Origin: a virus
DNA length: 64,000 nucleotides
Direction: 5' to 3' (one strand)
Virus record (IMG/VR): IMGVR_UViG_3300011113_000492
Location: 1-64,000 of that record
The notes beneath the pieces were generated by a model. It had not been told where the DNA came from, ran no database searches, and was given only the letters and a program-made list of their open reading frames with translations. Positions 1 through 64,000 of this stretch are shown here, one piece after another. The position numbers and the translations under genes were made by a program. How positions within the stretch are numbered: position 1 is the stretch's first letter; every line of letters begins with the position of its first letter.

Positions 1-153
1 GGGTGGTCAGTGAGTTTCCCAATTTGGAAAGACACTGCAAAAGATATCAATCACGCCGTTCAATTGTACGGAAAGTTGTTTGTTATGAAAGCTATTCTGG
101 ATGCAAGAGAATCCAACCCATTAAAAATTAAATTGTTAGCTAATAAAATATGA
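1..153 (+). CDS. DNA primase, C-terminal fragment (gene runs off the window start)
   Basis: Frame 1 reads GWSVSFPIWKDTAKDINHAVQLYGKLFVMKAILDARESNPLKIKLLANKI*. This resembles the TOPRIM end (KDxN) of T4-like primases and lies upstream of a helicase. Confidence 0.65.
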   Translation, partial: GWSVSFPIWKDTAKDINHAVQLYGKLFVMKAILDARESNPLKIKLLANKI

Positions 154-181
154 CCAACAAATAAAGGTATTTTTAGAACTG

Positions 182-946
182 ATGATAAATAAAAGTATAG
201 GAAATAAAACTATGACTTTTATCGAAAACAAGTACAGTAAGTGGTATTGGAATATTATAGAAAAATCTAAGAATAGAAACCTTCCCGATGACATTTATAA
301 AGAAAAACATCATATTGTCCCGAGAAGTTTAGGCGGAGATAATTCGAAAGAAAATTTAGTCAGTTTAACAGGAAAGGAACATTTTATATGTCATCTACTG
401 TTAGTAAAGATGGTATCAAAACAGGATAAACATCGTATGGCTTATGCTGCATGGCAAATGACAATGATTAATGGTAGACGTCGATATAAAATGTCATCAA
501 GAATATATGAATTATTGCGTAAACAATTATCAAAATCTTTGATCGGCAGATCTTTTTCAGAAGAAACAAAACAAAAAATTGGTCAGAAAAGTAAGGGGAG
601 AAAACCTATGTTAGGTAAAAAACATTCTGAAGGAACAAAGAAAAAAATATCAGATTCAAAAATTGGAATATCAACACCAAAATCTATAGAAACACGGAAA
701 AGAATGTCAGACACTTGGAAAAAAATTGCCCCGGATCGTGCAGGGATAAAAAATCCCATGCACGGAAAAAAACAAAGTTCAGACACCAAAGAACTAATAT
801 CAAAAGCAAACAGCGGAAAAAATAATGGGATGTATGGAAAATATAAAGATAGTCCCATGGTGCAATGCCCGCATTGCGATAAAAAAGGAAAAGATGGTCC
901 AAATTTTAATAGATGGCATTTTAATCATTGCAAGGAAAAAACATGA
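182..946 (+). CDS. Free-standing HNH homing endonuclease with NUMOD3-type repeats
   Basis: KHHIVPRSLGGDNSKENLVSLTGKEHFICH HNH motif, SEETKQKI-type repeats and a C-terminal CPHC. Likely start is the ATG at 212. Its stop overlaps the helicase start (ATGA). Confidence 0.9.
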   Translation: MINKSIGNKTMTFIENKYSKWYWNIIEKSKNRNLPDDIYKEKHHIVPRSLGGDNSKENLVSLTGKEHFICHLLLVKMVSKQDKHRMAYAAWQMTMINGRRRYKMSSRIYELLRKQLSKSLIGRSFSEETKQKIGQKSKGRKPMLGKKHSEGTKKKISDSKIGISTPKSIETRKRMSDTWKKIAPDRAGIKNPMHGKKQSSDTKELISKANSGKNNGMYGKYKDSPMVQCPHCDKKGKDGPNFNRWHFNHCKEKT

Positions 947-2394
947 ATAAGGAATATAGCGTTCAACTACAGACTCTATTTTTGGAAATGATGTTACAAA
1001 ATTCAGAAAGCTATGTGCGTGTTCAAAATATCTATAACCCAGAAAATTTTGATCGCAGTTTAAAGTCTGCTGCCAAGTTTATCAAAGACCATGTTGATGC
1101 ACACAAAGCCATGCCCACTGCTGAACAAATTCGAGCAGTCACAGGCACAGATTTAAAGCCCGTTCCGGATCTCGGTGAAAATCACTATGACTGGTTCATG
1201 ATTGAATTTGAGGGCTTTACTAAAAAATATGAACTAGAGCGGGCAGTGCTCAAAGCCGCAGACATGATTGAAAAAGGTGACTTTGACCCCATTGAAAAAA
1301 TTATCAAAGATGCTGTGCAGATCAGTTTGACCAAAGACATGGGCACAGATTACTTTGCTGATCCCCGTGCTCGATTGATGAAAATTAAAAGCAACAATGG
1401 ACAAATTAGCACAGGCTGGCCCACAATGGACAAGCGATTATTTGGCGGCATGAACCGAGGAGAACTAAACATTTTTGCAGGTGGATCAGGTTCGGGTAAG
1501 TCGTTGTTTATGCAAAACATTGCATTAAATTGGGTCATCGCTGGGCTGAACGGTGTGTTTTTAACTTTAGAACTCAGTGAAGAACTCTGCGCTATGCGTA
1601 TTGACAGCATGGCCGCAAATGTCAGCACTAGAGAAATTTTTAAAGAACTGGACACAGTGGAATTAAAGATTGGCATGCTGGGCAAAAAGTCTGGCAGCAT
1701 GAGAATCAAATACATGCCAGCACAGAGTAATGTAAATCAGATTCGTGCATATCTCAAAGAACTTGAAGTTCAGACTGGCCGTAAAACAGATTTTATTATG
1801 GTAGACTACCTAGACCTTGTTATGCCGGTCAGTGCCAAAGTCAGCCCCAATGATTTATTTGTCAAAGACAAATACGTGTCTGAAGAACTAAGAAACTTGG
1901 CCAAAGAGTTTGGCGTATTAATGATCACTGCCAGTCAGTTAAATAGAAGTGCAGTTGAGGAGATTGAGTTTGATCACAGTCATATCAGTGGTGGTATTAG
2001 TAAGATTAATACAGCGGACAATGTATTTGGAATCTTTACATCCAGAGCTATGCGTGAACGTGGTCGCTATCAAATCCAGTTGATGAAAACTCGCAGCAGC
2101 AGCGGTGTGGGTATGAAAGTAGACTTAGACTACGATATTGATACATTGCGTATCACAGACCCCGGCGAAGATGCACAGGGTACTCCAGGCACAGTTAAAC
2201 CCCAGGTTGGTAGCATTATGAGAAGTATTAAGGCCAGATCTACCAGTGCAGATGACGCAGACTCTCCAAAGAAATTTGAAAGAGCAACAGGCACACCAGC
2301 ATGGGAACAGCCTGCGGGCAGTGGAATTGGCGGCGGCGCTGCCCAAAACGCAAAGCTTAAACAGATGCTGGCAGGATTGAAGAAAGTAGAATAA
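943..2394 (+). CDS. Replicative DnaB/gp41-like DNA helicase
   Basis: Walker A GGSGSGKS, Walker B IMVDYLD, TASQLNR and ADNV motifs. No intein-sized insert. Confidence 0.93.
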   Translation: MNKEYSVQLQTLFLEMMLQNSESYVRVQNIYNPENFDRSLKSAAKFIKDHVDAHKAMPTAEQIRAVTGTDLKPVPDLGENHYDWFMIEFEGFTKKYELERAVLKAADMIEKGDFDPIEKIIKDAVQISLTKDMGTDYFADPRARLMKIKSNNGQISTGWPTMDKRLFGGMNRGELNIFAGGSGSGKSLFMQNIALNWVIAGLNGVFLTLELSEELCAMRIDSMAANVSTREIFKELDTVELKIGMLGKKSGSMRIKYMPAQSNVNQIRAYLKELEVQTGRKTDFIMVDYLDLVMPVSAKVSPNDLFVKDKYVSEELRNLAKEFGVLMITASQLNRSAVEEIEFDHSHISGGISKINTADNVFGIFTSRAMRERGRYQIQLMKTRSSSGVGMKVDLDYDIDTLRITDPGEDAQGTPGTVKPQVGSIMRSIKARSTSADDADSPKKFERATGTPAWEQPAGSGIGGGAAQNAKLKQMLAGLKKVE

Positions 2395-3512
2395 TGAATG
2401 AATTGTACTGCCCCATGATTCACGGGGGACTGAATATAGATTTAAAACAAAACGGTCAGCTGTCTTTTAACCAATGTTGTTTGAGTACAGTGAATTTAAC
2501 AATACCTTCAGATATAACAAATATTTGGAATAATGAAAAATTAATTGAAATCAGAGATCAAAATAACCGAAATATTTGGAATAAAGATTGTTGGGAATGT
2601 GAACGATTAGAAAATGCAGGGATGAGAAGTTTTAGACAGGCGATGATTGATAAATTTGGTATAAAGAAAAATTTATCAGGCCCGCAACGAATAGATTTGT
2701 TATTTGATCGTAGTTGTAATCTAGCATGTATGACCTGCGGGCCAAGTTCTAGCACCTTATGGCAAAAACATCTTAAAGAACATAAGCTGCTTCAGTCTGA
2801 CTATTCTAATAAAACAACCATAGATGATATTTTTAAAACTTTAAAATCTTTGGATTTAAGTAATTTAGAATTAGTGCAGTTTTGTGGCGGCGAAACGTTA
2901 TTAGGTAACACCTATTGGGACACAGCCGAATTTATAGCAAATCTTATTCCCAATTGTACAAATAAAATAGATATCGCATTCCAAACAAATGGAACACAAT
3001 CAATTGATAAAAAATATTTTAATATTATTGAAAAATTCAGACTGGTAAAATTTTTTATTAGCTTGGACTCAACCCATAACAGATTTGAATATCTCAGATG
3101 GCCTGCTAGCTGGAATCAAGTAACAGATAATATTATGAAGATGCGTGAAGAATTGCCGGTCAATGTCATGTTTTCAGTACAAGAAGTTGTTAGTTGTCTA
3201 AATATGTATCATTATTTGGACGTACCAAATTGGTTAAATGAAAATTTTAAAACAAATAGACTCGGGGATCCTGTTGACTATTCCACCCAATTAGCCATGC
3301 ATAAGCACTTAGATGTTAATAACGTTACGCAAGAATATGTAGATGCAATAGCACATACCCCAATAAAAAATATTTTACGGAAAAATTGGAAGGAAAATCC
3401 AGAAAATATTAAAAACATGCTAGAAAATTTAAAATTATTCGATTCGTTACGAAACAAAAATTGGCAATATGATTTTCCCGAAGTAGCACAGTTTTATTCT
3501 AGATATCTTTAA
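2394..3512 (+). CDS. Radical SAM protein with N-terminal SPASM/twitch-like cysteines
   Basis: CNLACMTC (CxxxCxxC), GGETL motif and N-terminal YCP...CC...CWEC. Confidence 0.85.
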   Translation: MNELYCPMIHGGLNIDLKQNGQLSFNQCCLSTVNLTIPSDITNIWNNEKLIEIRDQNNRNIWNKDCWECERLENAGMRSFRQAMIDKFGIKKNLSGPQRIDLLFDRSCNLACMTCGPSSSTLWQKHLKEHKLLQSDYSNKTTIDDIFKTLKSLDLSNLELVQFCGGETLLGNTYWDTAEFIANLIPNCTNKIDIAFQTNGTQSIDKKYFNIIEKFRLVKFFISLDSTHNRFEYLRWPASWNQVTDNIMKMREELPVNVMFSVQEVVSCLNMYHYLDVPNWLNENFKTNRLGDPVDYSTQLAMHKHLDVNNVTQEYVDAIAHTPIKNILRKNWKENPENIKNMLENLKLFDSLRNKNWQYDFPEVAQFYSRYL

Positions 3513-3540
3513 TAAATATAGTTAATCTGGAGTCAGTATT

Positions 3541-3792
3541 TTGCAGAAAAAAACTCGTAGTCTATTAGAAGAACTAGATTCGTTACGATTACACAAAGAC
3601 AAAGAAAATCTTGTGGAAAGTCGGGCCAATCACGTCATCACTGGCGCCATAAATCTTATTAACTTTATTCGTGAAAACTACGATAAAGAACAAGCAGAAG
3701 AATTAGAACGTAGATTAATTAACAGTATTAGGTCACAGGATACAGCTAAATTTAGTCGTGGCGTTAAAAGGATAACCAATGAAAGTAAATGA
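3541..3792 (+). CDS. Hypothetical phage protein (late gene)
   Basis: 83-aa ORF with TTG start, downstream of a late-promoter-like ATAAATA (about 3512) and a GGAG. Confidence 0.6.
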   Translation: MQKKTRSLLEELDSLRLHKDKENLVESRANHVITGAINLINFIRENYDKEQAEELERRLINSIRSQDTAKFSRGVKRITNESK

Positions 3793-4546
3793 AGTTATCA
3801 CCGAAGCCGGAGTATGGCAAGGCGTAAAAAATATCGGCCGGGGTATAGGACAAGTGGTAGGTGGAGCAGCAACAGGAGTTGTTCAGGGACTAGACATGCT
3901 GGCTGGTGGGTCCGGCGATGTCGGTACATTAAAACAGCGAGCACGGCGTAAATTAAATCAAACTACTCAGAATTTGGCTGCCGTAAATCGAGAGTTACCC
4001 GAACAAGCTTTAGCAAATTTTGAAGCCCGGCTGGGTCAGGACGGCATCGACCTAAACGATCCCACAACTTTTAATCCCACGTTAATTCGAAATTTTTTAC
4101 CTGACTTTGGATTCCAATTTTTTGCCGGCGGCGAAGACGATGATATAAAGGCATATATATCTAAAACTATGGAATATGAACCTTTACCTAGCAAAATTGA
4201 TAGCAAAACTGTACTGAATTATTTTAAAGAGTTAACAAAAATTAGATCTAATGCTATAATATGGATAACTCAAAATCAATCTACAAAGGCCATTCAGCAA
4301 GCGCAGCAAACTCAGGAGCCTGCAACTCAAAAACCACCAGCTCCGCCGGTGTCTCCCGGTGGAGTAACATTGTCTCGCCTAGCTGGGCGAGATAATGCAG
4401 GGCAGCTCATGCCTACCCGTGTAATCTATAATAATAAACCATATGCGCTGCAGGATGATGGTAGTTGGATAGATGTTTTAAAGAACAAGACTGTCAATCC
4501 TGCATTGGCGTCATTCTTGCAACAAGAATTAGAATCTATATCATGA
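3779..4546 (+). CDS. Putative internal virion protein with glycine-rich amphipathic segment
   Basis: N-terminus MKVNEVITEA followed by GIGQVVGGAATGVVQG. Coupled to its neighbours. Confidence 0.5.
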   Translation: MKVNEVITEAGVWQGVKNIGRGIGQVVGGAATGVVQGLDMLAGGSGDVGTLKQRARRKLNQTTQNLAAVNRELPEQALANFEARLGQDGIDLNDPTTFNPTLIRNFLPDFGFQFFAGGEDDDIKAYISKTMEYEPLPSKIDSKTVLNYFKELTKIRSNAIIWITQNQSTKAIQQAQQTQEPATQKPPAPPVSPGGVTLSRLAGRDNAGQLMPTRVIYNNKPYALQDDGSWIDVLKNKTVNPALASFLQQELESIS

Positions 4547-5850
4547 AATTATTTGAAATTAAAGAAGCTCCTGCGGCATGGTTATTATGCGAAGCAGCAG
4601 AAGGTAAAAATGTACACTTAGAACATGTAGAAGATCTTGTCTACAATGAAGGTTATTTGGGCGCACAAAAAGCACTTAACTATATGGAGGGTCTTCGCAG
4701 AATGTTTGCACAGGGAGAAGGCCAGCCAGTTAAGGTTACTGTAAAGTGGGACGGTGCTCCTGCTATTATCTGTGGCACTGATCCTTTAGACGGTAAATTT
4801 TTTGTAGGCACAAAAAGCGTGTTTTCTAAAAATGAACCTAAACTATGCAAAAGTGCAAAAGACATTAGAAACTTTTATGGAGCGCAGGAAGGGTTAGCTA
4901 ATAAACTTACCATTGCTTTAAAATATTTGAGTAAATTAGGTATCGGTAATGTATTACAGGGTGATTTAATGTTTACGCCCGGGGATGTTACTACAGCTCC
5001 TTTGCCCAGCGGTGCAGGCACCGAAGAATGCTATATTTTTACCCCTAACACTATTACATATGCAGTGCCTGTAAACAGTGAATTGGGCAAAAGAATTGAA
5101 AAAGCTAAAATAGGTATAATTTTTCATACAGCTTATGAAGGTGACAGTTTACCTAATATGCAGGCTGTGTTTGGGGCTTCAGTGGCAGGTCTGCAACCTA
5201 ACAATGCTGTTTGGTATGACGATGCCACATATAAAGACTTTACGGGTAGGGCCAGTTTGACACCCGATGAAGATGCAAGAATCAAAGGCACATTAACTGC
5301 CGCAGCAACAACATTCAAGAAAATTAAAGAAAAAGACTTCAATCGTATTATCTTTACCGGTCGCACTACCAAAAGCGGCGATGAAGAAATGACAGAGTTT
5401 GCTACGTACATTAAACCTTTTATTAATAACATGGTACGTGGCGGCACACAGGTAGGAGATCCCACTACATTCTTAAAGAATTTTTTGACATTTTACAAAG
5501 GTAAGATGGAGGCAGAAATTGCTAAATTAAAAGGCGGGCCTGACAGTCCTGCTGCCGCTGCCCGTATACAAAAAATACAGGATAAAGAACAATTTATGGC
5601 CGACAACAGTAATATATTGTTGGGAATTCTTGCCATATATAAACGTATAATCGAAGCCAAAGTCATGCTTTTGCAGAAGATGCAACAAATTGAAAGTATA
5701 GGCACGTTCTTAAAAACTGACAATGGGTATCGCGTAACAGCACCTGAGGGATTTGTTGCCATTGGGCATGATGGCGGCGCAGTTAAGTTAGTTGACCGAA
5801 TTGAATTCAGCAAAGCTAATTTTACCGCCCCAAAGCAGTGGAAAAAATAA
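4543..5850 (+). CDS. Conserved T4-like phage protein (DUF6267-like)
   Basis: KNVHLEHVED, TVKWDGAPA, QGDLMF and EGFV...VKLVDRIEFS motifs recognised from T4-like phage proteins. ATG at 4543 overlaps the upstream TGA. Confidence 0.6.
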   Translation: MKLFEIKEAPAAWLLCEAAEGKNVHLEHVEDLVYNEGYLGAQKALNYMEGLRRMFAQGEGQPVKVTVKWDGAPAIICGTDPLDGKFFVGTKSVFSKNEPKLCKSAKDIRNFYGAQEGLANKLTIALKYLSKLGIGNVLQGDLMFTPGDVTTAPLPSGAGTEECYIFTPNTITYAVPVNSELGKRIEKAKIGIIFHTAYEGDSLPNMQAVFGASVAGLQPNNAVWYDDATYKDFTGRASLTPDEDARIKGTLTAAATTFKKIKEKDFNRIIFTGRTTKSGDEEMTEFATYIKPFINNMVRGGTQVGDPTTFLKNFLTFYKGKMEAEIAKLKGGPDSPAAAARIQKIQDKEQFMADNSNILLGILAIYKRIIEAKVMLLQKMQQIESIGTFLKTDNGYRVTAPEGFVAIGHDGGAVKLVDRIEFSKANFTAPKQWKK

Positions 5851-5906
5851 CTTTGGTATAAATAATTACATGCGTTAATTCGCAGAATTTTTAAAGGAAA
5901 AATAAA

Positions 5907-6314
5907 ATGGCAGTTTTTACACGTACAAATGGTAATGCACAAAACGTAGTCAGCGTTGGTAACATTGCTCTAAGCACAGAAGCAGCAAGCGCAAACGTTT
6001 TGATCAGCACAGGTATTGGCAAGCCAGTTCAGGCTTTTGCTATTAACTCTAACGTTTCTATGACCACACAATTTGGTACAGGCGAAGGCGTTGAAACAAT
6101 CCTGCGTACTATTGGATTGAATGCTACATTGTTAGCTTACCAAGTTGGTACAGCAAACAACGGCGCAGTTGCAAACGGTCTTCTAAGCGTTCTTGTTGAA
6201 GAAAGTGCTTGGAATGCAACAGACCTACAAGCTAATATTCGCTCTGCTACCAGCAGCGGATACAACACAACAGGTGTTGTTGTTACCCAGCCTGGCCTAC
6301 GCTTAGCCGAGTAA
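5907..6314 (+). CDS. Putative abundant virion structural protein
   Basis: Own late promoter (TATAAATA about 5857), AAGGA SD, biased codon usage, small Ala/Thr/Gly-rich protein and its own terminator. Confidence 0.55.
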   Translation: MAVFTRTNGNAQNVVSVGNIALSTEAASANVLISTGIGKPVQAFAINSNVSMTTQFGTGEGVETILRTIGLNATLLAYQVGTANNGAVANGLLSVLVEESAWNATDLQANIRSATSSGYNTTGVVVTQPGLRLAE

Positions 6315-6333
6315 TTTTAGTTTAAACTAAAAC

Positions 6334-6361
6334 AAAAAGGCACTTTTACAGTGCCTTTTTT
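6334..6361 (+). terminator. Intrinsic terminator (probably bidirectional)
   Basis: AAAAAGGCAC-TTTTACA-GTGCCTTTTTT. Confidence 0.85.
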
Positions 6362-6380
6362 GTTGGCTATAAATATTTTT

Positions 6381-6785
6381 ATGAACCCGTTTATCTGTGC
6401 AACTCTAGTAGATATAACACCCACTGATGTGACCAGGGGTGACAGCCCTGCACGAGATCAGCAACGTAATTGGGAAACAGTATTGCAGGTATTAGGGTTA
6501 AAAACTCAACCTATAATTTTAGGGGGGCCTGAACTTTTATTGGACATGGACGGTGTCAGTAAAATTTTCGGAGAGTTTTATCAAACCATGCAAAAAGTTT
6601 GGATATTTAAATTTGCCAGCGAAAGAAATATCTACACTGTAGATCAATTATACGAAGATTTTGAACAAGTACCGGTGATAACTGGACTAGATGAATCTGC
6701 CAAGTTCATGCTGCCAATTTTTCATAGCTATGGAATATTAAAAAACATATATTTTTCTACAGTAGATGAACTAAATATTAGTTGA
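6381..6785 (+). CDS. Hypothetical phage protein, apparently leaderless late gene
   Basis: TATAAATA (6368-6375) lies 5 nt before the ATG at 6381 and there is no SD. Confidence 0.6.
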   Translation: MNPFICATLVDITPTDVTRGDSPARDQQRNWETVLQVLGLKTQPIILGGPELLLDMDGVSKIFGEFYQTMQKVWIFKFASERNIYTVDQLYEDFEQVPVITGLDESAKFMLPIFHSYGILKNIYFSTVDELNIS

Positions 6786-6860
6786 TGCTACGGCACCATT
6801 AAGGCTTCTCTTTACGGCACATTTAGGCAACAATTAACGCATCGCTATTAAAGGCGTAAT

Positions 6861-7124
6861 ATGAGCAAAACCACCGATATTGAAAAGAAGAACCTTGAAG
6901 CGCACGTAGAACTTTGCGCGGAAAGGTACGCAGCTTTGGAAAATAAACTAGACAATCTAGACGAGCGTATGACTGTCATCGAGCGTCATATTGTAGATAT
7001 TAAAGACAGTATCACCAATAAAACAGGTGGCATTAATAAACAAATGATAACCATTGGAACTACTATAGTGGGTGTTATGTTTACAGCCATTATTACCCTA
7101 CTAATTCATCTGGCATCAAAGTGA
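6861..7124 (+). CDS. Holin/XhlA-like small protein (coiled coil plus C-terminal TM helix)
   Basis: Heptad coil ALENKLDNLDERMTVIE followed by hydrophobic MITIGTTIVGVMFTAIITLLIHLA. Confidence 0.5.
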   Translation: MSKTTDIEKKNLEAHVELCAERYAALENKLDNLDERMTVIERHIVDIKDSITNKTGGINKQMITIGTTIVGVMFTAIITLLIHLASK

Positions 7125-7333
7125 AAATTGTAGAACTTACGCAAAATATAAATGTGGCCATCACAAATGAGGAGGCAGACATGCTGTCTCAATTTGACGA
7201 ACAAACACCTGTTATGGCTAAAGGTGATATGGATGACAGACAACAACACATGGCTAATCAATTAGTGAATAAAAATCTATTAACAAGAAAAAATGAAAAC
7301 GGTCGAATCATATACAAAAAACGAGCTAGGTAA
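7121..7333 (+). CDS. Hypothetical phage protein
   Basis: 70-aa coupled ORF starting MKIVEL. Confidence 0.6.
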   Translation: MKIVELTQNINVAITNEEADMLSQFDEQTPVMAKGDMDDRQQHMANQLVNKNLLTRKNENGRIIYKKRAR

Positions 7334-7814
7334 ATTAATAGTAAACCTTGGTGTATCTAAAGTAAACATTTGGGCAAAAAAAGAACTTAATTATATTCGA
7401 TACGCTCTAAATCAACCTGTGCTGGTGCCCATAAACAATAATCAGTGGGTCATCGGAAATTATGTAATAACTAACTTAGGCACACACAGATATAAAGTTA
7501 CTAGGGATAATAAATTAATTCATACCTTTTATAGTAAACCTGCCGCGGTATTATATACAGTTCTTACTAAAATGCAATATTATAAAACAGCAGATGGGTT
7601 ACTGACAGCAGATATCGAAGTAGCCCGAATCCATGATGAATTAGAATTCTACACTGACAAGTTAACAAATAAGAATAAAAAAGATCCGTTTAAAACACAA
7701 TTGTGGTACGCAAGATATTATGATTTTAAATTAAAATTCAGCCCTGCTCGTCAAGAATTGGAAAAAAGAATCGCAACGGCTAAATATATAAAAATCTGGG
7801 AAACCTTAATATGA
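7293..7814 (+). CDS. Hypothetical phage protein
   Basis: 173-aa ORF within the operon. Confidence 0.6.
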   Translation: MKTVESYTKNELGKLIVNLGVSKVNIWAKKELNYIRYALNQPVLVPINNNQWVIGNYVITNLGTHRYKVTRDNKLIHTFYSKPAAVLYTVLTKMQYYKTADGLLTADIEVARIHDELEFYTDKLTNKNKKDPFKTQLWYARYYDFKLKFSPARQELEKRIATAKYIKIWETLI

Positions 7815-8482
7815 ATTTAAAAGAACTTGCACCACAAAAAACAAAACGATTGAACCGTGTCATGGAAAGCCGTTTTGGTTTTTCAATTGACTACGATAAT
7901 TTAACTTACGCAAAGGCTCAGCGTTTAAGTGCTGCATTAGGTGAAAGCCTGAATGTTATTAGAAAGAGCTACGGCGCTCATACAGCAGAAAAAAATCCAA
8001 AATACATGGAAATGCTTATGGTTCGCGAGGGACTAACTGAGTGGATTAATCAACATGAAACTCTACTAGAAGGTGAGTTGGAAACAGCTGAAGCAGTACT
8101 AGCAGCCAAAGATATGGTAGACAGTGTTCAGGATATGATCACTGATGCTAGTAAAATGATGAACGAAGAACTTCCACCGTTACTAGACACTATACGTGAC
8201 CAAATTGGTACCGCACAAGCTGACAGTTATAAGCAAACAGTTACAGCAGCACTGCAAGGACTAATGGATTCGTTAAATGGTGCCCGCGATGCACTAGACA
8301 ACGGAGCCCGAGTGCTTGCAGGTGAACAACCTGATCAAGCTATGAGCATGGGCGGCGAGCAAGGCTTACCCGGCCAGTTACCTCCAGCAGATTTAGACAG
8401 CGATTTAGATGCTGAAGATGACGGGTTTGCTGCCACAGATGCTGCTGCCGGTGACGATGAGTTAGGCAGAGAGCGTCGTTAA
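7811..8482 (+). CDS. Putative head/scaffold-associated protein with acidic tail
   Basis: Helical, with internal LLE motifs and an acidic C-terminus. A late promoter lies upstream at about 7779. Confidence 0.45.
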   Translation: MNLKELAPQKTKRLNRVMESRFGFSIDYDNLTYAKAQRLSAALGESLNVIRKSYGAHTAEKNPKYMEMLMVREGLTEWINQHETLLEGELETAEAVLAAKDMVDSVQDMITDASKMMNEELPPLLDTIRDQIGTAQADSYKQTVTAALQGLMDSLNGARDALDNGARVLAGEQPDQAMSMGGEQGLPGQLPPADLDSDLDAEDDGFAATDAAAGDDELGRERR

Positions 8483-8862
8483 TGCGGGCTGCGGACTTTA
8501 TTAAAGAAGACGTAGATGATCAAGACAGAGGTGATTATGGAAACATAATCACAGCTCTGAATCTTCTGCATAATAAAGTTATCAGGGGAGAAATTGCTTC
8601 TGAATTACCTACCCCAATGGTAATTCGGTATATATCAAATACTGGTCTAACTGGTTTTACTTACCAAAATTTAATTGCAGCCAATGCAGCTGAAGATTCA
8701 ATTAAATCGATGCTTAAAAACATTACTCCAGATACAATTAAGTTTACCACAGATTCTCAGAGTCAAATTGATAATCCAGAAGAGTACATGGCCGCGGCTG
8801 ATAATCCAGAACAAACAGTGTCAAACATGGCCAAAAGCGCCATGAAACGTAGACAAGACTAA
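8482..8862 (+). CDS. Hypothetical, putative internal head protein
   Basis: N-terminus MRAADFIKED. Confidence 0.5.
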   Translation: MRAADFIKEDVDDQDRGDYGNIITALNLLHNKVIRGEIASELPTPMVIRYISNTGLTGFTYQNLIAANAAEDSIKSMLKNITPDTIKFTTDSQSQIDNPEEYMAAADNPEQTVSNMAKSAMKRRQD

Positions 8863-8896
8863 ACTCACAAACGGGTTCACCGACATAAATACTTGT

Positions 8897-9499
8897 ATGA
8901 AACACAAGTATGGTCTGACTAAGTTTTGTCTGCATTGCAATAATAAATTTATTACAAAGCCTAGATATTTAGATTTTTGTTCCACTGCCTGTAAAAATCC
9001 TATTAATCGTCCTGGCCACATAGCATGGAATAAAGGGGTTAAATTATCAGACGAACAAAAATCTAAACTCAATATAGAAGGGTTGAAAAAAGGACACGGG
9101 TGGAATAGAGGCGTTCCAAATGAAGTTGCAAGAAAAAGATTCTTAGAAAATAACCCAAATAAAGAAGGCAAACTTAATAACTTAAGACCAAAAAAAGAAT
9201 GTAACGATAAATTTCTTATATACAAAAAAGAAGTAAGAAAAGCAACATATCGCACTCTTAAAGAAATGAAAACCGCTGGATATTTTCCAAAATTTGGAAA
9301 AAGAAAAATAGATTTGCAAGTAGATCATATTATACCATATAAACAAGGTTTTGATTTAGGCATACCGGCGTCTTTACTTGGCGGCAAAAATAATATACAA
9401 TTCTTAAAGGGTGAAGACAATAGAGCAAAATGGGATCACTACCAACCTATGTCGGTAGTAAGAGCGGTTATAGGAGCAATAAATGGCATACAGCGATAA
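8897..9499 (+). CDS. Free-standing HNH homing endonuclease (N-terminal Zn finger, C-terminal HNH) overlapping the iscU start
   Basis: CLHC...CSTAC zinc motif, IAWNKG NUMOD3-like motif and QVDHIIP...NIQFLKGEDNRAK HNH motif. ATAAATA lies 5 nt before the ATG. Confidence 0.85.
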   Translation: MKHKYGLTKFCLHCNNKFITKPRYLDFCSTACKNPINRPGHIAWNKGVKLSDEQKSKLNIEGLKKGHGWNRGVPNEVARKRFLENNPNKEGKLNNLRPKKECNDKFLIYKKEVRKATYRTLKEMKTAGYFPKFGKRKIDLQVDHIIPYKQGFDLGIPASLLGGKNNIQFLKGEDNRAKWDHYQPMSVVRAVIGAINGIQR

Positions 9500-9872
9500 A
9501 GTAATAAACCATTACGAGAATCCTCGTAATGTTGGATCATTTGATAAAGGAGACGCACACGTTGGAACCGGCATGGTCGGTGCCCCAGCGTGTGGTTAGA
9601 TAGGCGATGTAATGAAACTTCAGATCAAAGTAGAAGATGGTATTATCATAGATGCGAGATTTAAAACGTATGGCTGCGGGTCGGCGATTGCAAGCAGTTC
9701 TCTTGTCACAGAATGGGTCAAAGGTAAAACACTTGACCATGCAGCAAGCATTAAGAATACAGAGATTGCAACAGAACTTGCCCTCCCTCCAGTCAAAATA
9801 CATTGTAGCATACTGGCCGAGGATGCAATTAAGGCAGCAGTAAATGATTACCGTAACCGACACAGCAAGTAA
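9483..9872 (+). CDS. iscU: Fe-S scaffold IscU interrupted by an in-frame 9-nt insert containing TAG (candidate ribosomal bypass, otherwise split gene or pseudogene)
   Basis: ATG 9483 reads MAYSDKVINHYENPRNVGSFDKGDAHVGTGMVGAPACG-[TAG ATA GGC]-DVMKLQIKV...FKTYGCGSAIAS...LPPVKIHCSILAEDAIKAA, all in one frame. The ORF track found only the part from 9612. Confidence 0.9.
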
Positions 9873-10164
9873 AAAAATACAACAACAACTTTCGAAACGC
9901 GGGAAGGGTGTCGGACTGCGAGTAGCAGTCAAAACAACCGGTTGCAGCGGCCTTGCATATGTGTTAGAATATGTAGACGAACCCAACCCCGAAGATCAAT
10001 GCGTTGATTGCAGTGGGTGTAAAGTTTTTGTCGATCCTAAAAGTTATGCTTATCTGACTGGACTAGAAATAGATTATGTAAGAAACGGGTTAAATGAAGG
10101 ATTCGAATTTAATAACCCAAATGAACGTGACCGTTGTGGTTGCGGAACTAGTTTTAGGATTTAA
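9844..10164 (+). CDS. iscA: Fe-S carrier IscA
   Basis: TGCSGLAY and CGCGTSF motifs. Confidence 0.95.
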   Translation: MITVTDTASKKIQQQLSKRGKGVGLRVAVKTTGCSGLAYVLEYVDEPNPEDQCVDCSGCKVFVDPKSYAYLTGLEIDYVRNGLNEGFEFNNPNERDRCGCGTSFRI

Positions 10165-10848
10165 ATGTTAATCAATAAATTTAATTACACAACCATTAAT
10201 AGAGAAACAGTTGATGGGAAAAGACACTATTGTTTGCCGGACGGAACCAAAGTACCCAGTGTTACTACTATTTTAGATCGCACCAAGCCCGAAGAAAAGC
10301 GTCAAGCCTTGGCTAATTGGAAAAAGCGTGTGGGCGAAGCACAAGCACAACAAATTACCACAGAAGCTGCTGGTCGTGGAACACGTATGCATAAATGGTT
10401 AGAAACATATGTCAAAGATGGTAGCTTGGGCATCCCAGGTACTAATCCTTACAGTCAACAAAGTCACTCAATGGCCAATGTTATTATTTTCGAAGGATTA
10501 GGCAAAAATGTCAGTGAATATTGGGGAGTAGAAGTTCCTGTTTACTATAGCGGACTGTATGCCGGCACCACAGATTGTATTGGCGTTTGGAAGGGCAAAC
10601 CAGCTATTTTAGACTTCAAACAGACTAATAAACCCAAGAAAAGAGAGTGGATCGACGACTATTTTATCCAGTTGGCGGCCTATGCACTGGCTCACAATAA
10701 TACACACGGAACAGATATTAAACAGGGTGTAATTTTGATGTGTAGTGCTGAAAATCAATATCAAGAATTTGAAATTACTGAACAAGAATTTGAACATTGG
10801 TCCAATGAGTGGCTTAAACGAGTAGAGCTCTATTACCTATCTAACTAA
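10165..10848 (+). CDS. PD-(D/E)XK exonuclease (MGME1/Cas4-like phage family)
   Basis: PSVTTIL, GTRMH, AGTTDC, DFKQ and QLAAY motifs. Confidence 0.85.
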   Translation: MLINKFNYTTINRETVDGKRHYCLPDGTKVPSVTTILDRTKPEEKRQALANWKKRVGEAQAQQITTEAAGRGTRMHKWLETYVKDGSLGIPGTNPYSQQSHSMANVIIFEGLGKNVSEYWGVEVPVYYSGLYAGTTDCIGVWKGKPAILDFKQTNKPKKREWIDDYFIQLAAYALAHNNTHGTDIKQGVILMCSAENQYQEFEITEQEFEHWSNEWLKRVELYYLSN

Positions 10849-10871
10849 ATACAAGATAGGAATTAGATAAA

Positions 10872-11411
10872 ATGGCAATTGTTCAAATATCACAGATCAA
10901 ACATAGACATGGGGTCAGAAGTGATTTACCTCAGTTGGCTACAGCTGAATTGGGGTGGAGTATAGACACTCGACAACTTTATATAGGCAACGGCACACTG
11001 CAAGAAGGTGCCCCCGAAGTCGGAGTAACAGAAATTCTAACACAGTACAGCAATTTACCAAACTATACTGTGTATACTCTCGGAATTACAGCAAATACAA
11101 CTTCCAATGTAACCAATGCTATTGCCACAAATAATACTCCGGCAATCTATATTCAATATGCAATCGTTAGAAATAATGCTTCCAGGTCGGGGTGGTTAAA
11201 ACTAGCCAGCAATACTGCTAATGTTGCAGCACCTGGTGCAATTGTCTATGACGAAGAATACAGTGAAACATCTGATGTTGGGGTAGTTTTCGGCTACACC
11301 CCCATAGGCACAACAGGTTCAAACGCCTATGTGCAACTTACTGCTACAGTATCAAATTCTTCGGTGTTTAATGCAAACATGCAGTATACTATAAGCACGT
11401 TGTCCTTTTAA
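10872..11411 (+). CDS. Virion protein with Mtd-N-like tail-fibre N-terminal domain
   Basis: MAIVQISQIKHRHG...LATAELGWSIDTRQLYIGNG. A late promoter CTAAATA lies upstream. Confidence 0.65.
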   Translation: MAIVQISQIKHRHGVRSDLPQLATAELGWSIDTRQLYIGNGTLQEGAPEVGVTEILTQYSNLPNYTVYTLGITANTTSNVTNAIATNNTPAIYIQYAIVRNNASRSGWLKLASNTANVAAPGAIVYDEEYSETSDVGVVFGYTPIGTTGSNAYVQLTATVSNSSVFNANMQYTISTLSF

Positions 11412-11432
11412 CTTTACTAATTATTAACAAGC

Positions 11433-11879
11433 ATGTGGAATCTACTACCCAGCGAACGGCTTCGCTGTTGGCAAGATTTTCGTAAATCTATTAGCCAAAA
11501 AAATTTCGAAGATGCCCTCAAAGAAACAACACATTTGTGGAGCTACGCACCATATCAAGCACATTATTTGACCACAGATCAAATCAACGAATGGCCCGGG
11601 CCATGGGAATTGATATATGAAAACTATTACTGCGATCTTGCAAAGGCGCTGGGAATAGTGTATACTTTATTTCTAAGTAGTCACAGATCAGAAATCGAAA
11701 TAAGGATATATAATGAACCTTCGACCAAGGAACAGTATAATTTAGTATTTGTTGACAAAGGAAAATATGTCCTTAATTACATTCATGACGAAGTAGTAAA
11801 TAAAAAACAAATTAACAAAGACCTAAAATTAATTAAGACACTGTCCGAATCAGATCTAGGACTTTATAAATTACAATAA
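11433..11879 (+). CDS. Hypothetical phage protein
   Basis: 148-aa ORF. Confidence 0.6.
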   Translation: MWNLLPSERLRCWQDFRKSISQKNFEDALKETTHLWSYAPYQAHYLTTDQINEWPGPWELIYENYYCDLAKALGIVYTLFLSSHRSEIEIRIYNEPSTKEQYNLVFVDKGKYVLNYIHDEVVNKKQINKDLKLIKTLSESDLGLYKLQ

Positions 11880-11894
11880 GAGAAAAAAGAATCA

Positions 11895-14195
11895 ATGACA
11901 CAAATTCAAGTTATAAAAAGAGACGGACACAAAGAACCTCTAGATTTAGAAAAATTACATAAAGTTGTATTTTGGGCCACTAAAGATATCACAGGTGTAA
12001 GCGCCAGTGAGTTAGAAATCAAAAGTCGCATACAATTTTACAATGGAATCAAAACCACAGATATTCAAGAAACTATGATTAAGAGTGCCGCTGACCTTAT
12101 CAGCGAAGACGCTCCTAATTATCAATATGTAGCAGGTAGGTTAATTAACTATCATTTACGCAAACAAGTTTATGGGAATTACCAACCTTGTAGTGTATTA
12201 GAGCTAGTTAAAAAAAATGTTGCCCGCGGATTCTATGATCAAGGATTGCTGGAAGCTTTTAGTGAAGAAGAATGGAACGAAATTAATCAATTCGTAGTTC
12301 ACGAAAGGGATGAACATTTTACCTATGTAGCCATGGAACAATGGCGTGGAAAATATTTGGTACAAAATCGCGTCACTGGAGAAATCTACGAAACGCCACA
12401 AATGGCCTACATTTTAATTGCAGCAACTTTATTTCAAAAATATCCTAAGGAAACAAGACTACAATGGGTAAAGGATTATTATAATGCAGTATCTAATCAT
12501 GATATTAGTTTGCCTACCCCCATTATGGCTGGTGTACGTACACCACAAAAACAATTTAGTTCGTGCGTTCTTATTGAGACTGATGATAGCTTGGACAGTA
12601 TTAATGCTACTGCTAGCAGTATCGTACGATACGTCAGCCAAAAAGCCGGAATTGGTATTGGAGCAGGACGAATTAGGGCTTTGGGTTCGCCTATTAGGAG
12701 TGGAGACGCCTATCACACGGGTGTAATCCCCTTTTACAAACACTTTCAAAGTGCAACTCGCAGTTGCAGTCAAGGCGGGGTACGCAATGGTGCAGCCACG
12801 TTATACTACCCCATATGGCATTTAGAAGTCGATGACTTGTTAGTGCTTAAAAATAATAAAGGTACTGAAGACAATCGTGTTCGTCATATGGACTATGGTG
12901 TGCAGTTTAACAAACTAATGTACGAACGATTGATCACCGGCGGCGACATTACTTGTTTTAGTCCACATGATGTTCCCGAGATGTACGAAGCATTCTTTAA
13001 TGATCAGGATAAGTTTAAAGAGTTATATGAACGTGCAGAACGCAATACCAAGCTACGAAAGAAAACTTATAAAGCATTAGACTTATTTGGCAGGTTTGTG
13101 CAAGAACGAAAGGACACTGGTAGAGTTTACTTAATGAATGTGGACCATGCTAATACTCATAGTCCATTTAAAGAAAAAATTGCTCCTATTAAAATGAGTA
13201 ATCTATGTACTGAAATTGACTTGCCCACAGTGCCACTTAAAGATTTAAATGACCCTGACGGAAGAATTGCACTATGTACTCTAAGTGCAACTAACTGGGG
13301 AAATGTTAAGAGTCCAAAAGACTTTGAACGTATGTGTACATTAGCGGTCCGAGGATTGGATGCACTATTAAGTTATCAACACTATCCAGTGTTAGCTGCA
13401 AAGTTAGCCACAGAAGAATTTAGGCCATTGGGTATTGGTATTATTAATTTTGCATATTTCTTGGCCAAACATGATGTCAGTTACAGTGATCCACGTGCAT
13501 TGGCTCTTGTTGATGAATATGCAGAAGCATGGAGTTACTATCTAATTAAAGCCAGTGTAGAGCTTGCAAAAGAGCAAGGGGCTTGTGGTCGTTGGAAAGA
13601 TTTAAAATCAGCTGATGGTATTTTGCCAATTGACACACGTAAGTCAGAAGTTGATGAGTTGGTTCCGCATCAAGAGCGTATGGATTGGCAAAGTCTCAGA
13701 GAAGATGCCGCACGTTACGGACAAAGAAATGCCACCTTAATGGCGTTAATGCCTGCGGAAACTTCTGCACAGATCAGTAACAGTACCAATGGCATCGAGC
13801 CTCCACGCAGCTATGTCAGTGTTAAACAAAGCAAGCATGGTGTTTTGAAACAGGTTGTACCTGAATATCGAAAACTAAAAAACAAATACGAACTACTATG
13901 GGATCAAAAATCTCCCGAAGGTTATTTGAAAATTTGTGCAGTGCTTCAAAAATATATCGATCAAGGTATCAGTGTTAATACCAGTTACAATCCCCACCAT
14001 TACGAAGATGAAAAAATTCCAATGAGTGAAATGATTGGTCACCTGCTTATGTGTTATAAGTATGGTACTAAGCAACTATATTATTTCAACACCATGGATG
14101 GCCAAGGTGAAATCGATGTTGAGAAACTTTCAGCTAAACAAGAAGAATCTGTAACAGCTAGTGACCAAGAAGACTGCGATAGTTGTGTAATTTAA
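11895..14195 (+). CDS. nrdA: Class Ia ribonucleotide reductase alpha subunit with ATP cone
   Basis: VIKRDG ATP cone, FSSCVL, SNLCTEI, LMPAETS and C-terminal CDSCVI. Intact, no intein. Confidence 0.98.
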   Translation: MTQIQVIKRDGHKEPLDLEKLHKVVFWATKDITGVSASELEIKSRIQFYNGIKTTDIQETMIKSAADLISEDAPNYQYVAGRLINYHLRKQVYGNYQPCSVLELVKKNVARGFYDQGLLEAFSEEEWNEINQFVVHERDEHFTYVAMEQWRGKYLVQNRVTGEIYETPQMAYILIAATLFQKYPKETRLQWVKDYYNAVSNHDISLPTPIMAGVRTPQKQFSSCVLIETDDSLDSINATASSIVRYVSQKAGIGIGAGRIRALGSPIRSGDAYHTGVIPFYKHFQSATRSCSQGGVRNGAATLYYPIWHLEVDDLLVLKNNKGTEDNRVRHMDYGVQFNKLMYERLITGGDITCFSPHDVPEMYEAFFNDQDKFKELYERAERNTKLRKKTYKALDLFGRFVQERKDTGRVYLMNVDHANTHSPFKEKIAPIKMSNLCTEIDLPTVPLKDLNDPDGRIALCTLSATNWGNVKSPKDFERMCTLAVRGLDALLSYQHYPVLAAKLATEEFRPLGIGIINFAYFLAKHDVSYSDPRALALVDEYAEAWSYYLIKASVELAKEQGACGRWKDLKSADGILPIDTRKSEVDELVPHQERMDWQSLREDAARYGQRNATLMALMPAETSAQISNSTNGIEPPRSYVSVKQSKHGVLKQVVPEYRKLKNKYELLWDQKSPEGYLKICAVLQKYIDQGISVNTSYNPHHYEDEKIPMSEMIGHLLMCYKYGTKQLYYFNTMDGQGEIDVEKLSAKQEESVTASDQEDCDSCVI

Positions 14196-14210
14196 AATAA
14201 GGAAAAATTA

Positions 14211-15338
14211 ATGAGCGTCTTTAATATTAATAATAAGAAAAAACACACAGAAGCCTTGGCATTTCTGGATCCAAGCGGTCCAGTCAACGTTCAACGTTAC
14301 GAAACTTTAAAGTATCGTCAATTTGACAAATTGACAGACAAACAATTAGGATTTTTTTGGCGACCAGAAGAAGTTGATCTGTTGCGTGATGCCAAAGATT
14401 TTAAAGAGTTAACCGACTTCGAACAACATATCTTTACTAGTAATTTAAAACGTCAAATTCTATTAGACAGTGTACAAGGCCGCAGTCCAAATTTAGCATT
14501 ACTGCCTCTGGCCACAATTCCTGAATTAGAAACATGGATCGAGACATGGGCATTCAATGAAACCATCCATAGCCGTAGTTATACACATATTATTAGAAAT
14601 GTGTTCAGTAACCCCAGTGAAGTATTTGATGAAATATTGACCATTGAACCCATAGTTAACTGTGCCAAAGACATTAGTCGTTATTACGATGATTTAATAG
14701 AAGCCAGCCTATGGTATCAAACTTTGGGAGTAGGCAAGCATATAGTAAACGGTAGGGAAATTGTTGTTGACTTGTACGATCTAAAAAGAAAACTATGGTT
14801 GTGTTTGAATAATGTTAATGCATTAGAAGGAATTCGATTCTATGTCAGTTTTGCCTGTAGTTGGGCATTTGCTGAATTAAAGAAGATGGAAGGCAATGCT
14901 AAAACTATTAAACTGATTGCCCGTGATGAAAATATTCATCTTGGCAGCACACAGACTTTGCTTAAGTTGTTACCACAAGATGATCCAGACTATGCTAAAC
15001 TTAAAGCGGAGACTAAAGAAGAATGTGAACGAATGTTTTTGAGTGCAGCAGAACAAGAAAAAACTTGGGCAGAATATTTGTTTAAAGATGGATCGATGAT
15101 CGGTCTTAACACACAACTGTTATGCCAATATGTTGATTGGTTAACTTGTAAACGTATGACAGCAGTGGGACTAGACTGTGGAATTAAACCAGGTAGCAAT
15201 CCTTTGCCATGGACCGCTAAATGGATTGCTGGAGCCGAAGTTCAAGTGGCACCGCAGGAAACCGAGATAAGTAGCTATGTGATTGGCGGAACTAAGCAAG
15301 ACGTCGATCAATCTACTTTCAAAGGATTTACATTATAA
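14211..15338 (+). CDS. nrdB: Class Ia ribonucleotide reductase beta subunit
   Basis: [31 protein letters not shown] and RDENIH motifs. Confidence 0.98.
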
Positions 15339-15601
15339 TGCTCACTGTCTATTCTAAAAATAACTGTCCTTTTTGTGTACAGGCAAAAAATTTACTAACG
15401 TTAAAAAACATTCCGTTTACTGAAGTAAAAATCGACGAAGATTCGACTGCAAAAGAATTTGTATTAAATGAAGGTCATCGAACAGTGCCACAAATTTATT
15501 TAGGTGGAAAATTGTTTGTACAAGGGGGCTATCAAGGACTATCAAAATTAACTGAAGATCAATTAAAGGAAAAATTAAGTGTTACAGAACAAAAGTTATA
15601 A
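15338..15601 (+). CDS. Glutaredoxin
   Basis: CPFC active site and TVPQI motif, located after nrdB. Confidence 0.93.
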   Translation: MLTVYSKNNCPFCVQAKNLLTLKNIPFTEVKIDEDSTAKEFVLNEGHRTVPQIYLGGKLFVQGGYQGLSKLTEDQLKEKLSVTEQKL

Positions 15602-15890
15602 CAGCGGCGATATTGCTTGTTTTAAATTAGTTAACGGCGACGAAGTAGTCGCTAAAGTAGTAGATGCCCATTTAATGGGATGGACTGTGAGCAGACCATG
15701 TACAGTCATTCCCAGTCCGCAAGGTATAGGACTGATGCAAAGCCTATTTTCTGGTGATATAAATAAGGATGTAGAGCTTAAAAAGGAGCACGTAATGATG
15801 CACTCTCCGGTAATTAAGCAACTCGAGGACCATTACCTACAAACCACAACTGGAATTCAAACGGTAAGTAAAGGTCCTATTGTAGTTTAA
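15579..15890 (+). CDS. Conserved phage protein (Sm-like beta fold suspected)
   Basis: FKLVNGDEVVAKV pattern. Confidence 0.5.
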   Translation: MLQNKSYNSGDIACFKLVNGDEVVAKVVDAHLMGWTVSRPCTVIPSPQGIGLMQSLFSGDINKDVELKKEHVMMHSPVIKQLEDHYLQTTTGIQTVSKGPIVV

Positions 15891-15898
15891 GGACTTTT

Positions 15899-16687
15899 AT
15901 GTCAGTAGTGAGACAAGGTGACATGTTTGGATATGGCGGTATTGTTACCGCTCCAGCAAGTTCATCTGTGACAGTCAATGGTAGACCTGTGGCATTGTTT
16001 GGTGCCATATACACACCTCATTACGGCTGTACTCCTAAAACGTTTATACATTGTTTTGGATTTATATTCGATAATCCTGCTGGCGTTACTATAGAAGGAC
16101 AAATTCCAATTACCAAAGGCGGATTAGGTATATGCGGCCATAAACCCACGACAGGCAGTAGCGATGTTTTTATTGTAGGAGGAGGTTTTGGTATTGCAGG
16201 TGCTATTTTAGGTGCAGGTCTTCAAGGCGGTTTTTCACCATCAGATGCCGGCGCAGATGCGGTTGGGGGCGGACTGGCTAGTACAGCAGAACAAACAGCA
16301 ATCAATCAAGCACTGGGCACCGCCGAAACCGCAGCTACCTCCGCATTTTCTAGTTTTACTGATTCTTTTAGCCAATTCGCTGATAGCTTTAGTGCTTTTA
16401 CTGAACCCCTCACTGCTATTACTGATTCAGTGGGCACAATCACTGATACAATAAAAACTGCTTTAGGCGGCGGAATCGTGGGAGATATTGCCGTAGGAGC
16501 AGCTAGATCAGCTGCCAGTTCTGTGGTTACTTCTGCATGGGGATCTTACGTAGTAGATAACACTGTTCGAACTTCCGCACCGCCTAGTTCTAATAGGCCT
16601 GCGATTGAAGCTTCTGCCACAGCACCTTCTCAGCTGGCGACAAATGGTTTTTCAGTAAGAACTGAATCGCCTACAGTTACTGTATGA
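15899..16687 (+). CDS. PAAR-like baseplate spike with a long C-terminal extension
   Basis: VVRQGD...VTVNGRPVA...H...C...CGH...GSSDVF, followed by about 165 aa rich in Ala/Ser/Thr/Gly. Confidence 0.75.
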   Translation: MSVVRQGDMFGYGGIVTAPASSSVTVNGRPVALFGAIYTPHYGCTPKTFIHCFGFIFDNPAGVTIEGQIPITKGGLGICGHKPTTGSSDVFIVGGGFGIAGAILGAGLQGGFSPSDAGADAVGGGLASTAEQTAINQALGTAETAATSAFSSFTDSFSQFADSFSAFTEPLTAITDSVGTITDTIKTALGGGIVGDIAVGAARSAASSVVTSAWGSYVVDNTVRTSAPPSSNRPAIEASATAPSQLATNGFSVRTESPTVTV

Positions 16688-16700
16688 TTGATTAATAAAA

Positions 16701-17216
16701 ATGGCCATTCCTAGACAATATTTAAATAATAGTCCGCAAATTACAATAGCTAATCTAAGTCCATTGCAATTGGCTGTTGCCTACTACATGGACCAAGGGC
16801 AACAAATTCCTTTTTTTATAAATCAGGAATTCTTAAGACAGATGACTACTTTTGCTAGTAGCGGAATAATAACTCCAGAAATGATATCTGTTCCCGGAAT
16901 TTCAGTGGTTCTGCAAGGCAACGACGTCTATGTACAAAGACGAGCAGCAGATTGCGGCCCGGATGAAACGGACAGGTATGAATATGTCTATGCAGGAACC
17001 AAACAGGATTTACTGCCAGACAGTTGGAGTTTTGATGGAATATTAGTCAGAGGTGGCAGTGCCGCAAATGGTGCAGGTGGGCCTTGGGGAACAGGTGGTT
17101 TGACTAGTCAAGATCCTACTCCCAACAACGGAGTTGATCGTCAACCGGACATAGTAACAAATGTAACTGCTACTTATGGTACAAATATTTCTGCTAGCAC
17201 ATCGGGGATAGGATAA
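16701..17216 (+). CDS. Hypothetical, putative baseplate/tail protein
   Basis: 171-aa ORF after the PAAR gene. Confidence 0.45.
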   Translation: MAIPRQYLNNSPQITIANLSPLQLAVAYYMDQGQQIPFFINQEFLRQMTTFASSGIITPEMISVPGISVVLQGNDVYVQRRAADCGPDETDRYEYVYAGTKQDLLPDSWSFDGILVRGGSAANGAGGPWGTGGLTSQDPTPNNGVDRQPDIVTNVTATYGTNISASTSGIG

Positions 17217-18946
17217 TGTCTTTAGATACAGGTAATACAACAAGCCCAGGGCCTACCATAACGGCTAGCCAGGCCGGCAGCACTGACAATAACTACGTTT
17301 ATAACGTAGAGATGCCTCAGTATAATAATGTGCCTTCAGTTAGTGGACTGTATCAAGGAACATTGAGCGCTCAAGGAAATTTAGTTGCCATGCAAATAAA
17401 TCCTGGTGCTCCTAAATTTAAATCGTTGGGCTTAGTTTTTCGAGGTGCAGATCCTGAAGAGCTAACTGTTCAAATTCCATACCTGACAGGGTATCTCAGA
17501 GAATATTGGAAAGACCCCACTAGAGCTACTTTTGGGGCAAACTCTGCTATTCCAGCATTGACAGGAGTCATGCCTTCATCGATTCCCGAACTACAAGGCA
17601 ACGCCTTATACTATGTTGATTTGCAACTTACTAGGTTGTCTGGCAGTAATTTTTTCAATAATTACGCATTTATAAATAGTTTCAATCAAATTTTAGGATG
17701 GGTTACCACTAGCAACGAATATCTGGCTGCATTAAAAAATTCACAAGAAAATAATCTGGGATATTACGGTGCTAAAAATTATCAAGAATTTTTAACACAG
17801 GGATTTAGTAACTACGGTGTGGGAAATTCATTGAGAGCTGCCATTGGTAATATTGGTACCATGATAACAGAAATCAAAAACGGGCATTTCGGTACCGCAA
17901 ATTCTGTGGCAAAGCATCTACTAGATAAAGGGCTTGGGGCTATTGGCGATTTGTCAACAAAATTGATAGCAGCAGATGTAAATTTTTCAAACATTTACGA
18001 TGATTTATATACTCAAGATATAACTTTGGCTCTAGAATCTATTACTGGCGCAGGAGACTTAGTAATAATTCAGACAGTGTTAGGAAGTACCATACCTAAC
18101 CTTAGAAGTCCTTTAGACTATACCAGTATCGAACGAGCTTCGGGCGGAAACAATGACAGCGCATTTTCAAATTTTCAAGCATTCGGACTAGACTTATATC
18201 AAAGAGCTCCTGGTTTAACAGTGGCAAATGGACAAGAATTGTTGACTGTGATAGATCAAGTCTTGGCGCAGGTTCCTGCCAGTGTTGAATCGTTGTCTAC
18301 TCCCACTAGTTTATTACCTGCTGCAATCATAGATGGGCTACGATCCTTCTTGCCCACTGGACCGAACAGCGGACCAGTATCAATTTTAAATGTAATAGGA
18401 ATGGCTTCGGGATATTTAATTAGTCAGATAACCGCAGTCAACCAAGCTATAGATCAATTAAGTAAAACCAGTTATGGTAATCAAATTAGGGCTGCATTGA
18501 CTGCTGTCAGTAAAACTTACTCGGGATTACAATCAAACATTGATGGTACCGGTTTTTCTGTCGCAACCCAGACTGAATACGACACCGCTGTTAGAAATTA
18601 TTATAATGTATTAAATGCAGCGGCCACTGATCCGCAGACCAGCGCCATAGTGGATAAAATAAATAAAAACTGGTTAGAGCTTTGCCAGTTCACTTACTAC
18701 GAAGTTGTTAACTATAATAAAGCCAATATTACAGCAGGGTCGTTCAATGATAATTCATTGATCTACGGATTTGTAAACAGTTTACCAAGTTACGCAGCAG
18801 ACAGCCAAAGTATAGGCACTGACTACTTATTATTTGGTATGTGTCAGCCAAATCAAGCAGGCGATATCGTTAAATCTTTATTAAATCAAAACAAAAATAA
18901 CAATGTTCTTAGCAGTATCGGTGTTCGAATAACAGGTGCAGTATAA
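17216..18946 (+). CDS. Putative virion (tail/baseplate) protein
   Basis: 576 aa, rich in Asn/Ser/Thr/Gly, coupled by TAATG. Confidence 0.45.
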   Translation: MSLDTGNTTSPGPTITASQAGSTDNNYVYNVEMPQYNNVPSVSGLYQGTLSAQGNLVAMQINPGAPKFKSLGLVFRGADPEELTVQIPYLTGYLREYWKDPTRATFGANSAIPALTGVMPSSIPELQGNALYYVDLQLTRLSGSNFFNNYAFINSFNQILGWVTTSNEYLAALKNSQENNLGYYGAKNYQEFLTQGFSNYGVGNSLRAAIGNIGTMITEIKNGHFGTANSVAKHLLDKGLGAIGDLSTKLIAADVNFSNIYDDLYTQDITLALESITGAGDLVIIQTVLGSTIPNLRSPLDYTSIERASGGNNDSAFSNFQAFGLDLYQRAPGLTVANGQELLTVIDQVLAQVPASVESLSTPTSLLPAAIIDGLRSFLPTGPNSGPVSILNVIGMASGYLISQITAVNQAIDQLSKTSYGNQIRAALTAVSKTYSGLQSNIDGTGFSVATQTEYDTAVRNYYNVLNAAATDPQTSAIVDKINKNWLELCQFTYYEVVNYNKANITAGSFNDNSLIYGFVNSLPSYAADSQSIGTDYLLFGMCQPNQAGDIVKSLLNQNKNNNVLSSIGVRITGAV

Positions 18947-19071
18947 ACCAAATTACTTGTTTTATATCAAAAAATAGCTATAATAGTGTCTGTTAACTAG
19001 TTAAGTTAGCAGTTTATGTCAGTTTAGTGTTGGTATATAAAACTGCACTGTCTAAAAAAGGAGAAAGTAAT

Positions 19072-19647
19072 ATGGCATCTGCTATATCAAATCGCTACTA
19101 TGACAGCATGATAAAGGTATTACAGTTTGCCTTATTGATGTTAGGATTATGTTTGGTTATATTTTTTATTACATCTATAACTAAACAAAAATTAGAATAT
19201 TTACGTAGCAATCTATTTACAGGTGATTCTGTACAAATAACTGCGGCTGAAAGAACCAAGCAATTAGACTGCTTGACCAGAAATATTTACTGGGAAGCTG
19301 CATCAGAACCATTCGAAGGAAAAGTTGCTGTAGCTCAAGTTACTATGAATAGAGTGGCAGCTGGAAATTTTGGCAATGGAGTGTGTGGTGTGGTCTTTCA
19401 GAAAAATGTATTTTATGAAAAGGTCGTATGCCAATTTAGTTGGGCTTGTGAAAGCACACACAAGTTTAAACCTATACATCCCAAGTTGTATGCAGAAAGC
19501 GAAGAAGTAGCTAAAAAAGTTTTACTGGAAAATTTCAGACTGCCCGGATTAACTTCGGCGATATATTATCATGCTGACTATGTTAATCCAGGCTGGAAGA
19601 AAGAAAAAATTATCAAAATTGGTCGACACATTTTTTACAAAGGTTAA
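19072..19647 (+). CDS. SleB-like cell wall hydrolase with N-terminal membrane anchor
   Basis: CLTRNIYWEA..E...G..AVAQVTMNRV, CQFSW, YYHADYVNPGW and IGRHIFY motifs. AAGGAG SD precedes the ATG at 19072. Confidence 0.9.
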   Translation: MASAISNRYYDSMIKVLQFALLMLGLCLVIFFITSITKQKLEYLRSNLFTGDSVQITAAERTKQLDCLTRNIYWEAASEPFEGKVAVAQVTMNRVAAGNFGNGVCGVVFQKNVFYEKVVCQFSWACESTHKFKPIHPKLYAESEEVAKKVLLENFRLPGLTSAIYYHADYVNPGWKKEKIIKIGRHIFYKG

Positions 19648-19649
19648 CG

Positions 19650-19973
19650 ATGCAAATCTCGAACATTAAATTTCTACGATTTTTGGTATTGATTAAAAAA
19701 TTCTTTATTGATCATCTTAAAAAACTTACAGCCAACACTTTAGGATGGTTAGCTGCAATTGTGTTACATTGTGCCACTGTTCCCAGTATACTTGCTCTAA
19801 TGGCTGGCCTAACAGACAAATTGCCTAGTGTGGATGTGATTTTGTTTATTTGGGCAGGATTGGTATTACTGTTTGCACGAGCTATTCTTTTGAAAGATCA
19901 GTTAAATATTATTACCATTGGCACAGGTTTTATAGCACAATCAGTTTTAATGGCATTTATACTGTTTAAATAA
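19650..19973 (+). CDS. Small multi-TM membrane protein (possible lysis accessory)
   Basis: Three hydrophobic helices, adjacent to the hydrolase. Confidence 0.5.
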   Translation: MQISNIKFLRFLVLIKKFFIDHLKKLTANTLGWLAAIVLHCATVPSILALMAGLTDKLPSVDVILFIWAGLVLLFARAILLKDQLNIITIGTGFIAQSVLMAFILFK

Positions 19974-19974
19974 A

Positions 19975-20643
19975 ATGAATTATTTTCAACTACTTAAAAG
20001 ACTATATGATATATATGATCCAATGGTCGATAAAGTAGTTGATCATAATACTATTGTTCGAAAAATACGATATGCAATTCCCTATAAAGATTGTACAATT
20101 ATATCTAACAAAACTTTAACAGTGATATCAAATCATTTCGAAATCGCTGGCCTCTATGATCCAGAAAAAGATGCAGATGGTGAACCTCCCATCGAAATAG
20201 AAATAGGATTCCCTAAACGCAAAGATCTATACTATTTCAATGAAAGTGATTTCAGCAGGAATCACTGGAGTGAGTTTTGTATTAATTTTTCTCTTATTCT
20301 CGGTCACGAATATATGCATCTTAATCAATTCAGGCGTAGAAATTTTAACTGGTGTCGAGTCTATAAAGGCACAAGTATTAGACCGAATATTAGAGAACAA
20401 CAGGAGTACTACGGAGATTCCGACGAAATAGATGCTTATGCATTTACCGCAGCAGCTAATCTAATAACAGACTCTATTCTGAATCCAAAATCTAAAAAAA
20501 ATACAATAGAACACACAAGACTTTATAAAACTTATGTAAGTTTATTTGACAAAAATGACCCTGTTGTATTAAAATTTGTTCGCCTAACAAACCGATACGT
20601 AAAAAAATTGGAACAACAATACCATGACACAATCTTTACCTAA
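19975..20643 (+). CDS. Putative zincin-like metalloprotein
   Basis: GHEYMH (HExxH) plus a downstream EIDAY. Confidence 0.5.
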   Translation: MNYFQLLKRLYDIYDPMVDKVVDHNTIVRKIRYAIPYKDCTIISNKTLTVISNHFEIAGLYDPEKDADGEPPIEIEIGFPKRKDLYYFNESDFSRNHWSEFCINFSLILGHEYMHLNQFRRRNFNWCRVYKGTSIRPNIREQQEYYGDSDEIDAYAFTAAANLITDSILNPKSKKNTIEHTRLYKTYVSLFDKNDPVVLKFVRLTNRYVKKLEQQYHDTIFT

Positions 20644-20842
20644 CGATATAGAAGATCTCACAGAAGAAGAATTTATTGACAGTATCGGCGAAAATGATTT
20701 TGTTTTAATTTTAACTGAAGATGGAAATTTAAAAGCATTTCTAATGCCCGAAACTTATAAGGACTCCGATTTGCCAGAAAACATCTCGAAGATTTTTAAA
20801 CTTCTTAATGTTAATAACTTAGAATCAAGAACACTTCATTAA
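20624..20842 (+). CDS. Small acidic hypothetical protein
   Basis: 72-aa coupled ORF. Confidence 0.55.
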   Translation: MTQSLPNDIEDLTEEEFIDSIGENDFVLILTEDGNLKAFLMPETYKDSDLPENISKIFKLLNVNNLESRTLH

Positions 20843-20843
20843 T

Positions 20844-21077
20844 ATGCTAAAAACATTCATGTCTAGTAGGCCGTACACAATTTTTGATGCGGCTGATCGA
20901 AAACACCGGGCAGCTTATTATCGATATTTGCAAAGTGCTAGTTGGGTTGACTGTCCTTACCAATTTGTAGTAGAAGAACCTTATATAGACTTGCCACACT
21001 GCATAAATCAAAAAATGATCAAGTACTATATGGGTCGGGAATTTAGTAAAAATAAGAACAAAATACACATCAAATAA
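20844..21077 (+). CDS. Small hypothetical protein
   Basis: 77-aa ORF. Confidence 0.55.
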   Translation: MLKTFMSSRPYTIFDAADRKHRAAYYRYLQSASWVDCPYQFVVEEPYIDLPHCINQKMIKYYMGREFSKNKNKIHIK

Positions 21078-21078
21078 C

Positions 21079-21109
21079 GGTTGCTCAAAATCTCCAATTT
21101 TGTTATAAT
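21079..21109 (+). promoter_or_regulatory. Sigma70-type early promoter, cassette copy 1
   Basis: GG-TTGCTC-N17(AAAATCTCCAATTTTGT)-TATAAT. Confidence 0.8.
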
Positions 21110-21115
21110 AATGAC

Positions 21116-21262
21116 ATGATGCAATACACACTGATTACAAAAAACGGCAAAATTTTGCAATTTTATGTCAAGGCTGTGGCAGAAATGTATAAACAAATAC
21201 ACGGTGGTTATATTGTTTCAAACGATATTTTGGTTGACAAAACTCGCCAATCTGTAGTATAA
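21116..21262 (+). CDS. 48-aa small early protein missed by the ORF track
   Basis: MMQYTLITKNGKILQFYVKAVAEMYKQIHGGYIVSNDILVDKTRQSVV*. It begins 6 nt after TATAAT. Confidence 0.55.
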   Translation: MMQYTLITKNGKILQFYVKAVAEMYKQIHGGYIVSNDILVDKTRQSVV

Positions 21263-21263
21263 T
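21234..21263 (+). promoter_or_regulatory. Sigma70-type promoter
   Basis: TTGACA-N18-TATAAT. Confidence 0.65.
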
Positions 21264-21288
21264 AACACTTTTACGAAACTAAACTATC

Positions 21289-21492
21289 ATGGGTTTTAAA
21301 GTTCTTGGACAACGCGACAGTCGTTTTCAGCCCATCAAAGGGTTGGAAGGTCCTTTTTATTTTGCTAACGGTAGAGTTTTGTACTATGATCCCAAAGCAG
21401 GCGAGTACTACGATAGTACTACCGATTTCTACGTGCCCCGGGAAGAAGTAGACCAATTGCACACAGAATTAGCACGACTCTTGTCAAGTTGA
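21289..21492 (+). CDS. Small hypothetical early protein
   Basis: 67 aa containing YYDPKAGEYYD, downstream of a promoter. Confidence 0.6.
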   Translation: MGFKVLGQRDSRFQPIKGLEGPFYFANGRVLYYDPKAGEYYDSTTDFYVPREEVDQLHTELARLLSS

Positions 21493-21554
21493 CAGGTTTG
21501 TTGTAAAAATACAACAAAAATAAGAGTTTTTTGCTTAAAAAATAGGCATTTTTT

Positions 21555-21585
21555 GGTTGTCCGAAATTCATCATTTTGCTATAAT
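21555..21585 (+). promoter_or_regulatory. Sigma70-type early promoter, cassette copy 2
   Basis: GG-TTGTCC-N17(GAAATTCATCATTTTGC)-TATAAT. Confidence 0.8.
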
Positions 21586-21591
21586 ACTACT

Positions 21592-21906
21592 ATGATGAAA
21601 CGTAAAGCACGCCAAGACCGCAAGCACGCCGTGTACATGATGATGAACACCCAAACGGGAGAGTTCTATGTGGGTATCACGGTCTGCGCTCAACAGCTCA
21701 AGAAAGCTATCAAAGTTCGCTTCCAAAAACATGTTCGTCGTGCTGTGACAGAAAACAAAGATTGGGCATTGTGCCGCAACATCCGTGAGCATGGCGCCGA
21801 AGCTTTCGAAGTTGAAGTGGTAGAAGTCGTTCGTGGTCGCAAGCCTGCTCATGCACGTGAGCGTGAACTGATTGCAGAACTTCAACCCTCTCTTAACCAA
21901 TACTGA
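21592..21906 (+). CDS. Small GIY-YIG nuclease-domain protein
   Basis: AVYMM...FYVGIT...RFQKH...ARERELI. Confidence 0.75.
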   Translation: MMKRKARQDRKHAVYMMMNTQTGEFYVGITVCAQQLKKAIKVRFQKHVRRAVTENKDWALCRNIREHGAEAFEVEVVEVVRGRKPAHARERELIAELQPSLNQY

Positions 21907-21908
21907 TT

Positions 21909-22106
21909 ATGGAAAAAATTTTACACAATCGAGCGCAGTGTTTGCTCTGCGAAGACATTATCGAGTCAACCCATAGACATGACTATGTGAGTTGCAAGTG
22001 CGGTGAAATTGCAGTGGACGGTGGCCGCAGTTATCTTAGACGCAGTGCTAAGAATTTTTTAAACTTTCTTGACCTCAGTGAAGTGGAGACTGAAAATGAT
22101 CGTTGA
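21909..22106 (+). CDS. Small zinc-ribbon protein
   Basis: CLLC...HRHD...CKCG...VDGG. Confidence 0.6.
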   Translation: MEKILHNRAQCLLCEDIIESTHRHDYVSCKCGEIAVDGGRSYLRRSAKNFLNFLDLSEVETENDR

Positions 22107-22335
22107 TTCTATAGAATTCCAAGGTGTCACTTATGATCGTCGTCATGGCGGCCCGTTTGATCGTGGCAGTGCAGACAGCTATTATGATCGACCATTCAAT
22201 CCTCACTACTATGTGGCCGGGACGTCTACTAGTGCCCGGGTGGAACTGGCCGAAATGACTGCGGCGGAAATCACTGCCTACACCGCAGGCTACAATTACA
22301 ACGAACGTCATGGCGACAAAAAAGATTGGGGTTGA
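22096..22335 (+). CDS. Hypothetical phage protein
   Basis: GGAG SD precedes the ATG at 22096. Contains RHGGPFDRGSADSYY. Confidence 0.6.
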   Translation: MIVDSIEFQGVTYDRRHGGPFDRGSADSYYDRPFNPHYYVAGTSTSARVELAEMTAAEITAYTAGYNYNERHGDKKDWG

Positions 22336-22338
22336 ATA

Positions 22339-22659
22339 ATGAAACCTCATTTCTCTAACACAAACAATCCCATTGATTTTCCTAAAACGGAAAGTATAAT
22401 GAACGAACGAATTCTAGAACTTAGAACACAGGCTGCGGCTTGGGTTGCGAAAAATCATCAGCCTCAAGATCCTAACGCATACTCGCAAAAAGAAATCGAC
22501 CAGAGGTATTTGATGTATGAAGAAAAGTTCGCCGAGTTGATTGTCAGGGAATGTGCTGGATTATTTCCCAATGTTTATGTAGAAATTGAAACTGAATACG
22601 GTCATACTCCTGTCGTTGCGTCGGAATATATCAAAAAACATTTCGGAGTTGAACCGTGA
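22339..22659 (+). CDS. Hypothetical phage protein
   Basis: Contains NERILEL and EKFAELIVRECA. The start may be at 22399. Confidence 0.55.
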   Translation: MKPHFSNTNNPIDFPKTESIMNERILELRTQAAAWVAKNHQPQDPNAYSQKEIDQRYLMYEEKFAELIVRECAGLFPNVYVEIETEYGHTPVVASEYIKKHFGVEP

Positions 22660-22901
22660 TTAAAGATTTATCCTATAGACAAGTGGATTCCATATTAAAA
22701 TGGACAGCGACTGTGCTTATCCTAATAGGTGCGGTGTTAACTAGTTTGGCCATCGACCCTTGGAACATTTATTTGATGAATGCTGGTACACTGGTTTGGT
22801 TGATTTGGGCCTTGCGAATTCGTGACAATGCACTTATAGTAGTAAATGCAGGACTGCTAGTAATTTATATGATGGGTGTCGGAAGAGTAATAATACAATG
22901 A
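22656..22901 (+). CDS. Small three-TM membrane protein
   Basis: Hydrophobic helices throughout. Confidence 0.55.
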   Translation: MIKDLSYRQVDSILKWTATVLILIGAVLTSLAIDPWNIYLMNAGTLVWLIWALRIRDNALIVVNAGLLVIYMMGVGRVIIQ

Positions 22902-23251
22902 GTCATACTTACATTCTTAGTTGGGATTGCACCGGGCTTGAAGCCGTTGTCAATATTTCCGACATTGAAAAAGAACAGATGTGGGCAGTATTGTCGGAAA
23001 CTGACGCTAACCCCAACAAAAGTCGACCGAATACTGTGAATAGTATTGTAAATATGATTATACTCCGGGCTAAATTTAATACGCAGCGTCATTATGAAAT
23101 TTATGCAATAGACACAGACGACAGTGTATCCGAATCGGACTTTAGAACAATGTTTGAGGATAATCCTCAATCAATGGCTGATCTAATTAGGGAACGTGGC
23201 CGAAAATTATATAGTGACCGGTACGAAGAAAATAAAATTAAGATTAAATAG
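22898..23251 (+). CDS. Hypothetical phage protein
   Basis: 117-aa ORF starting MSHTYILSWDCTGLE. Confidence 0.55.
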   Translation: MSHTYILSWDCTGLEAVVNISDIEKEQMWAVLSETDANPNKSRPNTVNSIVNMIILRAKFNTQRHYEIYAIDTDDSVSESDFRTMFEDNPQSMADLIRERGRKLYSDRYEENKIKIK

Positions 23252-23279
23252 CAAAATCTATGTCTATAAATACTAACTT

Positions 23280-24797
23280 ATGATATTTGGATATTTTACT
23301 TTATTTGTAGCATTGATAATCAGTGCAGTGGCCGCATACTACAGTATCGTCGGCCTTACTGCCATTTTTGCCGCCGCAGTTGTTCCTATTATCATCATGG
23401 GCGCGGCATTAGAAGTCGGCAAAGTCACAGCCGCAGTTTGGTTAAAACTAAACTGGCATCGTGCTAGATGGACTTATAAATTATATCTCATTCCTGCTGT
23501 AGCGTTTTTAATGCTGCTAACCAGCATGGGCATTTTTGGCTTTTTAAGTAAAGCACATACTGATCAAAGTTTGATATCGGGGGATGTGCAAAGCAAGATT
23601 GCAATCTATGATGAAAAGATTAAAACAGCACGAGAAAACATTGAAGCTGACCGCAAACAACTCCGCCAAATGGATGAGGCTGTTGATCAAGTCATGGCGA
23701 GAAGCACCACAGAAGAAGGTGCATCAAAGTCTAATGCTATTCGCAGGGCTCAAGCCCGAGATAGGACTGCTTTGGCCAAAAATATTGAAGCCAACCAAAA
23801 ACTTATTGCTGCTCTTAACGATGAAGCCGCACCCATACGAGCAGAAGTTCGTAAAGTGGAAGCAGAAGTTGGGCCGATAAAATATGTGGCAGCATTAATT
23901 TACGGTGACAACACAGAAGCAAATTTACTTGAAGCCGCAGTACGTTGGGTAATTATTCTTATTGTGGCAGTATTTGATCCGCTGGCTCTTGTTCTAATTT
24001 TAGCAGCACAACAAAGTATACGCTGGGCCAAAGATGATCGCGAAGATCAAGAACTGTTGGAAGAAGATTCGCGCCGCGAAATTGAAAATGATCCCGATAT
24101 CAATGACTTAATTAATAATCGCAGCCAAAGCACAGATAATAATATAAAAGAAGAATCATTGCAGGAAGAAAAAATACCCAGTGTAGATTCTAATATACTA
24201 GCACAGTCAGCACCACCTGAAAATGACTTTGACATCAGCAAACACTCGTATCTTAATAAGCCGTTTGTTCATTTTAAAAACTTAAAGCCCATGGTTTATA
24301 AACCAGATCCGGTTACCGAACCAGAAGTCGAGCAGTCGCGACCCACAGACTATGTGCCCGACACCAATGAACATTTAATCCAAAACACTCAGTCTGAAAT
24401 CAAACCAAGTAAATTTGTTAAGGTTCCCGAAACAGCACCCCGGGTTAAAGTAGAATCTCCACCTGTGCCGGAAACTTTGAATTTAAGAAAACTACAACCA
24501 GATAACGTAGAAGCAACCAGTACAAAAAGTGGATTTGGTATTAAGTTTCCCGACAGCTCCGCCAAAGGCGACATGTTTCTCAGAGTCGATTATCTTCCAA
24601 ACAAACTGTTCAAGCACAATGGTTTCAAATGGATTGAAGTTGACAAAGACAAAACAGATAGCTATACTTACGACGAGCAATATATACAATACCTGATTGA
24701 AAAAATTAAATCAGGCGAATATGAAATAGATCAATTAAGTGACACTGAACAAGATTTAGTAGCACAGCAACTTCAAAAAAATAATGCAAAAACCTAA
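23280..24797 (+). CDS. Multi-TM membrane protein with coiled coil and Pro/acidic cytoplasmic tail
   Basis: Three N-terminal TMs, a long coil, a fourth TM (VIILIVAVFDPLALVLILAA) and a low-complexity tail. Confidence 0.65.
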   Translation: MIFGYFTLFVALIISAVAAYYSIVGLTAIFAAAVVPIIIMGAALEVGKVTAAVWLKLNWHRARWTYKLYLIPAVAFLMLLTSMGIFGFLSKAHTDQSLISGDVQSKIAIYDEKIKTARENIEADRKQLRQMDEAVDQVMARSTTEEGASKSNAIRRAQARDRTALAKNIEANQKLIAALNDEAAPIRAEVRKVEAEVGPIKYVAALIYGDNTEANLLEAAVRWVIILIVAVFDPLALVLILAAQQSIRWAKDDREDQELLEEDSRREIENDPDINDLINNRSQSTDNNIKEESLQEEKIPSVDSNILAQSAPPENDFDISKHSYLNKPFVHFKNLKPMVYKPDPVTEPEVEQSRPTDYVPDTNEHLIQNTQSEIKPSKFVKVPETAPRVKVESPPVPETLNLRKLQPDNVEATSTKSGFGIKFPDSSAKGDMFLRVDYLPNKLFKHNGFKWIEVDKDKTDSYTYDEQYIQYLIEKIKSGEYEIDQLSDTEQDLVAQQLQKNNAKT

Positions 24798-25512
24798 AAT
24801 ATCCATATTATTACCAACAAGAAAAAGAACAGAGGCTGTTATCAAAAGTGTGGGCAGTCTTTTGAGTACTGCAAAAGATCCCAGTCAGATTGAAATACTG
24901 ATCGCCTATGACGACGATGACGACGAAAGCAGGGAATTCTTTAGTACAACATGGCATCCGTTTGTTGAACAATGCGGCACAACCACAAAAGTGTTTGAAA
25001 GTGAACGTCACGGTTATCTGAGATTATACAAGTATGTAAATATGTTAGGTACTCAGGCATCGGGCGATTGGATTATGTTTTGGAACGACGATGCTCTTAT
25101 GCTCACTGATAACTGGGATGAAGAAATATATAAACACAACGGGTTTTTTGGGCTATTAAGAATGCCCTGTGTTACTATGAACCATCCATTTGCGCTATTC
25201 CCTATAATTCCAAGATCGTGGATTGATTTTTTTGGATGTATCAGTCCAGTGAATCACAGCGACTGGTGGATATACAATGTCACTGCTCCTGTTGGCAGAT
25301 TATTAAATATTCCTGTGCAGGTATATCATGACCGAGCAGATGTCACCGGTGGCAATAACGATGAAACTTTTAAAGAACAGAGCTATGCCGCAGACGGCAA
25401 AGATCCAACAAATCCAGAAGATTACAGTCACCCTCAAAGACAGCAAGATCTCACGGACTGGGTCACTAAACTAGCATATAAGATTAAAGATGAACAACCA
25501 CCAGCTACTTGA
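24784..25512 (+). CDS. Glycosyltransferase family 2 (GT-A)
   Basis: ISILLPTRKR, EILIAYDDDD and WNDD motifs. Confidence 0.8.
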   Translation: MQKPKISILLPTRKRTEAVIKSVGSLLSTAKDPSQIEILIAYDDDDDESREFFSTTWHPFVEQCGTTTKVFESERHGYLRLYKYVNMLGTQASGDWIMFWNDDALMLTDNWDEEIYKHNGFFGLLRMPCVTMNHPFALFPIIPRSWIDFFGCISPVNHSDWWIYNVTAPVGRLLNIPVQVYHDRADVTGGNNDETFKEQSYAADGKDPTNPEDYSHPQRQQDLTDWVTKLAYKIKDEQPPAT

Positions 25513-26269
25513 ACAAATTAGAACGTATTGGAATAATAGGCCTTGTAATATACGACATAGTCAAAGTCCGATTGGAACAAAAGAATACTTCGACGAAGTT
25601 GAAGCTCGCAGATATGCCAACGAACCGCACAACTATACTTTTCCAGAATTTGACCGATGGAAGGGAAAACGTGTGCTCGAGATCGGTTGCGGAATAGGCA
25701 CTGATGCCACAAACTTTGCTCGAGCAGGAGCAAAATATACTGGCGTAGATTTAAGCATAGAAAGCATCAAATTGGCTAAACGACGGTTTGAAGTGTTTGG
25801 TCTTGACGGAGAATTTTTTGAATGCAATGCAGAAGAATTGAATAGTGCATTTGATCCTCATGAAAAGTTTGATTTGATTTATAGCTTTGGGGTCATACAC
25901 CATGCACCCAGACCCGACAGAGTAGTAGCATGTTTGCCCGACTTATTGGCCCCAGGCGGGGAAATTAAGTGCATGTTATATGCTAAAAATAGCTGGAAAA
26001 ATATCATGATTGAAGCAGGGTGGGATCAACCCGAAGCACAAGATAATTGTCCACAGGCAATAACATATACTAAACAAGAAGCAAGGGAATTGTTTAGAGA
26101 GTTTGACAATGTTCACGTTGAACAAGATTTTATTTTTCCCTGGAATATTGAACATTATGTTAAATATGAATATGTTAAACAACCCTGGTTTGAAGCTATG
26201 CCCCCGGAATTGTTTAAGATCATGGAACGTGCTCTTGGTTGGCACCTTTTAATTACAGCAAAGAAATAA
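25490..26269 (+). CDS. Class I SAM-dependent methyltransferase
   Basis: VLEIGCGIG, GVDLS and FDLIYSFGVIHH motifs. Confidence 0.9.
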   Translation: MNNHQLLEQIRTYWNNRPCNIRHSQSPIGTKEYFDEVEARRYANEPHNYTFPEFDRWKGKRVLEIGCGIGTDATNFARAGAKYTGVDLSIESIKLAKRRFEVFGLDGEFFECNAEELNSAFDPHEKFDLIYSFGVIHHAPRPDRVVACLPDLLAPGGEIKCMLYAKNSWKNIMIEAGWDQPEAQDNCPQAITYTKQEARELFREFDNVHVEQDFIFPWNIEHYVKYEYVKQPWFEAMPPELFKIMERALGWHLLITAKK

Positions 26270-26270
26270 T

Positions 26271-26549
26271 ATGCCACGCTTTATTACCCCGCCGGATGTT
26301 GAATACGACAAATCTATTCCCAAAGTTCTTATAAGGAACTGCAATTGGACTGGTGATCAAATTCAATATTTGCTGGATAATCTCGGAGACAAAACCTACG
26401 ACATTTATCTCTATCACGAAAACATGAACGATATTCAATGGTTTGAGGGAATTCGAGCAATGACGAATCCCAAACATGTCTACGATTTTAGACATTATAC
26501 TAATCGTGATACATTAGAGTGGCTCAAGGAAGTTGACAATGAGTTTTGA
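26271..26549 (+). CDS. Hypothetical phage protein
   Basis: 92-aa ORF. Confidence 0.55.
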   Translation: MPRFITPPDVEYDKSIPKVLIRNCNWTGDQIQYLLDNLGDKTYDIYLYHENMNDIQWFEGIRAMTNPKHVYDFRHYTNRDTLEWLKEVDNEF

Positions 26550-26778
26550 TAGACCTAAAAGATCTCAGGGATTAACAGTCTATGTTAAAGACGATAACAT
26601 AGAAAAAGCACTTCGAAAATTTAAGAAAAAAGTAGCAGAGTCCGGCATTTTACAAACTCTTAAAGAAAAAGAATTTTACGAAAAGCCCACCACAACCAGA
26701 AAAAAGAAAAATAGTGCAGCAAAAAATCGTTGGAATAAAAAACTAGAAGCACAACAATTACCTAAAAAATTGTACTAA
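26539..26778 (+). CDS. rpsU: Ribosomal protein bS21
   Basis: VYVKDDNIEKALRKFKKKVAESGILQTLKEKEFYEKPTTTRKKK. Confidence 0.88.
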   Translation: MSFDRPKRSQGLTVYVKDDNIEKALRKFKKKVAESGILQTLKEKEFYEKPTTTRKKKNSAAKNRWNKKLEAQQLPKKLY

Positions 26779-27047
26779 TGTACATCGAATTTCGATTAGC
26801 CTCCGACGAAGATAAGTCTACGACCAGAATACAAATAGCATTGCATATAATATATCAAGATTTGCATGCCTGGAGCAACAAGTATAATATTCCTTATAAG
26901 ACTAAGCTTCACAAATTTACCAAAAGAGTGATGTTCGACGATCCCGAGTTTTACTCTTTTTTTGCTCTAACATTTGAGCCCACTAGTTATGTTTCAGGAC
27001 GTTGGAGTCTAATAGAGCCGATGAATCGTCCCAAATCAGTTGACTAA
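26778..27047 (+). CDS. Hypothetical phage protein
   Basis: 89-aa coupled ORF. Confidence 0.55.
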   Translation: MYIEFRLASDEDKSTTRIQIALHIIYQDLHAWSNKYNIPYKTKLHKFTKRVMFDDPEFYSFFALTFEPTSYVSGRWSLIEPMNRPKSVD

Positions 27048-27078
27048 ACAATTTGATTTCTATATAATAAATAATTGT

Positions 27079-27144
27079 GTAGATGCCCGGGTGGGGTCTA
27101 CGTTTCAATGTCATAATTTTGCTTAATAAAGGAGATTAAAAATG
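27079..27144 (+). promoter_or_regulatory. Structured 5' UTR of hsp20 with a ROSE-like SD-occluding hairpin
   Basis: Hairpin GTAGA-TGCCC-GGGT-GGGG-TCTAC, then UUUU-G-CUU/AAG-GAGA with a bulged G opposite the SD. Confidence 0.55.
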
Positions 27145-27588
27145 ACACAATTTTCTATTCACACCATCGACCTTCCTTCACTTGCACGCCATGCTATCGG
27201 CTTTGACCGTATGTTTGAAGAACTCAATCGTACATTTGCCAATAGCCGCGGCGGGGATAACTATCCTCCACACAATGTGGTTCAATTAGACGACACACAT
27301 TTTGTAGTTGAAGTTGCCGTGGCAGGGTTTGCCGAAGAAGATCTCGACGTAGAACTAAAAGACAACGTTCTAACAGTCAAAGGCGAACGTCCTAAGGCGG
27401 AAGGCGAAGCACCCAAATACCTACACAAAGGTATCAGTGCTCGTAATTTTACTCGCAATTTTCCACTGGCTGAAAACATCGAAGTCCGTGGTGCCACAGT
27501 TAAGAACGGTGTTCTTAGTGTAGCACTTGAGCTTGTTGTTCCCGAAGAACAAAAGCCCAAAAAGATTGCAATTTCTTTTACGAAGTAA
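27142..27588 (+). CDS. ibpA: Small heat shock protein (Hsp20/IbpA family)
   Basis: AIGFDRMF, NYPPHN, VAVAGF, YLHKGISARNF and NGVLSV motifs. Confidence 0.93.
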   Translation: MTQFSIHTIDLPSLARHAIGFDRMFEELNRTFANSRGGDNYPPHNVVQLDDTHFVVEVAVAGFAEEDLDVELKDNVLTVKGERPKAEGEAPKYLHKGISARNFTRNFPLAENIEVRGATVKNGVLSVALELVVPEEQKPKKIAISFTK

Positions 27589-27622
27589 TATAATAAGGGA
27601 TCTAAAAAATCCCTTTTAAAAT

Positions 27623-27937
27623 ATGACAACTACTGCAGAACCAAAAATTGTACCGAAAATCAAACCCAAGTCTGACATTCCTGAACCAGTTAGATACCAT
27701 GTGATTTATATCAACGATGAAGTTACTACTCAAGAATTTGTAGTAGAAACATTAGTCATTATTTTCAATTATACTCAAATCGAAGCTGAGGAAATGACTT
27801 TGAAAGTCCATAAAGAAGGATCTGCGGTAGTTGCTACTATGCCGTATGAAATGGCCGAACAAAAAGGCGTAGAAGTAACTATGCTGGCACGAAATAACGG
27901 ATTCCCGCTGGTGGTTAAACTAGAACCCGAGGCTTAA
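27623..27937 (+). CDS. clpS: ClpS N-degron adaptor
   Basis: YHVIYINDEVTTQEFVVETL...VHKEG.AVV...EMAEQK...FPL. Confidence 0.93.
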   Translation: MTTTAEPKIVPKIKPKSDIPEPVRYHVIYINDEVTTQEFVVETLVIIFNYTQIEAEEMTLKVHKEGSAVVATMPYEMAEQKGVEVTMLARNNGFPLVVKLEPEA

Positions 27938-28639
27938 TTATCTGGGTCCAAACCCGGGAGTCCACCCTTGTTGACAAAGCAAAATAAATTCGCTCTTTGA
28001 AATATATTTTCTTTGAATTGGATTTAACAAGTGTACCCATTTCTTACCTAAATTTGCATCTTTGATTTTCTGTGCCTTTTCTGCACTGCACGGTGGTCTT
28101 ATATTCCAAGTTGGATCTGCTGCTTTTTGTTTTCTGGTGGCAGACATTTTAGCTTTTTCTTCTGCGGTGCGCTCTATCCCTTTATTCCAGGAAGTTTGTC
28201 CTTTGCGTGATGCGGATATTTTTGCCCTCCATTCAGGAGTAAAGTCGGCTGAAGTTCTTCCTGTTTTATTTCCAAAATTTGGATTCAAAGGTCCTACTAG
28301 CGTTTTTAAATACTCACATCGCTGTTTCTTAATAATTTGATATGTAGCTGCAGAAACTTTATAACGAGATTGATCAGGTTTGGCTTGCACCGTCATCCTC
28401 CACGCAGCATAAACCATTTTTTTTCTATTTGTACCGTCAGTCATTTTGGGTAGGAGTAAATGACAAATGAAATGTTCTTTTGCGGTTAATCGAACCAAAT
28501 TGATTTTGGAATTATCGCCCCCTAGACTTTTAGGAATAATATGATGCTTTTCGGTATATTCGTTTTTATCATTTATTCTTGACTGTGCTCTGTTAATTAT
28601 GCTATAATAGCACTTAAAATATTTGTTCTTAATAAACAT
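27938..28639 (-). CDS. Free-standing HNH homing endonuclease with NUMOD3 repeats
   Basis: KHHIIPKSLGGDNSKINLVRLTAKEHFICH, closely similar to the HNH at 182. Inserted antisense. Confidence 0.9.
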   Translation of the reverse strand: MFIKNKYFKCYYSIINRAQSRINDKNEYTEKHHIIPKSLGGDNSKINLVRLTAKEHFICHLLLPKMTDGTNRKKMVYAAWRMTVQAKPDQSRYKVSAATYQIIKKQRCEYLKTLVGPLNPNFGNKTGRTSADFTPEWRAKISASRKGQTSWNKGIERTAEEKAKMSATRKQKAADPTWNIRPPCSAEKAQKIKDANLGKKWVHLLNPIQRKYISKSEFILLCQQGWTPGFGPR

Positions 28640-28679
28640 TTACAACCTTTTATTTTATTTATGAAAGATCTTAAAAATA

Positions 28680-29213
28680 ATGCAAGATATCATGTTGGAC
28701 CTTGAAACGCTGGCTACCAGTCCAGACAGCGTGATTCTTACTTTCGGTGCAATTAAATTTAACCCTTTTGATCCAGATCAAGAGTTAGACGACGGTCTCT
28801 ACTTTCGCATCAATGTAGACGAACAAATCACACTTGGGCGTAACGTTGACGAAGGCACTGTGGCTTGGTGGGGTACACAAAGTGAAGAAGTGCGCGAAGA
28901 AGCACTGGGCGAACATGACCGCATATCGCTGGAAGAATTTACTCGTTCACTGAATAAATTTGTGGTAGGTGCAAATCGTATATGGGCTCAGGGTCCTGTG
29001 TTTGATATTGTTATTCTTGAGAATCTATATAGGCAATTAGGCAAGCCTTGTCCTTGGCAATACTACACCATTCGGGACAGTCGAACTTTACTTAAAGCAT
29101 TAGGCGATACACGAAAAGGTGGGTCGATGTTACACAATGCACTAGCTGATGCAGTCAGTCAGGCACAGGCTATACAAGATGCTGTTAGTCGACACAATTT
29201 AACGGATCTTTGA
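28680..29213 (+). CDS. DEDD 3'-5' exonuclease (Rv2179c-like)
   Basis: IMLDLETL, WAQGPVFD, RDSRTL and HNALADA motifs. Confidence 0.85.
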   Translation: MQDIMLDLETLATSPDSVILTFGAIKFNPFDPDQELDDGLYFRINVDEQITLGRNVDEGTVAWWGTQSEEVREEALGEHDRISLEEFTRSLNKFVVGANRIWAQGPVFDIVILENLYRQLGKPCPWQYYTIRDSRTLLKALGDTRKGGSMLHNALADAVSQAQAIQDAVSRHNLTDL

Positions 29214-29230
29214 TATCTAATAGAAATAAT

Positions 29231-29650
29231 ATGTTTTATCTTGCATACGGAATGAATTCTAATAAAAACAGTATGGCGCAGAGATGCCCAGCCGCAAAAA
29301 GTCTGGGGTCAGTGGTATTAGAAGGACACAAATTGGCATTCAAACATTTTTGCGATGCTGTTGTAGATGAGCAGAGTTACATGGTCTGTGCATTATGGGA
29401 TATTACCGAAAACTGCGAACGCAGCCTGGATGCATTAGAAGGTTATCCTCATTTTTACGGAAAAAAAGAAGTTGAAGTAATGCACAATGGACGCAAGATT
29501 CGTGCAATGATATATTATATGAAAGACTACTATGACTACGGGATTCCTAGCCGCAGCTATTTAGACATGGTAGTAGAAGGTTATCGACAGCACAACATAG
29601 AGGTATCACAGATCGTTGACGCATTAGAGGAATTAGAAGAATGCACATAA
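29231..29650 (+). CDS. Gamma-glutamylcyclotransferase (AIG2-like)
   Basis: FYLAYGMN and LDALEGYP motifs. Confidence 0.8.
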   Translation: MFYLAYGMNSNKNSMAQRCPAAKSLGSVVLEGHKLAFKHFCDAVVDEQSYMVCALWDITENCERSLDALEGYPHFYGKKEVEVMHNGRKIRAMIYYMKDYYDYGIPSRSYLDMVVEGYRQHNIEVSQIVDALEELEECT

Positions 29651-29940
29651 TTATGGGTAAAGAAGCCGCGGAGGCTCTTAAAGAAAATTATACTGTATTA
29701 GAATTAGAAACTTTTCATCATAACGGGCAAGATATCACCGCTTATTGTGTAGTGGATCAAGTGCCTATTATGGAACTTCCAGCCTTAGAAAGCTATAAGC
29801 AGCAACACAGTGATTTTATTGATCAACTGAATAAGAAAAATTTTAAATATTGTGTTGATGCAGCCCCATTCCTCAAGGGCAGATTCAATGGAGATTTGGA
29901 CAGTTTCTACGACGAAATAGTAAATCGCTATAAAGAATAA
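29641..29940 (+). CDS. Stand-alone paralogue of the C-terminal region of the CHASE2 adenylate cyclase
   Basis: By-eye alignment to the end of 36882..38936: IMGKE/IIGAE, YCVV/YTVI, QQH/EQH and LKGRFNGDLDSFY/MKGTFGGQMDKYY. Confidence 0.6.
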   Translation: MHIIMGKEAAEALKENYTVLELETFHHNGQDITAYCVVDQVPIMELPALESYKQQHSDFIDQLNKKNFKYCVDAAPFLKGRFNGDLDSFYDEIVNRYKE

Positions 29941-29991
29941 CTAGTCAGATTATTTCTTCCTGCTTTCTTTAAATACTAAGGGAGCAGAAGA

Positions 29992-30456
29992 ATGATAAAA
30001 ATAATAAAATACTTCTTATTAGGCGTCATCACGACGCCTATAGCTGTTTTATCAGCGCCTTTATCAGATTTTTCATTTAAAAATCCTAGTTTTAGCGGGA
30101 TAGGGTTTAGTAGTCATATACTGACCATTGAAAATCAAGAATCTACTAGACGTAAATCCGTGGCAGATAAAGTACAAGCCGAGTTGGACAAAATCAAGGC
30201 TGATGAAAAAAACACTAATTTAAATAAATTTCTAAACAATTTAGAGTCTAGAATTTATGCACAGATAAGCCAAAATTTGGCCACAGCTATGTTTGCAAGT
30301 GGGGGGTCAGACTCGGGGTCTTTTACCTTTGACAAAGCTACTAATACAACTATTAGTTGGGTCAAAGATTCTTTGGCTGGCACCATTAAATTAACAGTAA
30401 ATGGTCCCGGAGTTAACTCTGAAATTACTGTACCGTTAGGGCAATTCCAATTTTAA
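29992..30456 (+). CDS. csgF: Curli assembly protein CsgF-like
   Basis: Signal peptide followed by FSFKNPSFSG and FLNNLESRIYAQIS. Confidence 0.8.
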   Translation: MIKIIKYFLLGVITTPIAVLSAPLSDFSFKNPSFSGIGFSSHILTIENQESTRRKSVADKVQAELDKIKADEKNTNLNKFLNNLESRIYAQISQNLATAMFASGGSDSGSFTFDKATNTTISWVKDSLAGTIKLTVNGPGVNSEITVPLGQFQF

Positions 30457-30458
30457 TC

Positions 30459-31382
30459 ATGAAAACAAAATTAATAGCCCTAACAATGATAAGTTTGCTA
30501 AATGGATGTGCCATACATCAATTAGCCGGAGACTTAGACGCACTGCCAGAAGTCACTAAAAATGTACTTCAAAAAGAATTTGACAGCATACCTCCACCTG
30601 CATCGGGTCGGCCGATCAGTGTAGCAGTATATAGTTTTCAAGATAAAACTGGACAAAGAAGACCCCTGCAAAATATCGCAAGTTTAAGCACTGCGGTAAC
30701 TCAAGGAGCAGAATCGTTTCTTATTAAAGCACTGCAAGATGTAGGGCGAGGTCAATGGTTCGAAGTAGTTGAGAGAGTGGGAATAGATAATCTGACCAAA
30801 GAAAGATTAATTATTCGACAAATGAGAGAAGCTTATGAAGGCAATAATGCTAGACCTTTAATGCCCATGCAATTCGCAGGTATGATCATTGAAGGTGGGA
30901 TTATTGGATACGATTCTAGTACTAAGTCGGGTGGCGTCGGTGCTAGATGGTTGGGTATAGGTACTCAAACTCAGTACAGTGAAGATATTGTTACAGTAAG
31001 TCTAAGAGCTGTCAGTGTTAACACCGGCAAAGTTCTTATCAGTGTAACAGTGCAAAAAACTATATTAAGTAGCAGCGACAGTACCACAGCATTTAAATTT
31101 TTCGATCTCGGCACTAAAGCATTCGAAGCCGAAGCTGGTTTGACAATAAACGAACCAGGAACTTATGCCGTCAAAACTGCTATAGAAGCAGCGGTGGTTG
31201 AGTTAATCAAAGAAGGTCAACGAAAATCAGTTTGGGATTTTAAAACACAAACAACACAACAAAACAATAAGGAGGGAAATCAAATTGAGCTGGTTCAAGA
31301 GAAGACCCCGGATAAAAGAGGAGAAACATCTCCCGCATCATTGGCACAGCCCGCTAGCGGACAAGCTAATGGAGGAAATTAA
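30459..31382 (+). CDS. csgG: Curli secretion channel CsgG-like lipoprotein
   Basis: Lipobox LLNGC, AVYSFQDKTGQRR, STAVTQG, VERVGIDNLTKER, EGGIIGYD and VSLRAVSV motifs. Confidence 0.92.
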   Translation: MKTKLIALTMISLLNGCAIHQLAGDLDALPEVTKNVLQKEFDSIPPPASGRPISVAVYSFQDKTGQRRPLQNIASLSTAVTQGAESFLIKALQDVGRGQWFEVVERVGIDNLTKERLIIRQMREAYEGNNARPLMPMQFAGMIIEGGIIGYDSSTKSGGVGARWLGIGTQTQYSEDIVTVSLRAVSVNTGKVLISVTVQKTILSSSDSTTAFKFFDLGTKAFEAEAGLTINEPGTYAVKTAIEAAVVELIKEGQRKSVWDFKTQTTQQNNKEGNQIELVQEKTPDKRGETSPASLAQPASGQANGGN

Positions 31383-31441
31383 AATAAAGGTAAGACCACA
31401 GGAGCAAGTTGAGGAAAAAAATAAATCAACTTTTAATAAAA

Positions 31442-32221
31442 ATGAAAAAAAATAAATTCGTAGCAGTAGTTTTTGCAACACTGACTACTTGGGCAGTAGC
31501 AGCAGACAACAGCATCTATATAGATCAGGCAGGAGATAATGCCACTATAGCAATGCTGCAAGAAGGTGCCAGTAATAGAATTCGTGGAATTCAAGGTATG
31601 GGGACTGGAAATACCACTCCTGCTGTAATAAAAGGCGATGCTATATCGTTGACGGTAGAGCAAGTAGGAAGTGGAAATATTTTGAATTTGGGAGTAGATA
31701 CTTCCACGGCCAACGGCGCTAGTCCTTCTACAGTTATATACAAAGTGACAGGCAGTAATGCAGTTGGAACCATTAATTTAAATAATTCTGGTACGGGAAC
31801 TAATGCCAGCACTAACTTAAACATCGAACAAAACGGTGATGGTGCTATTGCAACTGTTAATATTTTAGGATCGCAAAATAGTTTAACAGTAGATCAGGCC
31901 GGCGGCAATAATAATAAAATTGTTGCAACTATCGATGCCAATAATACAACATCTGTTATTAATCAAACAGGCGGTGGTGGTAATGAAACTACATTAAATT
32001 TAACAGGCGATAAAGGAACTGTAAATTTAACCACTGTTGGTTCATTAAACATTACTAACATTACTCAAAGCGGTGGTGGAGCAAGTGGTCATAATGCTAC
32101 TATTAACCTAACTGGATCTAGTAATAGCACCACTATATTACAACAAGGTACTATAGATACTACAGTAAACATAGTAGGTGTTGGTTCGGGAAATACGTTT
32201 AATATAACAACTAAGAATTAA
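31442..32221 (+). CDS. Secreted curlin-repeat protein
   Basis: Signal peptide, then repeated x-Q-x-G-x-x-N beta-arch units (IDQAGDN, VEQVGSGN, INQTGGGGN, ILQQG). Confidence 0.8.
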   Translation: MKKNKFVAVVFATLTTWAVAADNSIYIDQAGDNATIAMLQEGASNRIRGIQGMGTGNTTPAVIKGDAISLTVEQVGSGNILNLGVDTSTANGASPSTVIYKVTGSNAVGTINLNNSGTGTNASTNLNIEQNGDGAIATVNILGSQNSLTVDQAGGNNNKIVATIDANNTTSVINQTGGGGNETTLNLTGDKGTVNLTTVGSLNITNITQSGGGASGHNATINLTGSSNSTTILQQGTIDTTVNIVGVGSGNTFNITTKN

Positions 32222-32222
32222 A

Positions 32223-33335
32223 ATGTTATGCAAAACAATAACATTCGCACTCTTGATGATTATATCCGGTATGTCTATAGCAGCATCTATAGGGAAAGTG
32301 ACAGATCTGATAAACACTCCTCCCAGTATCCAGAGACAAAAAAGTACTCTGACTGCGGACAAAGGAGTGGGAGTGGAACTGAACGACTCGATAAAGACAG
32401 CTCGGGGAAAAGTGGGCATAACTTTTGAAGATGACACTAAAGTACAAATCAATGAAAACTCTAAGTTAGTAATCGATGACTTTGTCTATGACCCAAAAAG
32501 TAAAGCAGGTAAGCTAGGAGCTAAAATTGCATTGGGTACTGTTAGATATGCCAGTGGTCAAATTGCAAAAAATAGTCCACAAAACGTTGCATTAAACACA
32601 CCCACAGCTACTATCAGTGTTCGTGGAACAGACTTTACAGCAACAGTGGACGAGTTGGGGCAAAGTACAATTATTCTTTTACCTAGTTGCCCCGACAATA
32701 AACCTAATAGGACAAAAGAAGACATAGAAAGAAATTGTGTTGTTGGTACAATTATAGTAGAAAGCGACGCAGGACAAGTAATACTCAATCAAGCATTCCA
32801 AGCTACAAAAGTTGAAAGTCGTAGTGCTCCTCCCATGAGACCTGCCATTCTTAATTTAAGTGAAGATGCTATTAGTAATATAATACTGTTAAGTCCACCG
32901 AAAGAGCTGAGAAAAGAAAACTCCGATAATAAATTAACAACTAAAAATTTTTTAGATGTTGATTTTTTAAAAGAACAAGGATTGGAAAATCAACTTGACC
33001 TGCAACAAGCCAGAATATTTCAAGATAGATTAAGTTATGATTTTTTAGATACTTCATTTTTAAACGGATTGTTTGATATGATTGGCGACATATTAAATGA
33101 AAAATTATTGGATGAAGTAGACACTGTTCTACCAGACTATAGACGTAGCAGTGGCATAATTGCAATCAAAGATGAATCCAGGGTTGAACTATGCAGAAAC
33201 GATGGCAGTAATATTCAATGTGTAGCTACACCGTTTACTCAAAATAGTACCATTTATCAAACACAGGGAACATTGGAATTTAAAAATCGTGTCAATGCGG
33301 GAGGTAATACAATTATTACCTTAATTCAAAGATGA
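32223..33335 (+). CDS. Exported FecR-domain protein
   Basis: Signal peptide, then DSIKT...GITFEDDTKV...ENSKL...GTVRYASG and TPTATISVRGTDF. Confidence 0.85.
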   Translation: MLCKTITFALLMIISGMSIAASIGKVTDLINTPPSIQRQKSTLTADKGVGVELNDSIKTARGKVGITFEDDTKVQINENSKLVIDDFVYDPKSKAGKLGAKIALGTVRYASGQIAKNSPQNVALNTPTATISVRGTDFTATVDELGQSTIILLPSCPDNKPNRTKEDIERNCVVGTIIVESDAGQVILNQAFQATKVESRSAPPMRPAILNLSEDAISNIILLSPPKELRKENSDNKLTTKNFLDVDFLKEQGLENQLDLQQARIFQDRLSYDFLDTSFLNGLFDMIGDILNEKLLDEVDTVLPDYRRSSGIIAIKDESRVELCRNDGSNIQCVATPFTQNSTIYQTQGTLEFKNRVNAGGNTIITLIQR

Positions 33336-34639
33336 TTAAATTTGTAGTATCTGTTATGTTGTTTATATTTTCTGTTAATGCACATTCTGCATTGACAGAT
33401 ATAAAATTTGGTAGATATCAAATTGCTGACAGTCAATGGAATGTCAGTGCCTGTTTAAATACCACCACTTGTCAAATTTATAGTAAACAACCAGGAACCG
33501 CATATAAAATTCCGTGGACATCGGGACAGATAAGTTGGGCCGCAGGCGACTATGTAAAATTTGAACTCAGTGGCAATGCCAGTTATCCCTATTTGGCAAA
33601 ACAATACAATAGCCTAGGACAATTAAAAGCAACAGTTGGCACTGGTAAAATTGTTAACATGGGTCCAGATTATTTCTTCTTTGTGGGCAATGACAATAAT
33701 ACCGGACAATTATTCAGTGGTAGTAGCGGTATGAGCGGTACTGGTGGTGTGTCGTGGACAGGGACACTGAATCCAACTATAGCACAGGCCGATGCTTATG
33801 CAAATGCGAACTACAGCACTGAGCCGTTGGGAGCAGGACAAACAGCCACAACTACTCCAAATAATGCAGGCGGTGGAGGCGGCGGCCCAGTTTATTCGTC
33901 TAACATAACTGCGGCACAGCAGACAAGGGTAAATGCTTGGGCAGCTAAAACTATTACCGACAATGGTATATACATTGATCAAGTGGGCAATAACAATAGT
34001 CTAACTATTGTTCAAACTGGAAATAAAAATCTTATTACAGGCATTGGCCAACAAGCAGCTAAAATTCAGGGAGATCAAAATAGCTTAACCATTAATCAAG
34101 GTGTAACCAGCACAGGACAAAATGAAATAGGACTGCGAGTTATTGGAAATTCAAATACTATCAATATAGGACAAGCCAGAGATCATACAGGCACGGCCTT
34201 AGGCAGCAACGGCCATTATCTGTCATTGGATATTTACGGAAGTACAAACAACTTAACTACTCAGCAATCTAATTCGGGAGGAGTGGGCGGCCATTACATG
34301 GAAACAACTATATCAGGTAACAATAATATTATTACCAATAAGCAATTAGATAATGGTAATAAAATTATGTTCGGCACAGTGACCAATGGATCAAATAACA
34401 ATGTCACGGCTGTGCAACAGGGCACAGGTCAACATTATTTAGACTACAAGCTAACGGGCAACGGACATACTGCAAATATTAATCAAACTGGATCAACACA
34501 GAATAAAGCAACTATAGATTTAACCAATGCAGGTGGAGCTGCCACACTTAATCTAACTCAAAACGGCAATCAAATATTTTCTATAACTCAGAGTTGCAGC
34601 ATGGTGGGCGGATGTGCAACCACAGTGGTGCAGCCGTAA
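33332..34639 (+). CDS. Secreted two-domain protein: N-terminal globular domain plus curlin repeats
   Basis: Signal peptide, Cys-containing N-domain, TTTPNNAGGGGGG linker, Q-x-G-N-N-N repeats and a C-terminal CxxxxxC. Confidence 0.75.
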   Translation: MIKFVVSVMLFIFSVNAHSALTDIKFGRYQIADSQWNVSACLNTTTCQIYSKQPGTAYKIPWTSGQISWAAGDYVKFELSGNASYPYLAKQYNSLGQLKATVGTGKIVNMGPDYFFFVGNDNNTGQLFSGSSGMSGTGGVSWTGTLNPTIAQADAYANANYSTEPLGAGQTATTTPNNAGGGGGGPVYSSNITAAQQTRVNAWAAKTITDNGIYIDQVGNNNSLTIVQTGNKNLITGIGQQAAKIQGDQNSLTINQGVTSTGQNEIGLRVIGNSNTINIGQARDHTGTALGSNGHYLSLDIYGSTNNLTTQQSNSGGVGGHYMETTISGNNNIITNKQLDNGNKIMFGTVTNGSNNNVTAVQQGTGQHYLDYKLTGNGHTANINQTGSTQNKATIDLTNAGGAATLNLTQNGNQIFSITQSCSMVGGCATTVVQP

Positions 34640-34678
34640 TAATTTGACTGGTTGGTTACTAATACTATATAATTGTGT

Positions 34679-35503
34679 ATGGACACAAAACTTCAAGTAT
34701 TTGGGGGCCTGGGATTCGTTGGCTCCAATTTTGTTAAACAATATCCCGATGTTATAGTCAATGATCGCAATGATTACACTGTAAAATCCAAAAATATCTT
34801 ATATCTAATCAGTACCATTAGCAACTATAATATGCTCACAGACCCGTATGTGGATATTAATACCAATTTAACCACATTAATGCGTGTACTAGAACAATGC
34901 AAGGATCAGGATGTAACATTTAATTTTGTCAGCAGTTGGTTTGTCTATGGGGACACTGAAATGCCTGCTCAGGAAAACAGTCCTTGTAGGCCAACTGGAT
35001 TTTATAGTATAACAAAAAAAGCAGCAGAAGATTTATTAGTCTGTTATGCCAAAGTTTTTAATATCAAATATAGAATATTACGGTTAGCAAATGTAGTAGG
35101 CCCAGGCGATCCAAAAGCCAGCCTACAAAAAAATGCACTGCAATTTTTAATCAACGAAATTAAAGACAACAAGGATATCAAAATCTACGATGGTGGTAAT
35201 ATGTATAGGGATTATATGCATGTCATTGACGTAGCAAGAGCAATTAAATTAGTGATAGACCAGGGAGATATTAACACTGTATATAATATCGGTAACGGAA
35301 AGCCTATTAAGTTTAAAACTATAATCGAATACGCACACACCATTACCAATAGTTCCGGAAGATTGATTAACATCGAACCTCCCGAATTTCATAAAATTGT
35401 TCAAGTTCATAGTATGTTTATGAACACAGAAAAATTAAAAAAATTGGGGTACAAGCCTTTGTATTCTATGGAACAGATTGTGGAAGACATGATTCCTCGC
35501 TAA
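34679..35503 (+). CDS. NAD-dependent epimerase/dehydratase (extended SDR)
   Basis: GGLGFVG, SSWFVYG, YSITK and RDYMHV motifs. Confidence 0.9.
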   Translation: MDTKLQVFGGLGFVGSNFVKQYPDVIVNDRNDYTVKSKNILYLISTISNYNMLTDPYVDINTNLTTLMRVLEQCKDQDVTFNFVSSWFVYGDTEMPAQENSPCRPTGFYSITKKAAEDLLVCYAKVFNIKYRILRLANVVGPGDPKASLQKNALQFLINEIKDNKDIKIYDGGNMYRDYMHVIDVARAIKLVIDQGDINTVYNIGNGKPIKFKTIIEYAHTITNSSGRLINIEPPEFHKIVQVHSMFMNTEKLKKLGYKPLYSMEQIVEDMIPR

Positions 35504-35513
35504 ATACTAGACT

Positions 35514-36872
35514 ATGATTATACGCGGTAGCACAATTAGGGGTGTAAGAGTTGCAGCAATTACAGTTCCATCCAGTCAAGTTGAATTTACAACACCTGGC
35601 ACTTATTCGTGGACAGCACCGGCCGGTGTTACTTCAGTGAGTGCAGTATGTATCGGCGGCGGCGGAGCAGGAACTCGAGGCACCAGTCCTAGTGATGTAG
35701 ATCAATTACGCAGAGGCGGTGGTGCTGGTGGCTTAGGGTGGAAAAATAATATTCCAGTTACTCCCGGACAGACTTATACTGTAGTAGTGGGAGCCGGCGG
35801 AACTACATTGGCCACTGGTACTCCAGTATCGACTTCGTCCAACTCTGTACAGATTGTAAATTCTGGCACAGTTAGTTTTACACTAGATAGCCCGACAACT
35901 TTTGCTTTATACAACGACATAAAAGTGTCGCCCATAGCAAATCCCAGTTACTATATGTTAGGTACTATAACATCTTTGTCTGCTAATAAAACTAGTCTAA
36001 CAATGTTGGTAGAAGGCCAAGTGGGCACTGGAATTTATTTAGGTTGGAACTTGTATTTTCAGGGCGAAGTTGGTCAAGCTGGCAATACTAGCTATTTTAT
36101 AAGTTCGAACACTGTGGCTGGACTTGGGGGACAAGGCGGCAGCAATTTTGCTAACGGGGCAATAGGCGGTGGATATGTTGGTGATGGCGGTGGCACTGGA
36201 GGACAGGGCGGCCGAGCCCCCAATAATCCAGCATCTTTAAGTGGTGGTGTTGTATATAGAGTTGGTGGCGGATCTGGAGGTAGTACAGCAGGATATTCCG
36301 GTAACGGTGGTAATGCAGGAACAGACGGTTCTACATTAAACTCGTCAAATCCAAGGAATATTGTTTTACCGACAGCGGGTACAGGAGGCGGCGCCGGCGG
36401 ATCGTGGAATAGGACTCCTACCAATTTTGTACCAGGTCCAGGTGGGTTAAGTCCTTATGATTATAGTTTTGGTGCTGGTAGTGGTGGTTCGGGTGTGGGT
36501 CTGAATGGTCAAGGATCATCGGGTGGATACTGGCGTTCGTCAACACAAACCTACATAACTTCAGGAAATGCCACAGCCTACGGAATCGACGAAGGAGCAG
36601 TAGGACAATCTGGCAGTGGTGGTGGCCCGACAATTACAGGACAAAGTTATCCGGGCATAGGCGACGGATTTGGCGCTGTGGGGGTATACAATTCAAACAC
36701 TTTACAACGAGGCGGCGATGGAGGCTTATACGGTGCAGGAGGCGGATCTGTTGGTCCACAAATGATATTCAATCCAACCAATGATAGAATTGGATTCGGA
36801 GGCAATGGCGCAGTACGACTTATTTGGGGTCCTGGTAGATCATTTCCCAGTACAAACACAGCCAACGTGTAA
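35514..36872 (+). CDS. Glycine-rich virion (tail-fibre-associated) protein
   Basis: FTTPGTYSWTAPAGVTSVSAVCIGGGG...GGNGAVRLIWG glycine-rich domain. A late promoter lies upstream. Confidence 0.7.
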   Translation: MIIRGSTIRGVRVAAITVPSSQVEFTTPGTYSWTAPAGVTSVSAVCIGGGGAGTRGTSPSDVDQLRRGGGAGGLGWKNNIPVTPGQTYTVVVGAGGTTLATGTPVSTSSNSVQIVNSGTVSFTLDSPTTFALYNDIKVSPIANPSYYMLGTITSLSANKTSLTMLVEGQVGTGIYLGWNLYFQGEVGQAGNTSYFISSNTVAGLGGQGGSNFANGAIGGGYVGDGGGTGGQGGRAPNNPASLSGGVVYRVGGGSGGSTAGYSGNGGNAGTDGSTLNSSNPRNIVLPTAGTGGGAGGSWNRTPTNFVPGPGGLSPYDYSFGAGSGGSGVGLNGQGSSGGYWRSSTQTYITSGNATAYGIDEGAVGQSGSGGGPTITGQSYPGIGDGFGAVGVYNSNTLQRGGDGGLYGAGGGSVGPQMIFNPTNDRIGFGGNGAVRLIWGPGRSFPSTNTANV

Positions 36873-36881
36873 AGACATACC

Positions 36882-38936
36882 ATGAATCATAAACTTAAAA
36901 AACTATTGTTAAGTCCCTGGACTGCGCTGTTAACATTAGCACTTATTTTAAGTATAAGAATTGCCGATCCCGCTTTTATAGAAAGTGTGAGATTAAGATA
37001 CTTTGACACTCTTATCACACAAAAAACTTCTACGGACAACAATATATACACAGTCAATATAGATGAATCTAGTCTAGAAAAGTACGGCCAATGGCCATTA
37101 CCGAGGACAGAATATGCGAAAATTATTCAAGACCTTTATGCTCGCAATGCTGGCCTTGTTGTTCTCAATGTTCTTATGGCTGAGCCTGATCGTACTGGTG
37201 GAGATGGCGATCTTAGTGCCATACTTAAAAAGTATCCTGTAGTATTAGGTTCTGTGCCTAGTAACAAAACAAAAAATGAGCCGCGAGTTCCTGGATCAGC
37301 GGTCCTAGGCCCAGAATGGATGGACCAAATCGTTACATATCCAGGACTGATTGCCAACGTTCCTAAATTAGAAAATAATGCCGCAGGGGTCGGTATAGTG
37401 AACACACTACCAGAAGTAGACGGTGTTAATCGCCGTGTTCCTTTAATTGTAACTGTTGATGGAAAACTATATCCCGGACTGGCATTGGAAACATTGCGTG
37501 TGGCTACAGGCAATGACACATTTCAAGTTAAGTTATTCGAAGGAGGCGTTGAGAAAATGCGATTGCCTGGAGAAGTTGGAGTCATCAACACAGACAATCT
37601 TGGTCGCATATGGATTGATTGGAGCCAACAGAATAAATCGGTTAGCTTAACAAACTTACCAAAAGATTTTAATCGTGCTATTGTTGTAGTAGGACCCACT
37701 GCCGCTGGTATTGCTAATCCGATTCCAACTAGTAAAGGTGCAATATTTCCGCATGATGTACAAGCTGGCGTAATTGCTACAATAGCTAACGGTGTTGTTA
37801 TTCAGCGTCCGGACTATGCGGATGGCTTAGAAATTATTGCTATTGCAGTTTCGGGATTGTTATTACTGTTTTTAACAAGGTGGACTTATGTTGGACTTGC
37901 GTCGGTTATTGTATTGGTCGCTGGCGGTATTGCTGGCAGTTACTATGCTTACAGCAACTTTTTATTCTTATTTGACAGTACTGCCTTTGCAGTTAGCACA
38001 GTCCTGGTCGCTTTGCATGCCTACGGTGTCAAGTTTGTCTCAGAGTTCTTACAAAAGCAGGCCATAAAGAAACAATTTGCTGGCTACTGCTCAAAAGAAG
38101 TAGTGGAGATGTTACAAAAAGATCCGGACTTAATCAAGCGTGGTGTGCGTAAAGACGTATCGGTCATGTTCAGTGACCTACGTGGCTTTACACCTATCGG
38201 CGAACACTACGGAGATGATGTTGCTGGACTGGGCAAATACATGAATGGTTACATGGACAGCATCAGCAAGCCTATCATGGATAACAAAGGCATGGTCATC
38301 AAATATGTAGGTGATGCAAGTATGCACATACATGGTGCTCCTATTGAAGATCCCGACCACGCTCGCACTATCGTTAAGGTAGGATTAGAAATGTTAGATG
38401 CTGTTGACGAGTATACCAAGCTGATGGAAGCACAGGGCTTACCACCAGCCGCCATGGGCTGGGGTTGTAACACAGGTATTGGCTTTATTGGCGAGATGGG
38501 CAGCACTGATAGACACAGCTATGACATTTTGGGTGACATGGTTTCAACTGCGGCACGACTAGAAGCACGTTGTAAGGCCTATGGTGTGTTGGCTATCATT
38601 GGTGCTGAAACATATAATAGAACTAAAGACGACTTCTTCTATTTGTTGTTGGACAACTTACAACCTAAGGGAAAGACCGTGGCAGACTTAATCTATACAG
38701 TGATACGACCACGTGGTGAAGATTACAGTAAAGATCGAGAACAACACGAAGCAATGCATGCCTTGTATAAGGCTAAGAAATTTGACGAAGCTGCCGCTAT
38801 GTGTAAGAAGATGAAAGGTACCTTCGGTGGACAAATGGACAAGTACTACAAGATATGGATTGAACGCTGCGAATTTATGAAGCAACAGGATTTAGGTCCA
38901 ACTTGGAACGGCGAATTTATAGCGCACGAAAAATAA
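36882..38936 (+). CDS. CHASE2-domain class III adenylate cyclase
   Basis: N-terminal TM, CHASE2 motifs (VNIDESSL..YGQWP.PR; DGVNRRVPL), three TMs, then SVMFSDLRGFT, IKYVGD and YDILGDMVSTAARLE. Confidence 0.93.
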   Translation: MNHKLKKLLLSPWTALLTLALILSIRIADPAFIESVRLRYFDTLITQKTSTDNNIYTVNIDESSLEKYGQWPLPRTEYAKIIQDLYARNAGLVVLNVLMAEPDRTGGDGDLSAILKKYPVVLGSVPSNKTKNEPRVPGSAVLGPEWMDQIVTYPGLIANVPKLENNAAGVGIVNTLPEVDGVNRRVPLIVTVDGKLYPGLALETLRVATGNDTFQVKLFEGGVEKMRLPGEVGVINTDNLGRIWIDWSQQNKSVSLTNLPKDFNRAIVVVGPTAAGIANPIPTSKGAIFPHDVQAGVIATIANGVVIQRPDYADGLEIIAIAVSGLLLLFLTRWTYVGLASVIVLVAGGIAGSYYAYSNFLFLFDSTAFAVSTVLVALHAYGVKFVSEFLQKQAIKKQFAGYCSKEVVEMLQKDPDLIKRGVRKDVSVMFSDLRGFTPIGEHYGDDVAGLGKYMNGYMDSISKPIMDNKGMVIKYVGDASMHIHGAPIEDPDHARTIVKVGLEMLDAVDEYTKLMEAQGLPPAAMGWGCNTGIGFIGEMGSTDRHSYDILGDMVSTAARLEARCKAYGVLAIIGAETYNRTKDDFFYLLLDNLQPKGKTVADLIYTVIRPRGEDYSKDREQHEAMHALYKAKKFDEAAAMCKKMKGTFGGQMDKYYKIWIERCEFMKQQDLGPTWNGEFIAHEK

Positions 38937-38940
38937 TTTT

Positions 38941-39330
38941 TTAGCCTTCGCCGGCTGCTGCTGTTTTCTTATCTTCTTCGTCGATTTTTTGGCTTGTTGT
39001 CTTAGCTTTTTCTTCATCCATACGCACAGCTTTGTCGAATTGTTTTGCTGCTTCACGCTCAACTTTAACACCTTCCATAACACGGTCCGACTCAATCATT
39101 TTACCGCGCAGGTGCAATACTGTGTTAACTTTCTGATTTAACCGAATAAGGTCATTGTCCAACATACGTATACGATCTATTAGGGCAATAAGCACAGTGT
39201 TAGCTTCACTGATAACTGGTTTAACTTCTTTGGTTGACCATTCCCACACATATTTTATAATATATCCTAATCCCACGGCCATAACAATCGGAAAACCATA
39301 TTTGTTGATTAAGTCTATAATCTGGTCCAT
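38941..39330 (-). CDS. Small membrane protein (YvrJ/holin-like), paralogue of 40140..40421
   Basis: LINKYGFPIVMAVGLGY TM followed by a coiled coil. Confidence 0.55.
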   Translation of the reverse strand: MDQIIDLINKYGFPIVMAVGLGYIIKYVWEWSTKEVKPVISEANTVLIALIDRIRMLDNDLIRLNQKVNTVLHLRGKMIESDRVMEGVKVEREAAKQFDKAVRMDEEKAKTTSQKIDEEDKKTAAAGEG

Positions 39331-39920
39331 TATTTTACTTTCTTACAATTATCAAAGTGGTATCTGTTCATATTATGACCTTCTTTGCCTGTTACTCCGC
39401 AATGTGGGCACTGTACAGTAGACTTGTTTGCCCATGACTCGGATATTTTCTTTTTAACTTTCGGATCATTTAATGCTTTTAGTACTGCATCTTTATGAGA
39501 TGCAGATTTTGATTGTCCTTTAAGGGCAGAAGCATAGGTGTTTCCTATCATGTCAGATCTGTTTTTTCCTGTTTTACCATCTGATATTTTCTTTTTAGTT
39601 TCGTCGGATCTTTTGCGTCCTTTAAGGACGGAGGCATTTTTATTTCCTACAGCCCATGGCGCAGATCTTCCTGTCAATGCCTTGGATATTTTTTCTTTGT
39701 GATCTTCGCTTTTGGGCGATTTTAGAATTTCACTAATTATCTCGCGCCCGGTCATAATCTTAGATAATCCCATCCATGCTCGTTTATCTTGAACCCTGCC
39801 ATATTGTTTATATAATAGTCGATGCGCTTCTGCATGTTCTTCGATAGATAATTCTATTAAATTATCAGGGTCATCTGTGCCGCCAGCATGTTTGGGTATA
39901 ATATGATGTTTGTGTTTCAT
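39330..39920 (-). CDS. Free-standing HNH homing endonuclease with NUMOD3 repeats
   Basis: HKHHIIPKHAGGTDDPDNLIELSIEEHAEAH. The C-terminal VQCPHC...NRYHFDNCK matches the HNH at 182. Confidence 0.88.
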   Translation of the reverse strand: MKHKHHIIPKHAGGTDDPDNLIELSIEEHAEAHRLLYKQYGRVQDKRAWMGLSKIMTGREIISEILKSPKSEDHKEKISKALTGRSAPWAVGNKNASVLKGRKRSDETKKKISDGKTGKNRSDMIGNTYASALKGQSKSASHKDAVLKALNDPKVKKKISESWANKSTVQCPHCGVTGKEGHNMNRYHFDNCKKVK

Positions 39921-39928
39921 ATCATTAT

Positions 39929-40135
39929 TTATGTTTGGGAATGGTTTTTTGAGTTTTGTCCGTCCATTAGAAATTTCACCAACGGATCTACTTTAACCAG
40001 CATTTTATTTCCGTACGGTGATTCAATTACTTGCCAAAAATCTCCTGTTTTCCACTCTAACTTATCTGTGTCTAATTCTTGATCTGGCATAATTAAAGTA
40101 GGTGTTAAATCCCATACATAATCGACATATTTCAT
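39929..40135 (-). CDS. Small hypothetical protein
   Basis: MKYVDYVWDL... The likely ATG is at 40135. Confidence 0.5.
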   Translation of the reverse strand: MKYVDYVWDLTPTLIMPDQELDTDKLEWKTGDFWQVIESPYGNKMLVKVDPLVKFLMDGQNSKNHSQT

Positions 40136-40139
40136 TATT

Positions 40140-40421
40140 TTAGTCCCTGCGAGCATCGTTTTTGCCATCGGCCCTAGCAATACGGTCTACGTCCGGACGC
40201 AAACCTAAAGCATTCGAAACAATAGTATCAATACGTACTACGTCATGATTCATTGTTTTAACACGATTATCTAACGCTGTGATAATACCAGCCATTCCCC
40301 TAATAGAACCCAATACGCCCTGTAATAACAGTTTAATAGTCAAGTAAACAAAATATCCACCAGCCAGTGCTACTGCAATAGGGAATCCTAGATCTCCTAT
40401 TAATTTGAAAATATCTCCCAT
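40140..40421 (-). CDS. Small membrane protein (YvrJ/holin-like)
   Basis: LIGDLGFPIAVALAGGY TM followed by a coil. Confidence 0.55.
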   Translation of the reverse strand: MGDIFKLIGDLGFPIAVALAGGYFVYLTIKLLLQGVLGSIRGMAGIITALDNRVKTMNHDVVRIDTIVSNALGLRPDVDRIARADGKNDARRD

Positions 40422-40461
40422 TTGACGGCTCCTTTTATATCATCGAAAGCTTATTGATTAT

Positions 40462-41619
40462 TTATTTGTACAAAATGTTTTTAACTTGATCAAATTTGAT
40501 ATTAGAAATATTAACTTTGCTGTCAGTAAAATCACAAAGAACTTGACGAAAGTTGTCAACTAATTCATTAACTATAAGAGTTTTAAAGTTTCCGTAAAAA
40601 TGGTTAAAGTTATAATCTACTGTAGACTTTACATCGACATACATATCATTGAGTTGGGAGTTTGACATCGAACAAAGTTTTTCTATTTGTTCAGTGATTA
40701 GCAATATTCTTTTATCTGGATCTAATTCATTGTCGTAACTTTCGTCTATCCAGCGATCAAAAGTTTTAAAACCGTAGCTTTTTAAATATGCAAGATTGCC
40801 CGGAGCACCTACTAAAATAAATGGTCTTTTCGACACAATTGGTTTAAAGATCTTTTCAGTGAGATGTAATTTGTGATCATAAAACACCGTTTCGGTGACT
40901 ACGTGCCAAAGAGCAGATTTATGCATAGAAATTTCTGCTATTCCTGTGTTAGCACTAGCGTGTCCTGGAGGATTGTCGGAATCTATAATTAATCCGTCTT
41001 TTAATTTTCCGATATTTTGCTCAACTCGGGCTTTGGCTTCTGGACTTAATCTTGACTGCGGATCCAGAAGTTCTTCCTGCCACGTTCCCAGTCCGTTGTC
41101 TCGTAATATTAAACTTACATGGCCGTGCTTTAAAAGATTCTTTTCATATAAATGACTTACTAAATTTAATCGATAACTTCTATCTTTTGTCACTAGTCTG
41201 TTGTAGCTAATAAATACTTTTGTGAAATGATTTTCGAATGTGGGTATATATTGATAGTCTCTGTACCAAGCTAGTGCAGCAAATCCATGAAAGAAATAAT
41301 ACCAATTTTTAAATTTAGTTTGTAGACATATATTGTCTACTAAATCTGATTTTTCGCTGTTGGCAAAAATTATTTCTTTGTTTGGAATTAGTTGTAATGA
41401 CTTATGATTTGCAATACAAGTTTGTACAATATTAGCATTTATAGGTTCTTGATCATAAAAAAAGCAATGATTTTTATAAAGTCTAATTTCTTCATGTATA
41501 CCAAACGCCAGATCATTGACAGCAGTGCTGCCGAATGGAAAAAAATAGCAGTCGGCTAGGTTTGCGGGTTTAAGTAAATTTGTGTATAATATAAGATATA
41601 AATTCTCTAAGGAAAACAT
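40462..41619 (-). CDS. Putative glycosyltransferase-like phage protein
   Basis: FISYNR...R, VVTETVF and LTEKIFKPIVSKRPFILVGAPGNLAYLKSYGFKTF, reminiscent of GT10-like C-domains. Confidence 0.45.
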   Translation of the reverse strand: MFSLENLYLILYTNLLKPANLADCYFFPFGSTAVNDLAFGIHEEIRLYKNHCFFYDQEPINANIVQTCIANHKSLQLIPNKEIIFANSEKSDLVDNICLQTKFKNWYYFFHGFAALAWYRDYQYIPTFENHFTKVFISYNRLVTKDRSYRLNLVSHLYEKNLLKHGHVSLILRDNGLGTWQEELLDPQSRLSPEAKARVEQNIGKLKDGLIIDSDNPPGHASANTGIAEISMHKSALWHVVTETVFYDHKLHLTEKIFKPIVSKRPFILVGAPGNLAYLKSYGFKTFDRWIDESYDNELDPDKRILLITEQIEKLCSMSNSQLNDMYVDVKSTVDYNFNHFYGNFKTLIVNELVDNFRQVLCDFTDSKVNISNIKFDQVKNILYK

Positions 41620-41620
41620 T

Positions 41621-42871
41621 ATGACTTTCGAAAAAAAGAAAATTGGCTTTGTAGGTATTGGAAAACTGGGTTTAGATTGCGCCGAAGTTATGGCCGAAAA
41701 ACACGACGTCTGGGGCTATGATATTTACCCACGCACCAGTGACACTGTGAAAGTTTGTGATATTAAGGAACTATGCGAAAATGCCGAATGGATTTTTATT
41801 GCTGTTCCTACTCCACATGCAGAAGGATATGATGGCTCAGTGCCATCTAGCCATATGGAACCAAAAGACTTTGGCCATGATGCTGTTATTGATGCAATTA
41901 ACAAAGTTAATCAGTATTCCAATACCAGCAAAAAAGTGGTATTAATTAGCACAGTACTTCCTGGCACTACTCGAAGAAAATTTATTACTCTACTAGACAA
42001 AAAACATCAATTTTTGTATAACCCTTATTTGATTGCCATGGGCAGTGTTAAATGGGATATGGCCAATCCGGAGATGGTTATTATTGGTACCGAAGACGGC
42101 AGTCTTACTGGAGTAGCCGGAGAGTTGATCGACTTGTACAAGACTATGATGCAGAACGATCCCCGTTACGAAGTAGGAACATGGGATGAATGCGAAGCTA
42201 TTAAAATCTTTTATAACACATATATCAGTGCCAAAGTGGGCATTGTGAATATGATTCAAGACTTTGCCATGAAGATTGGCAATATTAATGTGGATGTGGT
42301 CACTAATGCATTGGCCCGTAGTACCATGCGTTTACAAGGACCCAAGTACATGACCGCAGGCATGGGCGATGCTGGTGCTTGCCACCCACGTGACAACATT
42401 GCACTACGTTGGCTTGCTAATCACTATGAAGTTGGATACGATTTGTTTGATACCATCATGCATGCCAGAGAAATTCAAGCAAAGAATTTGGGATTATTTT
42501 TAGTCGAACAATCCAAAGCTACAGGTTTACCTATTGTCATTCATGGTAAAGCATATAAACCGGACGTTGAATACTGCATCGGTTCTTACTCTACCCTAGT
42601 AGGACATTATGTTAAAGAAGCTGGATGTGCAGTATCATATGTAGATCCATTGGCAGATAATAAAGATGAAGTCGTAGCAGAAGTGAATGGACCAGCTGTT
42701 TATCTGTGGGCGCATAATCGTAAAATTACCTATGAATACACAGGCGAACAAGCGGACACAAAACCGTATTGTGTAATCGCTCCTGGCAGTATCATTGTTG
42801 ATCCGTGGCGTAAACTAAGTTCGGCAAACGGTATTACTGTAGTACACTATGGCAATACGCGACATCACTAA
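41621..42871 (+). CDS. UDP-glucose/GDP-mannose dehydrogenase family
   Basis: GFVGIGKLG, IAVPTP, STVLPGT, KIFYN, GDAGACHPRD and AYKP motifs. Confidence 0.92.
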   Translation: MTFEKKKIGFVGIGKLGLDCAEVMAEKHDVWGYDIYPRTSDTVKVCDIKELCENAEWIFIAVPTPHAEGYDGSVPSSHMEPKDFGHDAVIDAINKVNQYSNTSKKVVLISTVLPGTTRRKFITLLDKKHQFLYNPYLIAMGSVKWDMANPEMVIIGTEDGSLTGVAGELIDLYKTMMQNDPRYEVGTWDECEAIKIFYNTYISAKVGIVNMIQDFAMKIGNINVDVVTNALARSTMRLQGPKYMTAGMGDAGACHPRDNIALRWLANHYEVGYDLFDTIMHAREIQAKNLGLFLVEQSKATGLPIVIHGKAYKPDVEYCIGSYSTLVGHYVKEAGCAVSYVDPLADNKDEVVAEVNGPAVYLWAHNRKITYEYTGEQADTKPYCVIAPGSIIVDPWRKLSSANGITVVHYGNTRHH

Positions 42872-43367
42872 GATGCACCTTGCGAGGTTCTGGGATGAAG
42901 AATACAAAAATTTAAACTATATCCAAGAACCTTTCAATGATTCTGACAGTGTGGCTCAGTGGGTCACCCAGGGATACTCTGGACCTTTTACAGGGTGGAT
43001 GTGTGACATGCGTAATCCCCAACCAAGCTGGAATCAAAAATTTATTGACATTTTTGAAGCTAAAGGTTGGAAAGACATAGGCACTAGTTATTATCGAATG
43101 GATACAGGCACTGTATTGCCCAATCATCGAGATCTTTATAAAAAGTACATTGAATTATTTAATTTGCAAGGTCGCGAATATAATATATATCGCGCTATTG
43201 TTTTTCTAGAAGATTGGGAGTCTGGACATTATGCCGAATATGATAATAATTCATTTGTGGGCTGGCGAGCTGGTGATTGTGTAATGTGGCGTTATGATAC
43301 ACCACACATGGCCGCTAATCTAGGATCATTGCCAAGATATACTCTTCAAATAACAGGTCATCAATGA
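42849..43367 (+). CDS. 2OG-Fe(II) oxygenase
   Basis: PNHRD (HxD)...PHMAAN...RYTLQITG. Confidence 0.8.
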   Translation: MAIRDITKMHLARFWDEEYKNLNYIQEPFNDSDSVAQWVTQGYSGPFTGWMCDMRNPQPSWNQKFIDIFEAKGWKDIGTSYYRMDTGTVLPNHRDLYKKYIELFNLQGREYNIYRAIVFLEDWESGHYAEYDNNSFVGWRAGDCVMWRYDTPHMAANLGSLPRYTLQITGHQ

Positions 43368-44377
43368 AAATAAACAGTAAAAACGAATACGATAAATTAA
43401 TGTCTTGTGTAGTCGGTGACGCCACTGCTGCCCGCTTTCCTGAATTAGATGAAATCTTTAATTATAATAAAGAAGTAACTAATTGGAAAGAAACACCGTT
43501 ACCTCATGGTAAATTTTCACAGTATATTATAGACGAAGCAAACGAAGATTTACAAATACTTGCAGATACTCTAAAGTCTTCAGGAGTAGATGTATATCGT
43601 CCCACAGACATAGATCATGCACATATTGTCAAAACACACGAATGGGAAACAGATGGTATGTACAATTACTGTCCCAGAGATGTATTGTTAGTTGTCGACG
43701 ATCTAGTTATTGAATGTCCTATGGTTTATAGAAGTCGACAGTTCGAATCGGCCGCGTATTTTAAAATTAAGACAAAAGCTATTCAAGATGATGCACGATG
43801 GATCAGTGCGCCTAGGCCAAGATTGCTGACTCAAGACACTTATGTAATGGATGGAAACATTGTTCTCAGCGAGAGAGAACCTATGTTTGATGCTGCAAAT
43901 ATTCTAAGACATAACAATGACATTTTATATCTTGTTAGTAACAGTGGTAATCGACTTGGAGCAAAATGGTTACAGAATATTTTAGGCAAAAAATATCGAG
44001 TACATATAATCGACAATCTCTACAGTTATGCACACATAGATAGTACAATAAGTATTTTACGTGATGGATTGGTAGTATTGAATGGCAGTAGAGTCAACGA
44101 AACTAATTGTCCAGCACTGTTTAAAGGTTGGGATAAAATATATGTTAATGATGTTGTGCCACAAAATTTTCATCAATATCCTTATGCCAGCAAATGGATA
44201 GCACTTAATATGTTAAGTATAGATCCCAATACTGTTATTGTAGATAAAAATCAAACAAATTTGATTACAGACATAGAAAAAAAAGGAATTACAGTTGTCC
44301 CTTTAGAACTCAGACACAGTAGAACATTGGGCGGCGGATTTCATTGTGTAACGCTAGACTTACATCGTCAGCACTAA
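43364..44377 (+). CDS. Amidinotransferase (glycine/inosamine-phosphate type)
   Basis: YNYCPRD, FDAAN, HIDST and C-terminal GGGFHCVTLD motifs. Confidence 0.9.
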   Translation: MKINSKNEYDKLMSCVVGDATAARFPELDEIFNYNKEVTNWKETPLPHGKFSQYIIDEANEDLQILADTLKSSGVDVYRPTDIDHAHIVKTHEWETDGMYNYCPRDVLLVVDDLVIECPMVYRSRQFESAAYFKIKTKAIQDDARWISAPRPRLLTQDTYVMDGNIVLSEREPMFDAANILRHNNDILYLVSNSGNRLGAKWLQNILGKKYRVHIIDNLYSYAHIDSTISILRDGLVVLNGSRVNETNCPALFKGWDKIYVNDVVPQNFHQYPYASKWIALNMLSIDPNTVIVDKNQTNLITDIEKKGITVVPLELRHSRTLGGGFHCVTLDLHRQH

Positions 44378-44403
44378 ATAAATTATTGAACAATAATAAT
44401 AAT

Positions 44404-45120
44404 ATGAGTCAATTTAATAATTATAGCAATGTAATCTTTGATGCGTTTTGTCTGCATACTAAAAGAAAAGAAATTATCGATCGTAAGCAAGAGATCATTG
44501 ATAGAATATTAGAATTTTACAATTTTGCGGCTGACAGTATTTTATTTGTGGGATTTAATCCTGCTATTTTTTCTAGTAGAGTCAAAGAAATTTTTATTAC
44601 AGAAGTAAGCGATGAAATATTTAATTGGTTACGCAGTCAAGGTATTCTTGTAAATAAATTTGATCAGCCTAGAAAATTTGATATTATTGTAGCATTTGAT
44701 GAATATTTAACCTTTGCGGACAATGAGGATGATCAAAAAAATAAAATTGACTCTCTCTGCAAATTAGCCAATAACTTGGTTATTACAACTATTAAAGATT
44801 ATAAAAATCAAGAATTCAAAGATAGAGAGTATAGTCAGCCTGTAATTATCAAATCTGATAATAAGTTGACAGCATACACTGAAATTCACGACTGGGATAT
44901 GCGCGATAAGAATGTATTTACTACAGCGTTATATCAATTGAGCGGTAAAGAAGCGGTATGCTGTGATATGTTTAACAGACGAACTCTTTATTTTAAACAG
45001 TTGGCTAAATTTTCCTTAGATGCCGGTGCTGACAGTTTTTTAGTGCATAAAAACTTAATGTATAAAAGTTTAATCAAAAAGAATTACGAACACGTTGTAA
45101 GTATTAATTTCGAAAAATAA
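44404..45120 (+). CDS. Hypothetical, degenerate methyltransferase-like fold
   Basis: SILFVGF and FDIIVAFDEYLT patterns. Confidence 0.4.
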   Translation: MSQFNNYSNVIFDAFCLHTKRKEIIDRKQEIIDRILEFYNFAADSILFVGFNPAIFSSRVKEIFITEVSDEIFNWLRSQGILVNKFDQPRKFDIIVAFDEYLTFADNEDDQKNKIDSLCKLANNLVITTIKDYKNQEFKDREYSQPVIIKSDNKLTAYTEIHDWDMRDKNVFTTALYQLSGKEAVCCDMFNRRTLYFKQLAKFSLDAGADSFLVHKNLMYKSLIKKNYEHVVSINFEK

Positions 45121-45124
45121 ATCA

Positions 45125-46423
45125 ATGTTTGACAAAACTTTTTGCTCTAGTCCCTGGTTCCACCTAAAATTAAAATACGACGGCACTTTTGCAGAATGTA
45201 GATGGGGGGATAAAAAATCCAATCATAATTTTACCACAAGTATTGTGCAATTTTACAATAGCAAGCAAATGTCCCATATGAGAACGCAGCTATTAAATGG
45301 AGAGAAACCCGATATTTGTGAAACTTGTTATTATGAGGAAACATTTGGAAAATTAAATGGCAGAATTCGTCAATTGAATAAGAGCGGAATTGATAAAAAT
45401 AATTTTGCATTAACAACAAGAAGTAGTCCGCATTACAGATTATTTGAATACAGTCAAAATAACAATGGGCAAGCAAATTATGAACCAGTCGATTTACAAA
45501 TAGATTTGGGCAACGTTTGTAATAGTGCATGTATTATGTGCGACCCATTTTCAAGTAGCAGATTGACATCGGATTACAATAAACTTAGTAAAACAAACCC
45601 GTTATTTCCTGTACCAACTCCTTATATATCTTGGACTCAGAATCCAACTCGACTAGACCAGTTTGTTAATGAACTTATTGAAATAAAGAATTTGAAATAC
45701 ATTCACTTCCTGGGAGGGGAGACACTATATGATCCTGCATTTTATACAATTTGTGAAAAACTAATAGACGCTGGTATTAGTAAAAATATCACTATTGGCA
45801 CAACAACCAATGGCACAATATATGATGATAGAGTGGTGAGATTAATAAATGAATTCGGCGGGTTTCATTTAGGTATTAGCATAGAAGCAGTTACTCCTAT
45901 CAATGATTATATCAGATATCCTGGCAAGTTAATTGATATTATTCCTAATATAGATAAGTTTTTAGAATTAAGAAAAACAACTAATCTTTTTGTCAGCCTA
46001 CGAATAACTCCTAATATTTTTACAATATACGATATAGATTTATTGATTAGATACATGCTTGAAAATCAAGTTATAGCAGAGAGTTGTAATATATTACAAA
46101 AACCAGCACAGCTCAGAATGGAATTATTGCCAGATGATATAAGACAGGAAATCGTTGCTAAGTTAAAAAAAGTAATAGAAGAGTTTCAATTAGAAAAATA
46201 TAACATAGTAAATGTACGGGTCACTGAATCAATTAAAAAAGTAATATCCGACATTGCTTATGAATATTTGAATTTTTTAGAAACATATTCCTCTCTGACA
46301 AATGAAGAAGAATTAAGACATAAACTAGTTGACTTTATCAAAGGATTTGAATCTCTGAGAGAAAATAGTATTTTAGATTATGCACCACGATATGAAAAAT
46401 TTCTCCGACATTACGGCTATTGA
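45125..46423 (+). CDS. Radical SAM protein with N-terminal twitch/SPASM-like cysteines
   Basis: CNSACIMC, GGETL and N-terminal FCSSPW...C...CETC. Confidence 0.87.
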   Translation: MFDKTFCSSPWFHLKLKYDGTFAECRWGDKKSNHNFTTSIVQFYNSKQMSHMRTQLLNGEKPDICETCYYEETFGKLNGRIRQLNKSGIDKNNFALTTRSSPHYRLFEYSQNNNGQANYEPVDLQIDLGNVCNSACIMCDPFSSSRLTSDYNKLSKTNPLFPVPTPYISWTQNPTRLDQFVNELIEIKNLKYIHFLGGETLYDPAFYTICEKLIDAGISKNITIGTTTNGTIYDDRVVRLINEFGGFHLGISIEAVTPINDYIRYPGKLIDIIPNIDKFLELRKTTNLFVSLRITPNIFTIYDIDLLIRYMLENQVIAESCNILQKPAQLRMELLPDDIRQEIVAKLKKVIEEFQLEKYNIVNVRVTESIKKVISDIAYEYLNFLETYSSLTNEEELRHKLVDFIKGFESLRENSILDYAPRYEKFLRHYGY

Positions 46424-46766
46424 AACTACTCGCGTATTAGATATAAAGTTGGACTATCGTGTTCATGGTAGGTGTATATTTAACATGAGTATAAACGATC
46501 ACCAAATCGAATCTGGTGAATCTATTAAGTTAAATCTGTTTGATAACATACTTCTTAAAATTGAACTACTAGATTTTGATGAAGGCACAAGTGGCGTCGA
46601 AATCGAACACTTTAGTATCAACGAACTAGAAATATTACCAAAATATCAACATCTATCCAATAATAAAAAATGCTATGTCGATAATCTGGGATTATGGTAT
46701 TTCGAAATATCCGCACCATTTTATCCATGGTATCATCGTATTACAGGGCAAGGATGGATTGCTTGA
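46392..46766 (+). CDS. Hypothetical phage protein
   Basis: 124-aa coupled ORF. Confidence 0.55.
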   Translation: MKNFSDITAIETTRVLDIKLDYRVHGRCIFNMSINDHQIESGESIKLNLFDNILLKIELLDFDEGTSGVEIEHFSINELEILPKYQHLSNNKKCYVDNLGLWYFEISAPFYPWYHRITGQGWIA

Positions 46767-46791
46767 CAGATAAATTAAATGCTGCTATAAT
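46763..46791 (+). promoter_or_regulatory. Consensus sigma70 promoter of uvsE
   Basis: TTGACA-N17-TATAAT with an extended TG; the ATG is 6 nt downstream. Confidence 0.85.
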
Positions 46792-46797
46792 TATGGC

Positions 46798-47838
46798 ATG
46801 ACTACCACTATTACCCGACGTATTGGCTTTGCCTGCAAATGGATTGATAATGCCACTCAGATTGACGGCATTAAGGCCAAGGACGACTGTAAAAAGTATA
46901 ATACTGGTACAACTACCATTACTTGGTTAAATAAACAAAGTAAACAGGTTGCTGAAGAAAAGCTTTGGACATTGATGCGCCAGAATATCGAAGCAACAAA
47001 ACTCTTAGTAGAAAAGGTCAGTACACTTGAACCGCATCTTAGAATGGTACGACTCAGCAGTGATATACTGCCTGCTTACACTGAGCCAAGCTGGTCTTGG
47101 TTTTATAGATTACCCGATGTCCGAGCTTACGCAGAAAGACATTTCGGAACCATCGGTGATATTGCTAGGAAGATGGATGTTAGGCTTAGTATGCATCCTG
47201 GTCAGTTTGTGGTTCTGGCTAGTGATAGAGCAGATGTTGTAGATCGTAGCATAGAGGAATTTGAGTATCATGCGGATATGGCGAGATGGATGGGGTATGG
47301 TCAAAGATATCAGGACTTTAAGATCAATGTCCACATTGCCGGTAGAGCCGGTCCCCAAGGTATTCGCGCTGCCCTCAAAAGACTTACCCCCGAAGCAAGA
47401 AACTGCATCACCATCGAAAATGACGAAATCACATGGGGAATCGAAGACAGCCTCGAACTGGTCAACGATCTCGCTTTGGTGCTAGACATCCATCACCATT
47501 GGATTAAAACTGGAGAATACATTGAGAACAATGATGACCGTATTAAAAGGATTATTGATAGCTGGCGTGGTATGCGTCCTGTTATACATTACTCCGTTAG
47601 CCGTGAAGATGTACTTGTCGGCTATCCCGGACACGAACGCCCCTCTCTTGGTCCGTTGATGGAACAGGGCTACAAAAAAGGTAAACTACGAGCACACAGC
47701 GATTTTTACTGGAATGACGCGGTTAATACATGGGCAGTGACTCACAACGAATGGGCAGATATCATGTGCGAAAGTAAAGCCAAAAATTTGGCCAGCTTTG
47801 AACTGGCCAAATATGCTCAACTTAAAAATCTAATTTAG
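46798..47838 (+). CDS. uvsE: UV damage endonuclease UvsE/UvdE
   Basis: IGFAC, RLSSDILP, SMHPGQF, IENDE, LDIHHH, IHYS, AHSD and ESKAK motifs. Confidence 0.93.
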   Translation: MTTTITRRIGFACKWIDNATQIDGIKAKDDCKKYNTGTTTITWLNKQSKQVAEEKLWTLMRQNIEATKLLVEKVSTLEPHLRMVRLSSDILPAYTEPSWSWFYRLPDVRAYAERHFGTIGDIARKMDVRLSMHPGQFVVLASDRADVVDRSIEEFEYHADMARWMGYGQRYQDFKINVHIAGRAGPQGIRAALKRLTPEARNCITIENDEITWGIEDSLELVNDLALVLDIHHHWIKTGEYIENNDDRIKRIIDSWRGMRPVIHYSVSREDVLVGYPGHERPSLGPLMEQGYKKGKLRAHSDFYWNDAVNTWAVTHNEWADIMCESKAKNLASFELAKYAQLKNLI

Positions 47839-48170
47839 ACTGTTTTTTTCTTTACAGTTGTTTTCTTAGCTGGAGCTGCCTTTTTAGCAGGTGCTTTTTT
47901 GGCTGTCACCTTTTTAACAGGTGCTTTTTTAACAGGTTTAACTTCTGCCGCAGGTACTGGATCGACTGCCTTGACTTCAACTGGTGCAGTCATCGGAGCA
48001 GGTTCCGCTTGTGGCGGTTCTACTTTATACGGTGCTTGTTTTTCAACCGCATTATCATTGATGATATCCAATGGATGTTTGTCAGATGATTGATCTTTTT
48101 TGGCATTGTTTGCGTTCCAGGCCCAGTATCCTAGAACAGCCAATACCACTAGTGCTACAATAATTTCCAT
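47835..48170 (-). CDS. Membrane-anchored protein with histone-H1-like Lys/Ala/Pro tail
   Basis: N-terminal TM MEIIVALVVLAVLGYWAW and C-terminal VKKAPVKKVTAKKAPAKKAAPAKK. Confidence 0.65.
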   Translation of the reverse strand: MEIIVALVVLAVLGYWAWNANNAKKDQSSDKHPLDIINDNAVEKQAPYKVEPPQAEPAPMTAPVEVKAVDPVPAAEVKPVKKAPVKKVTAKKAPAKKAAPAKKTTVKKKTV

Positions 48171-48237
48171 TCTTATCTCCTTGCAAGTTATTTGAATGTA
48201 TTATATTTACATCAGTGATCGAACACTAAAAAATATA

Positions 48238-48266
48238 TTGATTTATGTTGCAACCGCACATATAAT
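48238..48266 (+). promoter_or_regulatory. Sigma70 promoter of phasin with a TGC-N4-GCA inverted repeat in its spacer
   Basis: TTGATT-TATGTTGCAACCGCACA-TATAAT. Confidence 0.6.
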
Positions 48267-48338
48267 TGCTAAATACTTTGTGGGATGCTACATTGGGTGG
48301 GTCCCAAAAGAAGTAAATTTCGTCTTAAGGAGAAAATT

Positions 48339-48608
48339 ATGTTTACATATGACACATTAATCGACACCGTTCAAACCGGTAAAAAACAATTCGTGAATAC
48401 TTTTATTCAAAACGAAGCTGTTAAAAATGCAATGGTTACGTTCATTGATGCACAATCGGACTATACTAAAAAAGCCGCTAAGGTTAGTATGGACACTGCA
48501 ACGGTTCTTACCAGCGAATTCATGAAAGCTTCGCAAGAAGCTATGAAATTCGATTACAGTAAGTTTGGTGAAGGTTTTGGCAAAGCATTTTCTGCTGCCA
48601 AAAAGTAA
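48339..48608 (+). CDS. Phasin-like (PHA granule-associated) protein
   Basis: Amphipathic helical pattern DTLIDTVQTGKKQF...FIDAQSDYTKKAAK, with an AAGGAG SD. Confidence 0.6.
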   Translation: MFTYDTLIDTVQTGKKQFVNTFIQNEAVKNAMVTFIDAQSDYTKKAAKVSMDTATVLTSEFMKASQEAMKFDYSKFGEGFGKAFSAAKK

Positions 48609-48633
48609 TACTCAAGTACTACTTTTAATCCAT

Positions 48634-48664
48634 AAAAACCTGCTGTTTTGGCGGGTTTCTTTTT
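48634..48664 (+). terminator. Intrinsic terminator
   Basis: AAACCTGCT-loop-GGCGGGTTT-CTTTT. Confidence 0.75.
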
Positions 48665-48695
48665 GGTTGACCAATATTCCCAATTTTGCTATAAT
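48665..48695 (+). promoter_or_regulatory. Sigma70-type early promoter, cassette copy 3
   Basis: GG-TTGACC-N17(AATATTCCCAATTTTGC)-TATAAT. Confidence 0.85.
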
Positions 48696-48724
48696 AATGG
48701 AATAGTAAACAAAACGGAGTAAGA

Positions 48725-48961
48725 ATGATTACCGCAGACAAGCTCGCCCTCCTGACTAATTTCCCTGCATTCATGCTTACTCAACTGATCCAGCAGGCAG
48801 GCTACAAGAAAGATAAGTTCAACACTGCCAAGTTTTTGGGACTTACCAATGGTGGCCAATTCTGCTACAGTGTTACCTACGTCGAGGACGGCGAAGAATG
48901 TAATACCAAAGTATTTCTAAATTATGACTCCGTTGCAGACGCAGTTTCTGCAGATTATTAA
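48725..48961 (+). CDS. Small early hypothetical protein
   Basis: 78 aa with a GGAG SD. Confidence 0.6.
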   Translation: MITADKLALLTNFPAFMLTQLIQQAGYKKDKFNTAKFLGLTNGGQFCYSVTYVEDGEECNTKVFLNYDSVADAVSADY

Positions 48962-48987
48962 TATTGTAAAAAAACAACAATAATTTC

Positions 48988-49018
48988 GGTTGCTCGAAAT
49001 TCCCAATTTTGCTATAAT
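48988..49018 (+). promoter_or_regulatory. Sigma70-type early promoter, cassette copy 4
   Basis: GG-TTGCTC-N17(GAAATTCCCAATTTTGC)-TATAAT. Confidence 0.85.
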
Positions 49019-49049
49019 AATGACATCAAGTAACAAAACAGGAGTTGAT

Positions 49050-49406
49050 ATGTCTTACGTATTGTATCACACCAAAGAACGTGGTCGTCCACAAATCCTT
49101 CGTACCTATGCAACTCGCAAGGGTGCGCTGATCGGTATGCGAGCCAGCAACCGCAATGCTGGTTATGACATTCGTTATGCTGTGAAGACCAGCGCCAACG
49201 GCACTTTGGTTGAGACTGCTAGTAAAGTTGGTGTGTTCGCTACACTTCGCGCACCGTACGGTGTTATGGAGTACGAACTGTTCAACACCACTTTTCCTGT
49301 AGGCACCAAGACTGTGAAGAACTTGATGACCGGCAAGGATGTCGAAATCGCTGAAGATACTCCTTGGTGTTGCAATCCTGCATCTGAAACTTATTGGAGC
49401 ATGTAA
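49050..49406 (+). CDS. Early hypothetical protein
   Basis: AGGAG SD and C-terminal VKNLMTGKDVEIAEDTPWCCNPASETYWSM. Confidence 0.6.
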   Translation: MSYVLYHTKERGRPQILRTYATRKGALIGMRASNRNAGYDIRYAVKTSANGTLVETASKVGVFATLRAPYGVMEYELFNTTFPVGTKTVKNLMTGKDVEIAEDTPWCCNPASETYWSM

Positions 49407-49681
49407 TGTCTCAGTCTGACACTGTTATTCCTGTTATCGATCTTAAATTTTGTGAATACGACAAAACTCGTCGGGTGCTTAAATTGCCCAGTGAATATGT
49501 TGGCATGCCCTTGACATTCTTTGTTCGTAGTCATCACACTGGTAAAGAAGTTAGATTTGTTCCTGTCACTCCCGCTGATGTTTTGTTTGATCAAGATCAA
49601 TGGGATGGCGAACAACAAATTTATCGTCCTTTGGGAAATGTCTCTGGTGTAGATCATATGGTGATTTATCATGCGTACTAA
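49406..49681 (+). CDS. Early hypothetical protein
   Basis: Coupled by TAATG. Confidence 0.55.
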   Translation: MSQSDTVIPVIDLKFCEYDKTRRVLKLPSEYVGMPLTFFVRSHHTGKEVRFVPVTPADVLFDQDQWDGEQQIYRPLGNVSGVDHMVIYHAY

Positions 49682-49943
49682 AACAATCATTGAAGGCTTT
49701 AAGAACAGCCAAAAATTTCGCTTCATTCTTCAGTCCACTGATGGTGCTGAAGTTGGCATGGTAATTACCATCCAACAGATGAGCGATTGTTTTGCTACAC
49801 GAGATGCTCGTATCGCTGTCTGGACTGCCCTTAATAAACTGGCACTGGATCGCAGTAGGGCAAAATATCTCGGCGAGACTTTGCCCACAGGATTGGTTCG
49901 TCAAGCCGATGGGTTTCATCAAGTTCAAGTTGATCTTCACTAA
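49671..49943 (+). CDS. Early hypothetical protein
   Basis: 90-aa coupled ORF. Confidence 0.55.
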   Translation: MRTKTIIEGFKNSQKFRFILQSTDGAEVGMVITIQQMSDCFATRDARIAVWTALNKLALDRSRAKYLGETLPTGLVRQADGFHQVQVDLH

Positions 49944-49952
49944 GGAGTTTTT

Positions 49953-50450
49953 ATGAATTGCAGTCCTACTCTTACCGCAGATGAGTTCAAAACCGTTCAC
50001 AATGCAGTCTGTGAATTGGATCACCTTGTGCATCGTCTTGAGGAAGTACTCAAGCCTGAACTGTATATGTCACTGGTCACTGCTCGCAATAACATCCGCA
50101 AAGGGCTCGAAGGAGCTTATAAACAGGATGATGATTCTTTTGAAACAAAGAGCCGTCACTACGACGATGTTAAAGCTCAGTTGGGCATGGACCACAGTGA
50201 GTGGAGCATCTACGAAGTAGACAACATGGCCGATCGCCATCCCTTTGAAGGCGTGGATCGTGTAGTCTATCGCGACCACTGGGGAAACAAGCCTGTGAGT
50301 TGCAGTGTCAATGGCTTGACTTGGGCTGCTCTGTGGATTGCTGCTAACGCCTGTATCAGGGATAGTGGTGACAGTCATCATGTCTATGTCGAACGGTTTA
50401 GTCCCGACAAAGATGATTCGCGTACCCTTATTCTGCAAACTGGTTCGTAA
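49953..50450 (+). CDS. Early hypothetical protein
   Basis: AAGGAG SD; contains DSGDSHHVYVERF. Confidence 0.6.
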   Translation: MNCSPTLTADEFKTVHNAVCELDHLVHRLEEVLKPELYMSLVTARNNIRKGLEGAYKQDDDSFETKSRHYDDVKAQLGMDHSEWSIYEVDNMADRHPFEGVDRVVYRDHWGNKPVSCSVNGLTWAALWIAANACIRDSGDSHHVYVERFSPDKDDSRTLILQTGS

Positions 50451-50465
50451 TTAAGGAATAATATT

Positions 50466-50690
50466 ATGAACGATTGGGATAGAGATAATCTTAATTTCAT
50501 TATGACGGCCAGCAAACAAGAATTGGCCGCATTCTATGACGAGTGCAACAGCGAAGACTTAAATTATCTATTTAGGCTTGTAAATTGGGAAATAAGCCGA
50601 CTTCGTGTAGCAGAGGTAGAAGAATTTGATCGAGTTGTCGAAATTGACAAAGCGCAATCTATTCTTAAAAAATTTATGCTCAATAAATAA
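50466..50690 (+). CDS. Small hypothetical protein
   Basis: AAGGA SD; starts MNDWDRDNLNFIM. Confidence 0.6.
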   Translation: MNDWDRDNLNFIMTASKQELAAFYDECNSEDLNYLFRLVNWEISRLRVAEVEEFDRVVEIDKAQSILKKFMLNK

Positions 50691-51161
50691 TTGATGAATT
50701 TAGTTTTCATTAGTCACAATCTCAAAGATCCAGAGGCATGGAGATTAGCTCTTGGAGTAGAAAAGTTAATTCATTTTAATAATCCAGATAAGCTAAAAGG
50801 GTTTGCCGAAATATCATTAATGGTGGATGAGCTAATATATGAAGGAAAATACCCTGTAGATTGGGTATTATATTGCAACAACGAAAAAGGTATTAAATGG
50901 AACGAATTTCTTTCGATAGAATCATACATCGATGACAGGTCTGACACATTGTTTTTAACTCAGACTCGTATACAAGGAAAAGCGAAAAATCCAGTGCCCG
51001 ATCTGTTAGGAAATTTTTATTGTAAACCGCATGTTTTTACATTGTTAGGTAGTCTGTATAAGGTACAAGCTGATATGATTAAAGATACTAGATCAGACTT
51101 AGAATCTACAAAAATTTTATTTGGATTGACTCGGGCAGGATTTAATATTAAATTAATATGA
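50691..51161 (+). CDS. Hypothetical protein
   Basis: 156-aa AT-rich ORF. Confidence 0.5.
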   Translation: MMNLVFISHNLKDPEAWRLALGVEKLIHFNNPDKLKGFAEISLMVDELIYEGKYPVDWVLYCNNEKGIKWNEFLSIESYIDDRSDTLFLTQTRIQGKAKNPVPDLLGNFYCKPHVFTLLGSLYKVQADMIKDTRSDLESTKILFGLTRAGFNIKLI

Positions 51162-51982
51162 CCGATTCTTCGAAAACTATAAACAGACTTGCAGTAATCT
51201 TAGTCGGCGAACTAAGAACATGGAAAATTGCCAGTCAGTATTTGTTTAAGTTATTCGAAGAACGTGCTCATCAAGTTGATTATTTTTTTGTTACATGGAA
51301 TGTAACTTCTCAGACTGGGGAATTAGTTTCAGTCACTGACTCTGATGTACTAACTCCGTTTCAATTACATAATAAAAATTTGATATCGTATAAAATATTG
51401 GAACCTATTGGCCGTCACAGAACAACATTTTATAATCAAGCCTGGCTGGCCAAATTTGGTAATATGTTAAAGCGTCGTCATGAAATTAATAACAATTTTG
51501 TATACGATCAAGTAGTCGAAACTAGACCCGATTGTTATTTTAGACGCAGTGCCACTCCTTGGATTATATGTAAAGATTTTGAGTATGAAGGTGCAGCACC
51601 TAAGACTTGGGCCAGCGGCCTATTAGGTATGACTGATGTTTACTTTAGAACCACGAGTAGTACCAACGATTTAATTGCAGATAGATACTATTTTACTAGA
51701 TCGGCTGACCACTCTCAAATAATAAACGAAACCCATTGGCAATTTTCTAATCATCATTGGGTTATGTGTGAAATTTTTAATAAAAGATTATTGGTACCAG
51801 TTAGTCATAACGACACCGGTGATTTCAATTTTTTCTGTTGCATAAGGCCCAACTTTCCAACAGACACCGACTTAGATAAGATTCATTGGAAAACTCTAGA
51901 TGAAATATTTGTTGGGTGGGGGAGACCATATGATGACTTTTTCTATGGTCCCCGGAGCTCCGAACCAATAATAGAAAATTAA
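51158..51982 (+). CDS. Putative GT-A-like glycosyltransferase
   Basis: LAVILVGELRT...VDYFFVTW...YDQVVETRPD, a pattern seen in phage GT-like families. Confidence 0.5.
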   Translation: MTDSSKTINRLAVILVGELRTWKIASQYLFKLFEERAHQVDYFFVTWNVTSQTGELVSVTDSDVLTPFQLHNKNLISYKILEPIGRHRTTFYNQAWLAKFGNMLKRRHEINNNFVYDQVVETRPDCYFRRSATPWIICKDFEYEGAAPKTWASGLLGMTDVYFRTTSSTNDLIADRYYFTRSADHSQIINETHWQFSNHHWVMCEIFNKRLLVPVSHNDTGDFNFFCCIRPNFPTDTDLDKIHWKTLDEIFVGWGRPYDDFFYGPRSSEPIIEN

Positions 51983-52049
51983 TTACTGGTTGATTTAAAT
52001 TCATATTCGTAGTAAACTACACATCTGTTCAACTTTTATCAAATAAATT

Positions 52050-52496
52050 ATGGGACTTGATCAATATGCTTATGTGGCAGCTCGTGCAGGCCAAAACACA
52101 GAGTGGTGGGACGGTGCTGAATTGGATCCCGATACTCGCGATTATAGAAATTCTAAGGTAGACAAACCGCGTGAATTGGCCTACTGGAGGAAACATCCAA
52201 ATCTGCAGGGATGGATGGAGCATCTGTGGCACAAGAAACGTAATGCAGAAGGCAATCCCGTTGTCGAAGATGCCGATGACATGGGCACATTTAATGGTGT
52301 AGAGCTCGAGCTCACGTGGCAAGATATCGATGAATTAGAAAAAGCCGTAAAAAAACGTAAACTACCATCAACTCAAGGATTCTTTTTTGGTAATGATGCT
52401 GATCAGCACTACTACGATCAAGATTTAGAATTCATTAAAAATGCCCGAGCAGAATTGTTTCTGGGCTTGAAAGTGTTTTATAACAGCTCTTGGTAA
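52050..52496 (+). CDS. Conserved phage hypothetical protein
   Basis: MGLDQYAY, YWRKHPNLQGWME and GFFFG. Confidence 0.65.
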   Translation: MGLDQYAYVAARAGQNTEWWDGAELDPDTRDYRNSKVDKPRELAYWRKHPNLQGWMEHLWHKKRNAEGNPVVEDADDMGTFNGVELELTWQDIDELEKAVKKRKLPSTQGFFFGNDADQHYYDQDLEFIKNARAELFLGLKVFYNSSW

Positions 52497-52519
52497 AGAG
52501 CATTTTTTGGAGAAGAGCA

Positions 52520-52678
52520 ATGAGCGAAAAAACTTTGAACACGGCTAATCAAGCCATTTTTCATATGCAACTTAACACCGACGAAGCAATTCGTTACGTG
52601 GTAAAACATGCCAGTGTCAGCCCCAAAGAGGCTGGTTTGGCCATCAAGGAGACCTTGGTAGGCTATAAAACACGATAA
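52520..52678 (+). CDS. Small hypothetical protein
   Basis: 52 aa after a GGAG SD. Confidence 0.5.
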   Translation: MSEKTLNTANQAIFHMQLNTDEAIRYVVKHASVSPKEAGLAIKETLVGYKTR

Positions 52679-52698
52679 AATACTAGCATATAATCAAC

Positions 52699-52732
52699 GC
52701 CCTTTACAGTGACTAAATACCGCTGAGAGGGC
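52699..52732 (+). promoter_or_regulatory. Late promoter in the loop of an SD-sequestering hairpin
   Basis: GCCCTTT-A-CAGTG-(ACTAAATAC)-CGCTG-AGAGGGC; the ATG is at 52739. Confidence 0.75.
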
Positions 52733-52738
52733 TTTTTC

Positions 52739-53236
52739 ATGGCTAGACCTAATCCCATTCGATCTATAATGGCGTACCCGTTACCCAGTATAACATATCA
52801 AAGGAAAAAAAGCTTTAGACCCACTGACGAAGATATTATCTACGCATATAATATATTAAACAAATATATTTTTGATAATCAATTAAGACGGCCCGAAATC
52901 AATCAAGGAATTATTCACAAAGCGTGGGGGCTGTGTCAATGGTATCAACAAGAACAAGACACAGGATCTTTCTGTTCTATTCGACTAGTAGACAAGTGGT
53001 TCTGTTCGCAATGGTTCCTAAACACACTTGCACATGAAATGGTGCATCAGTATCAATGGGACATAGATCGATGGAACCACATCGAACAATACGGAAAAGA
53101 CATTAACCTTAGTGGCGGTGCCCATGGACCCAGTTTTTATGCCTGGCGCGAACGATTTGAATACTACGATTTAAATTTAAAAGTCAGTTTTGGTCAGCGT
53201 CGTTGGTTTAGGCATCAAGACTTTAATAAATGTTGA
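52739..53236 (+). CDS. SprT-like zinc metalloprotease
   Basis: TLAHEMVHQYQW...GAHGPSF. Confidence 0.8.
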   Translation: MARPNPIRSIMAYPLPSITYQRKKSFRPTDEDIIYAYNILNKYIFDNQLRRPEINQGIIHKAWGLCQWYQQEQDTGSFCSIRLVDKWFCSQWFLNTLAHEMVHQYQWDIDRWNHIEQYGKDINLSGGAHGPSFYAWRERFEYYDLNLKVSFGQRRWFRHQDFNKC

Positions 53237-53261
53237 CAACTCTACTATAGTTGTCTATAAT
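53233..53261 (+). promoter_or_regulatory. Consensus sigma70 promoter of clpP with a 7-7-7 inverted repeat
   Basis: TTGACA-N17-TATAAT containing GACAACT-N7-AGTTGTC. Confidence 0.75.
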
Positions 53262-53288
53262 TAGGTATAATTCACTATAAAGGAAATT

Positions 53289-53879
53289 ATGCCCAATTTT
53301 GTACCAACAGTGCTAGAAAAGACCAGCAACGGTGAGCGAGCCTATGACATTTACAGCCGATTGCTTAAAGATCGTATTGTGATGTTAGACACTGATGTCA
53401 ATGAACACAGTGCCAGTCTTGTAGTAGCGCAAATGCTATTTTTAGAAAGCGAAAATCCCGACGCAGATATCTTATTTTATATTAATAGCCCGGGCGGTGT
53501 AGTGACTGCTGGTATGGCTATCTATGATACTATGCAATTCATTAAACCCGAGGTGTCCACAATTGTCATGGGACAAGCATGTTCAATGGGCAGTTTATTG
53601 GCACAGGCGGGGGCGCCAGGAAAAAGACTAATGTTGCCCAATGCGCGACACATGATTCATCAGCCCAGCGGCGGAGCTCGAGGGCAGGCCACTGACATGT
53701 TGATTCAAGTTGAAGAAATTTTGTCAATGAAACGAAATTTAACCAATATCTATGTAAAGCATAACAGTGCATCTAAGACATTTGATGAATTGACTGCGGA
53801 CATGGAGCGAGATAATTTTATGAGCGCCGAACAGGCCGTTACATATGGATTAGCAGACAGTATTGTTGAACGTAGATAA
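53289..53879 (+). CDS. clpP: ClpP protease proteolytic subunit
   Basis: [24 protein letters not shown] (Ser), MIHQP (His) and ERDNFM (Asp). Confidence 0.97.
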
Positions 53880-53904
53880 ATATTTTCCTACATTCAACTT
53901 AACT

Positions 53905-54369
53905 ATGATAACACATCAATCTTTAACAGAAACCAAAACCGTCGTTAAACCTTGGGGACAAGAGAAATGGATCCAGCAAGGACAGGATAATCATTCTTAT
54001 GTACTTAAAGAAATTATCTTAAATGAAGGATTTAAAACTAGTTTACAAGTACACAAATACAAAGCGGAAACAAATTACATATTAGAGGGTCACGGTCGAC
54101 TAATATACAGTGATGTTGATTTCGACTGTGACAGGTATGTTGAGGGAAAATATACTGAGCAGGAGTTAGATCAAATTTTGATTAATTTAAAAGTTCAATC
54201 TTATGGCCCGGGCAGTGTAATGTCAATCGAACCTGGTACCATTCATAGAATGATTGCAGACACTGCACTACGATTTGTTGAAGCCAGTACTTGCCATTTA
54301 GACGATGTCATTCGATTACAAGATGATGCTAATCGTCTTCACGGTCGAATCGATTCAGAACACAAATAA
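53905..54369 (+). CDS. Cupin (mannose-6-phosphate isomerase type II-like)
   Basis: KPWGQE, TSLQVH..K.ETNY, PGTIHRM and DDVIRLQD motifs. Confidence 0.8.
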   Translation: MITHQSLTETKTVVKPWGQEKWIQQGQDNHSYVLKEIILNEGFKTSLQVHKYKAETNYILEGHGRLIYSDVDFDCDRYVEGKYTEQELDQILINLKVQSYGPGSVMSIEPGTIHRMIADTALRFVEASTCHLDDVIRLQDDANRLHGRIDSEHK

Positions 54370-54370
54370 T

Positions 54371-55915
54371 ATGTTAACAGTATTGATATTAGCCGCAGGC
54401 TATGGCCGGCGTATGGGTCCGTTTAGTCGCATGGTCAACAAAGCACTTATTCCCTACGACAATAAACCGTTAATTAGTCATATCATGGAAAAGTTTGACC
54501 TTGATACCAAATTTGTTATTGCCTGCGGACATATGGGACAACAGGTAAAAGACTATGTCAGTGCAGTACATACAGACAAACAAATAGTCTATGTGGATAT
54601 TCCCGACTATAGCGAAGGCCACACCGGTCCTGCCACTACAATTCAACATTGTGCAAAACATATCAACGGTTCTTTCTTTTGGTTAAGCTGCGATACATTA
54701 TTTGATTTTGATTATAGAGATAAACTGGACCATAACTGGATCGGTGTTCATCCCGTAGACAGTGATATAGCACAAGACTATTGTTGGGTCGAGCGAGAAG
54801 GCGAAACAATTACAATTATTAAGAATAAACAGCCCAGCAAGTTAGCAGTGGATGCTTTTATTGGATTAATGTATTGTGTAGATACCGCATACCTCGACAA
54901 CCTCAAAGCAGTTAGTGCCCGTGAAGCCTATGAAGGGTTCAATGATAATCTTAAACTCCAGGCGCACACTGTCAGAGGATGGAAAGATTTTGGTACGTAT
55001 GATAAGTGGGTTGAATTAAGTTCGGGACTTAAAGAGATTAGTTTTCCTAAACCCAACGAAATTTTTTATCACGACAATAATAAAATTATTAAGTTTACAG
55101 TAGATAGTACATTAACTGACAGAAAAGCAAATCGAGCACTGCTAAATCCTGTGTGTATGCCCAATGGTATTAGACGCAGTGGACAATTTTTAGTCTACGA
55201 CTATGTGGATGGTGATATCATTTACAGCCAATTGACCAATGAACTTATGCACAAAGTAATCTCATGGGCAGACAAAGACTTATGGAAACGTAAATGGTTT
55301 CCTAATACCAGTAATATTTGTCGAGACTTTTACTATAAAAAAACTCAGGATCGATTACAGCAGTTCCGAGTTAAGTACAGCGATTGGAGCGAACCTTGTA
55401 CAGTTAACGGAGATCCAGTAGAATCCATAGACACTTATCTTAGTAAGATCGATTGGGACTGGTTATGTAACACCACCGAATGGGCCTTTATTCACGGCGA
55501 CTTTCAATTTGAAAATGTGATATACAATCCCCAAGCAGATATATTTACTGCCATTGATTGGCGCACAGATTTCGGCGGCGACAGTTACGGTGATTTGTAT
55601 TATGATTTAGCCAAGATGGTGGGTGGCATTCTATTAGACTATCAAGCAGTTAAAGCAGGCAAACTAGAATACAACGAACACGCAGACTCTGCAACTTTAA
55701 ATTATTGCGGAATACAGGATGCACAAAATTATATTCAAACTGTTAAAGATTATTGCAATTTAAAAGAATTAGATTGGAACAAAGTAGAATTGTTAGTGGC
55801 CATTATCTATTTGAATATGAGTCCGTTGCACGATGCACCGTTTGACAAATACTTATTTGCTTTGGCGCAGTTACATTTTTCGAGATATTTCAATGAATCT
55901 ACAGACAGCAATTAA
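54371..55915 (+). CDS. Nucleotidyltransferase fused to an aminoglycoside/choline-kinase-like phosphotransferase
   Basis: N-terminal LILAAGYGRRM...K.L; C-terminal HGDFQFENV...IDWR...YYDLAK. Confidence 0.85.
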   Translation: MLTVLILAAGYGRRMGPFSRMVNKALIPYDNKPLISHIMEKFDLDTKFVIACGHMGQQVKDYVSAVHTDKQIVYVDIPDYSEGHTGPATTIQHCAKHINGSFFWLSCDTLFDFDYRDKLDHNWIGVHPVDSDIAQDYCWVEREGETITIIKNKQPSKLAVDAFIGLMYCVDTAYLDNLKAVSAREAYEGFNDNLKLQAHTVRGWKDFGTYDKWVELSSGLKEISFPKPNEIFYHDNNKIIKFTVDSTLTDRKANRALLNPVCMPNGIRRSGQFLVYDYVDGDIIYSQLTNELMHKVISWADKDLWKRKWFPNTSNICRDFYYKKTQDRLQQFRVKYSDWSEPCTVNGDPVESIDTYLSKIDWDWLCNTTEWAFIHGDFQFENVIYNPQADIFTAIDWRTDFGGDSYGDLYYDLAKMVGGILLDYQAVKAGKLEYNEHADSATLNYCGIQDAQNYIQTVKDYCNLKELDWNKVELLVAIIYLNMSPLHDAPFDKYLFALAQLHFSRYFNESTDSN

Positions 55916-56633
55916 GTGGAAAAAGAAATCTAAACTATTTGTAAGTCTTGCGGGCCGTCCGGGCAAGACTGGTGAAAACTTTTATTCTACATTATTTGAA
56001 TATCATAATATAGATGCCGAATACATAGCCTGCGAGTGTAAAGATTTTCTCCAAGACATACTTTTGGTTCGCGAACACTGCGCCGGGGCCAGTATTACCA
56101 TGCCTTTTAAACAACTTGCCAGTCAACATATAGATAGATCCGAATCGCCTAATTCGGCTATCAATACTGTGATAAATTACTCAAGCTTACTTGTTGGCTA
56201 TAATTGTGATTATCTAGGACTCAAGGAAGTATTGGGCGACAGATTAAAAGATCAAACTGTGGTAGTTCTCGGTGATGGTGCAATGGCGGAGAATGTCATT
56301 ATGTTATCGAATCAGGCCTGTAGCGTTATTCAAATATCCAGGCGTAAAAATAATTGGGATCAACGACACACAAACTGTGATGTGCTGATTAATACCACTG
56401 GTATTGGTATGGGCACAGATCAATCTCCGGTTGATTTTATTAATGCCCACACTGTGGTTGATTGTGTTATTGGTAAAACTTCATTGATAAGACAAGCACG
56501 AGAAAAAAATAAAAAAGTGATAACCGGAGCAGATATATATCAAGCACAGTTCAAACACCAATTTAAATTGTACACACACCAGGAACCCGACTCGGCAATA
56601 GTTAGTTTGGTAGCAAAGAGAGTATTTGAATGA
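55893..56633 (+). CDS. Shikimate-dehydrogenase-like (AroE fold) oxidoreductase
   Basis: SITMPFK, AINT, NCD, LGDGAMA and INTT motifs. The N-terminal HSxSP is absent. Confidence 0.7.
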   Translation: MNLQTAIKWKKKSKLFVSLAGRPGKTGENFYSTLFEYHNIDAEYIACECKDFLQDILLVREHCAGASITMPFKQLASQHIDRSESPNSAINTVINYSSLLVGYNCDYLGLKEVLGDRLKDQTVVVLGDGAMAENVIMLSNQACSVIQISRRKNNWDQRHTNCDVLINTTGIGMGTDQSPVDFINAHTVVDCVIGKTSLIRQAREKNKKVITGADIYQAQFKHQFKLYTHQEPDSAIVSLVAKRVFE

Positions 56634-57100
56634 TTAAAACATTTATCAGTGACGTAGACGGATGCCTCAATGATGGCCGGATCTATTGGGGTGCAGACGG
56701 TAAAAAGCCATTTAAAGCCTTTGGTAATTACGATCACGACGGTGTTAAACTTTTAAAGGACCATATTAAACTAGTTTTTATCAGCGCAGATCGCCATGGA
56801 TGGGACATTCTAGAATCTCGAATTGTTAATCATATGAAGTGCGATTTATTTTATGTACCTGAAAAGGACCGTTTCGAATTTGTAAAAAAATACGGATTTG
56901 ATGAAGTGGCCTTCATGGGAGACGGAATATATGATGCCAAAATTATTAAACATTCGAAGATTGGCATCGCTCCAGCACAGGCCAGAATAGAAGCCAGGCT
57001 GGCCGCTGACTATGTAACCCCTAGCAATGGTGGAGAAGGTGCATATTTGGATGCTTGCATTCATATTATGAAACAAACAGGTATACTTTATGAATTTTAA
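56630..57100 (+). CDS. KdsC-like HAD phosphatase
   Basis: DVDGCLNDG, ISAD, MGDGIYD and GGEGA motifs. Confidence 0.85.
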   Translation: MIKTFISDVDGCLNDGRIYWGADGKKPFKAFGNYDHDGVKLLKDHIKLVFISADRHGWDILESRIVNHMKCDLFYVPEKDRFEFVKKYGFDEVAFMGDGIYDAKIIKHSKIGIAPAQARIEARLAADYVTPSNGGEGAYLDACIHIMKQTGILYEF

Positions 57101-58067
57101 ATTAGGCCTTGGGCCCATGAGCGTTCGAATAAACGACATATTGGCTAGGTATGCCAAAGAATACCAACGCCCATTAATGTTTATCGCCAGCAGAAATCAA
57201 GTTGATGCAACCAGTGGATACGTAATGACCACGGCCGAGCTGGCTAATCAAATTAATCCTTTACGCAGTGATTATCTAATGCTGTGTAGAGATCATTGCG
57301 GTCCTTATTTTTTGGACATAGAAAAGAGTCTGAGCCTTGATAAAGCAGTAGAAGCAACTAAGAAAACTATAGCCGGGGATATCGAAAACGGATTTGATCT
57401 TATACATATCGATACCAGTCGATGTGACAATCCATATCATGTCGCCGACGAACTGTTTAACTTTTGTTTAAAATTAAACCCAAAAATCAAATTTGAATTT
57501 GGCACAGAAGAAAATGTGGGCGTGGCTGCGGGTATTAAGAAATACCAAGAAGATGTCAAGTTTGCCAGTCAGTTTCCCAACATGGAATTTGTGGTAGCTC
57601 AGACTGGCAGTTTGACCATGGAAGATCGACAAGTTGGTAGCTTTGATGTGGCCATGGTCCGCAAATTAGTGGGGTATGCAGAGTCTGCCAGAGTTAAATT
57701 AAAAGAGCATAATGCAGATTATTTGTCAGCTGAACAAATTTCTTTACGTAAACAAGCAGGAGTACATGCCTGTAATATTGCGCCGCAGCTAGGTGTTATC
57801 CAAACAAAAACAATATTGGATCTTGCTGATCAATTTGGAGTAGACTCTGTTGATTTCAAGCAAACAGTATTAGACAGTGGTAAGTGGAAAAAATGGATCA
57901 TTGACGGTGACGATGATGTAAAAATTGCTGTTGCAGGACACTATTGTTTTAATTCTCCAGTTTATTCTCTATTAGAACAAAAATTGGCCTACTTATGTGA
58001 TGTCGAATCAACGGTTGAACAAAACATCAAAATTTGTTTGGATCAATATTATACCAATTTATACTAA
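57090..58067 (+). CDS. GatZ/KbaZ-like (tagatose-phosphate aldolase/epimerase family) protein
   Basis: ASRNQVD, RDHCGP, IHIDTS, GTEE, EHNADY and NIAPQLG motifs. Confidence 0.75.
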   Translation: MNFKLGLGPMSVRINDILARYAKEYQRPLMFIASRNQVDATSGYVMTTAELANQINPLRSDYLMLCRDHCGPYFLDIEKSLSLDKAVEATKKTIAGDIENGFDLIHIDTSRCDNPYHVADELFNFCLKLNPKIKFEFGTEENVGVAAGIKKYQEDVKFASQFPNMEFVVAQTGSLTMEDRQVGSFDVAMVRKLVGYAESARVKLKEHNADYLSAEQISLRKQAGVHACNIAPQLGVIQTKTILDLADQFGVDSVDFKQTVLDSGKWKKWIIDGDDDVKIAVAGHYCFNSPVYSLLEQKLAYLCDVESTVEQNIKICLDQYYTNLY

Positions 58068-58095
58068 ATAACTTAGTATTTAAAGGCGTAGTTTG

Positions 58096-58530
58096 ATGAA
58101 AAAATTATTAGTTTTATTAGCATTTTTACCTTTTGTAGCTTTTGCACAAAAAACACCTCAAGGGGCAACCTACGATGCACAAATTGTACGCATCAATGAC
58201 GGCGACACTGTAGTCATAGCTGCACCATTTTTGCCTGCACCATTAAAACCTGAACTGGCTGTTAGAGTTTTTGGTGTCGATACTCCTGAAAAAGGTTTTC
58301 GTGCCCAATGCCCGCAAGAAGATCAACGTGGACAAATGGCCACAGCTTTCACTAAGCAAGCTATTGCAGCCAGTCAAAAAAGACAGGTTACCTTGTACGG
58401 ATGGGATAAATTTGGTGGCAGGGTATTGGGAGATATCATCTTAGATGGTAAAAGTCTGCGAGCCATGCTAATACAAAACGGGTTTGCCAGAGAGTACTTT
58501 GGCGAAGCTAAAACAAGCTGGTGTAATTAA
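58096..58530 (+). CDS. Exported thermonuclease (SNase family)
   Basis: Signal peptide, then DGDT, RVFGVDTPE, DKFGGRVL and NGFAREY. Confidence 0.9.
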   Translation: MKKLLVLLAFLPFVAFAQKTPQGATYDAQIVRINDGDTVVIAAPFLPAPLKPELAVRVFGVDTPEKGFRAQCPQEDQRGQMATAFTKQAIAASQKRQVTLYGWDKFGGRVLGDIILDGKSLRAMLIQNGFAREYFGEAKTSWCN

Positions 58531-58549
58531 TACAGTTTGATGAAAATTT

Positions 58550-58574
58550 AAAGGGCCTATGTGGCCCTTTTTTT
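58550..58574 (+). terminator. Intrinsic terminator
   Basis: AAAGGGCC-TATGT-GGCCCTTTTTTT. Confidence 0.88.
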
Positions 58575-58610
58575 ATTAAAAATAAATATAATATCCGACA
58601 ACTATTATCT

Positions 58611-60995
58611 ATGAGATACCAAGAAATTAAAATAATACAGGAAGACGAGGACTTATTTGAAATAAACATGAGTCCTGGTAATCTTGACAAGTTAGCTAGT
58701 CAAATTGATGCCCGGGCAGGCATGGAGTTTGAAATGATCGTACCAGGGGTTAAAGATCAAGAATCAGAATTTGAACCCGACTATGACAGTGATGAAAGCT
58801 GCCGTAGTATCGACGATGCTGTGGAGTTTTTCCATGACGGAGACTATAATAGTCGCAACGACGTTAGGCGACTGCAAATTCAAATGCAGCAGGACTACGG
58901 AGAGTGGTTGATGGAAAAGATCGACGAAGATTGGGATAATGATCCCGAAGAACACATCTATCAGTATCTTGTGGCCGATGTCGACACAGCAACCATTGGA
59001 GAAATCATTGGTGTCGATCTTTCAGACACTGACGGTGCGACCAAGCAGCAGGTGGCTCAGGCAGCAGAACTGATCAATGAAAATGAACTACAGCCCTTTT
59101 TCAATGACGCTAGAGATTGGCACAGAGCAGAAAATGACGGTGCCTGGGACGAAAGCGACTGGTTGGACGAGGCAGATCTTGACCGTATGAGTGCCATTGA
59201 AAACGCCTACCAGATCACTTGGCCGCACTGGACCTATAGTAGCGGCGAAGACAACGTAGATGTAGATCAAGTTGCCGATGAATTTGGAACAGCCATGCAA
59301 CGTCCAGTAAATGCCAGTAGATCATATCACGGTGCTCGTCGTGAAGCTGGCCATTATGTAGTAGAGCCCGACGGCAGTTTAGACCCAGACGGAGATGATG
59401 ACATGGGTTTGGAATTTGTAAGTCCACCCTTGCCTCTAGAAGAAATGTTCAGTGACTTAGACAAAGTTAAAACATGGGCAGATAGAACAGGATGTTATAC
59501 AAATGAAAGTACGGGTTTGCACATCAATGTCAGCGTACCTGGATTCAACATTGATAATTTAGACTACATAAAATTGGCATTATTAATGGGTGACAAATAT
59601 GTGCTGGAACAATTTGACAGATTGGGTAATACCTATGCCAAAAGTGCCATGGACAAAATTATCGACCGTGTCAGACAAAGACCTGAAGATGCTGAAATGC
59701 TGCTGGTTAAGATGAAAGAAGGATTAGGCAAGCTAGCAACTAAAGTAATTCACAGCGGTATAACTGACAAATATACCAGTATCAATACAAAAACGGGTTA
59801 TGTGGAATTTCGGAGTCCGGGCGGTGATTGGTTAGGCGATAAATTTTTTAATCAAATAAAACCAACACTACTAAGATTTGTAGTTGCATTAGACGCTGCC
59901 ATGGATCCAGAAAAATATAGAGACGAGTATCTTAAAAAACTTTATAAACTACTGCAACCTAAAAGCAAAGAAGATACACTAAGTTACTTTGCCAAGTACG
60001 CCGCAGGAGAAATGCCTAAGGCAGCATTAAAGAGTTTCATTAAACAAGCACAATTAGAACGTAAAATTTCCAAAGACCCCACTGGTGGAGAGAAGTATTG
60101 GTGGCGTGTGGGGCGTCCAGGTTACGGTGGATCTGTTGAGGTAGTAGCCACTAGTCGAGCAGAAGCTATTGCAGCAGGAAAGAAAGAAATTCCTGAATGG
60201 GATTATGCCAAGGACATGACTGCTACTCCGATTCGTCCGTACAGCGACAGTCCGATAATCGGCAGAATACGTGAACCCGAGCCGGTTGGCGCAATGCGTC
60301 CAACCAATCCTGATGGCAACTATGTAATTTTTGCCAATAACAGCAGAGCCGGCGATCCTCCTGCTTACCGCTTTATGGCCGCAGACGGGGACGATGCAGA
60401 AACAGTGTTGAATCAATGGAGACGTGCAAATCCTGGTGATTGGGAAGTACATTATGATGCCAACCAAAGACTAGGACAGCCTCCTGTGCCGGGCAGTACC
60501 CTGGACCGTCAACGTCAGCGAGCTGCACAATCGGGCGGCAGCTTTGAATTTGAATTGAGTCAAACTGATATAGAAAATCGCCTGGGTTGGCCTGATCAAA
60601 CTGCTGATGCCAACTATGAAGTTGTAAATAGAAATACCTTGCAGCCAGTGTATTTGTTCATTGCCAATACCGACCAGGATGCTGCAAGAAAATACAGTCA
60701 AATCATAGATGCCATGGGCATGCCTGGCGCAGCCGAAAACTATGGCTACAGAGCCAGGGGCAGTGTAATGCCACCCGTGGATCGCCAAGGAGCTCAATCA
60801 AGTGACCGGCGTCCTGCCACCGGTGGTAACTTCACTGGTGTTTGGCTGATTTTAGATCCCGATGGCAATGTCATACATAGTTTTGCTGGGGTAGGCAACG
60901 TGCAGAGTGATGCCAACCGTGTGGCCATTCAATGGCTGCGAGCACACCCTGGCGCCATGCAGGCTGGTGTCACAGTGGTACCAGAGATGAGATAA
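58611..60995 (+). CDS. Putative amidoligase (COOH-NH2 ligase type 2) with acidic insert and C-terminal repeats
   Basis: GMEFEM, EPDGSL, LEFVSPP, STGLHINV, KYTSIN and VEFRSPG motifs. Confidence 0.85.
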   Translation: MRYQEIKIIQEDEDLFEINMSPGNLDKLASQIDARAGMEFEMIVPGVKDQESEFEPDYDSDESCRSIDDAVEFFHDGDYNSRNDVRRLQIQMQQDYGEWLMEKIDEDWDNDPEEHIYQYLVADVDTATIGEIIGVDLSDTDGATKQQVAQAAELINENELQPFFNDARDWHRAENDGAWDESDWLDEADLDRMSAIENAYQITWPHWTYSSGEDNVDVDQVADEFGTAMQRPVNASRSYHGARREAGHYVVEPDGSLDPDGDDDMGLEFVSPPLPLEEMFSDLDKVKTWADRTGCYTNESTGLHINVSVPGFNIDNLDYIKLALLMGDKYVLEQFDRLGNTYAKSAMDKIIDRVRQRPEDAEMLLVKMKEGLGKLATKVIHSGITDKYTSINTKTGYVEFRSPGGDWLGDKFFNQIKPTLLRFVVALDAAMDPEKYRDEYLKKLYKLLQPKSKEDTLSYFAKYAAGEMPKAALKSFIKQAQLERKISKDPTGGEKYWWRVGRPGYGGSVEVVATSRAEAIAAGKKEIPEWDYAKDMTATPIRPYSDSPIIGRIREPEPVGAMRPTNPDGNYVIFANNSRAGDPPAYRFMAADGDDAETVLNQWRRANPGDWEVHYDANQRLGQPPVPGSTLDRQRQRAAQSGGSFEFELSQTDIENRLGWPDQTADANYEVVNRNTLQPVYLFIANTDQDAARKYSQIIDAMGMPGAAENYGYRARGSVMPPVDRQGAQSSDRRPATGGNFTGVWLILDPDGNVIHSFAGVGNVQSDANRVAIQWLRAHPGAMQAGVTVVPEMR

Positions 60996-61011
60996 GTTTA
61001 AAGGATGAATT

Positions 61012-61956
61012 ATGAAAGCTAAAGAAATTATTCCAGAAGTCCGAAGAAGACCAGACATAGAAAATATTCCCTATGGTTTTGGCTCAGGGGCTCCAGTTGG
61101 TGGTGGCATTCCTGCAGGAAGAATAGAACCTACACTGGGACAAATTGGATCTCAGGCTGCACAATCTGCGGCACGAATTAAATCAGTGAGTCCTAACCAG
61201 CCATTGCCAAGCCCAAACGTTTGGCGCAGTGGAAGAGATAATACTCCAATGAGATCTCCAGGAGATAAAGCACAAAACATAGACGATGTTGTGCTACGAC
61301 AAACACATCAAGCCGCTGGACGAGGGCCTCAAGGCGGACCAATCCCAGTACCTGGTTCGACTACTGGAGAAAAGATAGCAGCCGTTGCTGGTGCAACAGG
61401 AGCAGTCGGAGGCATAGGAGCGTTGTTAACAGCACCACTGGGTACTAAACCTACAAGTGGTCAATCAACTCCGCAGGCTCCAGCAAGAGATCCAAATATG
61501 ACTCAGCAGACGCAGGATAGATTGGGGATATCATTGGACAGTCGGGGACGAACAGCTTCCGGAGCCACTTCGCCACCAGCAGCCAAACCCGCTGGACCAC
61601 AACAGGGCGTGGTTGGCTCAGATCTGGCCCGCCTCAGTGGTGGTGAATTTGCTAGCCGAGCCGATAGATTGAATCAGGCCAGAGTTGATGCTATATTAGG
61701 TTCTGGGTACAAAGCTGGCAGTGCTGCTGCCAACACAGCATTGAGAGATTATTACAAAGCCAACCCACCCATGTCAGACGCCCAAAGACAAGAGTTAGGA
61801 CAGGAAATTTTCAATCGGAGCATGGAACGTCTTCGTCAGCAGGCTGCTGACGCCAATGTCACAGTACGACCAGCTGGCAGTGACAATTCCACCGAGCCTG
61901 TGCCCGAAGATAAAAATGCATTGACGAGATTGATGAAATTGTCGGGTCAACGTTGA
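61012..61956 (+). CDS. Low-complexity putative internal virion protein
   Basis: Starts MKAKEIIPE; Pro/Gly/Gln-rich; hydrophobic IAAVAGATGAVGGIGALL segment. Confidence 0.5.
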   Translation: MKAKEIIPEVRRRPDIENIPYGFGSGAPVGGGIPAGRIEPTLGQIGSQAAQSAARIKSVSPNQPLPSPNVWRSGRDNTPMRSPGDKAQNIDDVVLRQTHQAAGRGPQGGPIPVPGSTTGEKIAAVAGATGAVGGIGALLTAPLGTKPTSGQSTPQAPARDPNMTQQTQDRLGISLDSRGRTASGATSPPAAKPAGPQQGVVGSDLARLSGGEFASRADRLNQARVDAILGSGYKAGSAAANTALRDYYKANPPMSDAQRQELGQEIFNRSMERLRQQAADANVTVRPAGSDNSTEPVPEDKNALTRLMKLSGQR

Positions 61957-61959
61957 AAA

Positions 61960-62625
61960 ATGATTCTAGCAGATTTTTTAATAGAAGCAGAAGCAGGTAC
62001 TAAAAATTCTGCTGCAATTTTCAGGAAGTTAAAAGCAGCCGGCTATAAAAAGCTAGGATCTGGCGCAGATTCTGTGGTATGGGCCAAAGACGACGCCAGT
62101 GTTATTAAAATTCTAATGCCTGAAGACAGCAACAGTTTAGCAGAAAAAACTTTTTTAAAATTTTATGATTTTGTGCAAGCAAACAAAGACATTGCCAATT
62201 TACCTAAATTTTTAGAATCTAGTCAGACCATGAATATAAATGGCAAAGACTATACCTTTGTGGTCATGGAAAGATTACAACACATACCGCGTGGCAGTAT
62301 CCAGGAAGCCATGGTCTGGATACTCAGCGACTATGCTGCTAAAAAAATGCAATGGAAAGATGTATTCAAAGAATTAACTCAACCCAACACATGGAAACAT
62401 TGGGAACCTCCTCCTGCCAAAGAAAAAATAATTAATATTATAAAGAACATGAATCAGCAAGATATTCTACAATATGCTGTTTTATATTCTGTAATGACCT
62501 TGCTATACCATACCGGAAGAATAAACAAACTAGGATGGGATTTGCATACAGAAAATGTAATGCAACGACAAGATGGGACTTTAGTTATAATAGATCCTTG
62601 GTTTGCTTTAAATGATGGCATTTAA
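61960..62625 (+). CDS. Protein-kinase-like (Hanks/RIO-type fold) enzyme
   Basis: LGSGADSVVW (G-loop), VIKI (Lys), VVMERL, WDLHTENVM (catalytic loop) and IIDP. Confidence 0.8.
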   Translation: MILADFLIEAEAGTKNSAAIFRKLKAAGYKKLGSGADSVVWAKDDASVIKILMPEDSNSLAEKTFLKFYDFVQANKDIANLPKFLESSQTMNINGKDYTFVVMERLQHIPRGSIQEAMVWILSDYAAKKMQWKDVFKELTQPNTWKHWEPPPAKEKIINIIKNMNQQDILQYAVLYSVMTLLYHTGRINKLGWDLHTENVMQRQDGTLVIIDPWFALNDGI

Positions 62626-62713
62626 TATTTTAGTACTACAAAAAAATTTGATTGACTGATAATCAAAATAACCGTATAATAACGACTTGTTTATTTAACC
62701 ATTGGGGTTTATT

Positions 62714-63814
62714 GTGGCAACTAAAATCAGCAAGACTAAACAAAAAGAGCAGCGTATTCGCAATTTCTTGAGTAACTATACTGTTCCTTTTGAAATGGAA
62801 GATGCTGCCATTGATTTGCGTACTATGGCGCAGAATTACCAAAATGGTATTATTCCAAATAAAGACATTGGAGATGCCGTTAATGCAATTTTAGGACCTA
62901 GTGCAATTCCTCGTTGTAGCATTGATCCTCGACAATTGGGTGTACCACAATTTGCATGGGCGCCCATGGATGATGTAGGCATTGACCCTCGCTTTCAGCG
63001 TGATGTGGCTCCAAATCATGTGCAAAAGATTGAAGCAGATTTTCAGGCTGACATGATTATTGTGCCCTGTGCTATTAAAGATCCTAAAACTGGCAAATAT
63101 TTGCTGTGGGACGGGCACCACACGACTCGAGTCTGCGAACGTATGGGTTGGACTCATGTGCCTGTTTGGTACACTGAAGCAGACATTGACGACGAACACA
63201 GCCTGCAGGAAGCAGAACGTATCCTTATCCTTAAAGCAGGACGCAGTTTCCTTACTATTAATAAAAAGAACAAACGGCCTGTAAGTAATTACGATGCTCA
63301 TATGATCAGTGTTGAGTGCGGCGAGCCCGAAGCAGTCACAGTGCAGAGAATTGTAGACGCTAACACTTGTCAAGTTAAACGTGCTAGTACAAAAGCCGGT
63401 GACATCAGTCACATTGAACACCTTTATGGTGCTTATGACCTTGTGCAGGCCAGTTCAGGCATCAAAGGCATTTACCTTGCTCGTAGTCTGAAGTTTCATC
63501 GTGACACTTGGCCTAAAGAAGAAGTGCGCGGCATTATGATGTTGGCGATGGCCCGTTTGTATCAGCAAACGGAATTGCAAACTGGTCAGCTACTGTCCAA
63601 CGAATTTGATGTTGAATTTGGAAACATCCTTAAAAAGGTCTATGGACAAAGCGAAAAAGTTCATACTCGTATCAAGGAACAATTTGAAAATCATTTCGGC
63701 AGTCTAGGTGCTCACCCTGTTGTGGTTACCAGTGGCTTGGTGCTAACTTATTTGAAACATAATAAGAAAGGCTTTAAACTTAGTCAGCCCGAAGCTACTT
63801 ATCCTGTGAAATAA
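62714..63814 (+). CDS. ParB/sulfiredoxin-like domain protein
   Basis: IDPRFQRD...LLWDGHHT. A sigma70 promoter TTGACT-N17-TATAAT lies upstream at about 62653. Confidence 0.6.
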   Translation: MATKISKTKQKEQRIRNFLSNYTVPFEMEDAAIDLRTMAQNYQNGIIPNKDIGDAVNAILGPSAIPRCSIDPRQLGVPQFAWAPMDDVGIDPRFQRDVAPNHVQKIEADFQADMIIVPCAIKDPKTGKYLLWDGHHTTRVCERMGWTHVPVWYTEADIDDEHSLQEAERILILKAGRSFLTINKKNKRPVSNYDAHMISVECGEPEAVTVQRIVDANTCQVKRASTKAGDISHIEHLYGAYDLVQASSGIKGIYLARSLKFHRDTWPKEEVRGIMMLAMARLYQQTELQTGQLLSNEFDVEFGNILKKVYGQSEKVHTRIKEQFENHFGSLGAHPVVVTSGLVLTYLKHNKKGFKLSQPEATYPVK

Positions 63815-63815
63815 A

Positions 63816-64000
63816 ATGCGTCCTTATGTTCTATATCTTCGCAAGTGCCCTGGGGTCAAAGACCCTAGGCACTTTAAGATCGGCATTGCGGCATTGGACA
63901 AAGTTCGTACACGTCTTGCGGCATATCAAAATGCCGTGGGTCCAGTGTACACTGAAGAATTCATGCATATTTGGCTAGGTGAAGATATTGATGTTAAAGA
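63816..64000 (+). CDS. GIY-YIG/T5orf172-like protein, N-terminal part (truncated by window end)
   Basis: MRPYVLYLRK...FKIGI...RTRLAAYQNAVG. Confidence 0.5.
   Translation, partial: MRPYVLYLRKCPGVKDPRHFKIGIAALDKVRTRLAAYQNAVGPVYTEEFMHIWLGEDIDVK

Follow-up and report, generated by a model that had tools for sequence, protein, structure and literature searches.

A candidate Gly-to-Gly stop-hop in phage iscU genes linked to a homing-endonuclease-like gene

Described bypass systems and the iscU insert

The known cases of efficient programmed bypassing are chiefly T4 gene 60 with its homologues, the byp elements of yeast mitochondria, and one candidate of 10 nt (Hau3). The T4 gene 60 bypass travels with an HNH homing-endonuclease element, MobA, and in the gene 60 family the take-off codon always matches the landing codon (Manning & Atkins 2022, 10.1101/2022.08.31.505936). 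The terminase gene of Streptomyces phage Hau3 contains a 10-nt bypass triggered by UUA (Antonov et al. 2023, PMC10732093). In E. coli, synthetic 'stop-hops' (Weiss et al. 1987) were of low efficiency according to the summary given by Atkins et al. 2016 (PMC5009743); that review states that in-frame stop-hops are not known to occur naturally and that shorter counterparts of known bypasses had long been expected. The byp elements of Magnusiomyces capitatus mitochondria span 27-55 nt in the descriptions that two of these sources offer (PMC5009743; 10.1101/2022.08.31.505936).

The iscU genes described here carry inserts of 4-10 nt and resemble gene 60 (10.1101/2022.08.31.505936) in several respects. 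In both, a stop or the rare AGG comes directly after the Gly take-off codon, the landing Gly codon adjoins an invariant Asp, a Shine-Dalgarno (SD)-like element aids landing or, in iscU, may do so, and the insert occupies a strongly conserved site with a free-standing endonuclease gene nearby; the insert outlasts endonuclease loss, and the element enters related phages repeatedly. The iscU gap is 4-10 nt as against 50 nt in gene 60, and it lacks the take-off stem-loop of gene 60, having instead a 5′ hairpin that ends at the take-off codon. This hairpin is conserved, with a full SD-like motif at the 5′ foot, whereas the 5′ stem-loop of gene 60 relatives is not conserved. Take-off and landing codons in iscU are often wobble-mismatched, the target is iscU rather than a topoisomerase gene and is not split into two tailed ORFs, and the linked endonuclease is of a different family from MobA, with no significant similarity to known models.

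Hau3 shares with iscU a short coding gap in a phage gene, a slow A-site codon, and proposed 5′ stimulators consisting of a stem-loop and a flanking Shine-Dalgarno interaction. It differs in its rare sense-codon trigger, proposed regulatory role and lack of a linked homing endonuclease, and in its few occurrences as against 88 iscU alleles with covariation; the Hau3 bypass has mass-spectrometry support in E. coli, whereas the iscU hop is a prediction from sequence. The form of the synthetic stop-hops is exactly matched by three in-frame iscU alleles, L263, L289 and L344 (GGT TAG GGC; GGT TGA GGA), although the iscU inserts are natural, conserved and accompanied by what appear to be dedicated stimulatory elements. 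As far as the cited descriptions go, the byp elements, like the iscU inserts, are many short mobile inserts that tolerate an imperfect take-off/landing match when bypassed, but they are found in mitochondria that do not use SD pairing, have no endonuclease gene, and occupy many sites rather than one. We found no publication describing the iscU stop-hop cassette. It would be a second, independent pairing of a homing endonuclease with a bypass insert, and as such points to a general way for selfish elements to protect themselves inside highly conserved coding sites.

The interrupted iscU gene and its alleles

The window is a 64,000-nt stretch of DNA (positions 1 to 64,000 of IMG/VR virus record IMGVR_UViG_3300011113_000492), and the features given below lie on its + strand. 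Its iscU gene (9483..9872), whose source is a freshwater giant phage, is open in one frame from ATG 9483 to TAA 9870-9872 apart from a TAG at the junction, where 9591-9614 reads TGT GGT TAG ATA GGC GAT GTA ATG. Part 1 of iscU (9483..9596; codons 1-38, M...GAPACG) has as its last codon the putative take-off codon GGT (9594-9596). The 9-nt insert (9597..9605) comprises TAG (9597-9599), which would be the A-site codon at take-off in a hop, the spacer ATA (9600-9602) and the putative landing codon GGC (9603-9605). Part 2 (9606..9872) extends from Asp39 (GAT 9606) to the TAA and holds Cys63, LPPVK and His-Cys106. Removal of the 9 nt restored the canonical GAPACGDVMKLQ, and all three cluster-ligand Cys, Asp39 and LPPVK are retained. 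The NifU_N profile matched the read-through iscU product with 169.9 bits, above the cut-off, and the gap was flanked in Pfam by profile positions 1-35 (residues 2-38 of the first ORF) and 38-124 (the 86-aa second ORF). Sequence, Pfam and conserved residues thus agree with the original prediction of a one-frame iscU with two intact halves and a 9-nt stop insert. An iscA-like gene for an A-type Fe-S carrier (9844..10164; Pfam Fe-S_biosyn, 8.4e-21) overlaps the end of iscU and adjoins iscU in 198 loci; it belongs to the phage backbone, outside the cassette.

The 9 nt are not an assembly error, a doubt raised when they were first noticed, as the exact junction 20-mer recurs in 4 further IMG/VR contigs, and in each of four independent studies (X2-X5) Logan contigs span 9597-9605 without an indel. 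Reassignment of TAG was also rejected. Under code 11 the genes are densely packed, with no sign of recoding; TAG is a real, though infrequent, stop of this phage, closing 2 of 79 long ORFs, and relatives place TGA or TAA at the same position. No tRNA gene, whether for a suppressor or for a special tRNA-Gly, was found in the window or the 123-kb contig, a weak negative because the contig is ~35% complete.

Among related phages, 88 distinct iscU alleles were collected with an insert of 4-10 nt at the same codon, covering all three frames. Insert lengths were 4, 6, 7, 8, 9 and 10 nt, with counts of 1, 3, 43, 21, 18 and 2, respectively, and 30 distinct take-off-plus-insert strings occur at this codon, the window's among them. 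The common layout is a Gly codon, a stop (82/88), 0-4 nt, a second Gly codon (87/88), and Asp-Val, so that the predicted flanking of the stop by Gly codons holds beyond the window. In the A site, 82 of the 88 alleles have a stop (all three stop codons occur), one has the rare AGG, and five have the sense codon TGT; the base after the stop is C in 51/82. GGN immediately precedes GAY GTN in 87 of the 88, and the first two bases of the landing codon (GG) are likewise kept in 87, allele L292 being without a landing Gly. Where GGN occurs earlier in the gap, it is always a GGG that overlaps a GGC landing codon, and the take-off codon is GGY. GGU and GGC are both decoded by tRNA-Gly(GCC). The matched Gly codons of the original prediction are accordingly present in the window (GGU/GGC), but as a family-wide rule the match did not stand: take-off and landing codons can be read by one tRNA in only ~57% of alleles and differ at the wobble position (GGY vs GGR) in the remaining ~43%.

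Asp39 and Val40 are kept in 88/88 insert alleles, with GAT/GAC and GTA/C/G/T variation. As the first pattern scans demanded GAY GTN ATG and were unable to test codons 39-41, a nuclease-gene-anchored sample, unbiased at the junction, was used instead, and here too both residues were always kept with third-base variation. ATG41 is kept in 78 of the 88 alleles, and is conserved equally in insert-free genes. The other ten have Leu41 and an intact nuclease gene, N part and C part; in seven of these ten, no ATG, GTG or TTG occurs in the C frame before codon 71. The N-part ORF of 37-39 codons is intact in 85/87 insert alleles, and almost every one has an intact C part of 86-95 codons. Both halves of iscU are thus intact in insert alleles and under purifying selection, pN/pS in the N part being 0.23 (codons 2-22, at pS 0.78). 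The interrupted gene is the sole NifU_N gene in four relatives (97-100% complete, 338-367 kb), and none of these four near-complete genomes has a second, uninterrupted iscU that could stand in for the broken gene. The GenBank phage collection yielded only three distant iscU matches (~70% identity), all without the insert or the nuclease gene. Marine 'GAPEC' iscU matches with a 16-nt 'gap' were discarded as false positives of the pattern.

The nuclease gene, the hairpin and the SD-like motif

A free-standing homing-endonuclease-like gene encoding 200 aa (8897..9499) lies upstream, and its 3′ end, with the stop codon, extends 17 nt into iscU, in line with the prediction that an endonuclease gene ends inside the start of iscU. 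Its product has a 4-Cys finger at the N terminus and an HNH-like motif, D143-H144...N166...N175, at the C terminus, as well as NUMOD3-like repeats. In an alignment of 20 family members 41-69% identical to the window protein (A1), C11, C14, C28, C32, D143, H144, N166 and N175 were invariant. The window ORF had no Pfam match at E<=0.01; Pfam HNH was found below threshold in 9/20 family members (best E 0.021), and NUMOD3 was also below threshold. The top fold matches were HNH nucleases with low scores (Z 3.1-4.3), including the Gme HNH nicking endonuclease (4.3) and the HNH protein of phage GVE2 (3.4). A sequence-profile search of PDB with the nuclease family gave no HNH match, Foldseek against PDB gave nothing at E<=0.001, and no relative of the family was found in 185,579 prokaryote genomes. 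The HNH label given earlier to this protein agrees with the invariant D143/H144/N166/N175 and the low-scoring HNH fold matches but has no significant Pfam match, and the assignment is a weak one. A search for a paralogous cassette elsewhere in the contig returned only a weak NUMOD3 match at 27995-28222.

The insert and the nuclease gene are inherited together, as had been predicted. Both were present in 65 alleles, the insert alone in 22, the nuclease gene alone in 9, and neither in 157; in the 65, the nuclease gene is located 82-107 nt upstream of the junction. None of 74 nuclease-linked alleles has an uninterrupted canonical motif, and 80 nuclease-free alleles have one. The insert state changes at least 26 times on the C-part tree, which was built without re-alignment, has some very long inner branches, and was used for the state-change count only. 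The frame class changes at least 12 times on the nuclease-gene tree among close relatives, with 7, 9 and 8 nt inside one clade. Compared with the insert-free allele L037, the window shows 88-92% identity downstream of the insert and 67-70% upstream. The cassette is mosaic relative to its backbones, a pattern that points to movement among phage backbones.

Two further elements, absent from the original prediction, are specific to insert alleles. An internal Shine-Dalgarno-like motif, AAAGGAGA (9546..9553), lies directly 5′ of an mRNA hairpin (9556..9594), in which 9556-9572 pairs with 9576-9581 and 9584-9594 around a loop at 9573-9575; the final pair takes the first G of the take-off codon. The 60 nt of this region fold at -26.5 kcal/mol (z = -3.06). 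This 17-bp hairpin and the SD-like motif are present in every insert allele and in almost no insert-free allele. Of the 17 pairs, 15-17 are kept in 42/42 distinct insert sequences, compared with a mean of 10.6 in insert-free alleles, and pairing covaries at positions 12-42 (CG20/AU18/UA3/GC1) and 15-39 (UA27/CG7/GC3/UG3/GU2). Overall 95% of cells are paired, falling to 30-42% if the 3′ partners are slid by 1-3 columns, and the U-G pairs are compatible with sense RNA only. GGAG, GAGG or AGGA occurs in 50/50 distinct insert alleles vs 14% of insert-free alleles, and the mean anti-SD duplex energy is -9.9 vs -2.1 kcal/mol. The motif occupies different codon registers in different alleles, and with the hairpin folded, 8-11 unpaired nt separate it from the landing codon in 46/57 alleles. 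Some of the motif conservation could reflect descent, since the 5′ region of the cassette is co-inherited, although a pS of ~0.5-0.8 argues against descent as its source. The 22 insert alleles without a nuclease gene still hold the insert, the hairpin and the SD-like motif.

A programmed hop weighed against other explanations

Inserts at the same codon in all frames fit a hop or a re-start, which alone are indifferent to frame. We consider it quite probable that a programmed Gly-to-Gly stop-hop is carried by a homing-endonuclease cassette. The cassette would consist of the HNH-like gene, the first ~115 nt of iscU, apparently re-coded to hold the SD-like motif and the 17-bp hairpin, and the 9-nt insert between Gly38 and Asp39. 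At GGU 9594 the ribosomal P site would be occupied by peptidyl-tRNA-Gly and the A site by UAG, and with slow termination the tRNA may un-pair, the mRNA slip 9 nt forward, and the tRNA re-pair on GGC 9603, so that decoding would restart at Asp39 to give normal IscU. The forward slip is proposed to be powered by the upstream hairpin, which would re-zip on leaving the ribosome, and the landing register to be set by anti-SD pairing with the motif at the hairpin foot. The insert would also break the conserved site presumably cut by the neighbouring nuclease, making the carrier immune. The anatomy, the conservation and covariation, the nuclease-gene linkage and the mosaic ancestry are observed; from them we infer the hop, the roles of hairpin and motif, and cleavage and immunity. 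On balance we also lean towards a natural, widespread family of 4-10 nt hops in freshwater jumbo phages with a mechanism particular to it, in which SD-like motif and hairpin would together form a clamp, the re-folding hairpin pulling the mRNA forward and bringing the landing Gly codon into register in the P site; the device would have evolved as the immunity half of the cassette.

The window allele's own sequence, with its in-frame insert and ATG 9612, is compatible with readthrough or re-start. If the gene were split, a 38-aa N peptide would end at TAG, an 86-aa C protein would re-initiate at ATG 9612, and the two pieces would assemble or the C piece would function alone. ATG 9612 is indeed 13 nt past the stop with AGG/GGCGAT upstream, GGAG or AGGTGA is created 5-7 nt before ATG41 in many relatives, and 78/88 insert alleles retain that ATG. 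However, the seven Leu41 alleles are start-less until codon 71, beyond Cys63, so that re-initiation fails as a family-wide mechanism; ATG41 is just as conserved where there is no insert, and the spacing of the strong SD-like motif suits the landing codon, not ATG41. Asp39, Val40 and the landing Gly, untranslated under a split, are kept with synonymous variation, Asp39 would be lost, and Cys37 would be parted from the rest of the protein. With Asp39/Val40 kept, start-less Leu41 alleles, and intact halves under purifying selection, a plain split is disfavoured, and we regard it as highly improbable. The earlier preference for a hop over re-start is thereby favoured by the multi-length inserts, flanking Gly codons, kept Asp-Val and Leu41 alleles; re-initiation, its named alternative, falls as a general explanation, although ATG 9612 would permit it in the window. 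Translation of the insert, by UAG readthrough here (G-X-I-G) and by +1, -1 or +2 frameshifts in the 7, 8, 10 and 4-nt relatives, would add 1-3 residues between Cys37-Gly38 and Asp39. The window insert is in frame, the GGT AGG C of one relative is reminiscent of a Ty1-type +1 site, and the protein might need a second Gly beside Asp. It is nevertheless very unlikely: each insert length would require a separate recoding mechanism, there are no slippery heptamers and Gly-tRNA would re-pair poorly at -1 or +1 (CGG, GUU), all three stops are used with no suppressor tRNA (or any tRNA) in the 123-kb contig, the spacer is not constrained as codons would be and varies in length among close relatives, and the extra residues would land inside the cluster-binding Cys37/Asp39 loop.

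The remaining explanations dispense with recoding. That a null or crippled iscU is tolerated as the cost of a selfish element, with no programmed recoding, has in its favour that iscU is an auxiliary gene and that homing elements can be mildly harmful. It seems very doubtful given intact halves and purifying selection across saturated synonymous divergence, a sole iscU in the four near-complete genomes, and persistence of insert, hairpin and SD-like motif in the 22 nuclease-less alleles, and it leaves the covarying hairpin and motif without explanation. The conserved hairpin abuts the insert, as might be expected if the 9 nt were removed or masked in RNA, through cleavage and ligation or hairpin-guided editing, and a normal mRNA translated. 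This we find scarcely credible, as we know of no system that removes 4-10 nt from bacterial or phage mRNA; it gives no role to the constant stop and flanking Gly codons, and the SD-like motif points to the ribosome.

For the favoured Gly-to-Gly hop, the family's 30 natural insert variants in three frames, with covarying signals within ~60 nt, make it unusually tractable for asking how a ribosome releases one codon and finds the next, how much take-off/landing mismatch is tolerated, and whether re-folding of exiting mRNA can drive forward movement. Gene callers will annotate such iscU genes as broken or split.

The insert in iscU and its allele family

The window covers the opening 64 kb of a viral contig of 123 kb in IMG/VR. 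Near-complete genomes of relatives are jumbo phages of 338-367 kb, and the runs containing the window stretch derive from freshwater metagenomes (river, lake, drinking-water and other). Re-reading of the sequence confirmed the predicted 9-nt TAG-containing insert in an otherwise open iscU: positions 9591-9614 read TGT GGT TAG ATA GGC GAT GTA ATG, and one frame extends from ATG 9483 to TAA 9872 with the TAG of the insert as its sole interruption. The 38-codon first ORF matched positions 1-35 of the Pfam profile NifU_N, and the 86-codon second ORF matched positions 38-124. As the 20-mer spanning the insert had exact copies in four further viral contigs, and contigs of four independent studies spanned 9597-9605 free of indels, an assembly artefact was ruled out as the source of the 9 nt. 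TAG is a genuine but rare stop in this phage, ending 2 of 79 long ORFs (TAA 57, TGA 20), versus 28 of the 82 stop-containing inserts family-wide.

The majority of the 80 closest iscU loci carried an uninterrupted TGY GGN GAY GTN ATG, and four contained differing 7- or 8-nt inserts in the identical place. Scanning by sequence pattern and, in addition, from the upstream ORF as anchor yielded 88 distinct alleles with an insert and 176 without. Insert lengths were 4 nt (1 allele), 6 nt (3), 7 nt (43), 8 nt (21), 9 nt (18) and 10 nt (2), and 30 distinct take-off-plus-insert strings were found. These share a common grammar: a Gly take-off codon, a stop, 0-4 nt, a Gly landing codon (87 of 88) and Asp-Val. 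The codon after take-off was TGA in 39 alleles, TAG in 28, TAA in 15, TGT in 5 and AGG in 1. The stop was directly followed by C, which in E. coli makes for the weakest termination context, in 51 of the 82 stop-containing alleles. The flanking Gly codons are matched as predicted in the window (GGT/GGC), but about 43% of insert alleles combine GGY with GGR in either order, in contrast to relatives of T4 gene 60, where take-off and landing codons always match (10.1101/2022.08.31.505936). Two strong G-C pairs in the P site may be enough for such tolerance, or the SD-like motif and hairpin may fix the landing register.

Among the five alleles with sense TGT after take-off, L097, L131, L173 and L195 read GGT TGT T GGA, and L292 (GGT TGT TGA C GAT) lacks the landing Gly. 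L097 was placed among GGT TAG TTA GGT alleles on the nuclease-gene tree, as if two 1-nt deletions away. The L233 / L248 form (GGT A GGC) has a 4-nt insert with AGG instead of a stop as the A-site codon, and resembles 'hungry codon' variants of gene 60 as well as a Ty1-like +1 frameshift site.

The upstream nuclease-like gene and its linkage to the insert

A 200-aa nuclease-like ORF (8897-9499, plus strand) overlaps the iscU start. It belongs to a conserved family, whose members are 41-69% identical to the window protein and share an invariant four-Cys finger and a D143-H144...N166...N175 motif. Its original designation as an HNH endonuclease received weak support: HNH nucleases were the top matches in a fold search (Z 3.1-4.3) and the motif is invariant, but the window protein had no Pfam match at E<=0.01, a PDB profile search with the family gave no match, and Foldseek returned nothing significant. 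Below-threshold Pfam matches among 20 family members were to HNH in nine and NUMOD3 in three. No relatives were found in 185,579 prokaryote genomes. Elsewhere in the window, a minus-strand ORF of 233 aa (27938-28639), set within plus-strand genes, carries a NUMOD3 motif (Pfam, 3.2e-06). It weakly resembles the middle portion of the iscU-linked family and probably encodes another free-standing homing endonuclease.

The proposed co-inheritance of insert and upstream gene was evident across the family. The gene lies 82-107 nt before the junction in 65 insert alleles and is absent from 22 others; 157 insert-free alleles lack it as well. From L086, a close relative with insert and hairpin, the gene is cleanly missing. 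The gene stood beside an uninterrupted canonical motif in 0 of 74 cases, versus 80 gene-free alleles with that motif. The gene occurs with neither insert nor hairpin in nine or more alleles, and in all of them the otherwise invariant VGAPACG|DVMKLQ bears amino-acid changes (TGSPACG, GAPSCG with DVL, or DLM). Loci with the gene beside an insert-free, hairpin-free iscU were L327-L331, L338, L322, L334, L339, L341, L351, L352, L356, L391 and L396; substitution within the motif may give these loci another way to become immune.

Insert state changed at least 26 times on the C-part tree, with at least 8 changes forced by well-supported branches. Locus L037, which has neither gene nor insert, matches the window at 91.6% identity across 2.9 kb downstream and at 88% in the C part, but at only 67-70% over the first 115 nt of iscU. 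In runs X2 and X3, contigs of other phages match the window hairpin region 9560-9595 and run straight on into C GAC GTC ATG AAA; thus, insert-free alleles share samples with the cassette and could serve as homing targets. Judged from these sequence patterns, the upstream gene has the genetics of a putative homing element, and the insert, on the model of MobA and gene 60, would shield its carrier from cleavage.

Proposed translation across the insert

The first scans demanded GAY GTN ATG and were of no use for testing codons 39-41, so conservation there was taken from the upstream-ORF-anchored sample, which is unbiased at the junction. In this sample, GAY GTN followed the landing codon in every insert allele, its third positions varying freely. 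Codon 41 is Leu (CTT or TTA), not Met, in ten insert alleles. In seven of these, no ATG, GTG or TTG occurs in the frame of the C part earlier than codon 71, past Cys63, and the upstream ORF, the N part of 38-39 codons and the C part of 86-95 codons are all intact. The N part of insert alleles is under purifying selection (pN/pS 0.23 at pS 0.78, codons 2-22). Insert frame class changed at least 12 times on the upstream-ORF tree, often between close relatives, and four relatives of 97-100% completeness have no NifU_N gene other than the interrupted one.

Termination at TAG followed by re-initiation at ATG 9612, the split IscU considered in the original prediction, is formally possible for the window allele; as a general explanation it is contradicted by the seven start-less Leu41 alleles and by the constant GAY GTN. 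Readthrough of UAG would likewise be compatible with the window's own sequence taken alone. Taken together, the kept Asp-Val, Leu41 alleles, selection, frame changes and sole NifU_N gene are at odds with a pseudogene, with a C-terminal-only protein and with a set of length-specific frameshifts. They fit a single polypeptide made by the predicted Gly-to-Gly hop, which for the window would follow by homology with relatives sharing its nuclease gene, hairpin, motif and site.

The window hairpin, supported by folding and covariation, pairs 9556-9572 with 9576-9581 and 9584-9594 on the plus strand (-26.5 kcal/mol for 60 nt, z -3.06). Mean folding energy of the 48 nt up to the take-off codon was -24.7 kcal/mol in insert alleles; comparable alleles free of the insert averaged -13.2, and insert-free alleles with the upstream ORF -8.6. 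Each of the 42 distinct insert sequences retains 15-17 of the 17 pairs (mean 10.6 in insert-free alleles), with clear covariation at third-codon positions, as in pairs 12-42 (CG 20, AU 18, UA 3, GC 1) and 15-39 (UA 27, CG 7, GC 3, UG 3, GU 2). Paired alignment cells amounted to 95% overall versus 30-42% after sliding of partners, and the invariant U-G pairs are possible in sense RNA only.

A strong SD-like motif lies directly 5′ of the stem in all 50 of the distinct insert alleles (TAAGGAGGA or TAAAGGAGA; AAAGGAGA at 9546-9553, plus strand, in the window), with a mean anti-SD duplex energy of -9.9 kcal/mol versus -2.1 in insert-free alleles, 14% of which have such a motif. Its occurrence in varying codon registers (AAA GGA GAC or AAG GAG GAC) points to selection at the RNA level. 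With the hairpin folded, motif and landing codon are separated by 8-11 unpaired nt in 46 of 57 alleles, a distance matching that at a start site. The hairpin may re-zip behind a stalled ribosome and so pull the mRNA forward, and anti-SD pairing with the motif may set the landing register. These roles are in the spirit of the mini-SD and exiting-mRNA pairing in gene 60 bypass (10.1101/2022.08.31.505936; 10.1101/2024.12.09.627546), and akin to the combination of 5′ stem-loop and SD put forward for the 10-nt bypass of Hau3 (PMC10732093).

Relation to known systems and other window genes

The iscU cassette resembles T4 gene 60 with MobA in its Gly take-off, stop and Gly landing codon next to an invariant Asp, in presumed SD aid, in endonuclease linkage, and in retention of the insert after endonuclease loss. 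Its gap, at 4-10 nt versus 50 nt in gene 60, has no stem-loop within it. Further differences are a conserved hairpin on the 5′ side, accompanied by a full SD-like motif, and an unrelated endonuclease family and target gene. The 6-nt inserts would be natural versions of synthetic stop-hops, for which a 2016 review knew no natural case (PMC5009743), and a literature search found no paper on the proposed iscU stop-hop cassette.

A PD-(D/E)XK exonuclease (phrog_298, 10165-10848) immediately past iscA, a class I ribonucleotide reductase with ATP-cone (11895-14195) and a radical SAM protein (45125-46423) are ordinary jumbo-phage auxiliary genes. The 684-aa product of 36882-38936 (plus strand) combines a CHASE2 sensor domain with an adenylate/guanylate cyclase domain, an unusual signalling gene for a phage.
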